Virus record (IMG/VR): IMGVR_UViG_2579779076_000011
Source of the DNA: a virus
Taxonomy: Duplodnaviria > Heunggongvirae > Uroviricota > Caudoviricetes
Reading direction: 5' to 3' (one strand)
DNA: 45,626 bases
The position numbers were made by a program, and so were the translations under genes. Position 1 is the first letter of the stretch; each line of letters opens with the position of its first letter. Of the stretch, positions 1 through 45,626 are shown piece by piece. The notes beneath the pieces were generated by a model. The model had not been told where the DNA came from. It searched no databases and saw nothing but the letters and a program-made list of their open reading frames with translations.

Positions 1-8334: not shown

Positions 8335-8745
8335 ATGACCACCATTTCAGGCAAATTAGAGTACCCGTCGGACAAAGGACACATAGACGACGGTAAAAAC
8401 TATCTCGACGTCATTTTGTGGAATATGAACGCCGGGCCACGTGCGCGCACTCGTGCGGTTTTTGTACTAAGACCCAAAGCAGGCAATTTTTCAACACCAG
8501 CTCAGCCTGCCCGTCAGGCATCCGTAGCCGCAGCGCCAGCAGTGAAACGTAAGGGCAAAACGCACACCGGGATCGCGATTCGCAGAAATGGTGAGCGGCA
8601 AGTGAAACTCCACGAAACAGCGACAACCTGGTGTGCCTCACCGCATGAAACTTACGACAAGATAACCGGACAGCGCATTGGTGCGCCTGGTCGCTGTCGC
8701 CTGCTGCTGAGTTCCATCACTCCGATAGCAAAGAAAGGGGCGTGA
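8335..8745 (+). CDS. hypothetical protein (136 aa)
   Basis: ORF preceded by the conserved TGACCAGCGT..GAGGAAAGACCAATG start context; no motif recognised. Confidence 0.5.
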   Translation: MTTISGKLEYPSDKGHIDDGKNYLDVILWNMNAGPRARTRAVFVLRPKAGNFSTPAQPARQASVAAAPAVKRKGKTHTGIAIRRNGERQVKLHETATTWCASPHETYDKITGQRIGAPGRCRLLLSSITPIAKKGA

Positions 8746-8746
8746 T

Positions 8747-8983
8747 ATGGCCGGGCAATCAGATTACCTGCCGCCCGGCTTACCACACAACCGCGCCAAA
8801 TGGCCTCTGGAATACCAACTTAAAGAGCACTACGACATGCGAGCGGCGACGCTGATCCGCCAGCTCTTTGATAAGCGTATTCCGAGGGGAAGCGTGATTG
8901 AGCAAATCGGAATGACGCCGGATACGTACCGGGAATTTTTCAGAGAGCGTCTGAACTACTGGAGAGGGGTGATGGAGCAATGA
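8747..8983 (+). CDS. hypothetical protein (78 aa)
   Basis: Tightly packed small early ORF; start 2 nt after the upstream stop. Confidence 0.45.
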   Translation: MAGQSDYLPPGLPHNRAKWPLEYQLKEHYDMRAATLIRQLFDKRIPRGSVIEQIGMTPDTYREFFRERLNYWRGVMEQ

Positions 8984-9291
8984 AATACAAACGGTGGGTG
9001 CGTGCGGAAGTCGTAATCATCAAACAATGTGCAGGCAGCATGACAGTTGAAAGTATAGGGCAGCTTATTGGCAGAACCGCTGCGTCGGTACGCACAAAAG
9101 CGCGCGAGCTGAAAATCTGTATGTATCTGCGGGGTAATTATCACCAGTCAGCGAAATACCTACAGGAAGATGTCGAGCTGGCAAGGGAATTACATCAGTC
9201 GGGTATTAATCGCCAGGATATCGCGGAAAAACTCGAAATGCCGATCGGAGCGGTGAATCAGTTTGTTTATTTTGAGCGGAGGATTTCATGA
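8980..9291 (+). CDS. hypothetical protein (103 aa), possible HTH
   Basis: ATGA-type overlap with the upstream ORF; two HTH-like stretches; no confident family. Confidence 0.45.
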   Translation: MKYKRWVRAEVVIIKQCAGSMTVESIGQLIGRTAASVRTKARELKICMYLRGNYHQSAKYLQEDVELARELHQSGINRQDIAEKLEMPIGAVNQFVYFERRIS

Positions 9292-9512
9292 AAGAGCTTT
9301 TTCTTGCATTTGTGCCCCGGTTTATTAATGACCAGATCGCACTGACTGATAATGGTGAACAATATGAAATTGCCTGCAGCATGGTGGATGTGAATCCGGG
9401 CGAACGGTATGACGCGATGTGTGATCTGAAAATATTTACCTGGCTGGGTTGGGCCATTCCGTGTGGAGAACCAACCAATATTCGCCCGTTTGAGAGCAGG
9501 GAGGCTGTATGA
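9288..9512 (+). CDS. hypothetical protein (74 aa)
   Basis: ATGA-type overlap with the upstream ORF. Confidence 0.4.
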   Translation: MKELFLAFVPRFINDQIALTDNGEQYEIACSMVDVNPGERYDAMCDLKIFTWLGWAIPCGEPTNIRPFESREAV

Positions 9513-9625
9513 GTGAATTGAAAATACGTCGCAAGGCAATAGCACGCGTTAAAAATCCATTACCAGTGCCCGCCGAATGCCATTTTTGTGGTGGGAATGT
9601 ACGGATTGGTACGTATGTATGGTGA
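9509..9625 (+). CDS. possible small protein (38 aa) with CxxC pair
   Basis: Not in the ORF track (under 60 aa). ATG 9509 overlaps the upstream stop; translation MSELKIRRKAIARVKNPLPVPAECHFCGGNVRIGTYVW. Confidence 0.25.
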   Translation: MSELKIRRKAIARVKNPLPVPAECHFCGGNVRIGTYVW

Positions 9626-9699
9626 TTGCGGAGTGACGTAAAACGAATCTTTGTGGGTGTAATATCGTCAATATCATTGGTTTTCCGGAGGGAAAGGAC

Positions 9700-9921
9700 A
9701 TGTTTGGCGATAAACTGGAGTTACCACGGAACGGGCGGATAGTGCTCTATATTTCAGATTACAAAGTAACCAGGGCTGAGGTGTTGGAACCGGAAAAACA
9801 TCTGGTCACGTTACCGGACATTATTGAGTTGTATAAGCGGGTCGGATATGTGGACTTGCATCGCGATGATGTTCCCGTTGAGTGTATGGAATGTGAACAC
9901 CGGAGGTTTGAAGTTGATTGA
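9700..9921 (+). CDS. hypothetical protein (73 aa)
   Basis: Intact ORF with SD GGAGGGAAAGG before ATG. Confidence 0.45.
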   Translation: MFGDKLELPRNGRIVLYISDYKVTRAEVLEPEKHLVTLPDIIELYKRVGYVDLHRDDVPVECMECEHRRFEVD

Positions 9922-10011
9922 ATTGACTTAGAAAAAGCCCGGGGCTATAGTTTCCGCGCAGCCGCAAAATCGGTTGCCGGGATTGGCGTCCCGGATATCT
10001 AAGTGACGCAT

Positions 10012-10033
10012 AGCCGCGTTAGCGGTTTTTTTA
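10012..10033 (+). terminator. intrinsic terminator-like hairpin with T-run
   Basis: CCGC-GTTA-GCGG stem-loop followed by TTTTTTT, downstream of the early small-gene cluster. Confidence 0.4.
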
Positions 10034-10193
10034 TGTGTTAGGCACGGCCACATTCGCATTATGGTGGGCTGTGTGGGGGCTTCTGCGGAAGCGCCGGGTT
10101 CACTTAGCCGGTTACGCCAACCCTGCACAGTTCACCACCAGATGATTGGCGTCGCTGGTGGTGATGAAAAAAACACTAAGTGAGGCCACTGCG

Positions 10194-10982
10194 ATGACAA
10201 TCCAAATATCTGCGGAATCCCTTTCTCCGCTACATCATAACCAACTTCCCGTCATCACTACTGAATTGCTTGCCAGTTTGTATGGCACGGAAGTAAATGG
10301 TATCCAGCAAAACTTCAAGCGCAACATCGCCAGATTTGTCGTAGGAAAGCATTTTTTTAAGCTGGAAGGTAATGAATTACGCGACTTCAAAAACAGACTG
10401 ACAGATAGTCAGTCAGTTGCTAAACATACCCGATCCCTCATTCTCTGGACAGAACGCGGCGCAGCTCGCCATGCCAAAATGCTGGAAACAGAACAGGCCT
10501 GGGAAGTTTTCGAAAAGCTGGAAGATTGTTATTTTAGACAGCGTCCAGAGAGGCGGAGTACAACTACCGATGACCGTACTCCCTTACGTGATGCCGTTAA
10601 TATGCTGGTCGGTAAGAAAGGCATGATGTATCCCGATGCCTACACCATGATTCATCAACGCTTCGCCGTCTCTCACATAGAACAACTGTCACAGACGCAA
10701 ATGTTAGAGGCGATTGAATACATCCACTGCCTGCTACTCGATGAAAATCAGCCAACCATTCCAGATTTTTCTTTTATCACCACTATCAAAAATGGAAAAG
10801 TGACCAGGATGCGCCATGTTGCCAAAGGCGAACATCTGATGACGTTTGACGCTTTCAAAGAGATCGCTGAGCGGGCAGGGTATCTGGTGATCCACAGCGA
10901 CAACCTGCGAAGTATGACACTGGATAAATTGATGGTAATGGGGAAAAAGTCTGCTGTATCTGTTGCTGATTCAGCATTTTGA
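10194..10982 (+). CDS. ORF6N-domain protein, putative phage antirepressor
   Basis: N-terminal segment LPVITTELLASLYGTEVNGIQQNFKRNIARFVVGKHFFKLEGNELRDFK fits the ORF6N/KilA-N type domain; SD GTGAGG before ATG 10194 (ORF track extends to a TTG at 10146). Confidence 0.6.
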   Translation: MTIQISAESLSPLHHNQLPVITTELLASLYGTEVNGIQQNFKRNIARFVVGKHFFKLEGNELRDFKNRLTDSQSVAKHTRSLILWTERGAARHAKMLETEQAWEVFEKLEDCYFRQRPERRSTTTDDRTPLRDAVNMLVGKKGMMYPDAYTMIHQRFAVSHIEQLSQTQMLEAIEYIHCLLLDENQPTIPDFSFITTIKNGKVTRMRHVAKGEHLMTFDAFKEIAERAGYLVIHSDNLRSMTLDKLMVMGKKSAVSVADSAF

Positions 10983-11159
10983 CAGGTTGAATGTTTGCCG
11001 CGGTTATACTCTATTTGCGCTTAAAAAGGTATTTAGTCACAACCAGCACGAGGCCGAATACTCTGTCAAAGTACCGCCCATGTAAAACTGTAACGTATGT
11101 ACTTGATGACTAAGCTGGCACCAGGTTAACACCAGGCGCCAGCTTGAAGGAAACTTCAG

Positions 11160-12083
11160 TTATTGGTTTCTGAGGAAAGCGATTCTTGAAAGGGTCATTT
11201 GCGTCTGGCAGTCGACCATTTTCTTGACTTCAGCATCTGTTCCCTGCATTGAAACTTTACCGCACATAGCATCCTTAGTTTTGATCCACTGACGCTGAGA
11301 AGGCAGCAACTCTTTTTTCTTCGCCGGCGTTAACCTGCCCCAGACTGTATTCAAATCAGAGTCAGCATTCGCAAATGCCATTCGGGACTGATCAAGGCTT
11401 TCAGCTTTTTGCGGCTGAAGTTGTGCCTGCCTCTCTATTTGCTTCTCCGCCTCATACCTGGCCTGTTCCTGTGCCCTGAGTTGCACCTGTTGTTCCGCTT
11501 CAATTTGACTCTGTTGGGCATCCTTAGCCTGCTGGATTTTCTGCTGCTCAACGATCGGGTTGATAATGGAAAGCGATGTCAGTAAAGCGGCGCCCACTGA
11601 TATCGGATTATCAGAAGAGGTTTTTACAAAAACGTTTTTCTGATCGTCGGTCGCCTGCACGGTGTAGGTGATACGTTTTGAAAAGGCGTTTGCGTTGTTC
11701 TCCAAAAACAGATTTTCCATTTGCTTATCGAGATTACGATTAAAATTCTTTCTGTAAGCATCAGAAAGCTGGACGTACTCGTTCGCAGGTAGAGTCATCG
11801 TCACGGTCCCTTCACAAGTTTTCATTGTGCTGCCCGTGTCACTTGATGTTGTGGAGATTTCAGAGACGGCTAGTTTGATCTTGTCCAGTGTGCTTCGTTT
11901 GGTCTGATTAGTGACATCAGGGTATTTATCGACCTGTTCAGAGAGTCCTTCATAAGCAGATTTTTTTAATAAATCCATGAGAGCTGATTGGGTCATTTCC
12001 GAAGAACAACCGATCTCATCTTTTTTGTTATCACAGCCTGTAAGGGCAATGGCGAGTAAGAGTACTGAGTATTTTAATCTCAT
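11160..12083 (-). CDS. lipoprotein with C-terminal DUF1311/LprI-like (lysozyme-inhibitor-like) domain
   Basis: Signal peptide plus lipobox LTGC; Gln/Ala-rich coiled linker; C-terminal segment resembles the DUF1311 fold. Good SD. Cargo gene. Confidence 0.55.
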   Translation of the reverse strand: MRLKYSVLLLAIALTGCDNKKDEIGCSSEMTQSALMDLLKKSAYEGLSEQVDKYPDVTNQTKRSTLDKIKLAVSEISTTSSDTGSTMKTCEGTVTMTLPANEYVQLSDAYRKNFNRNLDKQMENLFLENNANAFSKRITYTVQATDDQKNVFVKTSSDNPISVGAALLTSLSIINPIVEQQKIQQAKDAQQSQIEAEQQVQLRAQEQARYEAEKQIERQAQLQPQKAESLDQSRMAFANADSDLNTVWGRLTPAKKKELLPSQRQWIKTKDAMCGKVSMQGTDAEVKKMVDCQTQMTLSRIAFLRNQ

Positions 12084-12535
12084 GAATTCCCTTTAGAGTA
12101 AGGATTGGTTTTTAAGACGCGGTCTGTAATCAGTTCCGAGAGCTACAGTAAACAACGCTGAGCACTGAACGCATCACAGGCAAGGTAAAAGGTGATATCG
12201 GCAAAGGCTGTGAAACCTTTAATTCAACAGATGGGAACGGTATGCACAGGATCCTGTAACGACGCTCCCAAAACCGGAAACCTGCAGGGCATGTTTTCGC
12301 TGCTGAACTTAATATACGAACCTGCACTATCATGAACATATTTTATATCGTTATACCCCGAGTGATTGTGCCCGGCAATGGATAGTGTCCTGGAGGAACT
12401 ATTTCTACTGTAAAAGGTAGACATTTAATTTCAGTGTGGAATTATTCCCTGCTGTTAATAACAATGGCTGTATATGGCACCGAGTAGGCATTGATTTTTT
12501 TAAATTCAATTGCGTTATTAATATTACTTCATTTT

Positions 12536-13096
12536 TTATTTTAAAGTACAGCCTGCCCGAAATGCACTGCTAATTTCAACATATTCCGCTCTGGCCGTAC
12601 CTCTAAGTTTCTGAGACTCACGTTCAAAACTCGCCAAATCTTCCTTACATTTTGCCGAAGTAGACTGGAATCCTTTCCCGCACATCTGAAATGTGACTGT
12701 CGGATCCGCAAATCGGGTACGCTGGGCGTAAGCCTGGCAAACAGCGGATGCCCTCGCTTGTTTTTGTCGTGGGCTTAACGGGCGTGCTGGTGTGGCCTGT
12801 TCTGCCCTCTCCATTTTCAGGCGGTAGCAGCTTAAATTACGAGAGGCGATCACCTTTTTAATAGCCTGGGCGCGGCGATAATTTGAATTAAATTCAGGAT
12901 GAGATGATGGATTAAGGTTGAGCAATGGCTCTATATTATCTTCTGCCTGGCAAAGCTGTGAATCGGTGTACTGCGCAAGTTTTGCCGCCTCGATTGCAGC
13001 CGGATCTGGTTGTGAATTTTTTTGGGTATGGCTTACACATCCGGACAGCGTAAATCCAGCGGTCAGTGCTAAGATGATTTTTGATATTCCGTTCAT
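12536..13096 (-). CDS. lipoprotein, unknown function
   Basis: Signal peptide with lipobox LSGC; several Cys; SD AGGAA. Confidence 0.5.
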   Translation of the reverse strand: MNGISKIILALTAGFTLSGCVSHTQKNSQPDPAAIEAAKLAQYTDSQLCQAEDNIEPLLNLNPSSHPEFNSNYRRAQAIKKVIASRNLSCYRLKMERAEQATPARPLSPRQKQARASAVCQAYAQRTRFADPTVTFQMCGKGFQSTSAKCKEDLASFERESQKLRGTARAEYVEISSAFRAGCTLK

Positions 13097-13227
13097 TTTC
13101 TATTCCTGTTTCGATGTTTTGGTGGTGCACTTTCCCCACTCGGATAAGATTATGCATTCGGATTCGAGTGATGAGGCAACGCCATATAGGCGATGGCAGC
13201 CAGCACGATGGTGATTAAAATATTTAA

Positions 13228-14463
13228 TCAGAATTTCCGTTCTTTCCAGCGTTTAACCAACGCGGCCATGTTCAGCGGCCATAATTTAGGCTCAATCACT
13301 TTGCCTTCAAACATCGCGCCGAGCTCAATACCTAGGGCAAAATGTACGGTCATTGTTTCAGGGTTGACGGCCATCAGCTCTGCGTCTAGTAAGTCGTGTA
13401 TCGTTGGAGTCAACAACAGGCCATTATCAGCGCTAAAATTGCCTGAGGTAGCTGGCTCAATGTGCGCCGCTTGCAATCGTTCGCCGTTCTGCCAGCCAGT
13501 CACCGCGCAACGGCCAGCAAAATTATTCCATACCCATTCAACAAACTGCATATGCGCCGTCGTGTCGCGCTGCTCAACGATGCGCTGCGCGGTTCGGGTA
13601 CTGTGGAGTTTGACAGGTTGGCCAAGCGCGGGCGCGGGTTTCTCTTCCTCCACGACGACCACTACTTCCTGCGACATGATGATTCGATCATCGGCTACCA
13701 GTTCCGGAACAACGTCGGCCAGCTTCTCGGCTTCTCGGATGATTTGCTTTTCTTCCTGATCATCCAGGTACCGCTGCACCAGTTCAATGGTCGTGGTGGC
13801 TTCATGCTGGTGTTTGTGGATATAAAGCTCAACATCACGACGCTGGCTGGCTGGAATGTGTTTTGCCAGAAAATCCTGTAGGACGCGATTATCCAGCTTT
13901 GTCGTAACTTTTGATGTCATGCTCACAGAATCATACCGTTTCGGTGTTTCCATCTGCGTTGATTGCAGGCCTGGTAATTCGGTGTTGATTTGAGCGGAAA
14001 CCTTGCGCGGGATGATTGTCGGCGTAAATGCTGGCGTGCTGGCCTGGGACGTGCCACGGCGACGGGCATTCTCCCAAAGGGCTTCTGTTTCAGGGTTTTT
14101 GCGTGCGCCTGGCTTTTGCATAGGCATAGTGCGAATCAGCGCTTCCCAGCCCATATTGACCTTCTGTTTGGCCTCGCGGCGTTTATCGGCCAGCGTAGGT
14201 TTTGATGGTCGTTTTTTGGAGAGCGCTTTCTCTGGTTTTAATTTGATGCCGCGCGATAAACCATTTATCAGTGTTGGATGCACTGATAAGGCTTTGGCCA
14301 ATTGCAAACCGTTTAAATTGCTGCCATCTGTATAAGCGTACATAAACAAATCCGCCCAGCCATCATGTTGAGGGGTCATACCCACGCTGGTTAAGGCTGC
14401 GCGAATCTCTTTTTTGCGAGCTTTGTCCAAGTTAAATTTTGGGGTTTTATTTCGCTTAGTCAT
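13228..14463 (-). CDS. HNH-type nuclease domain protein (C-terminal HNH), N-terminal basic low-complexity region
   Basis: C-terminal GRCAVTGW..AAHI..NGLLLTPTIHDLLD fits an HNH-like motif; N-terminal ~250 aa Lys/Arg-rich with no recognised domain. Confidence 0.55.
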   Translation of the reverse strand: MTKRNKTPKFNLDKARKKEIRAALTSVGMTPQHDGWADLFMYAYTDGSNLNGLQLAKALSVHPTLINGLSRGIKLKPEKALSKKRPSKPTLADKRREAKQKVNMGWEALIRTMPMQKPGARKNPETEALWENARRRGTSQASTPAFTPTIIPRKVSAQINTELPGLQSTQMETPKRYDSVSMTSKVTTKLDNRVLQDFLAKHIPASQRRDVELYIHKHQHEATTTIELVQRYLDDQEEKQIIREAEKLADVVPELVADDRIIMSQEVVVVVEEEKPAPALGQPVKLHSTRTAQRIVEQRDTTAHMQFVEWVWNNFAGRCAVTGWQNGERLQAAHIEPATSGNFSADNGLLLTPTIHDLLDAELMAVNPETMTVHFALGIELGAMFEGKVIEPKLWPLNMAALVKRWKERKF

Positions 14464-14543
14464 TTCAGTTCAGCACACTAATAATGGTAACCATGACCGC
14501 AGCAAACACGATCCCCGAAATATTCATTACTGCCATATATTGG

Positions 14544-15395
<852 letters not shown>

Positions 15396-15464
15396 TCATG
15401 TCAATTGACAACTTATAGTTCCCACTAGTTAGCATTAAGATTTTTACAGTGAGGAATAATCAAT

Positions 15465-15516
15465 GTCCGCTCCTGGCACAGAGTGGACGAACAACTGAAG
15501 ACCCGCTGTGAGCGAG
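15465..15516. repeat. structured repeat copy A (partial): hairpin + AACTGAAG spacer + CCGCTGTGAGCGAG
   Basis: GTCCGCTC-N8-GAGTGGAC stem, then GAACAACTGAAGAC, then CCGCTGTGAGCGAG; shares the core with copies B and C but lacks the distal arm. Confidence 0.45.
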
Positions 15517-15675
15517 AAACAGACATCACAACTCACAAGGATTATACGCAGTTTGTTATCCAAACATACGGGTGCCAAGTGTTATAATCCGGCACTAACA
15601 GCATGATGCTTGGAAGTACATTTAAATGTAAAATGATAGTGTACTCTGACTGAAGCCTGGTAAAAAGGAACTGAT

Positions 15676-17055
15676 ATGTACAACAACCTCTATGCCCTCA
15701 CAGAAAGCCTTTTCTGGGTTGATCGACTTTTAGATCAGGAATATGAAAATATTGGATTGAATGAATTGCTAATTGAGTTAGATGAATATAATAAAAGAAT
15801 AGATTCACTGATTATCGAGCAAGCAAATTCTGTACAGGAGTCTCGGCTAAATGTTTACATGGCGGGAAATCGTAATATTGAAAGGTATAAGAGTGGACTG
15901 TTTTCAATGGACAGAGTCATTCTTGATGATGTTCTGTATTCATTGAGCCTACGATACAGAGTGAGTCTAACAGAAAATGCATTTGAAAAAATTATTGTAA
16001 GCGATAGAAAAGAGAAGGTTGAACATCTCAGGAAGGAAATTGCTAGATTTATCAGGTTTGCTAAAGAAAACTTTGATCTTATCCGTGGTGAGTTTATCGT
16101 TTTTGTACGCAGCGAATCTTCTATTAAAGATTCGGAGAGGGCCAATGGAATTTTAGACGATAACTCTGATGCTAATTTTATATATCGATATCTCCCTCCT
16201 AACATTGCCCGTCTTTATGAAAATAGACTATCCGTAAAGAATATAGAACGTCTAGGTAATACAAATAAAATTCGGTTATTAAACAAAAATGTTTTATCTA
16301 ATGAAATTATGTTGGAAATTAAAGACTGTGAAAGTTTATATACAAATGGATATATGTATCAACATATAAAAAATGCCATTGATAATGATGATGGCTCCAT
16401 ATCTATGGAGCTTGTCATGGGAAATCATAGCGGAAAAAAAAGTTATGAACGGTGGGTGCAGGGAGCAAAAAACCGTACGGTTCTCTTTCATTATAAAAAC
16501 CTTATTACTGACCTTAACCAAGCGCATTCATGTAGAGCATCCCTGGGGGCATATTGCCCGTTTCATGGAGAGATTCTTCGTAAACTTGATCAAAAGAATG
16601 AAGTTCAGAGGGTTAAACTCTCTATAGACGTTCCATTCTTAGAGGGACTGACTCCAAGTGAACTCTACAAAATTAGAACTGACTACGAGCCGAGTTTTAA
16701 TTCTTTCCGCTCTGTACTACGTGAAGCTGCGTATGATATAGAAGCAGAAAGTGATCCATATAAGAGACAACTAATAAATCAACATTTTGTCGAGCGGGTG
16801 TGGGATGAAGGATTGACAGATATTGAGCAAAAAATACAAGCCTATAAGCGGAAGAGTAAAAAAGAACTTTTTCTTAACAGTGTGCCTTCATTGATAGGTT
16901 TTATTGGTGCACCAAATCCAGTGTCGTTGGCTACAGGAGCTTTTACGATTCTAAAAGATGTCTTTAATATTACAAGCCATTCTTCAGAAATAAAGAGCCA
17001 CCCTTCATATTTCCTTCTCATGATGTCAAAAGCCAAAAACAAACCTTATGACTGA
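15676..17055 (+). CDS. hypothetical protein (459 aa), AT-rich orphan cargo gene
   Basis: SD AAGGAA before ATG; Lys/Asn/Ile-rich composition typical of horizontally acquired cargo; no recognisable catalytic motif. Confidence 0.6.
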   Translation: MYNNLYALTESLFWVDRLLDQEYENIGLNELLIELDEYNKRIDSLIIEQANSVQESRLNVYMAGNRNIERYKSGLFSMDRVILDDVLYSLSLRYRVSLTENAFEKIIVSDRKEKVEHLRKEIARFIRFAKENFDLIRGEFIVFVRSESSIKDSERANGILDDNSDANFIYRYLPPNIARLYENRLSVKNIERLGNTNKIRLLNKNVLSNEIMLEIKDCESLYTNGYMYQHIKNAIDNDDGSISMELVMGNHSGKKSYERWVQGAKNRTVLFHYKNLITDLNQAHSCRASLGAYCPFHGEILRKLDQKNEVQRVKLSIDVPFLEGLTPSELYKIRTDYEPSFNSFRSVLREAAYDIEAESDPYKRQLINQHFVERVWDEGLTDIEQKIQAYKRKSKKELFLNSVPSLIGFIGAPNPVSLATGAFTILKDVFNITSHSSEIKSHPSYFLLMMSKAKNKPYD

Positions 17056-17170
17056 GGCAGTAGAAAATAAAGTGAAAATATATTCACTTAAGAAAGATGG
17101 TTCTAAAGGGACATAATTAGATTAACCCAGTGACCTGTTCCCCTTGAATCAACATAGGCTGTTGTTAGCT

Positions 17171-17234
17171 ACTTCCGCTTCTGACACGAAGCGGACAAAA
17201 ACTGAAGGTCCGCTGTGAGCGAGGAGCGGAAGTT
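17171..17234. repeat. structured repeat copy B (complete)
   Basis: ACTTCCGC..CCGCTTC-TGACAC-GAAGCGG..AACTGAAGGT..CCGCT-GTGAGCGAGG-AGCGG-AAGTT; the outer ends ACTTCCGC / GCGGAAGT are also inverted repeats. Confidence 0.5.
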
Positions 17235-17377
17235 GATTTTATTGAGAGTAAAACAGATCTATAGTAAATGGTCTTGTTATGTAGGGGATTTACGATAATT
17301 TTACTACCAAGGTCGTTAAAAATTCATATGAAATATCAACGATAGTGACCTATTTTTCATAAGGCCACTATATGAAT

Positions 17378-18040
17378 CTATTGTTCTATTTTAATTTTAT
17401 TTAACGTTATAGGGGCTGGGTTATAGCTAGGTATATATAATATCTCACTCCCTAGCTTGCGCTCTTTTATATTTACTTCTTTAGCGACAAGGTTACCGTC
17501 ATACAACCTAATAATCACGTAGTCTTTAGATTGATCATGAAAGTAACTAAATTCTTTTTTTAATGACGCTTGTTGTAAACCAATTAAGAAACTAAATGTC
17601 ATTATGGCAATAAGGGGAAGGGTTGCAGACCAAATTAAATAACTTGGATTACGTTTATGATTTTTAACAATTTTGTATATAATATAAGTAACTGTTGCTA
17701 TCGATAAACTTAAAACGAAAAAACCACCATATTCAGTCTTATGTCTATAAGACTGAACAATAAAAACAATCATGATAAAAACTGTAACTGCAGTAACTTT
17801 AACTGCTTTTACTTTACTTTCAGGCCATGGAGTAAAAAACATCAACATAACACAAATTATATTAAAAAATAAATATGACATACCCACGAATAAAAATTTA
17901 GAATCTAACGTTATAAACTCCATAGGATAATCAAAATGATATGCATAGCCATATTCAAATGAAATTGCAGACATATAAGATAGAACAGTTATTGCCAATA
18001 TTAGCAAGGCTTCCTTGCTTTTTATAAAGTCAATTATCAT
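17378..18040 (-). CDS. multi-pass membrane protein, unknown function (AT-rich orphan)
   Basis: Five to six hydrophobic helices in the first ~160 aa, soluble C-terminal ~60 aa; no clear SD (start uncertain). Confidence 0.5.
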   Translation of the reverse strand: MIIDFIKSKEALLILAITVLSYMSAISFEYGYAYHFDYPMEFITLDSKFLFVGMSYLFFNIICVMLMFFTPWPESKVKAVKVTAVTVFIMIVFIVQSYRHKTEYGGFFVLSLSIATVTYIIYKIVKNHKRNPSYLIWSATLPLIAIMTFSFLIGLQQASLKKEFSYFHDQSKDYVIIRLYDGNLVAKEVNIKERKLGSEILYIPSYNPAPITLNKIKIEQ

Positions 18041-18364
18041 GATGTTTGTTTTTTAATGAATAAAATAATCACTTACCAGACAGTTAATCTTCTTAATTGT
18101 CATTGTGTTAAGTGAACCCCGAATTTTTCTCAGTTCTTCTGAAGAAGTCCTCATGTATATGATAACAACCAAAAAAATTTTTTTCACTAATTATACTAAA
18201 ATCCATGAAGAATCAGCAGTGTGAAGCAGGGAGAACCTCTAACAAGAGACGCCGTCATTTTGTAAATTTCCCGGCAAACCAGAACATCTGCTTTTAGACA
18301 TAGGATTCAATGTGCTATTACGGCGAGCTGTTCCCACAGATTGATGGAGATAGATGTTAGCAAT

Positions 18365-18433
18365 GCCCGCTTTTGGTACGAAGCGGGCAAGCTAACTGAG
18401 TTGAAAGTTCGCTGTGAGCGAGGAGCGGAAGTT
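18365..18433. repeat. structured repeat copy C (complete)
   Basis: GCCCGCTT-N8-AAGCGGGC hairpin, spacer, then TTCGCTGTGAGCGAGGAGCGGAAGTT; the 3-prime 24 nt are identical to copy B. Confidence 0.5.
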
Positions 18434-18518
18434 CGTAATTGTTCTCGCAGCTAGGGTAGCTAAAAGACACGGCAGGCAAATGTCTACATGTAGGATACAC
18501 TTGCTATTATCAAGAATT

Positions 18519-19298
18519 TTAGTCCTGAAGCATTTTAACTTTCTTCTCATGTTTTTTATATTCGCCTTTTATCCATTCAGGTTCTTCCCGAATAGCTGAG
18601 CGCATACAGTATGTTGGGATATCATTCCAGAAAGCTGTAATCGCATCTGCAAACTCTATAAACTGTGTTTCTGTAACCTCAAGTTGCTCATGACGTAGAC
18701 TAAATCTGTAGCCTCTTGGAATATTGATATCCTGATAATACTCAGGATGCGCGACGGAAAGCACCCGATGGGCATGGCCATCACCGTGCTTATAAACATT
18801 AACCACTTGGCGACAGGCATCGATTTTTTCGTAATAAGCCTTGCTGGTGATATCCATCCCAATCCATTCTAGAATTTCAATTAGCCTTGGGAAGCTAATG
18901 TCCCAGATCATCGATGTTACGGATTTAGCGTCGAGCCAATGGCTGAATTCTCTGATACACTTCTCTCTAAGTTCCTTGTCGAACTGATGAAACATTCCTG
19001 CTGTCAGAGCAAGTGAAACCGTATTTTTCATATCACTGAGAGCAATCCAATGTGAAATTCCTTCATCATGAGCCTGTTCACAGATAGCCCCTTCGTCGTC
19101 ATAATCGGGGTCAAAACGCTTACCGGCGGCCTCATAGTAATCTTGTTCTCTCTGCCTGGCTTCAGCTTCAAGATCAGAATCGCTAAACTGCGAAAATAGA
19201 CGCTTTCTGGCTTCAGCAACATAAAAATTGTGTTTGTCGAGGAAGTAAGACCGATCAATGGTTGCAAAATAAAAAAGTGAAAAATCTTTGTTGCTCAT
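18519..19298 (-). CDS. hypothetical protein (259 aa), orphan cargo gene
   Basis: Good SD (GAGGGAG) before ATG 19298; acidic protein with His-rich patch (HGDGHAH); no family recognised. Confidence 0.6.
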   Translation of the reverse strand: MSNKDFSLFYFATIDRSYFLDKHNFYVAEARKRLFSQFSDSDLEAEARQREQDYYEAAGKRFDPDYDDEGAICEQAHDEGISHWIALSDMKNTVSLALTAGMFHQFDKELREKCIREFSHWLDAKSVTSMIWDISFPRLIEILEWIGMDITSKAYYEKIDACRQVVNVYKHGDGHAHRVLSVAHPEYYQDINIPRGYRFSLRHEQLEVTETQFIEFADAITAFWNDIPTYCMRSAIREEPEWIKGEYKKHEKKVKMLQD

Positions 19299-19712
19299 GG
19301 GGATCTCCCTCGTTTTGTCAGTTGTACAAGCCCCTGGAAGTAGGCTACTAATAAAGAAAAAATTACCTTTGAATAACTGTGCAAGATAGCAGTACGCCTA
19401 AAAGTAGTGCAAGTATCCCAACCAGGATAACGATGCGTTTTCAAATATCTGACTTAACGCTTGCGATATCCGCTCTGGCAACAAAGTAGACTGTCAGATT
19501 AAATTTGTCTTCACGCCATAGATGTGTCAGCTCATATCTTATCTAATACACACAACATTCTCTCATTCTTAGAGAATTAATCTTTTAAGGGTAGGTGTTG
19601 ACGTTAGAACAAAAGAATAGATATTTTTGAAGCATATAATATGAGCTATAACCATAGGACGCATATAAAAGCTTACGGTGTGGTCTTATAATTTGGCACA
19701 AATGATTTACTA

Positions 19713-19739
19713 ACCCGCTTCGGCGGGTCTTCTTTTTTA
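19713..19739 (+). terminator. intrinsic terminator (ACCCGC-TTCG-GCGGGT + T-run)
   Basis: GC stem with TTCG tetraloop followed by CTTCTTTTTTAT; a TATAAT hexamer lies ~25 nt upstream at 19686-19691. Confidence 0.5.
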
Positions 19740-19807
19740 TAGACTTCACGATGTGAAAACGAATAATAAATTGTGCAAATAATGCAGTTTTATTATTCGA
19801 GGTAATT

Positions 19808-20449
19808 ATGAAAACCCTCTATGAGGACTGGCCTGAAACTTTCGTTAGCCGATTAGATATGTTACGAGCTCTGGATGATCGCGGCTCGACCCGGAGGCTC
19901 TATCTTGAGCGGACCGGGGCAATATTTGACGCTCTGGCAGAAGAGATACGTACAGCCGTTACCAGGCATCCTGAAATCGACGCGAGTGAACTTGATATCG
20001 GGCCGCTGTATCGCTATTACAAACGTGGAGAAAAGGGGAATCCGCTGGCTGACTTACTTATTGAGTTGGCTCCACCAACTTGTGAACGGGTTCGTATATC
20101 TCCTGAAGTGTACACAATCCCGTATCTGTTTTTTGCACTGTTGATAGCGCAAGGCGCTGACAACGATGCCCGCGATTTTTTCAATATGATGATGCGACCG
20201 TTAATCATCGCCTACCGTTTCAAACAACTGGCGCGTTACCTTGGCACTAAGGGCGGAGGACGACCACAGCACAGATTAAAAAGCGAAGCCATTGAACTGG
20301 CTGATCGTTTTTTTACTGAAAACCCGACAGCGCCATTATCGCGTGGTGTGCAATACATATCCGGTATTTTTGTGGCGAAATACTCTGACCCACCTGCAGC
20401 GTCGACGATTAGAAAATGGTTAATTTCAATTTACAGGAGTGATAAATAA
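19808..20449 (+). CDS. hypothetical protein (213 aa)
   Basis: SD GAGGT before ATG; no recognised motif. Confidence 0.55.
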   Translation: MKTLYEDWPETFVSRLDMLRALDDRGSTRRLYLERTGAIFDALAEEIRTAVTRHPEIDASELDIGPLYRYYKRGEKGNPLADLLIELAPPTCERVRISPEVYTIPYLFFALLIAQGADNDARDFFNMMMRPLIIAYRFKQLARYLGTKGGGRPQHRLKSEAIELADRFFTENPTAPLSRGVQYISGIFVAKYSDPPAASTIRKWLISIYRSDK

Positions 20450-20600
20450 TGACCATAAACGGTTTAATCCCCTATAAAACCGTTTAATAAAATTCACGAC
20501 GTGAATATAATTGTTCATTATTCCCTCATTGTATCTGGCGTTATGACAAATGCCATAAAATACTGTATAAATGTACAGGTAATGGCGTTAGGGGGAAGAC

Positions 20601-20780
20601 ATGAATATTCAAGAATCTATAGGCGAACTACCGGAAACATGCCGGGCTGTTATCAAGCGTAAGGACGGACACATCGTTGGTGTGCGTGTTCTGACTGATG
20701 ATGAACGGATTGCCAGCCTGATGGCGTTTCTCGAGTTGGCAGAAATAGCTGGATATACTATTACACCCCCTGACGCGTAA
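20601..20780 (+). CDS. hypothetical small protein (59 aa)
   Basis: Not in the ORF track (59 aa). Strong SD AGGGGGAAG before ATG 20601; translation MNIQESIGELPETCRAVIKRKDGHIVGVRVLTDDERIASLMAFLELAEIAGYTITPPDA. Confidence 0.4.
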   Translation: MNIQESIGELPETCRAVIKRKDGHIVGVRVLTDDERIASLMAFLELAEIAGYTITPPDA

Positions 20781-20857
20781 AACACGGTATAATATCGGTG
20801 CTGGATTGAACACCCGGCACCATTTTCTGAACACTGCCGCGCCACCTGGAGTTAACC

Positions 20858-21454
20858 ATGGCGCAGCATTCATTTATCAGGGTATCCGGCGGTTCGCTAA
20901 TACCCGCGACACCAGACACGCAACGCTGGTTGACTGAACGAGTCAAACCAGGTGCTGTTGTGTATGCAGATTTCAAACAGGCACGCAATCCCGCGTTTCA
21001 CCGTAAATTTTTCTCACTTCTCAACCTGGGCTTTGATTACTGGCATCCGTCCGGAGGGGCTATTTCTCCTGCGGAGCGCGAACTGGTTCACGGCTACGTT
21101 AAGTTACTGGCGTATTACGGTGGACACGGTGATGTCATGGCAGAGCTGGCTGATCAGTATCTTCTCGATGAGTCGGAAAAGCGCGCGGGGAATATCAGTG
21201 CGGTGAAGTCGTTCGAGGCGTTTCGCGCATGGGCGATTATGGAAGCTGGGTTTTATGACGTTCATCAGATGCCAGACGGCAGTTTGATGCGCGTACCTCG
21301 TTCAATCTCGTTTGCTGCGATGGACGATCTTGAGTTCGGTCAACTGTATTCAGCCGTTTTAGATGTGCTGTGGAATTATATTTTGTTCCGCACGTTTGCC
21401 TCTCAGGAGGCTGCTGAAAATGCTGCCGCGCAGCTGCTGGATTACACATCATGA
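20858..21454 (+). CDS. nin-region-type protein (YbcN/DUF1367-like, tentative)
   Basis: SD GGAG before ATG; 198 aa; position before a small Cys/His protein and a Q-like gene mirrors lambdoid nin regions. Family from memory. Confidence 0.45.
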   Translation: MAQHSFIRVSGGSLIPATPDTQRWLTERVKPGAVVYADFKQARNPAFHRKFFSLLNLGFDYWHPSGGAISPAERELVHGYVKLLAYYGGHGDVMAELADQYLLDESEKRAGNISAVKSFEAFRAWAIMEAGFYDVHQMPDGSLMRVPRSISFAAMDDLEFGQLYSAVLDVLWNYILFRTFASQEAAENAAAQLLDYTS

Positions 21455-21744
21455 AAAAAATCGACCTGAGAAAAGCTGCACGTGGTCGCGCTTGTACTGT
21501 GCGTATCCCCGGTGTGTGCAATCACAATCCTGAAACCAGCGTACTGGCTCATTATCGTCTCGCCGGAACGTGCGGCACAGCCATCAAACCTCACGATATG
21601 CAGGGCGCTATCGCCTGTAGTGCGTGTCACGATGCCATCGACGGACGTACAAAAACGGATTACGAGCACGACTCATTGTTGTTGATGCACGCTGAGGGAG
21701 TTTTCAGAACACTGGCTATCTGGCGCGATGAGGAGTTTATCTGA
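21451..21744 (+). CDS. small Cys/His-rich nin-region protein (YbcO/DUF1364-like, putative metal-binding nuclease-like)
   Basis: 97 aa with CTVRIPGVCNH .. CSACHDAIDG pattern; ATGA overlap with the upstream gene. Confidence 0.45.
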   Translation: MKKIDLRKAARGRACTVRIPGVCNHNPETSVLAHYRLAGTCGTAIKPHDMQGAIACSACHDAIDGRTKTDYEHDSLLLMHAEGVFRTLAIWRDEEFI

Positions 21745-22415
21745 TGAGTAACGAGTATTTATTGGAATATACCCGCATAAAACTGCGCGCTGCATTGCGG
21801 GATTTGTCTGGTGGTTCTAAGGGGCAACTGGAAGCATTGTGTGAGCACCCACCGGCAGATAAAAACGCATACCCACGCAAACATATTCATCGTGTGCAAC
21901 TGGAGGACCGGACCGTTGATGCTCTGGTTACGCCAGTTTACGCTCTGGAAAGTTTTAGCAGACGTCGCCCCGCGCCGCCGATGAATGATTTTGAATTTGC
22001 TGATTCATCCTGGCGGCGTTCTGTGAACTCGCTGGATGCAAGTCAGCAAGCGTGGTTGCGTTATTGCTACGGTGGTAACCTGGCATTCAAACACCAAACA
22101 GCTATTTGTGAGGCTGTCTGGAGTCGCTATAAAGGACACATCCCCGCGTCAACTCAGAGAAAAGTAGTTAAGCGCCTGCTTTCGTTGGTGTGGTTGTCCG
22201 TGCAGGCGGTTGCAGCAGCAAATAAACGCGAGGATTTTAAGGAGATGGCCGGGTCTGCGCTAGCTGGAATGTTGTCTGTTTCTCGTTCCACCTGGTGCGA
22301 AACATACTCCCCGCACTGGGCAGGAATGAAAGAGGCGGTGAGAGCACTTGATGAAATGGCACTTCTTGCAACTTTGCATCACTATCAGAACCATTTAGAC
22401 GATGTTTGCGTATAA
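21744..22415 (+). CDS. putative late-gene antiterminator (Q-like), tentative
   Basis: 223 aa gene immediately upstream of a promoter/terminator-like region and the lysis cassette; SD GAGGAG. Assigned by position, sequence not verified. Confidence 0.4.
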   Translation: MSNEYLLEYTRIKLRAALRDLSGGSKGQLEALCEHPPADKNAYPRKHIHRVQLEDRTVDALVTPVYALESFSRRRPAPPMNDFEFADSSWRRSVNSLDASQQAWLRYCYGGNLAFKHQTAICEAVWSRYKGHIPASTQRKVVKRLLSLVWLSVQAVAAANKREDFKEMAGSALAGMLSVSRSTWCETYSPHWAGMKEAVRALDEMALLATLHHYQNHLDDVCV

Positions 22416-22483
22416 TGCTTGCAAAACCGAACAAAATAGACCATATTTAACGCTAATTTGGTATGTTGCCAAATTTCTAAGAA

Positions 22484-22510
22484 CCTCGCCACGGCGGGGT
22501 TTTGTCGTTT
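22484..22510 (+). terminator. tR-prime-like terminator downstream of putative late promoter
   Basis: CCTCGCC-ACG-GCGGGG hairpin followed by TTTTGTCGTTT, between the Q-like gene and the holin gene. Confidence 0.4.
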
Positions 22511-22527
22511 CTGAATCAGGAAAAATC

Positions 22528-22911
22528 ATGTCTGAACCTCTAACCGCTGGCGTTGCTGCTGGCTCGGCGGGGGTGACGTTTGCTGCGTTATTTCCTGAGG
22601 CAACACCTGCAGTGATGATCTGTGCGCTGGCTGGCGCAGCTCTCTATGTGTTGTCGTCCGGGCAGCATCGATTCTGGAAGCAGGTTATTTTCGCACTCAT
22701 TTCGTTTGTTGGCGGTGTGTATTGCGCTGAGACAGCGTCAGCCATCATTACCGGTATTCTGAACGCGGTGCTGAGTCACCTGAACCCTCCCGTAACAGTA
22801 AAAGTCTCTCCCGCCATTGGTGCACTGGTTGCATCAGTAATCAGCGTTACATCACTGTTGCGGATCATGTCACAAGCTCGTTTATGGAAATCAGATAAGG
22901 GGATGAAATAA
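22528..22911 (+). CDS. putative holin (three predicted transmembrane segments)
   Basis: First gene of the lysis cassette; SD AGGAAAA before ATG 22528 (ORF track extends upstream to 22402); hydrophobic helices; charged C-terminus. Confidence 0.5.
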   Translation: MSEPLTAGVAAGSAGVTFAALFPEATPAVMICALAGAALYVLSSGQHRFWKQVIFALISFVGGVYCAETASAIITGILNAVLSHLNPPVTVKVSPAIGALVASVISVTSLLRIMSQARLWKSDKGMK

Positions 22912-23183
22912 TGACCCTGCACTCTGTCCTCATTAATGCCAATGCAATTATCTGTCTGATGCTGGCACTGCGGTTGATGTTTTTTCAAAAAACAGGCCGC
23001 TATCGTTTTTTCATCTCACTAACTGCTTACCTGGCGATTCTGTCTGCTGCGTGGATAGCCCTACGAATTTTTTACGGGAAATATACGCAGGTTGATCCCG
23101 CAGAGTTCTTTCTCAATCTCACCATCTGTATTGCTGTCTGGCGGGCACGAGGGAATATTTCAAAAATAACAGGAGACAGGTAA
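22911..23183 (+). CDS. small membrane protein of lysis cassette (holin/antiholin-like)
   Basis: 90 aa with two to three hydrophobic helices; ATGA overlap with the upstream gene. Confidence 0.4.
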   Translation: MTLHSVLINANAIICLMLALRLMFFQKTGRYRFFISLTAYLAILSAAWIALRIFYGKYTQVDPAEFFLNLTICIAVWRARGNISKITGDR

Positions 23184-23662
23184 TGACCGATCCTAAATGG
23201 CTAATTGAGGCACGAAAAAATCTCGGCATTCGGGAAATGAAAGGGAAGCAACATGCTGCAGAAATTGTGCAGTACTGGAAAGATATCAAACGCGGCGGCA
23301 TTAAGGATGATGAAACCCCGTGGTGCGCTGCCTTCACCGGAGCAATGCTGGAACGTGTAGGTATTCGCTCAACGCGTTTTGAGTCTGCGAATTCTTATCT
23401 CGATTGGGGTAATGAACTGAAGGAACCCGCCTATGGATGCATTGCTATTCTGTCTCGGTCTGGCGGTGGTCACGTTGGCTTTGTTGTCGGGAAAAATGCC
23501 GCCGGGGATTTAATGATTTTGGGTGGTAACCAGGCAGATGAAGTAAATATCAAAGCTTTTCCTCGTTCCCGCGTAACAGGCTACCGCTGGCCAGCAGGCC
23601 AAACTGATGTTCCACAATCACTTCCATTCGTGAATGCTGAGAAATCTATCTCAGAAGCGTAG
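23183..23662 (+). CDS. putative endolysin, CHAP/NlpC-P60-like cysteine peptidase type
   Basis: Cys in ETPWCAAF and His in GGGHVGFVVG form a papain-like Cys/His pair; sits between the holin-like genes and a small lipoprotein. Confidence 0.5.
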   Translation: MTDPKWLIEARKNLGIREMKGKQHAAEIVQYWKDIKRGGIKDDETPWCAAFTGAMLERVGIRSTRFESANSYLDWGNELKEPAYGCIAILSRSGGGHVGFVVGKNAAGDLMILGGNQADEVNIKAFPRSRVTGYRWPAGQTDVPQSLPFVNAEKSISEA

Positions 23663-23669
23663 GTAAAAC

Positions 23670-23861
23670 GTGAAAAAACTTCTCTTAGCTGTCGCGTTCT
23701 TCACGATGGCAGGCTGTACACATTCGACATACACCGAAGCGACTCGCGCTGACGGCAGCAGCATTAAACACGTGATGATCGCGCCGGGTACGAAAATTAC
23801 CACTGCGGACGGTGGTTGTATTGATTCAACTGGTGTCGTAACGGCTTGCCAGTCAAAGTGA
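23670..23861 (+). CDS. small lipoprotein (possible outer-membrane spanin-like component)
   Basis: Signal peptide with lipobox MAGC; 63 aa; immediately follows the endolysin. Not proline-rich and no C-terminal transmembrane segment, so the spanin call is weak. Confidence 0.4.
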   Translation: MKKLLLAVAFFTMAGCTHSTYTEATRADGSSIKHVMIAPGTKITTADGGCIDSTGVVTACQSK

Positions 23862-23962
23862 TTGTAACTTGCTGTTTTCGATATTAAGTACCTTGAATTA
23901 GGTTTACGAGTTGGCATTATAGAAAAACTATATGGTTCACTAATGTGACATAAGGAAATATT

Positions 23963-24211
23963 ATGCCTAAGTTAAAACTTGTTAAGACATTGCTATTGCC
24001 AGGTAATAATAAGTATGAGATTTATGCAAGAAATGAATATAGCAACGTAGAACAAATTATTCACTATAAACTGCGCTCTTGTAAGAACGAGCAAGGCCAG
24101 GATGGAATGTCTGAGGCGCAATGGGTTATTTATAATCCATTGTTTCCATTACCAGATGACCGCAATTATGCAAGTGTATCAAATATAGACGACTATCTGG
24201 TCGATTGCTAA
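23963..24211 (+). CDS. hypothetical protein (82 aa), AT-rich
   Basis: SD AAGGAAA before ATG; followed by a bidirectional terminator. Confidence 0.4.
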   Translation: MPKLKLVKTLLLPGNNKYEIYARNEYSNVEQIIHYKLRSCKNEQGQDGMSEAQWVIYNPLFPLPDDRNYASVSNIDDYLVDC

Positions 24212-24218
24212 GTGAAAT

Positions 24219-24243
24219 CAAACCGCCTATGGGCGGTTTTTAT
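24219..24243. terminator. bidirectional intrinsic terminator
   Basis: AAACCGCC-TATG-GGCGGTTTTT; A-run on one side and T-run on the other; sits between convergent genes. Confidence 0.55.
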
Positions 24244-24284
24244 TGCCATCACCATGGGAAGACATATAGTAATGGCATTTATCA

Positions 24285-24755
24285 TTATTCTTTGACGATA
24301 ATGCTCGACTCTGCTGCTTCGCTATCTTTCTTGGCAGAAAGCTCAGCTTTCAACTTCGAAAGGAGAGATGCTTCCATTGCATTAAGTATTGATTCGGTTT
24401 CAGAGTTAAATCCAGTGAATTTGATAATGCGTTTCGTAACTTTTCCTTTTTCAGCGCTTGCTGCCAGACCGACATCGGTAGCGCTAACTTTCGCGCCTAC
24501 GTCGCCCTTCAGCGAGTTGCCGTAATATTCTTCTATTTCGACAGTTTCAGAGATTAAAGTGCGTCTGGCGATGGCAAGTTCTTGCTCGATTTTTGAATAG
24601 GAATGTAGAGCCTCAGCTGTAATCTCCTCGCTCTCTACTGGGAATGTAGGATTTCTGGTATCGCGAACACTAATATCTCTAACGTCAAAACCAATGATAT
24701 TCGAGGTAGCAGTTGTTGCTGCGAGTTTGAGTATTGTCAAAACCAGTTCATTCAT
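24285..24755 (-). CDS. hypothetical protein (156 aa)
   Basis: Intact minus-strand ORF with SD (plus strand CTCCAG..., i.e. CTGGAGGCTAAAAATG on minus). Confidence 0.5.
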   Translation of the reverse strand: MNELVLTILKLAATTATSNIIGFDVRDISVRDTRNPTFPVESEEITAEALHSYSKIEQELAIARRTLISETVEIEEYYGNSLKGDVGAKVSATDVGLAASAEKGKVTKRIIKFTGFNSETESILNAMEASLLSKLKAELSAKKDSEAAESSIIVKE

Positions 24756-24794
24756 TTTTAGCCTCCAGAGAATTGATTTAAGAATAACAAGTTA

Positions 24795-24974
24795 ATGAAA
24801 AATTCCAAATGGCAAACCGGGACTGGGCTTGAACTTCAGAAGCGGTTCCTATCCGAGTACGTCAAATCATGTGTATCACCGAAAGAATGGTGTGACGCGC
24901 AGGGACTGAGCTTCGCAACAGCTCGCCGACGTATAAAAAACAACTGCGCAATGTGCCAAAGAGCTGGTGGCTGA
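24795..24974 (+). CDS. small HTH-like ORF (59 aa) resembling the N-terminal DNA-binding region of small terminase subunits; possible gene remnant
   Basis: Not in the ORF track. Translation MKNSKWQTGTGLELQKRFLSEYVKSCVSPKEWCDAQGLSFATARRRIKNNCAMCQRAGG; no clear SD. Confidence 0.2.
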   Translation: MKNSKWQTGTGLELQKRFLSEYVKSCVSPKEWCDAQGLSFATARRRIKNNCAMCQRAGG

Positions 24975-25040
24975 TGAAAGAGACGCTTTACTTAAACGAG
25001 AGGCCGCCTTTTTGTTTTAAGGCGGCACACATTCAACAGG

Positions 25041-25304
25041 TTAAGGTAACCGATTTGACCATTTAGTTGCACGCCAGTTGTTCTGAATCATAATCTCCTC
25101 AAGTATCTCATCTGAAGGCTCTGCTTCGCCGCTTAACCATTCTCTTAAAGTTGGACAATGTAGGTAAGAGGAGTTCGCACGATAAAAAGATACGATGGCG
25201 TCCTCTGATAACTTCTCAGGAAATTTTTTGGGGTCAGCTTCTTTTAATATTACGCTCATTAAGGCTTCGATTTTTTCTTTGTTCATTTTTTTTTGTGTGC
25301 TCAT
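25041..25304 (-). CDS. hypothetical protein (87 aa)
   Basis: Intact ORF, acidic protein; no motif. Confidence 0.45.
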   Translation of the reverse strand: MSTQKKMNKEKIEALMSVILKEADPKKFPEKLSEDAIVSFYRANSSYLHCPTLREWLSGEAEPSDEILEEIMIQNNWRATKWSNRLP

Positions 25305-25534
25305 GGTTGTTGCTTTTCTGTAAGAATATCAATAATTTCAAGATATATACACATAGGGAAAACTTTGTTCGGTAGTCTATCGATACAGCGCAAAAGGATG
25401 GCTCGCTGCCAAAGTGAAAGCTTACGCTGATAATGAGATACACAAAGCTGATGTATGCAAACAAGTACGCCGCGAGGCTACAGTCGAGTTTGATGAACCT
25501 GATGCGAGCCCCCGATTCCTGTCCTGAAAGGGAT

Positions 25535-25650
25535 ATAGCCCCCCTGGTCGCGGGTCCTTTCCGAAATTCAAAACACCGAGGGTCGGTAGACGCGCAAAAA
25601 CTCACTCATTTTTAGTATTTTTTCATTTTATGTATTTCCGGTTCCGGTGA
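25535..25650. other. candidate lambda-like cos region (cosN-like and cosB-like) upstream of terminase
   Basis: CCCCTGGTCGCGGGTCCTTTCCG recalls the lambda cos core (..GACCTCGCGGGTTTTCGC) and TTTCCGGTTCC recalls the Nu1-binding R-site (GTTTCCGTTCT); sits just upstream of a Nu1-like gene. Lambda sequence from memory. Confidence 0.3.
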
Positions 25651-25659
25651 GGATTTTTA

Positions 25660-26226
25660 ATGGCAAGTCAGGCTGAGGTCGCAGCACATTTACTGCTATC
25701 AGATCGTCGTCTGCGCGATCTCGCAAAACTTCCGGGAGCACCAGTCCCACAAGGACGTGGTGATTGGGAGCTAGACGCCTGGCGCCATTTCTATATTCAT
25801 TATCTCCGGAGTAATAGACGCGACACAGTTGGTACTGACGAACCGGAAGTGGGGGACAATTCTCCCGAAAAAAATCGCGAGCAGTGGCTGAAAAATGAGG
25901 AACGACAGGAGCGAATCCTGATGGCTCGCGTGAAACGCCGCATTCTTGCTAAACGCTACGCGCCAATTGAATTAATCAGCGTCGCTGTATCTCGCGTCGC
26001 AGTTGAATTACGTACCCGTGTCGAATCGTGGCCACCACGGTTGAAAAAGGTGTGGCCTGAAATGCCGCAGGAGGCGAGCAGTGTTTTACGAGAGGAGCTG
26101 GCGATAGCCCTGAATGAACTGGCAGACATACGAGTCGACTTCAGCGATTACGATGTCAGCGATATCGAACGCGATCTCGACAGGGTTGAATCCCTTGCGC
26201 GTGACGATACCGATGACGGGGGTTGA
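25660..26226 (+). CDS. terminase small subunit (lambda Nu1-like)
   Basis: Position immediately upstream of and overlapping the gpA-like large subunit; N-terminal DNA-binding-like region. Confidence 0.6.
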   Translation: MASQAEVAAHLLLSDRRLRDLAKLPGAPVPQGRGDWELDAWRHFYIHYLRSNRRDTVGTDEPEVGDNSPEKNREQWLKNEERQERILMARVKRRILAKRYAPIELISVAVSRVAVELRTRVESWPPRLKKVWPEMPQEASSVLREELAIALNELADIRVDFSDYDVSDIERDLDRVESLARDDTDDGG

Positions 26227-28078
26227 GTGGGCTGATAAATATTTTTATCTCCCTGAGGGCTCCAGCCACATCGCTGGCCACTGGACGACTCAGCCGGTCC
26301 AGGTAGTGATGCTCAATATGATGACTAACGACGCGATAAAAATCGTGTCTGTTCGCAAATCAGCTCGTCTCGGTTATACAAAAATACTCGTCGCGGCGCT
26401 GCTCTATTTCGCTGAGCACAAAAAACGTAGTGCCGTGGTCTATCAGCCTATCGATGACGAATCGGATGGATTTGTTGCCGACGAGGTTGACCCCGCTATC
26501 GCCGAAATGCCGGTGATTCAGAAAATTTTCCCCGACTGGGATAAAAGCAACGAGCGTAACAATCTCCAGCGTAAAGAAATGAGCGGCGCGATTATTGATT
26601 TTCGCGGCGCGAGTGCACCAGGAAATTTCCGGCGACTAACGAAACAGGTTGTCGAGGGTGACGAAGTTGACGGCTGGCCGCTGGAAGTTGCCAAAAAAGG
26701 CAAAGGCGAGGGCTCGCCCATCGAACTGGCGCTCGTTCGAATTAAAGGGGCAGCGTACCCGAAGGCGATTTTCGGCTCGACGCCAACCGTCACCGGAAAA
26801 AGTCATATTGAAATGCTGGAGGATGCCGCTGACCTGACGTTTCGTTTTTACCTGAAATGTCCGCATTGTGGCGAGGAGCAGGTCCTGGTATTTGGTTTCG
26901 ACGGCATCGAATATGGCCTCAAATGGGATAATAGCCTGCAGACAAATGAGGCGAAATCGTCGTCCGCGTATTACCAGTGCTGCCACTGTCCTGAGCATTT
27001 TTACTATCGCGATCTCGAAAAAATGGAGCTCGCGGGGCGCTGGATAGCAGAGGACTGCACCTGGACGCGGGACGGTATTCGTTTTTTTGATCACGACGGT
27101 GGTGTCGTTCGCGCGCCGAAACACGCGGCGATCGTGATAAACGCCATGTATTCGCTGAATCTCGACGGCTGGGGCGAGATTGTCAGCGAGTGGCTGAAAG
27201 CGAAGGGCGATCCGCTCAAAGAAAAGACGTTTCATAACACGACGCTCGGCGAACTCTGGAGTGACGTAGCCAGCGAGCAGCTGGAGCACGATATTCTGGT
27301 TAATCGCCGGGAAAAATACGCCAGCCAGGTTCCTGACGGTGTTGTTTATCTGACCGGCGGCATCGACTCTCAGACGTCCGGTCGCTACGAGTGTTACGTG
27401 TGGGGCTGGGGAGTGGAGGAGGAGTGCTGGCTGATTGATAAAACAATCGTCCTCGGTCGCTACGACGAGGAGGACACGCTGCAGCGCGTCGACGGAGTGA
27501 TTCGCAAACAATACCGGCGCAGCGACGGGACCACAATCGGCGTCAGTCGCTGGGCGTGGGATACCGGTGGTATAGATGCGCAGGTCGTTTATAACCGCTC
27601 GCTGAAACTCGGTCCGCTGTGGGTCATTCCAATTAAAGGTGCGAGTTCATACGGTCAGCCAGTCGTAAATATGCCGCGTACACGTAACGCGAATAAAGTC
27701 TATTTGTCGTTAATCGGTACTGATACGGCAAAAGATTTGCTCGCAATGCGCCTGCCGCTGGAACCCGATTCTAAATCGGCGACACCAAGTGCGATTCATT
27801 TTCCCAACGACGACGAAATATTCGGCACGACAGAGGCAAAACAGCTCGTCTCTGAAGTTCTGATCCCGAAACTGATTAACGGTCGCGTCGTTTATCGCTG
27901 GGACAACCAGGGCCGGCGAAATGAGGCGCTCGACTGCTGGGTATACGCGCTGGCAGCGCTACGTATCAGTAAAATTCGTTTCCAGCTCAATCTCGAGACG
28001 CTCGCTGAGCAACGGAAAAAATCACAAAACAAACTGTCTCTCGAGGAGATGGCCAGAATGCTCGGAGGGAGCTCATGA
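26153..28078 (+). CDS. terminase large subunit (lambda gpA family)
   Basis: Collinear similarity to lambda gpA from memory: VEWADKYFYLP, PHCGEEQ, NTTLGE, YLTGGIDSQ, WVIPIKGAS, GTDTAKD, RRNEALDCWVYALAALRIS. Start taken at ATG 26153 (ORF track from 26114). Confidence 0.9.
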   Translation: MSAISNAISTGLNPLRVTIPMTGVEWADKYFYLPEGSSHIAGHWTTQPVQVVMLNMMTNDAIKIVSVRKSARLGYTKILVAALLYFAEHKKRSAVVYQPIDDESDGFVADEVDPAIAEMPVIQKIFPDWDKSNERNNLQRKEMSGAIIDFRGASAPGNFRRLTKQVVEGDEVDGWPLEVAKKGKGEGSPIELALVRIKGAAYPKAIFGSTPTVTGKSHIEMLEDAADLTFRFYLKCPHCGEEQVLVFGFDGIEYGLKWDNSLQTNEAKSSSAYYQCCHCPEHFYYRDLEKMELAGRWIAEDCTWTRDGIRFFDHDGGVVRAPKHAAIVINAMYSLNLDGWGEIVSEWLKAKGDPLKEKTFHNTTLGELWSDVASEQLEHDILVNRREKYASQVPDGVVYLTGGIDSQTSGRYECYVWGWGVEEECWLIDKTIVLGRYDEEDTLQRVDGVIRKQYRRSDGTTIGVSRWAWDTGGIDAQVVYNRSLKLGPLWVIPIKGASSYGQPVVNMPRTRNANKVYLSLIGTDTAKDLLAMRLPLEPDSKSATPSAIHFPNDDEIFGTTEAKQLVSEVLIPKLINGRVVYRWDNQGRRNEALDCWVYALAALRISKIRFQLNLETLAEQRKKSQNKLSLEEMARMLGGSS

Positions 28079-28308
28079 TGTCGCGCGAGGTTTTAACAGA
28101 ACGGCTGCTGGAAGCTGAAATTGCCCTGCACAAATTATTAACGGGTAGATCGACTGTATCGCTGTCTCACGGCGATTCAGCGGGAAATAACCGGAGCTAT
28201 CAATACTCACAGGCGAGTATTGAACAGCTCCGAACGTACATTATCGAGCTGAAATCACAGCTCGGTCTGAGTACGGGACGCCGCCGTCCCGTGGGAGTTC
28301 GATTATGA
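28075..28308 (+). CDS. head-tail joining protein (lambda gpW-like)
   Basis: 77 aa; pattern LEAEIALHKLLTG..QLRTYIIELKSQLG..RRRP parallels lambda W; sits between terminase and portal. Confidence 0.8.
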   Translation: MMSREVLTERLLEAEIALHKLLTGRSTVSLSHGDSAGNNRSYQYSQASIEQLRTYIIELKSQLGLSTGRRRPVGVRL

Positions 28309-29876
28309 CTGCTCAGCAGTTGCTCGGGCCTGACGGTAAAACGCCACTACGCCGTTACGCGGGGTATAACGGCGGCGGTCCCGGCTTCGGTGGCCAGCTG
28401 ATTGACTGGAATGCACCACAGCAAAGCGCCGATGCGGCACTGCTGCCTAATTTTTATCGCGGTAACGCGCGAGCAGACGATCTCGTTCGTAATAACGGCG
28501 TCGCGTCGAACGCCGTGCAGCTGCATCAGGATCATATCGTCGGCAATCTGTTTAAGTTGAGTTATCGCCCTAACTGGCGTTACATCGGGATATCTCGCGA
28601 GGACGCCAGGGCGCTGGCGCGTGACGTTGAGGTCGCGTGGACTGAATACGCCGAGGACCCTCACTGCACGATTGATATCGAGCGGAAACGGACGTTCACA
28701 ATGATGATTCGCGAAGGCGTGGCCACTCACGCGTTCAACGGTGAAACCTGCGTACAACCGGTGTGGGAGAGCTGCGCCGGCAGCGTTTTTCGGACGCGAT
28801 TCAAAATGGTCTCACCGAAACGAATTCGAAATCCTGGCTACGCAGCTGACACTCAATTTCGCCGCGCCGGTGTTGATATCGATAAAAACGGGGCCGCGGT
28901 TGGGTACTGGATAGCCGAGGATACCTATCCCCTCGGCGGAGTTGGTAAATGCCGGCGCATACCAGCAAAACTCAGCAGCGGCAGACACGCATTCATTCAC
29001 ATATTCGAGCCGCTCGAGGACGGACAAACCCGCGGAGATAACATTTTTTACAGCGTAATGGAGCGGCTGAAAATGCTCGATACGCTGCAGCAAACACAGC
29101 TGCAGAGCGCCATCGTGAAGGCGATGTACGCCGCCACAATCGAATCAGAGCTCGACAGCCAGCAGGCGTTTGAATATATCGCCGGCGCGGGTACTGATAT
29201 CGACTCGAACCCGCTGAGTTCGTTTATTCAGAGTTACGTGACGTACTACAACGGCGCAAATATCAAGCTCGGTGGTGTGAAAGTTCCCCACCTGCATCCC
29301 GGCGACAAACTCAGTTTACAGACCGCTCAGAATGCTGATGCTGGTTTCAGTTCGCTGGAAAAATCACTCCTGCGTTACGTTGCCGCTGGCGTCGGCGCGT
29401 CATATGAGGAACTGAGTCGGGACTACAGCCAGGTCAGTTACTCCAGCGCGCGGGCCAGCGCAAACGTGAGCTGGCGTTTTTTCATGGGCCGTCGACGTTT
29501 TATCGCCGCACGACAGGCGTCACTGATGTTCTGCTGCTGGTTTGAGGAAGCTCTGGCGCGCGGAGTTATCACCCTGCCACGCTCAGCGGTCCGGTCGTTT
29601 TATGAAGCGCGGAACTCCTGGACGAACGCGCTCTGGATCGGCGCTGGTCGCATGGCGATTGATGGGCTGAAAGAGGTTCAGGAGAGCGCCATGCGCATCA
29701 CGACTGGCCTCAGCACGTATCAGAACGAACTCGCGCTGCAGGGGCAGGACTACGAGGAGGTCATGGAACAACAGGAATACGAAATTCAGCGCCGGCGCGA
29801 AATGGGGCTGAGCGAACCATCCTGGTCAGTATCTCACCCCTCAAATACCAACGATAACGGCTGGGGAGGTAACTGA
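28305..29876 (+). CDS. portal protein (lambda gpB-like)
   Basis: 523 aa gene following gpW-like with 4 nt overlap; lambda B-type organisation. Confidence 0.85.
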   Translation: MTAQQLLGPDGKTPLRRYAGYNGGGPGFGGQLIDWNAPQQSADAALLPNFYRGNARADDLVRNNGVASNAVQLHQDHIVGNLFKLSYRPNWRYIGISREDARALARDVEVAWTEYAEDPHCTIDIERKRTFTMMIREGVATHAFNGETCVQPVWESCAGSVFRTRFKMVSPKRIRNPGYAADTQFRRAGVDIDKNGAAVGYWIAEDTYPLGGVGKCRRIPAKLSSGRHAFIHIFEPLEDGQTRGDNIFYSVMERLKMLDTLQQTQLQSAIVKAMYAATIESELDSQQAFEYIAGAGTDIDSNPLSSFIQSYVTYYNGANIKLGGVKVPHLHPGDKLSLQTAQNADAGFSSLEKSLLRYVAAGVGASYEELSRDYSQVSYSSARASANVSWRFFMGRRRFIAARQASLMFCCWFEEALARGVITLPRSAVRSFYEARNSWTNALWIGAGRMAIDGLKEVQESAMRITTGLSTYQNELALQGQDYEEVMEQQEYEIQRRREMGLSEPSWSVSHPSNTNDNGWGGN

Positions 29877-31186
29877 TGCCGTGGAACAATTTTCCGCACC
29901 TCGCCGCTAGGGCGTTCAATCAACCGCTTTTGCTGGAGCCCGCCTACGCGCGGGTATTTTTTTCTGCGCTGAGCGACCGGTTCGGTACCGGGCGACTGAT
30001 TGATACAGCGTCAGGAGAGGTAATGAACAGCGACGAAATGAACGCGCTCGCGATGGGGTGGGACAGCAGCGAGCGAACACGCCAGAAATCGTATCGCGTG
30101 GAGCGTGGTATAGCCGTTCTGCCGGTTACCGGGACGCTGGTTCATAAATTGGGTTATATCAATCCGGTCAGCGGGATGAGTGGTTACGACGGAATCGCAA
30201 AACGCCTGCAGCAGGCGATTTCTGATCCCGATGTTAAGGGGATCCTGCTGGATATTGATTCCCCTGGCGGTGAGGTCGCCGGCGCGTTTGATACCGCTGA
30301 TTTAATCGCCCGGGCGCGAGAGCAAAAACCGGTGTGGGCGCTGGCCAGCGATACGGCCTGCAGCGCCGCATATTTGCTGGCGTCAGCGTGTTCGCGCCGG
30401 CTGATAACGCAGACCGGCACGGTTGGTTCAATCGGTGTCCTGATGGCTCACCGCTGCGTCGAAAAGGCGCTGGAGATTGCCGGCGTTGACGTGACGCTGA
30501 TTTACGCCGGCGCGCACAAAGTCGACGGGAACCCGTATTCCCAGCTGCCCGACGACGTTCGCGACGAATTCCAGCTGAGTATTAACAGCACACGCGAGCA
30601 GTTCGCGCAAAAAGTCTCGGATTATACCGGGCTGAAAAAATCCAGGGTGCTGGCCACAGAGGCCGCAGTATTTATCGGCGCGGACGCGATTAAATCTGGT
30701 CTCGCTGATCAACTCGTTAATTACGCGGACGCTATCGCAGTGATGGCCGACGCACTGAAACCAAAAACGGAGCGATTTATGCCAGGTACAACAGAAACCA
30801 CGGCGGAGACCACGACCACAGAACAAACCGCGGCTACGACTACGGTCGCGCCGGTTGAGTCCAACGCGGAGCAGATTCGCGCGGACGCCGCATCGAGCGA
30901 ACTGGCACGCGTGATGGCCATCATCAACTGTCCCGAAGCTGTTGGGCGCGAGGCGCAGGCAAAAGCGCTCGCTGCCGTCCCCGGGATGACGGTCGGGCAG
31001 GCGCAGGCTGTCCTCGCGGCAGCACCGCAAACAGCGCAGGCGCGGACAGAAACGGCGCTCGATACACTCATGAGCACTGAATCACCGGAAACTATTCAGG
31101 ATGCCGGCAGCACCACGGCAACAGGAACAACCGCAAACGTCTCGATGCTGGTCGCGGCAGGGCGTTCAATTTTAGGGGATGAATAA
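29876..31186 (+). CDS. head maturation protease / scaffold (lambda gpC-like, S49 peptidase family)
   Basis: S49/ClpP-like motif GILLDIDSPGGEVAGAFD; 436 aa, close to the lambda C size; Ala/Thr-rich C-terminal scaffold-like region. Confidence 0.85.
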   Translation: MPWNNFPHLAARAFNQPLLLEPAYARVFFSALSDRFGTGRLIDTASGEVMNSDEMNALAMGWDSSERTRQKSYRVERGIAVLPVTGTLVHKLGYINPVSGMSGYDGIAKRLQQAISDPDVKGILLDIDSPGGEVAGAFDTADLIARAREQKPVWALASDTACSAAYLLASACSRRLITQTGTVGSIGVLMAHRCVEKALEIAGVDVTLIYAGAHKVDGNPYSQLPDDVRDEFQLSINSTREQFAQKVSDYTGLKKSRVLATEAAVFIGADAIKSGLADQLVNYADAIAVMADALKPKTERFMPGTTETTAETTTTEQTAATTTVAPVESNAEQIRADAASSELARVMAIINCPEAVGREAQAKALAAVPGMTVGQAQAVLAAAPQTAQARTETALDTLMSTESPETIQDAGSTTATGTTANVSMLVAAGRSILGDE

Positions 31187-31515
31187 TGACCACAGAAACG
31201 TATAGCCCGGATGATTTTATTCTGGGACCCGATCTTGTTGTGACGACCGTCGGTCATTTTCAGGGCGGGATCAACGTACCCCGGCTGACACCGATTATGC
31301 TCGACGCTACTGCCGGGACATTTAAAGTCTGGGACGGCTCAATTGGTAAGGCGGTTGGTCTCACAGCCACAGCAGTTAATACAGGCTCCAGTTCTGCAGA
31401 CTGCTCGTACTACAAATCAGGATCGTTTCGTTATACGGCGATTAACTGGGGTACGGTTACTGACGTCGCTAAACGCAAATCAGCGTTTGCTGGTACGCCA
31501 GTCAGCGTTGGCTGA
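31186..31515 (+). CDS. head decoration protein (lambda gpD-like)
   Basis: 109 aa; TPIMLDAT..WDG, YKSGSFRY, KRKSAFAGT parallel lambda D. Confidence 0.85.
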   Translation: MTTETYSPDDFILGPDLVVTTVGHFQGGINVPRLTPIMLDATAGTFKVWDGSIGKAVGLTATAVNTGSSSADCSYYKSGSFRYTAINWGTVTDVAKRKSAFAGTPVSVG

Positions 31516-31539
31516 TAGCAAAAAAAAAACTCAAAACAA

Positions 31540-31561
31540 GCCGCCTCCGGGCGGTTTTTTT
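31540..31561 (+). terminator. intrinsic terminator-like hairpin between D-like and E-like genes
   Basis: GCCGCC-TCCG-GGCGG followed by TTTTTTT. Confidence 0.5.
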
Positions 31562-31576
31562 ATACAGGATATATAA

Positions 31577-32611
31577 ATGAGCGATTCGTTTACTACGTCA
31601 GAACTGATTACCGCAACGCAGCAGGTATTTAAGTTCAATCCGTTGTTTTTAAGATTGTTTTTCCGTGAGACCTACACGTTTACGAGCGAAGAGGTTTTTC
31701 TGGATAAAATCCCGGGCAAAGTCAATATGGCGGTATATTGCGCCCCGATGATCACCGGCAAAGTTGACCGCACTCGCGGCTATTCAACGAACCACTTTAA
31801 ACCGGGTTACACGAAACCGAAACACACGATCAATCCGAATATGAGCATCAAGCGCGCCGCCGGTGAGCAAATTGGCCAGCCAGAAACGCCGGTCGAACGT
31901 CGTGCAAAAATCATCATGCAGAATTTGCTCGACGAGGAGCTCAGCATCAGCCAGCTCGAAGAGTTCCAGGCAGTGCAGGCGGTTCTGTACGGTAAATACA
32001 CCGTTTCCGGCAGCAATATCGAGACCTATGAGATCGACATGAGCCGCAGCGCGACGAATAACGTCACTCAGTCCGGTTCGACCGCCTGGTCGACTCAGGA
32101 CGCGGAAACGTATGACCCGAGCGACGATATTGAATCCTATGCAGACCTCGCCTCCGGTGCGGTTAACGTGATCATCATGGACGGTAAAGCCTGGAAGCAG
32201 CTTAAACGCTTTAAAAAATTCTGGACGGCACTGGATACGCGCCGCGGCTCAAACAGTCAGCTCGAAGTCGCGCTGAAAAACCTGGGCGATGTCGTTAGCT
32301 TTAAGGGCTATTACGGCGACACGGCGCTGTTCGTTTACAAGGGTCAATATATTGACCCGCTAATAGGCACTGAAACGCGTTATATGCCGGATAACACGAT
32401 GATCCTGGGCAACACAAAAAATCGCGGGCTCCGCACCTATGGCGCGATCCAGGACGAGGACGCGCTGAAAGAGGGTATCTGCGAAGCCACGCGCTATCCA
32501 AAAGTCTGGACCACTACCGGTGATCCGGCAGTGACGCAAACAATGACGCAATCCGCGCCAGCAATGGTCCTCACGGACGCCGACGCGTTCGTTGTCGTAA
32601 AAATCGCGTAA
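31577..32611 (+). CDS. major capsid protein (lambda gpE-like)
   Basis: 344 aa; FKFNPLFLRLFFRE, PGYTKPKH, RGLRTYG, TTGDPA parallel lambda E. Confidence 0.9.
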   Translation: MSDSFTTSELITATQQVFKFNPLFLRLFFRETYTFTSEEVFLDKIPGKVNMAVYCAPMITGKVDRTRGYSTNHFKPGYTKPKHTINPNMSIKRAAGEQIGQPETPVERRAKIIMQNLLDEELSISQLEEFQAVQAVLYGKYTVSGSNIETYEIDMSRSATNNVTQSGSTAWSTQDAETYDPSDDIESYADLASGAVNVIIMDGKAWKQLKRFKKFWTALDTRRGSNSQLEVALKNLGDVVSFKGYYGDTALFVYKGQYIDPLIGTETRYMPDNTMILGNTKNRGLRTYGAIQDEDALKEGICEATRYPKVWTTTGDPAVTQTMTQSAPAMVLTDADAFVVVKIA

Positions 32612-32632
32612 GAGCCGAAAGGCTCTTTTTTG
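32611..32632 (+). terminator. intrinsic terminator after major capsid gene
   Basis: AGAGCC-GAAA-GGCTCT followed by TTTTTT, starting at the capsid stop codon. Confidence 0.5.
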
Positions 32633-32645
32633 TTAAGGAATCAAC

Positions 32646-33059
32646 ATGAGCACAAAAACAGAATTGCTGGCGCGCATTGACGATCTGAGCGCTCAGCTTG
32701 GTCGCGAATTACCGCGCAGCGGGACTATTGCGGAACTGGAATCAATCGTCGCCGGCGCTGAGTCAGAGCTCGATATTCTGAACGAACAATCCAGCGACGC
32801 GAGTGATGCCGACACCAATGAGAGCGCATTAGATGAAACTGATGATGACGGTGTCGAACAACAGTCAATCGCCAGTACTACGCCACAATCAGAACTGTCT
32901 CCCGCTACGCGCCGCGTCAAGTTGCGTAACACGCTGGACATTTATCACTACGTGAACGCGCGTCGCGTTCGCGAGATTGTTGCCGCTGGTCGTGAAATCG
33001 TTGTCGATTCACCGGAGGTCGCAGACCTTATTGCAGCCGATCACGTTTACGCTCTATGA
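32646..33059 (+). CDS. DNA packaging / head completion protein (lambda FI-like, tentative)
   Basis: 137 aa acidic protein at the lambda FI position; N-terminus MSTKTELLARIDDLSAQLGREL parallels lambda FI. Confidence 0.5.
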   Translation: MSTKTELLARIDDLSAQLGRELPRSGTIAELESIVAGAESELDILNEQSSDASDADTNESALDETDDDGVEQQSIASTTPQSELSPATRRVKLRNTLDIYHYVNARRVREIVAAGREIVVDSPEVADLIAADHVYAL

Positions 33060-33436
33060 GCTACTACGACGACCTCCGGGCCGGCGACGAGGAGACGATT
33101 CGTGAGTGGGGACGGCCAGTCAAATTACGCGGTAAAGCTGACCCCATTATCGCTATTTTCAACGAGCCTTACGCGCGCGTTGACGTTCCTCACGCTGGTT
33201 TTATTACCGGCACAGTAACGAGCCTGACGGCGCTCTCTGACGACGTTGCTGGCGTTGTTGCGCGTGACGTCGTCCAGGTCCCAAAGCAGCGCAGTATCGC
33301 TGCTGACGGCTCTGTTACCTGGTCTGGCTGGACCGATTACGTGGTTAAAGAGCCTCAACCGGATGGCATCGGTCTCACGAATATTTTTTTAGAGCCTCAC
33401 ACGTCCAGCGAAAACAGCGAGTATTCAAAATACTAA
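33056..33436 (+). CDS. head-tail connector protein (FII-position, tentative)
   Basis: 126 aa at the FII position; ATGA overlap with upstream gene; sequence not obviously lambda FII. Confidence 0.4.
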   Translation: MSYYDDLRAGDEETIREWGRPVKLRGKADPIIAIFNEPYARVDVPHAGFITGTVTSLTALSDDVAGVVARDVVQVPKQRSIAADGSVTWSGWTDYVVKEPQPDGIGLTNIFLEPHTSSENSEYSKY

Positions 33437-33457
33437 GTGGGACCGCGGTCCCACTTA
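33434..33457. repeat. perfect 24-bp palindrome at the head/tail module junction
   Basis: TAAGTGGGACCGCGGTCCCACTTA begins at the stop codon of the FII-position gene and is followed by a G-rich SD and a GTG start. Confidence 0.5.
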
Positions 33458-33467
33458 AGGGGGGACC

Positions 33468-34148
33468 GTGGCCGATTTACGTAGTAACGCGCAGATGTTC
33501 GATATCGATGTTTCGGCGCTGGAGCAACTTAGAGTCGAAATTAGCGCGACGCAACATCAGATGCTGATGGCATACAACAGGGCGCTGAACCGAACTGCAA
33601 AGCATATGCACCGGGTCTCGGTGGGAATGATCATTGAATCGCTGGCGGTTAAAGGGCGTAAGGCCGCAGAAAAACGCGTAAAACCGTTCGTCAAAATCCG
33701 GAACATATCAAAAGAAACTGCAGGAGACCTGAGCAGCGCCAAGCTCTGGTACGGTCTGAATGATTTCCGGGTATCTGAGCTAAAGGGGCGATTACAAAAT
33801 CCACGGAGGCAAAAACAGCCTCGCGATCCTGAGACCGGTCAATTTTTGAAAACAAAAAAAGGCGCTCGAGGGGCAACTTTTACACCCAAAAGTGCAGGGC
33901 TGGCGATGCTGAGCTGGCCCGATTCATTCGTAGCGAAACGCTACGGTGCGAAAAGTGTCTGGATTCGACTGGCTCGCGGAGGAATCGAAGAGGCTCGCGT
34001 ACCGGTGCACGAAGCGCTGGAGGATGCTATCGATGATTATATTTTTGAAAATATTGGCACCGTGTTCATGGGTTTTTTTGAACAGGATTTGCGTGGTCGC
34101 GTGAAAGGTAATGTCCACGTAGACCCTAAAACAGGTAAACGATTATGA
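33468..34148 (+). CDS. hypothetical structural protein (possible neck/tail completion)
   Basis: 226 aa, GTG start after GGGGGGA; position between head and baseplate genes. Confidence 0.35.
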   Translation: MADLRSNAQMFDIDVSALEQLRVEISATQHQMLMAYNRALNRTAKHMHRVSVGMIIESLAVKGRKAAEKRVKPFVKIRNISKETAGDLSSAKLWYGLNDFRVSELKGRLQNPRRQKQPRDPETGQFLKTKKGARGATFTPKSAGLAMLSWPDSFVAKRYGAKSVWIRLARGGIEEARVPVHEALEDAIDDYIFENIGTVFMGFFEQDLRGRVKGNVHVDPKTGKRL

Positions 34149-34681
34149 GCGGACTTGATGCATTTGACGAATACCTCGATCGCGTTAAAGGCGCGGTTTT
34201 ACAAATACCGTTCATCAAAACATTCGGTATTTATCCAGAAATTCCGGCAGGATTTGAAACGCCAGCTCTGTTCCTGGAAATCAGAAACTGGTCACAAAGT
34301 GACGAAGCGGTTCCAGGCTCAATTCAGTCAGTCGAGCTGTCGTGTAATTTGTATTTGCTGCGTGAGTTTGCTGCAGATCAGTACGGACTGAAATCGCAGA
34401 ATGCAGCGCTCTATATGACGAGCTGGATTAATGGGAGGATGTTCGGTCCCGGAACTAAACCGGCAAAATTCAGCGACGCGGAACCGTGCGACTGGATTAA
34501 AAACGGGCAGTCAGTCGGTTCGCATTCAGTTCAGTGCGTGTCGTTCACGCAGGTTGTAGGCGTTGGTCAAGATATTTTCGATTATCCCTCACAGGGGACC
34601 CTGAAAAATATATACGTCGGAATAGCGCCAGATATCGGCGCAGAACACGAGAGCGACTACTATGGCCCAATCGGACGATGA
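34145..34681 (+). CDS. hypothetical structural protein (possible tail completion)
   Basis: 178 aa; ATGA overlap with the upstream gene; immediately precedes the baseplate spike gene. Confidence 0.35.
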   Translation: MSGLDAFDEYLDRVKGAVLQIPFIKTFGIYPEIPAGFETPALFLEIRNWSQSDEAVPGSIQSVELSCNLYLLREFAADQYGLKSQNAALYMTSWINGRMFGPGTKPAKFSDAEPCDWIKNGQSVGSHSVQCVSFTQVVGVGQDIFDYPSQGTLKNIYVGIAPDIGAEHESDYYGPIGR

Positions 34682-35567
34682 TGAATACGCCGCAGCGGAG
34701 AACGCGCGCAGGCTGCGTGACGCGGTTAAACGCGGCACGATAGCTGCAGTTCAAATGAAACCCCCTCGCTGTCGGGTCTCATTTGGCGGCGAACACCAGT
34801 CGGGTTGGCTGCAATGGTTTACTCACGCAACGTCCGAGCGAATCGACTGGAGCGCACCATCAGTAGGTGACCCCGTTACTGTTGTTTCAGAGGGTGGGGA
34901 CACGCGGAACGGCGTAGTTATGCTCGGGCTGCACATTGACAACGTAGATCCGCCCAGTAGCGACCCCCATGATCACGTCACTGCGTATTGTGACGGGGCC
35001 AGGCTGACGTATAACACGAAAAACCACACGCTGACCTGGCAGGGCGTACCGGACGGCGTAGTAAAAATACTCGGTGAGTCTGAAATAGAAATATTCGGAC
35101 GTGCAGACGTTACTATTAATAGCGAAAACGTTGTCAATATTCACGGTGGAAAATTAATTAACGCGGACGCTGATATTATTAATGTCACAGCGACAGATAC
35201 AATTAACGCACATGCTGATTTAGTGAACGTTATAGCAACGAGTTCTGTTAGTGTTACTGCTGCGAACAGAATATCGCTGACAGCTCAAACAATCAGTGCG
35301 TGGGCTCCGGGTGGGATAACACTAGCTGGTCCAACTCATATTACCGAGACATTAGTAGTAGATAAATTAGCGACATTCCGTAACGATATTTCTGTCACTG
35401 GAGATAACGGTGGAACCGGTAATATCACAACTCGCGGTAGTGTGTTAGCAGGGCAAGATGTGCAGGACCGACAAGGCACGATGAACGAGATGCGCATTAC
35501 ATATAACGGGCATGTGCACACCTGTCCTGACGGCGAAACAGATAAACCAAATCAACAAATGGCGTAA
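34662..35567 (+). CDS. baseplate central spike protein (P2 gpV-like)
   Basis: 301 aa; N-terminal OB-like region then repetitive beta-helix-like segment (VNIHGG.., INAHADLVNV.., ITLAGPTHI..) typical of gpV/gp5-type spikes. Confidence 0.8.
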   Translation: MAQSDDDEYAAAENARRLRDAVKRGTIAAVQMKPPRCRVSFGGEHQSGWLQWFTHATSERIDWSAPSVGDPVTVVSEGGDTRNGVVMLGLHIDNVDPPSSDPHDHVTAYCDGARLTYNTKNHTLTWQGVPDGVVKILGESEIEIFGRADVTINSENVVNIHGGKLINADADIINVTATDTINAHADLVNVIATSSVSVTAANRISLTAQTISAWAPGGITLAGPTHITETLVVDKLATFRNDISVTGDNGGTGNITTRGSVLAGQDVQDRQGTMNEMRITYNGHVHTCPDGETDKPNQQMA

Positions 35568-35569
35568 AT

Positions 35570-35911
35570 ATGTTTGGAATGAACCGTGACACCGGTAAGC
35601 CTTTATCGGGGACTGATCACATTTGTCAGTCTATCGTTGATATTTTAACGACCCCGCTGGGAACCCGTGTAATGCTGCCGGAATATGGAAGCAAATTATT
35701 TGACCTTGTTGATAATCCCACAGATCCATCACTTGCTATGCGGATAATTATGGAAAGCGCTGGCGCAATAGCACGCTGGGAACCACGCGTCAGAATTGAC
35801 AGAATAAATGTGTTAGCAGTGGATATCGGGAAAATAACAATATTAATTATCGCAACAGATATCGAAACACAACAGCGATTAGAGTTTAATAATATGGAGC
35901 TGATATTTTGA
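35570..35911 (+). CDS. baseplate wedge protein (GPW/gp25 family)
   Basis: 113 aa; LSGTDHICQSIVDILTTPLGTRVMLPEYGS matches the gp25/GPW signature. Confidence 0.85.
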   Translation: MFGMNRDTGKPLSGTDHICQSIVDILTTPLGTRVMLPEYGSKLFDLVDNPTDPSLAMRIIMESAGAIARWEPRVRIDRINVLAVDIGKITILIIATDIETQQRLEFNNMELIF

Positions 35912-36828
35912 TAACATCAACAGTTCAGAACTCGATAGTGAAAACTATTGATATGAGTCTGCTGCCGCCGCCAGCATTCGTTAAAACCCCGTTATTTTCA
36001 GATGTTAAATCTAATCTACTGTCAGAGCTGCAGATATTATATCCACAATTTAACGCACTCCTGGAGTCAGACCCGGCAGTTAAACTGCTGGAAATAGTTG
36101 CATACAGAGAAATCATTATTACAGCTCGGGTAAATCAGGGGATGCTCGCTGTATTGCTCGCGTTTGCAAAAGGGACTGACCTCGACCAGATTGGCGCTAA
36201 TTTTGACTGCCTGCGGCTGTTGATAACGCCAGCTAATCCCGACTCAGTCCCCCCGACTGAAGCGGTTTACGAGAGTGACGACGAGTATCGTCATCGCATA
36301 CAACTATCATGGTACGCGCGTAATACTGCCGGCAGTACAAACGCGTATAACTATTTCGCGCTATCGAGTGATCCCGATGTTCTGTCAGCGCAGGCATACG
36401 GCCCGCCTGTGACTCAGCCAGGGTACGTCGATATGTACGTTTTGTCCCGGACAGGCGACGGTGTACCCCCGCAATCACTACTGAATACAGTGAATGCGGC
36501 CCTGTCTCCTGACGACACTCGGCCACTAACTGATTTCGTGACCGTAAAACCTGCGTCGAACCTGAATTACCGGGTTGAGGCCGTTATCGTAGCGGGGCTC
36601 GGTCCCGACCAGAACGTGTTGCTCAACGGCGCGCAGAGCGATTTAGCTATATACGTGGCTACACAACATAAAATCGGGGCGACGGCAGCTCTGTCGGGAA
36701 TTTACGATGCGATACACCGTGACGGCACTGAGCGTGTGATTCTGATATCGCCAACAGAGGACGTGATCGCTGGCGTCGGACAGGCCCCGCACTGCACAGA
36801 AATCAAACTCAGCGTGCAAATGGGGTAG
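35908..36828 (+). CDS. baseplate protein (P2 gpJ-like)
   Basis: 306 aa following the gpW-like gene with overlap; Baseplate_J-type order and sequence character. Confidence 0.8.
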   Translation: MITSTVQNSIVKTIDMSLLPPPAFVKTPLFSDVKSNLLSELQILYPQFNALLESDPAVKLLEIVAYREIIITARVNQGMLAVLLAFAKGTDLDQIGANFDCLRLLITPANPDSVPPTEAVYESDDEYRHRIQLSWYARNTAGSTNAYNYFALSSDPDVLSAQAYGPPVTQPGYVDMYVLSRTGDGVPPQSLLNTVNAALSPDDTRPLTDFVTVKPASNLNYRVEAVIVAGLGPDQNVLLNGAQSDLAIYVATQHKIGATAALSGIYDAIHRDGTERVILISPTEDVIAGVGQAPHCTEIKLSVQMG

Positions 36829-36830
36829 CC

Positions 36831-37457
36831 ATGACAAGTCAAAGCGTATTACCTCCGAACGCAATAACCCCCGAGAGAGCGCTGGAATCTGTTTTATCTC
36901 ACGTTGGCGATCTGCCTGGCGATATTCGAATTATCAAAAACCCAGACACATGTCCCGCCGATTTATTACCCTGGCTGGCATGGGAATATGCTGTTACGTA
37001 CTGGAACCCCGACTGGAGTGAGCAGCAAAAACGCGAAATTATTAAAGCAGCTGCGTGGCAGAACAAGCACCGCGGAACGCGTGGAGCTGTTGAACGAGCG
37101 TTATTAACAGTTGGATTTGAGAGCAAAATGAGAGAGTGGTTTGAAGCCGCGCCCAGGGACGACCCGTATACATTCGCAATTAAAATATATCTGCTAAAAA
37201 GTATGGGGTTAGATTTAGAGCTATTGAATACATTTATTGCACAAATATTTGATGCAAAAAATTGTCGTTCATTATTAAAGGAAATAAATTTCGAAACGGG
37301 TGTCGATGGTGAGTTTTTTATAGCTGGTACATCTTACGCGAAAATAGGCGTAAATATACCGGCAGATGGTGATGGTGGCGTGAAATTAAATGGCGGATTA
37401 TATATATCAGGCTCGCCAATTGTTAGTTTAAACGTGGAGATAGACCCAAATGGCTGA
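36831..37457 (+). CDS. baseplate/tail protein (P2 gpI-like)
   Basis: 208 aa; N-terminal LPPNAITPERALESVLS..LLPWLAWEY typical of P2 I-type proteins. Confidence 0.75.
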   Translation: MTSQSVLPPNAITPERALESVLSHVGDLPGDIRIIKNPDTCPADLLPWLAWEYAVTYWNPDWSEQQKREIIKAAAWQNKHRGTRGAVERALLTVGFESKMREWFEAAPRDDPYTFAIKIYLLKSMGLDLELLNTFIAQIFDAKNCRSLLKEINFETGVDGEFFIAGTSYAKIGVNIPADGDGGVKLNGGLYISGSPIVSLNVEIDPNG

Positions 37458-38598
37458 AAATAAAATTTACGCTGTGTTAACTGATCGTGGCGCGCAGTTA
37501 GAAGCTGCGGCGCTGGCGTCAGGAGTGCCGGTAGTGCTAAATAAATTCGTTATTGGTGACGCGAACGGAAACGACGACGTAACGCCAGACCCGGCCCGAA
37601 CGGCATTAATTCACGAGACGTATCGCGGAGATATTAAATCGTCAGAAAATAGCGGTAATCAAGTCATTTTTACACTATACGTACCACCGGAAACCGGCGG
37701 CTATACTATCCGTGAGGTGGGAATATTAACCGACAAAGGTGAACTGTACTCTGTAGCGCGTTCGCCGGATATTTTAAAACCTACGGACAGTAACGGCGCA
37801 CTGATTTCAATCACGTATAAATACACCCTCGCGGTGTCCAGCACATCTACTGTTAACGTAGTTATTGATAACAGTAGCGGAATGAACCAGGCAGATGCTG
37901 ATAAGCGCTATTTGCAGATAAGCAAAAATTTATCTGAAATTAAAAATAAGGGCGAATCCGCTCAACGAGCAGGGCGGGAGAATCTCGGTATTGATTTAGA
38001 CGATTATTACGATAAAACTGAGATTGATAGCAAATTTACTGATATTGATGAAGATATTAATAATATAAATAAAACAAAACCTGTTCTTACAGTAAATAAT
38101 ATACAGCCTGATGCTACTGGGAATGTAAATACAGGTTCCGGATTTGCAAAACCAAACGGCGATGGGGCGTTTAATCTGGTTATGTTATACGGCGGTGACC
38201 ACGTCAGTGTTACTCCTGCGATGACAATCGTAACAGGTTATGATGTATCCCCGTACGCGATAAATCCAACCAATGTAAACGCCGATGTGGAAACTTATTT
38301 GTGCGGTGCGTGGATGACGTTAGCGGCAACGAGTGGAAATGCGTTAGTGATGGCGCAGCGAATTCCCATTGGGAATATATCAAAAATGTTAAATATACGA
38401 GATCCGTATTACCCGAATAAACACGGAACCGTTAACTCATATGATCACAATTATATCTGCGTTAAATGTAATATTGAAGGAATAGATAATGACATCATAT
38501 TTACGTCAAATCTGAAAGACGTTGAGGAATATGGTGTGCAGGTTTTCCAGAACGCCAAAAATGGTATTTACGGCACCGTTATAGACGAAGGTCATTGA
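37450..38598 (+). CDS. tail fibre protein (P2 gpH-like, N-terminal tail-collar domain) with AT-rich C-terminal variable region
   Basis: N-terminus MAENKIYAVLTDRGAQLEAAALASG..VLNKFVIGDANGNDDVTPDP matches the conserved fibre N-terminal domain; the C-terminal half is low-GC and Asn/Ile-rich. Confidence 0.8.
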   Translation: MAENKIYAVLTDRGAQLEAAALASGVPVVLNKFVIGDANGNDDVTPDPARTALIHETYRGDIKSSENSGNQVIFTLYVPPETGGYTIREVGILTDKGELYSVARSPDILKPTDSNGALISITYKYTLAVSSTSTVNVVIDNSSGMNQADADKRYLQISKNLSEIKNKGESAQRAGRENLGIDLDDYYDKTEIDSKFTDIDEDINNINKTKPVLTVNNIQPDATGNVNTGSGFAKPNGDGAFNLVMLYGGDHVSVTPAMTIVTGYDVSPYAINPTNVNADVETYLCGAWMTLAATSGNALVMAQRIPIGNISKMLNIRDPYYPNKHGTVNSYDHNYICVKCNIEGIDNDIIFTSNLKDVEEYGVQVFQNAKNGIYGTVIDEGH

Positions 38599-38609
38599 GA
38601 GTAAAATAA

Positions 38610-40115
38610 ATGAGCACTAATTTTTTGCACGGCCCACGCACGCTAGAATACGACGACGGCACAAAAGAGATCAGCGCGGTAGATATTTCAGTTATCGGGA
38701 TTGTTGGTACTGCACCGGATTCCGCGCAATCAACCAGTTCCGAGTTAATAACAGGGAGTGCTATTTTAAAAAACCGCCTTAAATTCACGGCGACGGGACA
38801 GGGGGTGAGGGGCAATTCATGGAGCGTAGAGATTCTCGAAACCGATCCGGACGGCTGCACGGCACTGTGGAGTGATATGCCCGACGGGAGTCGACGTTTA
38901 TCAATATCAGTCGCACCGGCATCCGGCTCGCACGGATACACCCCAGCAGAAATCGTGCAGGCAGTCACAATAGCAAACCCGCCTCCGGACCAATTATTTT
39001 TAACAATTACGGCAGTAGATGTCGGGGAGGACGCGGGAAATGTGACTGCCTCACCGTTGCAATATTTAAGTGGCGGCAGTGATGAGGCGTTCCCAATTAA
39101 TACCCCCGTACTTGTTGCCGGGAGTCCAAAAAAAGCCGCTTTACTGGGTGAGCGCGGCACGTTGCCGAAAGATATTGCCGATATTTTCAATCAGGACAAC
39201 GCCTTGCTTGTTGTTGTACGAGTAAAAGATGACAAAGACACAACAAAACAACAGCAAAATATTATCGACGGTGTCAAACAGCTGGAAAAATCGAAACAGT
39301 TAACCGAAGTCACACCGCGTATTATTATTGCACCAGATTTTAGCGCAATTGATGCGATAGCCGCTCAGCTTGAGGTGGTCGCAAATAAACTCCGGGGGGT
39401 GTGTTATATAGACTCTCCGCGCGCAGCTACCCCTGCAGACGTTGTGAATCGCCGGCAAAAACTCGGCGGACGTGCTGAGTTGTTGCGTCCCCGTGTTTAT
39501 TCAACTAGCGACGTAGGCGGACAATCAAGACCATATTCAGCCATTGCTGCTGGTTTACGAGCCAGAATTGATAATGAAAAAGGGTTTTGGTGGAGTAAGT
39601 CGAATCAAAATATTTATGGAATAACAGGGCTTGAGCAGGTTGATGATTTCATTATTGGCGAGACAAACTGTACGGCGAACCTGCTGAACGCCAGCCAGGT
39701 CAGCACCATTATTCGCTACGATGGATTCCGGCACTGGGGTAACTATCTGTGCAGTCTGGATCCACAATGGTCGTTTGAATGCGTTCGTCGGACAGCTGAC
39801 GTAATTGAAGATTCTATAGCCCGGGCAATGATGACAGATTTTATTGATCGCCCGATAGACCTGCATCTCGGAACAGACGTTGTCGAGTCGATAAACGCAT
39901 ATCTGCACAAATTAGAGGAGCAGGGTGCGATTAACGGAGGGCGAGCGTGGTTAGACGGTGAGCTGAATACAAAAGAAAGTCTGGCCGCTGGTAATCTTTA
40001 TATTAATGTTGATTTTGGTCCGAAATCTCCAGCACAAACAATTACGTTAATGTACCGCGTTAATAATGACTATACAGTTGAAGCGCTGGCCTCCCTTTTT
40101 AAAGAAACAGCCTGA
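38610..40115 (+). CDS. contractile tail sheath protein (P2 FI-like)
   Basis: 501 aa; LRARIDNEKGFWWSKSN, IRYDGFRHWGN, AGNLYINVDFGP parallel the P2 sheath. Confidence 0.9.
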   Translation: MSTNFLHGPRTLEYDDGTKEISAVDISVIGIVGTAPDSAQSTSSELITGSAILKNRLKFTATGQGVRGNSWSVEILETDPDGCTALWSDMPDGSRRLSISVAPASGSHGYTPAEIVQAVTIANPPPDQLFLTITAVDVGEDAGNVTASPLQYLSGGSDEAFPINTPVLVAGSPKKAALLGERGTLPKDIADIFNQDNALLVVVRVKDDKDTTKQQQNIIDGVKQLEKSKQLTEVTPRIIIAPDFSAIDAIAAQLEVVANKLRGVCYIDSPRAATPADVVNRRQKLGGRAELLRPRVYSTSDVGGQSRPYSAIAAGLRARIDNEKGFWWSKSNQNIYGITGLEQVDDFIIGETNCTANLLNASQVSTIIRYDGFRHWGNYLCSLDPQWSFECVRRTADVIEDSIARAMMTDFIDRPIDLHLGTDVVESINAYLHKLEEQGAINGGRAWLDGELNTKESLAAGNLYINVDFGPKSPAQTITLMYRVNNDYTVEALASLFKETA

Positions 40116-40132
40116 TAATTCGGAGATTAAAT

Positions 40133-40645
40133 ATGTCAGACAGCAACGCTTACCGCGCGTTTGCGCTATTCGTGCAGGGCGAACGGGTTTTAAATTGTAC
40201 TGAATATACTCCTGTCGATATGAAAATAATCGAGGACGAGTTTAAAACAGGCGCGATGGATACAGCCATCACATTAGATGGCGGTATGGAGAAAATGTCA
40301 GCCAGTTTTAAAGTTTCGGGTTCTGATTCTGGTGTTATGAGCTATTTCGGGTTAATACCGGGAGTCAAGACGCGGTTTGAAATTCGTAGTGCGTACACAG
40401 ACTCCTATGGAATAAATTTTGAGCGTATTGATACCTACGAGGGACTTATTACGGCAATCACTGATGACGCTCAGGGGACTGATTCAAAATCGTCAGTGGG
40501 GCAATCAGTAACGATTGCGCCGAGCTATTATAAACGAGTTCAAAATGGACGAATTATTTACGAAATTCATCCTGCAAAAATGAAACGCGTTATCAACGGT
40601 GTTGATGTTCTTGCGGGCGTCGCTCGAATCCTTCATGTATATTAA
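40133..40645 (+). CDS. tail tube protein (P2 FII-like)
   Basis: 170 aa immediately after sheath; size and position typical of a tube protein. Confidence 0.7.
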   Translation: MSDSNAYRAFALFVQGERVLNCTEYTPVDMKIIEDEFKTGAMDTAITLDGGMEKMSASFKVSGSDSGVMSYFGLIPGVKTRFEIRSAYTDSYGINFERIDTYEGLITAITDDAQGTDSKSSVGQSVTIAPSYYKRVQNGRIIYEIHPAKMKRVINGVDVLAGVARILHVY

Positions 40646-40657
40646 AAGGTAAGTAAA

Positions 40658-40939
40658 ATGGAATCCTTATTAGACAGTATGACTATTACGCTCTCTCGAC
40701 CGTTTATTATTAAGGGCGAGAGCTGCGATACAATTACTATTCGCGAACCAAAATTACGCGACCGCATTATGTTCAGTAACGATAAAAGCGGTCTTGAAGA
40801 GCGGACAGCGACAATGCTGGCGCGCCTGGCAAATCTGGAGAGAGAGGATTTATATGCGCTCCCCGCGTGCGATTACGATCAACTGGAGGCCGCGTTTAAC
40901 GAACTGGTAAAGCACCCGAAAGACCGACATCAGATATAG
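40658..40939 (+). CDS. tail assembly chaperone (P2 gpE-like); probable frameshift extension to 41070
   Basis: 93 aa with the ..IREPKLRD...DLYALPACDYDQLEAAF pattern; a -1 frame is open from 40900 to 41070 across the stop and into the tape-measure start. Confidence 0.65.
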   Translation: MESLLDSMTITLSRPFIIKGESCDTITIREPKLRDRIMFSNDKSGLEERTATMLARLANLEREDLYALPACDYDQLEAAFNELVKHPKDRHQI

Positions 40940-41047
40940 TTATTCTGATTCCGTTTATTGCGAAAAAACTTGCCATCCCGCCCGATACGCAAATGGACCT
41001 GCCGTATCGGGTTTTTAATTTCTATGTAAACGAGGTCATGAAAACCG

Positions 41048-42688
41048 ATGGCTATTTCTCAAAACTTTAAAACGCAGGTTGTATTTGGGGGAAGAATAGA
41101 CCCGTCGTTTCGGCGCGGTACAACAGAACTCAACGATGCAATTCGGCAGACGTCGTCTACTGTCGGAAAATTAACGAAAAGCCAGGATAAATTAAAAGAC
41201 AAAATCGCAGCAATGAAACTGGCGGGTAAAGACGTTTCTGATTTATCTGCTCAGTATCAAAAGCTGGACCGTCGGATAAAAGCGACAACACAGGACCAGG
41301 AAGCTCTGAATACTCAGCTCGCCAAAAAACAGCGGCTGGAGAAGTGGACGGGGCGCGCAAAAGGTGCTGCAAAATGGGGAGGGCGAGCCGCCGCAGGTGC
41401 GGTGAGGGCCACGGGACGGGGTATCAAATGGGGGACGCTGGGGGCCGTGGGTCTGCTCGGCGGCGCGGCTGCTGGCGCGTTGGCAATGAATGCAGAGACG
41501 TCAGAAAAACTCGGTCTGGCGAAGTCCTACGGTGTTGGCATCGAAAAATACGCTGCGTGGGAAAATATTGGTAAAGCTGCAGGGCTGAATGGCGAAAACG
41601 TAGGAGATCTGTCGGAGGAGTTGACTAATAAAATCGGGGAGGTTGGAAACGAAAAAAACCTGAACCCCATGTTGTTTCAAATTGGCCTGACAAAAAAACG
41701 GATGGCTAAATGGGATCGAGAAAAACAGTTCAATGAAGTTATGCGGCGTATCTCTGAAATGAAGGATGATCAACAGGCGGCGAGTCTGGCTGATCAGCTC
41801 ATGGGGGGGGAAGCTAATAAAATAATGACTTATATGCGGGCGACTGGTAAAAGCTGGGAGCAGACTCTGTCGGACGCTCAAAAATCAAACCTGCTAACGA
41901 AAGAAGGGGCTGAGGGTGCAGCGCGCGCGCACGTATCCGTCACGAATCTGTGGGGGGCAATCACATCGGGGCTGGCAGATACTCTCGGGAAAATCGGAGG
42001 GGAACTCGCGCCGACGTTTGACGCTATGCGAGACGGGCTGGCATCCTGGTTTAAAGAGAATCAAGGGGGGGTTGTTGATAGTATTAAAGAATGGGTTAAG
42101 CCAGAAAATATGAAAAAAATGTGGGAGGGGATAGTCAGTTTTGGCGAGGCGTGCGTTAAATTCGGAAAAATAATTTGGGCAGTCGTAAAAAAACTGGAGT
42201 GGTTAATACCGGACGAGAAAACAGACGAGGAGCAGCGCGTATATAACGAAGAATATAATAAGGCGTATCAGGAATTCATGGATGGCGGAGGAAAATATTC
42301 ACCAAACCCAGGAATGGCGGCGGATAATGTTGCAAAAGCAAAAGCCGCCGAAGCCGTGGATAATATGCGACACCCTGAACGTCTTGCTCGTGCAAAATCA
42401 CAGGCTGAATCACTGCTCTCGTTTGCTAACCCGTTTACTGGATTAATAAATAAAGGCTCAACGCCTGAATCACAAAACTCAGCAACGTTGAATATTGACG
42501 CGCTGAGACAAGCAGTCGCAACTCCAGCGCCAGAGCAAAACAATAAAATTGAAATCAATATTATCGGAGCGGCAGATCCACAATCAACACAGCAGGCTGC
42601 TGCATCGGGTGTGCTCGACGGGCTGAGACAAGTTGCGAGTTCGTACAACCGTGGTGCGATGTTTGATAAACCAGCGGCGGCGGGGTGA
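41048..42688 (+). CDS. tail tape measure protein
   Basis: 546 aa; coiled N-terminal region, Gly/Ala-rich hydrophobic stretch; position after the chaperone. Confidence 0.8.
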   Translation: MAISQNFKTQVVFGGRIDPSFRRGTTELNDAIRQTSSTVGKLTKSQDKLKDKIAAMKLAGKDVSDLSAQYQKLDRRIKATTQDQEALNTQLAKKQRLEKWTGRAKGAAKWGGRAAAGAVRATGRGIKWGTLGAVGLLGGAAAGALAMNAETSEKLGLAKSYGVGIEKYAAWENIGKAAGLNGENVGDLSEELTNKIGEVGNEKNLNPMLFQIGLTKKRMAKWDREKQFNEVMRRISEMKDDQQAASLADQLMGGEANKIMTYMRATGKSWEQTLSDAQKSNLLTKEGAEGAARAHVSVTNLWGAITSGLADTLGKIGGELAPTFDAMRDGLASWFKENQGGVVDSIKEWVKPENMKKMWEGIVSFGEACVKFGKIIWAVVKKLEWLIPDEKTDEEQRVYNEEYNKAYQEFMDGGGKYSPNPGMAADNVAKAKAAEAVDNMRHPERLARAKSQAESLLSFANPFTGLINKGSTPESQNSATLNIDALRQAVATPAPEQNNKIEINIIGAADPQSTQQAAASGVLDGLRQVASSYNRGAMFDKPAAAG

Positions 42689-43113
42689 CAATGAGTGATG
42701 CGATAAACGGTGCTGAGGATATCATGCTAGGCGTGGGTGATTTCATTTTTGCTATATCAACAGTAGCGTACAACAAACTGCAACGTAGTGACGCCTGGCG
42801 CTGGGCTCAGCAAACACGGTTCGGAAAAAACGACGCATTGCAGATAACCGGACGACCGAACCCCACAATCACGATCGATGGGAAAATAAATGCCTTATTC
42901 CTTGATGGGTGCGGCATTGGCTTGTTAACAGATTTGCGGGCGCTGGGGAACTCGGGAGAACCCCAGCAACTGGTGCTGGGGACCGGGGAGGTGAAGGGGT
43001 ACTGGGTTATCAGGGAGTTAACAGAAACGCAAAACAGTTTTCTGAAAGGAGGGACCCCAAAATCGCAGGACTTTTCACTCACGCTCGAATATTACGGAGC
43101 TTCGCTGGATTGA
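42685..43113 (+). CDS. tail protein (P2 gpU-like)
   Basis: 142 aa; LGVGDFIFAISTVAYNKLQRSDAWRWAQQTRFG parallels the P2 U N-terminus. Confidence 0.7.
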   Translation: MTMSDAINGAEDIMLGVGDFIFAISTVAYNKLQRSDAWRWAQQTRFGKNDALQITGRPNPTITIDGKINALFLDGCGIGLLTDLRALGNSGEPQQLVLGTGEVKGYWVIRELTETQNSFLKGGTPKSQDFSLTLEYYGASLD

Positions 43114-43352
43114 ACTTCTTTCGGTTTTTTATCACCGAGAGCGGACCACAGCAACAGAATGATCCACATCAAAAATATCCATCCGAATAATATATTCAGA
43201 ATAACGACCATTGCGCAGCTTTTATGTCCCCTTATTAGAGCAATTACTAACGGTATTACGTATAAAATGATGGATATTAACGGGTTCGCCATTAACCATA
43301 TATACAGAGCGATAACCCACGCAAATAATTCCATTTGAGGCCTCATAATCAT
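43092..43352 (-). CDS. superinfection-immunity-like small membrane protein (Imm_superinfect-type), reverse-strand moron in tail cluster
   Basis: 86 aa; two hydrophobic helices with ..IPLVIALIRGHKS...ILNILFGWIFLMW.. matching the superinfection immunity family; opposite strand to all flanking tail genes. Confidence 0.6.
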   Translation of the reverse strand: MIMRPQMELFAWVIALYIWLMANPLISIILYVIPLVIALIRGHKSCAMVVILNILFGWIFLMWIILLLWSALGDKKPKEVQSSEAP

Positions 43353-43563
43353 GATTACATATACGACGCGGGACGGTGACCGTCTCGATCAAATCTGCTT
43401 TGCGGTCTACGGGAGAGCGTCAAAAACGACAGAGACTGTTTTATATCAGGTTTCGAATTACGGCGTAACTGATATGTGTGCCGTGTTTCGTGCTGGAGAA
43501 AAAATTGTTTTACCCGATATCGAACCAGAACCGGTTAAAAAAGAAACGCAATTATGGGATTGA
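43351..43563 (+). CDS. tail protein X (P2 gpX-like)
   Basis: 70 aa; RDGDRLDQICFAVYGR....TVLYQ...VLPDIEP..V..ETQLWD parallels P2 X. Confidence 0.8.
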   Translation: MITYTTRDGDRLDQICFAVYGRASKTTETVLYQVSNYGVTDMCAVFRAGEKIVLPDIEPEPVKKETQLWD

Positions 43564-43566
43564 TGA

Positions 43567-44610
43567 ATGAGTGATTACGTAAATACTGGCGTGGAGGCGT
43601 GGAAACCTAATTTTTATATATCTGCTGATAATAAAAACATCACGGATAAAATAAGAAAAGGTTTGATCAATATCACGCTGACAGATTACGGCGGTTCCAG
43701 TAAACAGACAGACGAACTCCGCGTAGCAATAGTTTCTGAAACTCTGAAAATTCCGGCCCGTGGAGTGAAAATTAGCATTGGGCTCGGTTTCGGTAATCAG
43801 ATAATTGATAAAGGCATATACATCGTTGACGGTGCTAGCAGTGGCGGTGAACCCCGGGTAGTTGATTTCACAGCAAAAGCGGCTCCGATGAACGCGGCAA
43901 AGGGCTCTCCAACAGTTCAGAGCAAAAAGACGCGCTCATGGAGCGACGTCACCGTCAGCGATATCGTTGCGACAATAGCGAGCGATAACGGGCTAAAACC
44001 TCGCGTATCAAAGCGGTTTGCAGACAACATTATCACGCAGCTCGATCAAGTCGGTGAGTCAGATATGCACCTGATGTCGAGACTAGCAACACGATTCGAT
44101 GCGGTGAGCAAACCCGCAGGAGGGTACTGGATATTCCTGCCGCGTGGCGCGGGCGAATCTGTTAACGGAGCACCGCTTCTGCACTACACGCTCACGCGTC
44201 GTGATAACTCCAGCTGGGGTTATTCGAGAAATGGACAAAACGGCGATAGTGGCGGAGGTGGCGAAAATTCGGAGCCGACATATCTGATCAAATACCACGA
44301 TACGGCAACAGGGCAGATCAAGGAGCTGCGCACAGGCAGTGGTGGTGATCCTGTCATTGAATGGCCGGCAGTTGAGCCGTCGCTCGACGCAGCGAAAGAG
44401 GCCGCGCCGGGGCTAAAAGGAGGTGCGGCTAAAAAAGAGTTTTCCATGACGTACACAACGCCAGCAACGCTCGATTTAGTATCGCTGACTGCAGAATGCA
44501 AAGTCACAACACAAGGGTTCGGGACAGAGGAGGACCGAGACTGGACAATCAATACGTTGACGCTGACGCTGGCTGAAAACGGATTCTCTGCGCGACTGTC
44601 GCTGGAGTAA
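43567..44610 (+). CDS. tail protein (P2 gpD-like)
   Basis: 347 aa at the canonical D position after X; called by position and size. Confidence 0.65.
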   Translation: MSDYVNTGVEAWKPNFYISADNKNITDKIRKGLINITLTDYGGSSKQTDELRVAIVSETLKIPARGVKISIGLGFGNQIIDKGIYIVDGASSGGEPRVVDFTAKAAPMNAAKGSPTVQSKKTRSWSDVTVSDIVATIASDNGLKPRVSKRFADNIITQLDQVGESDMHLMSRLATRFDAVSKPAGGYWIFLPRGAGESVNGAPLLHYTLTRRDNSSWGYSRNGQNGDSGGGGENSEPTYLIKYHDTATGQIKELRTGSGGDPVIEWPAVEPSLDAAKEAAPGLKGGAAKKEFSMTYTTPATLDLVSLTAECKVTTQGFGTEEDRDWTINTLTLTLAENGFSARLSLE

Positions 44611-44615
44611 ATGAA

Positions 44616-45626
44616 ATGGCAATAATATCGGGTGTATACGCAAATGGGGTCGGCGAGCCCGTTGTCGGCGTTCAGTTAGTATTAACAGCACGGGTCACGA
44701 GTTCACGCGTAGTAATGACCACTGTTGTAGAGCAAGAAACAGGCGCGGCGGGTGAGTACAAATTTGATATGAATCCCGGAGTTTACGTTGTCACTGCTAG
44801 TGCGGCATATCTCGGCGTGATTAACGTTAACCCGGACAGTGTTGACGGCACGTTAAACGACTATTTGACTAATTTTAGCGCAGACGAACTGACGCCAGCT
44901 GCGTTGGCGGAGATTCAAGAGCTAGTATCGGCTGCGAAAAATGCTGCAGCAGCAGCAGACGCCAGCGCCAGTGCGGCGCACACATCTGAAACTAACAGCG
45001 CGAACAGCGCAGCAGCAGCAGCAGCGGCAGCCGCCAGTCTTGACTCGTCAAAATTCGCAAAACTCGATAAGGAAAATGAATTTCTGGAAAAAAACAAATT
45101 CAAAAAATTGGCGACATTTTTGTTGGGTGCCACGTTTGACTCACCGGCGACATTTAATAACAATATCCAGATAGGGAAAAATTCAGCAGGCAACACAAAT
45201 ACAGCATCATGCTATACTGACTTTGATTTATACTTCGGTCGTTCTGTCCGAATTTATTCCACTACAGTTGACGGGGTCAAAAAAAACGGTCAATTAGCAT
45301 TTTGGAGTCCCGGAGGAATATTTCCTGACGCATATATAGAACGCAAGGAAAATTCTTATTTGCAGATTTACGATCACAACGCCTCTAGCCTAAAAATTGA
45401 CTTTCCCTACGGTGCTGCAAATGGTCTGCAATACGTTGGGGCTGATAGGATTGCCCGATCAATATTTCATGATGGGCATCTCCCGCCCGCAGCAGCTGTA
45501 GTGAGTAAACTACCCACAGGAGCAGAACCTAAGACCGCGTTTTACTTCATCAGCGGAGACGAAAAACTTTATTTTGCATACGGAAATAAAAAATATTATA
45601 TACCCGTGATCATTGATGATGATTGA
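44616..45626 (+). CDS. side tail fibre protein (lambda Stf-like N-terminus) with short divergent AT-rich C-terminus
   Basis: N-terminal MAIISGVYANGVGEPV..GTLNDYL followed by an Ala/Ser-rich repeat (DASASAAHTSETNSANSAAAAAAAAAS) parallel to lambda Stf; only 336 aa; C-terminal third low-GC. Confidence 0.7.
   Translation: MAIISGVYANGVGEPVVGVQLVLTARVTSSRVVMTTVVEQETGAAGEYKFDMNPGVYVVTASAAYLGVINVNPDSVDGTLNDYLTNFSADELTPAALAEIQELVSAAKNAAAAADASASAAHTSETNSANSAAAAAAAAASLDSSKFAKLDKENEFLEKNKFKKLATFLLGATFDSPATFNNNIQIGKNSAGNTNTASCYTDFDLYFGRSVRIYSTTVDGVKKNGQLAFWSPGGIFPDAYIERKENSYLQIYDHNASSLKIDFPYGAANGLQYVGADRIARSIFHDGHLPPAAAVVSKLPTGAEPKTAFYFISGDEKLYFAYGNKKYYIPVIIDDD

What the first reader, a model, noticed from the sequence alone, without database searches (positions are those of the whole stretch)
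43092..43352. Reverse-strand superinfection-immunity-like gene inside the tail gene cluster
An 86 aa two-helix membrane protein matching the superinfection immunity family pattern is encoded on the opposite strand between the gpU-like and gpX-like genes, convergently overlapping the 3-prime end of the U-like gene by ~20 nt. It is a moron that would need its own promoter and is likely expressed in the lysogen.
Basis: partly seen in the sequence, partly recalled or inferred. Interest (0 to 1): 0.55.

Follow-up and report, generated by a model that had tools for sequence, protein, structure and literature searches.

The report
Prophage Imm-like exclusion gene in tail cluster
A small membrane-protein gene related to phage T4's Imm (which stops a second phage from injecting its DNA) really does sit backwards between two tail genes of this E. 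coli prophage, but public databases already label it that way, so it is a well-supported yet fairly ordinary find.

Summary
A minus-strand ORF lies between gpU (42685-43113) and gpX (43351-43563) and overlaps the end of gpU by 22 nt. It matches Pfam PF14373 Imm_superinfect above the curated cutoff (42.5 vs 27.9 bits). It aligns over its whole length with T-even Imm proteins (41% identity to a Mosigvirus Imm, 34% to T4 Imm). It is under strong purifying selection.

Refinements:
- The true start is almost certainly the ATG at 43334 (80 aa, GAGG 6 nt upstream), not 43352 (86 aa). RefSeq's 66-aa call is probably too short.
- The model shows three hydrophobic helices, not two.

The window is an E. 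coli chromosomal prophage, and RefSeq already names this gene "superinfection immunity protein".

The U-X junction is a variable-cargo site. It is tight in distant relatives, holds a 173-nt remnant in 435 of 5,426 complete E. coli genomes and this cassette in only 18, and holds other minus-strand membrane-protein genes elsewhere.

The gene fits the moron concept only in part. The cassette contains no promoter or terminator, its GC content is only mildly low, and it has diverged in step with the tail genes.

Expression in the lysogen and exclusion activity remain inferred. Verdict: a new member of a known kind, of low to moderate interest.

The parts
43092..43334 (-). Imm-like (PF14373) gene, most likely coding sequence, 80 aa plus stop: MELFAWVIALYIWLMANPLISIILYVIPLVIALIRGHKSCAMVVILNILFGWIFLMWIILLLWSALGDKKPKEVQSSEAP
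   Evidence: Pfam and PHROG hits. Homologues of 79-80 aa start at MEL/MEIFAW. Full-length alignment to T-even Imm. Purifying selection.
43341..43344 (-). Shine-Dalgarno GAGG, 6 nt upstream of the ATG at 43334
   Evidence: Read from the sequence. Conserved as GAGG/GAGG/AAGG in the E. coli and Salmonella homologous loci.
43335..43352 (-).
   Evidence: None of the 13 aligned database homologues has these residues. Its ATG overlaps the gpX ATG.
43092..43113 (.). 22-nt convergent overlap between the 3' ends of the Imm-like gene and gpU
   Evidence: Coordinates. The same overlap (about 19-22 nt) occurs in the Salmonella and E. coli homologous loci.
43114..43350 (.). 237-nt variable U-X cassette (the cargo slot)
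   Evidence: Similarity to phage vB_EcoM-720R5 breaks at the gpU stop and resumes at the gpX ATG. This cassette is in 18 of 5,426 complete E. coli genomes; the alternative 173-nt spacer is in 435. Other cargos or no spacer occur in other relatives.
42685..43113 (+). gpU-like tail gene
   Evidence: PF06995, E=1e-32.
43351..43563 (+). gpX-like tail gene; any nearby promoter for the Imm-like gene must lie antisense inside it
   Evidence: PF05489, E=2e-15. Only 16 nt separate it from the Imm-like start.
43440..43448 (-). Low-confidence candidate extended -10 (TGaTATAAA) antisense within gpX, about 100 nt upstream of the ATG
   Evidence: Lies within a 21-nt block invariant in four diverged loci. 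In 7 cargo-bearing loci there is a run of 4 invariant synonymous sites, permutation p about 0.015, not corrected for phylogeny. Against: the hexamer lacks T at -7, the -35 matches only 3 of 6, and some no-cargo relatives keep the same sequence.

Best explanation
This is a real, expressed 80-aa gene (43092-43334, minus strand) of an E. coli prophage with a contractile tail. It encodes a small, very hydrophobic protein of the T4 Imm family (PF14373). The most likely mechanism, by analogy with T4 Imm, has three steps. [quoted passage not shown] There it prevents DNA from an adsorbed superinfecting phage from crossing the cytoplasmic membrane. Adsorption still occurs, but the infection aborts. It occupies a cargo slot at the gpU-gpX junction of the tail operon, reading against the late genes. 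Late-operon transcription would therefore run antisense to it, which favours its expression when the late operon is silent. Shown here: the gene is real and conserved, it belongs to the family, its architecture matches T-even Imm, and the slot is variable. Inferred: membrane location, block of DNA entry, timing of expression, and which phages are excluded.
For: PF14373 at 42.5 bits against a cutoff of 27.9. PHROG 1039 'immunity to superinfection' at 3e-14. 41% identity over 73 aa from residue 1 to a Mosigvirus Imm that sits next to spackle. 34% identity over 65 aa to T4 Imm. Shared Y-x-L-P-x-x-I-A-L-(I/M)-R-G-x-K-S loop and LF(G/N)W...W...W motifs, and the same length. Three predicted hydrophobic helices and a charged tail. 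pN of 0.10-0.20 with saturated synonymous sites. Conserved position, orientation and 3' overlap in E. coli, E. whittamii and Salmonella prophages. A 39%-identical homologue lies on the opposite strand just after gpD in Enterobacter prophages with the same tail module. RefSeq names the gene 'superinfection immunity protein'. T4 Imm is reported to block secondary-phage genome translocation without blocking adsorption and appears to be a plasma-membrane protein (PMC6832632; PMC11436027). HK97 gp15 is a precedent for an inner-membrane exclusion protein encoded inside a tail operon (PMC3594210).
Against: Among the papers read here, only T4 Imm is described with experimental data, and the family is very large (2,925 cluster representatives at E<=1e-3). 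T-even Imm is only a mid-ranking relative at 43-48 bits, so transferring its function is uncertain. No promoter or terminator could be identified. The gene matches no PADLOC or NCBIfam model. Nothing here shows expression or any exclusion phenotype.
Confidence: 0.6

Rival explanations
1. It is a small inner-membrane protein of the Imm fold that serves the phage's own lytic cycle rather than defending the lysogen. Possible roles are protecting the infected or induced cell envelope from damage by secondary adsorptions ('lysis from without' or traumatisation), or modulating lysis timing in a holin- or antiholin-like way.
For: T4 Imm also contributes to resistance to lysis from without and to delaying collapse of lysis inhibition, and is said to resemble a holin (PMC6832632). 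The protein has holin-like features: 2-3 hydrophobic helices and a charged C-terminal tail.
Against: The gene reads antisense to the late operon, which makes co-expression with late and lysis functions awkward. In the collinear E24377A record the prophage has its own holin and endolysin genes elsewhere. Pfam returns only PF14373 and no holin family at E<=0.1.
Confidence: 0.15
2. It is a conserved membrane cargo gene with a host-fitness role unrelated to phage entry, such as envelope stress or transport modulation. On this view the 'superinfection immunity' label is only an inherited family name.
For: The family is very large and mostly uncharacterised. Most members share only the two-helix core (residues about 19-75). 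The other cargos found in the same slot are unrelated membrane proteins of unknown function.
Against: The full-length architecture, including the N-terminal hydrophobic helix and the loop motif, is shared with T-even Imm. Family members are found at the distal end of the tail module at two different insertion points.
Confidence: 0.2
3. It is a chance or decaying antisense ORF that is not expressed.
For: No recognisable promoter or terminator was found. Annotated starts are inconsistent: 66 aa in RefSeq E24377A, 80 aa in most database entries, 86 aa as the longest ORF. Most related E. coli prophages lack the gene.
Against: The profile hit is above the curated threshold. The Shine-Dalgarno sequence is conserved. 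Amino-acid identity of 70-81% is retained across loci whose synonymous sites are saturated.
Confidence: 0.03

Closest known systems
Phage T4 Imm (immunity to superinfection; founding and only characterised member of PF14373 as far as I know) and its T-even orthologues
   Same: Same Pfam family above threshold. Nearly the same length (80 vs 82-83 aa). Collinear over the full length from an ME(L/T) start. Same loop and tryptophan motifs. Same all-hydrophobic architecture with a charged tail.
   Different: Only 34-41% identical, and not the closest relatives. T4 imm belongs to a virulent phage and in the Mosigvirus record sits beside spackle. Here the gene is in a temperate prophage, antisense inside the tail operon. 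Timing of expression and target range are unknown. This protein has an Asn-Pro kink in the N-terminal hydrophobic stretch that the T-even proteins lack.
HK97 gp15 moron (YebO-family superinfection exclusion protein inside the tail operon)
   Same: A small inner-membrane protein gene inserted between tail genes of a temperate coliphage. HK97 gp15 is expressed from the prophage and blocks genome entry depending on features of the incoming tail (PMC3594210). It is the best functional and positional analogy.
   Different: The protein family is unrelated; Pfam returns only PF14373 here. Morons are described as having their own promoter and terminator (PMC3594210). This cassette contains neither, and it reads against the operon.
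Enterobacter asburiae prophage Imm_superinfect homologue (P0020/P0174, 112 aa)
   Same: 39% identical, on the opposite strand, at the distal end of the same sheath-tube-TAC-TMP-U-X-D tail module.
   Different: It lies after gpD rather than between U and X. It carries a C-terminal extension of about 35 aa with Cys pairs. It has about 600 nt of upstream intergenic DNA and a strong intrinsic terminator after its stop codon.
P22 SieA
   Same: A prophage-expressed inner-membrane protein that blocks DNA entry by superinfecting phages (PMC10883804 abstract; PMC11436027).
   Different: No sequence relationship was tested or detected. This is a functional analogy only.

Membership tests
PF14373 Imm_superinfect / T4 Imm family | Profile match above the curated gathering score | tested here: met
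   42.5 bits against a cutoff of 27.9, E=5.8e-11, covering positions 1-41 of the 42-position model. PHROG 1039 at 3e-14.
PF14373 Imm_superinfect / T4 Imm family | Full-length collinearity and similar size to the characterised T-even Imm (about 83 aa) | tested here: met
   80 aa against 82-83 aa. BLASTP gives 41% identity over 73 aa from residue 1 (Mosigvirus) and 34% over 65 aa (T4). Multiple alignment.
PF14373 Imm_superinfect / T4 Imm family | Two or more hydrophobic membrane helices joined by a short basic loop, followed by a hydrophilic tail | tested here: met
   Hydropathy profile. AlphaFold2 helices 2-16, 18-35 and 38-67 at pLDDT 68.8. Basic residues R35, H37 and K38 in the loop; K69, K70 and K72 in the tail.
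PF14373 Imm_superinfect / T4 Imm family | Inner-membrane location and membrane topology | not testable with these tools
   Prediction only. The positive-inside rule is ambiguous because both the loop and the tail are basic. The T4 topology paper (PMC237878) is not held in the library.
PF14373 Imm_superinfect / T4 Imm family | Blocks genome translocation of superinfecting phage without blocking adsorption | not testable with these tools
   Needs plating, adsorption and DNA-entry assays.
Moron (as described in PMC3594210, citing Juhala et al. 2000) | Extra DNA between genes that are adjacent in related phages | tested here: met
   U and X are about 11-15 nt apart in L027-L032. Similarity to closer relatives breaks at the U stop and the X ATG.
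Moron (as described in PMC3594210, citing Juhala et al. 2000) | Own promoter | tested here: inconclusive
   Only 16 nt lie upstream within the cassette. No minus-strand sigma-70 hit within 1.9 kb upstream. The best PWM score of 9.06 equals background, about 1 per kb per strand. There is a weak candidate, TGaTATAAA, inside gpX.
Moron (as described in PMC3594210, citing Juhala et al. 2000) | Own terminator | tested here: not met
   No terminator-like site on the minus strand downstream of the gene. The downstream region folds no better than shuffles, z=-0.42. The 3' end overlaps gpU.
Moron (as described in PMC3594210, citing Juhala et al. 2000) | Base composition different from the neighbours | tested here: inconclusive
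   GC 0.387 against a window mean of 0.48 (sd 0.069); 10% of same-sized windows are as low. gpX (0.437) and the 5' end of gpD are also low.
Moron (as described in PMC3594210, citing Juhala et al. 2000) | Expressed from the repressed prophage | not testable with these tools
   Needs a transcriptome or TSS map of a lysogen.
HK97 gp15 / YebO family | Sequence membership | tested here: not met
   The Pfam scan at E<=0.1 returns only PF14373.
Holins | Match to a holin family and location in a lysis cassette | tested here: not met
   No holin family in Pfam, PHROGs or NCBIfam. In the collinear E24377A record the prophage's holin and endolysin genes are annotated elsewhere.

The most novel reading that the evidence does not exclude
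The gpU-gpX junction of this family of contractile tail modules may be a dedicated expression slot. Under this reading, a promoter embedded antisense in the 5' part of gpX (around the TGaTATA(A/G) block) drives whichever minus-strand membrane-protein cargo sits there: the Imm homologue, the 176-aa and 220-aa proteins, the 66-aa protein, or the truncated 44-aa remnant. The Imm homologue would be matched to, and co-evolving with, its own tail's DNA-delivery parts (tape measure and hub), so that it excludes phages with the same tail type. That would make it a swappable anti-injection cassette system built into the tail operon.
Probability: 0.15. Interest if true: 0.55.

Novelty: new member of a known kind. 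Interest (0 to 1): 0.3.

Why it matters
The mechanism of T4 Imm is still described as poorly understood (PMC6832632). A homologue carried by a temperate E. coli prophage could be studied in a stable lysogen or from a plasmid, without the complication of a lytic T4 infection. Escape mutants in the incoming phage's tail could then be selected, as was done for HK97 gp15. The comparative picture also marks a specific junction in a common enterobacterial prophage tail module as a place where small anti-phage or membrane cargo genes accumulate. That is useful for mining defence genes. On its own, though, the gene is a database-annotated member of a known family, and nothing here contradicts expectations.

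Tried and rejected
- NCBIfam and PADLOC gave no hit for the protein.
- Rfam at E<=1 found nothing across 42400-44000.
- The PDB sequence search gave only a designed transmembrane protein at E=0.013, which is a hydrophobicity match.
- Foldseek against viral models gave nothing at E<=0.001, so it was uninformative for a small helical membrane protein.
- Promoter search: the tool's consensus scans and my own PWM found nothing above background on the minus strand. TGTAAT/TATATG next to the gpX ATG was rejected because it lacks A at -11 or T at -7.
- I first thought the 21-nt invariant block in gpX was strong evidence for an embedded promoter. With more sequences it is only suggestive: p is about 0.015 among cargo-bearing loci and 0.27 with no-cargo loci included, and some no-cargo loci keep the sequence.
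- A recent exchange with T-even phages was rejected, because T-even Imm ranks well below the enterobacterial chromosomal homologues.
- Locus searches in viral contigs with the Citrobacter and Enterobacter homologues found nothing. The mixed alignment A6 was too divergent to search with.
- The original T4 Imm papers (PMC250924, PMC237878) are not held.
- One literature query failed on a short search term.

Full report
**1. What is in the sequence**

Pfam identifies its neighbours. 42685-43113 is Phage_P2_GpU (E=1e-32). 43351-43563 is Phage_tail_X (E=2e-15). 43567-44610 is a weak gpD match. The 546-aa ORF upstream (41048-42688) occupies the tape-measure position. The ORF and gpU converge and share 22 nt (43092-43113).

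ORF length alone is not evidence of a gene, because a 91-aa antisense ORF also lies inside gpU.

**2. It is a real gene of the Imm family**

- The protein hits PF14373 Imm_superinfect at E=5.8e-11, 42.5 bits against a curated cutoff of 27.9, covering nearly the whole model.
- It hits PHROG 1039 'immunity to superinfection' at 3e-14.
- BLASTP against the Imm of a Mosigvirus, where imm lies next to spackle, gives 41% identity over 73 aa starting at residue 1 of both proteins.
- Against T4 Imm itself it gives 34% identity over 65 aa, pairwise E=5e-13.
- The multiple alignment shows a shared N-terminus (ME-L/I...), a shared Y-x-L-P-x-x-I-A-L-(I/M)-R-G-x-K-S loop and a shared LF(G/N)W...W...W motif.
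- Between the window and homologous loci in another E. coli lineage (L005) and in Salmonella (L004), synonymous sites are saturated (pS 0.92 and 0.78). Non-synonymous divergence is only pN 0.10 and 0.20. This is strong purifying selection.

**3. Corrected gene model**

Twelve of them start MEL/MEIFAW and are 79-86 aa long; the other, P0017, is a 54-aa N-terminally truncated call. The 80-aa form is the most abundant in the database (P0001: 100% identical, seen on at least 1,000 contigs). T-even Imm aligns from that Met.

On the minus strand, a GAGG at 43344-43341 lies 6 nt upstream of the ATG at 43334. It is conserved as GAGG/GAGG/AAGG in the homologous loci.

The gene is therefore most likely 43092..43334 (80 aa). 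RefSeq's E24377A record calls it at 66 aa (43092..43292), which would remove the first hydrophobic helix.

AlphaFold2 on a shallow alignment (pLDDT 68.8) predicts helices 2-16, 18-35 (kink at Asn17-Pro18) and 38-67, then a disordered charged tail. 'Two-helix' describes the Pfam core, not the whole protein. Most family members align only to residues about 19-75.

**4. Where the window comes from**

The 2.7-kb segment around the gene is 100% identical to chromosomal prophages of E. coli E24377A, SE11, RM9387 and others. Over window 24128-45626, the part compared, the window is collinear with the E24377A prophage except that it lacks the IS21-like insertion in the portal gene.

The prophage combines three parts:
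- a lambdoid regulatory and lysis region: integrase next to tRNA-Ser, CI/Cro-type regulators, Q, holins;
- a lambda-like head;
- a P2/Mu-like contractile tail.

RefSeq already annotates the gene as 'superinfection immunity protein' (WP_224695433.1).

**5. The U-X junction is a variable-cargo site**

Against phage vB_EcoM-720R5, whose flanks are about 87% identical, the alignment breaks exactly at the gpU stop and resumes at the gpX ATG.

Among 5,426 complete E. coli genomes:

| Feature | Genomes |
|---|---|
| This tail segment | 456 |
| This 237-nt cassette (all at least 99% identical) | 18 |
| Alternative 173-nt spacer, nothing annotated | 435 |

The 173-nt spacer holds a 44-aa minus-strand ORF. 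That ORF is 60% identical to residues 11-53 of a 176-aa minus-strand ORF in the same slot of an IMG/VR relative, L026. The common spacer therefore looks like a deletion remnant of a larger cargo gene.

Other relatives differ again:
- L026 carries about 1,270 nt with two minus-strand ORFs of 176 and 220 aa; by inspection both have a hydrophobic N-terminal stretch.
- L025 carries about 600 nt with minus-strand ORFs of 66 and 105 aa.
- L027-L032 have no spacer, with U and X about 11-15 nt apart.

None of the alternative cargos matches Pfam, PHROGs or PADLOC.

**6. An old resident rather than a recent insertion**

Imm-like homologues of 70-93% identity lie in the same slot, in the same orientation and with the same 3' overlap, in other E. 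coli, E. whittamii and Salmonella prophages. Their divergence (dN 0.11 and 0.235) tracks that of flanking U (0.087 and 0.283), X (0.103 and 0.110) and D (0.081 and 0.192).

The next-closest relatives are chromosomal proteins of 108-113 aa in Citrobacter, Cronobacter and Enterobacter. The Enterobacter one lies on the opposite strand immediately after gpD, in the same kind of tail module, with U and X overlapping tightly. Imm-family genes thus occur at the distal end of this tail module at two or more insertion points. T-even Imm is a clear but mid-ranking relative at 43-48 bits, against 55-86 bits for those homologues. I do not propose a recent exchange with T-even phages.

**7. Expression signals are unresolved**

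Only 16 nt separate the ATG at 43334 from the gpX ATG, so the cassette cannot contain a promoter. The evidence on the minus strand is as follows.
- The consensus scan finds no sigma-70-like site between 42600 and 43900. The nearest is about 1.9 kb upstream in the tail-fibre gene, with two terminator-like sites in between.
- My PWM scan's best score (9.06, in the AT-rich 5' end of gpD) occurs about once per kb per strand by chance.
- A 21-nt block invariant in four diverged loci contains TGaTATAAA at 43448-43440.
- Among seven non-redundant cargo-bearing gpX alleles, the four codons covering that block form the longest run of invariant synonymous sites. The permutation p is about 0.015, not corrected for phylogeny, and rises to 0.27 when no-cargo alleles are added.
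- Against this candidate, the hexamer lacks T at -7, the -35 matches only 3 of 6, and some no-cargo relatives keep the same sequence.

I treat this block as a weak candidate only.

No terminator follows the gene; the downstream fold has z=-0.42. The Enterobacter homologue, by contrast, has a strong intrinsic terminator after its stop codon. GC content is 0.387 against a window mean of 0.48, and 10% of same-sized windows are as low. The gene therefore meets the comparative criterion for a moron but not the 'independent transcription unit' criteria.

**8. Mechanism**

T4 imm and sp are reported to block genome translocation of secondary phages without blocking adsorption, and Imm appears to be a plasma-membrane protein (PMC6832632; PMC11436027). 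HK97 gp15 is the precedent for a small inner-membrane exclusion protein encoded within a tail operon and expressed from the prophage (PMC3594210).

By homology and context, the most likely role here is blocking DNA entry at the inner membrane. Because the gene reads against the late operon, late transcription would oppose it. That fits expression when late genes are off, but it is inference.

Rival explanations are: a role in the phage's own lytic cycle (envelope protection or lysis timing); an unrelated membrane fitness function; or a non-expressed ORF. The last is essentially excluded by the selection data.

**9. Novelty and verdict**

The library holds no paper on Imm homologues in prophage tail modules. 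However, the gene is already named in RefSeq and belongs to a known family by every testable criterion.

It is a new, uncharacterised member of a known kind. The useful additions from this work are:
- the corrected start at 43334 (80 aa);
- the three-helix architecture;
- the finding that the U-X junction is a cargo hotspot that mostly holds a remnant in E. coli;
- the absence of recognisable transcription signals in the cassette.

Interest is low to moderate.

Noticed in passing
L002 4115-4287 (phage vB_EcoM-720R5); same position as window 43114-43350: The alternative 173-nt U-X spacer is present in 435 of 5,426 complete E. coli genomes with nothing annotated. It carries a 44-aa minus-strand ORF (L002 4122..4256) with a hydrophobic stretch and what looks like an AAGGA ribosome-binding site upstream. 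The ORF is 60% identical to the N-terminus of a 176-aa ORF in L026, so it looks like a truncated remnant of a larger cargo gene.
   Followed up: partly
L026 229-1491 and L025 896-1517 (IMG/VR relatives): Other cargos occupy the same U-X slot, all on the strand opposite the tail genes. L026 has ORFs of 176 aa and 220 aa, each with a hydrophobic N-terminal stretch. L025 has ORFs of 66 aa and 105 aa. None matches Pfam, PHROGs or PADLOC; they are candidate unknown prophage membrane or exclusion proteins.
   Followed up: partly
L038 5001-5339 and L041 5001-5339 (Enterobacter asburiae-type prophages): A 112-aa Imm_superinfect homologue (39% identity) with a Cys-pair C-terminal extension lies on the opposite strand directly after gpD. 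It is followed by a strong intrinsic terminator (GAGGGCGGTCCGCCCTC plus a T-run). This is a second insertion point for Imm-family genes in the same tail module.
   Followed up: partly
window 43292 vs 43334 vs 43352: Public start-codon calls disagree. RefSeq E24377A annotates 66 aa (WP_224695433.1), most database entries give 80 aa, and the longest ORF is 86 aa. In strain E62 the same DNA is labelled only 'hypothetical protein'.
   Followed up: yes
window about 28939-28944: The window lacks the IS21-like ISEc62 insertion (istA/istB) that splits the portal gene of the otherwise 99.9%-identical prophage in E. coli E24377A. The portal gene is therefore not split by that IS here.
   Followed up: partly
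window 44616-45626: The last gene is annotated 'prophage tail fiber N-terminal domain-containing protein'. It is only 336 aa and ends exactly at the window's end. The corresponding genes in relatives are 454 aa (Salmonella L004) and 609 aa (E. coli L005). In E24377A about 1 kb of unannotated DNA follows before host yodB. The fibre may be truncated and the prophage possibly defective.
   Followed up: no
window 43432-43452 (minus strand), inside gpX: A 21-nt block, AACCTGATATAAAACAGTCTC, is invariant in four loci whose synonymous sites are otherwise saturated. It covers gpX residues E-T-V-L-Y-Q-V. This may reflect a dual constraint such as an antisense promoter, or simply codon preference.
   Followed up: partly
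window 42807-43082 (minus strand), inside gpU: A 91-aa antisense ORF within gpU is also open, at the same length, in phage vB_EcoM-720R5 (L002 3808..4083). It is probably a by-product of gpU's codon usage and was not examined further.
   Followed up: no
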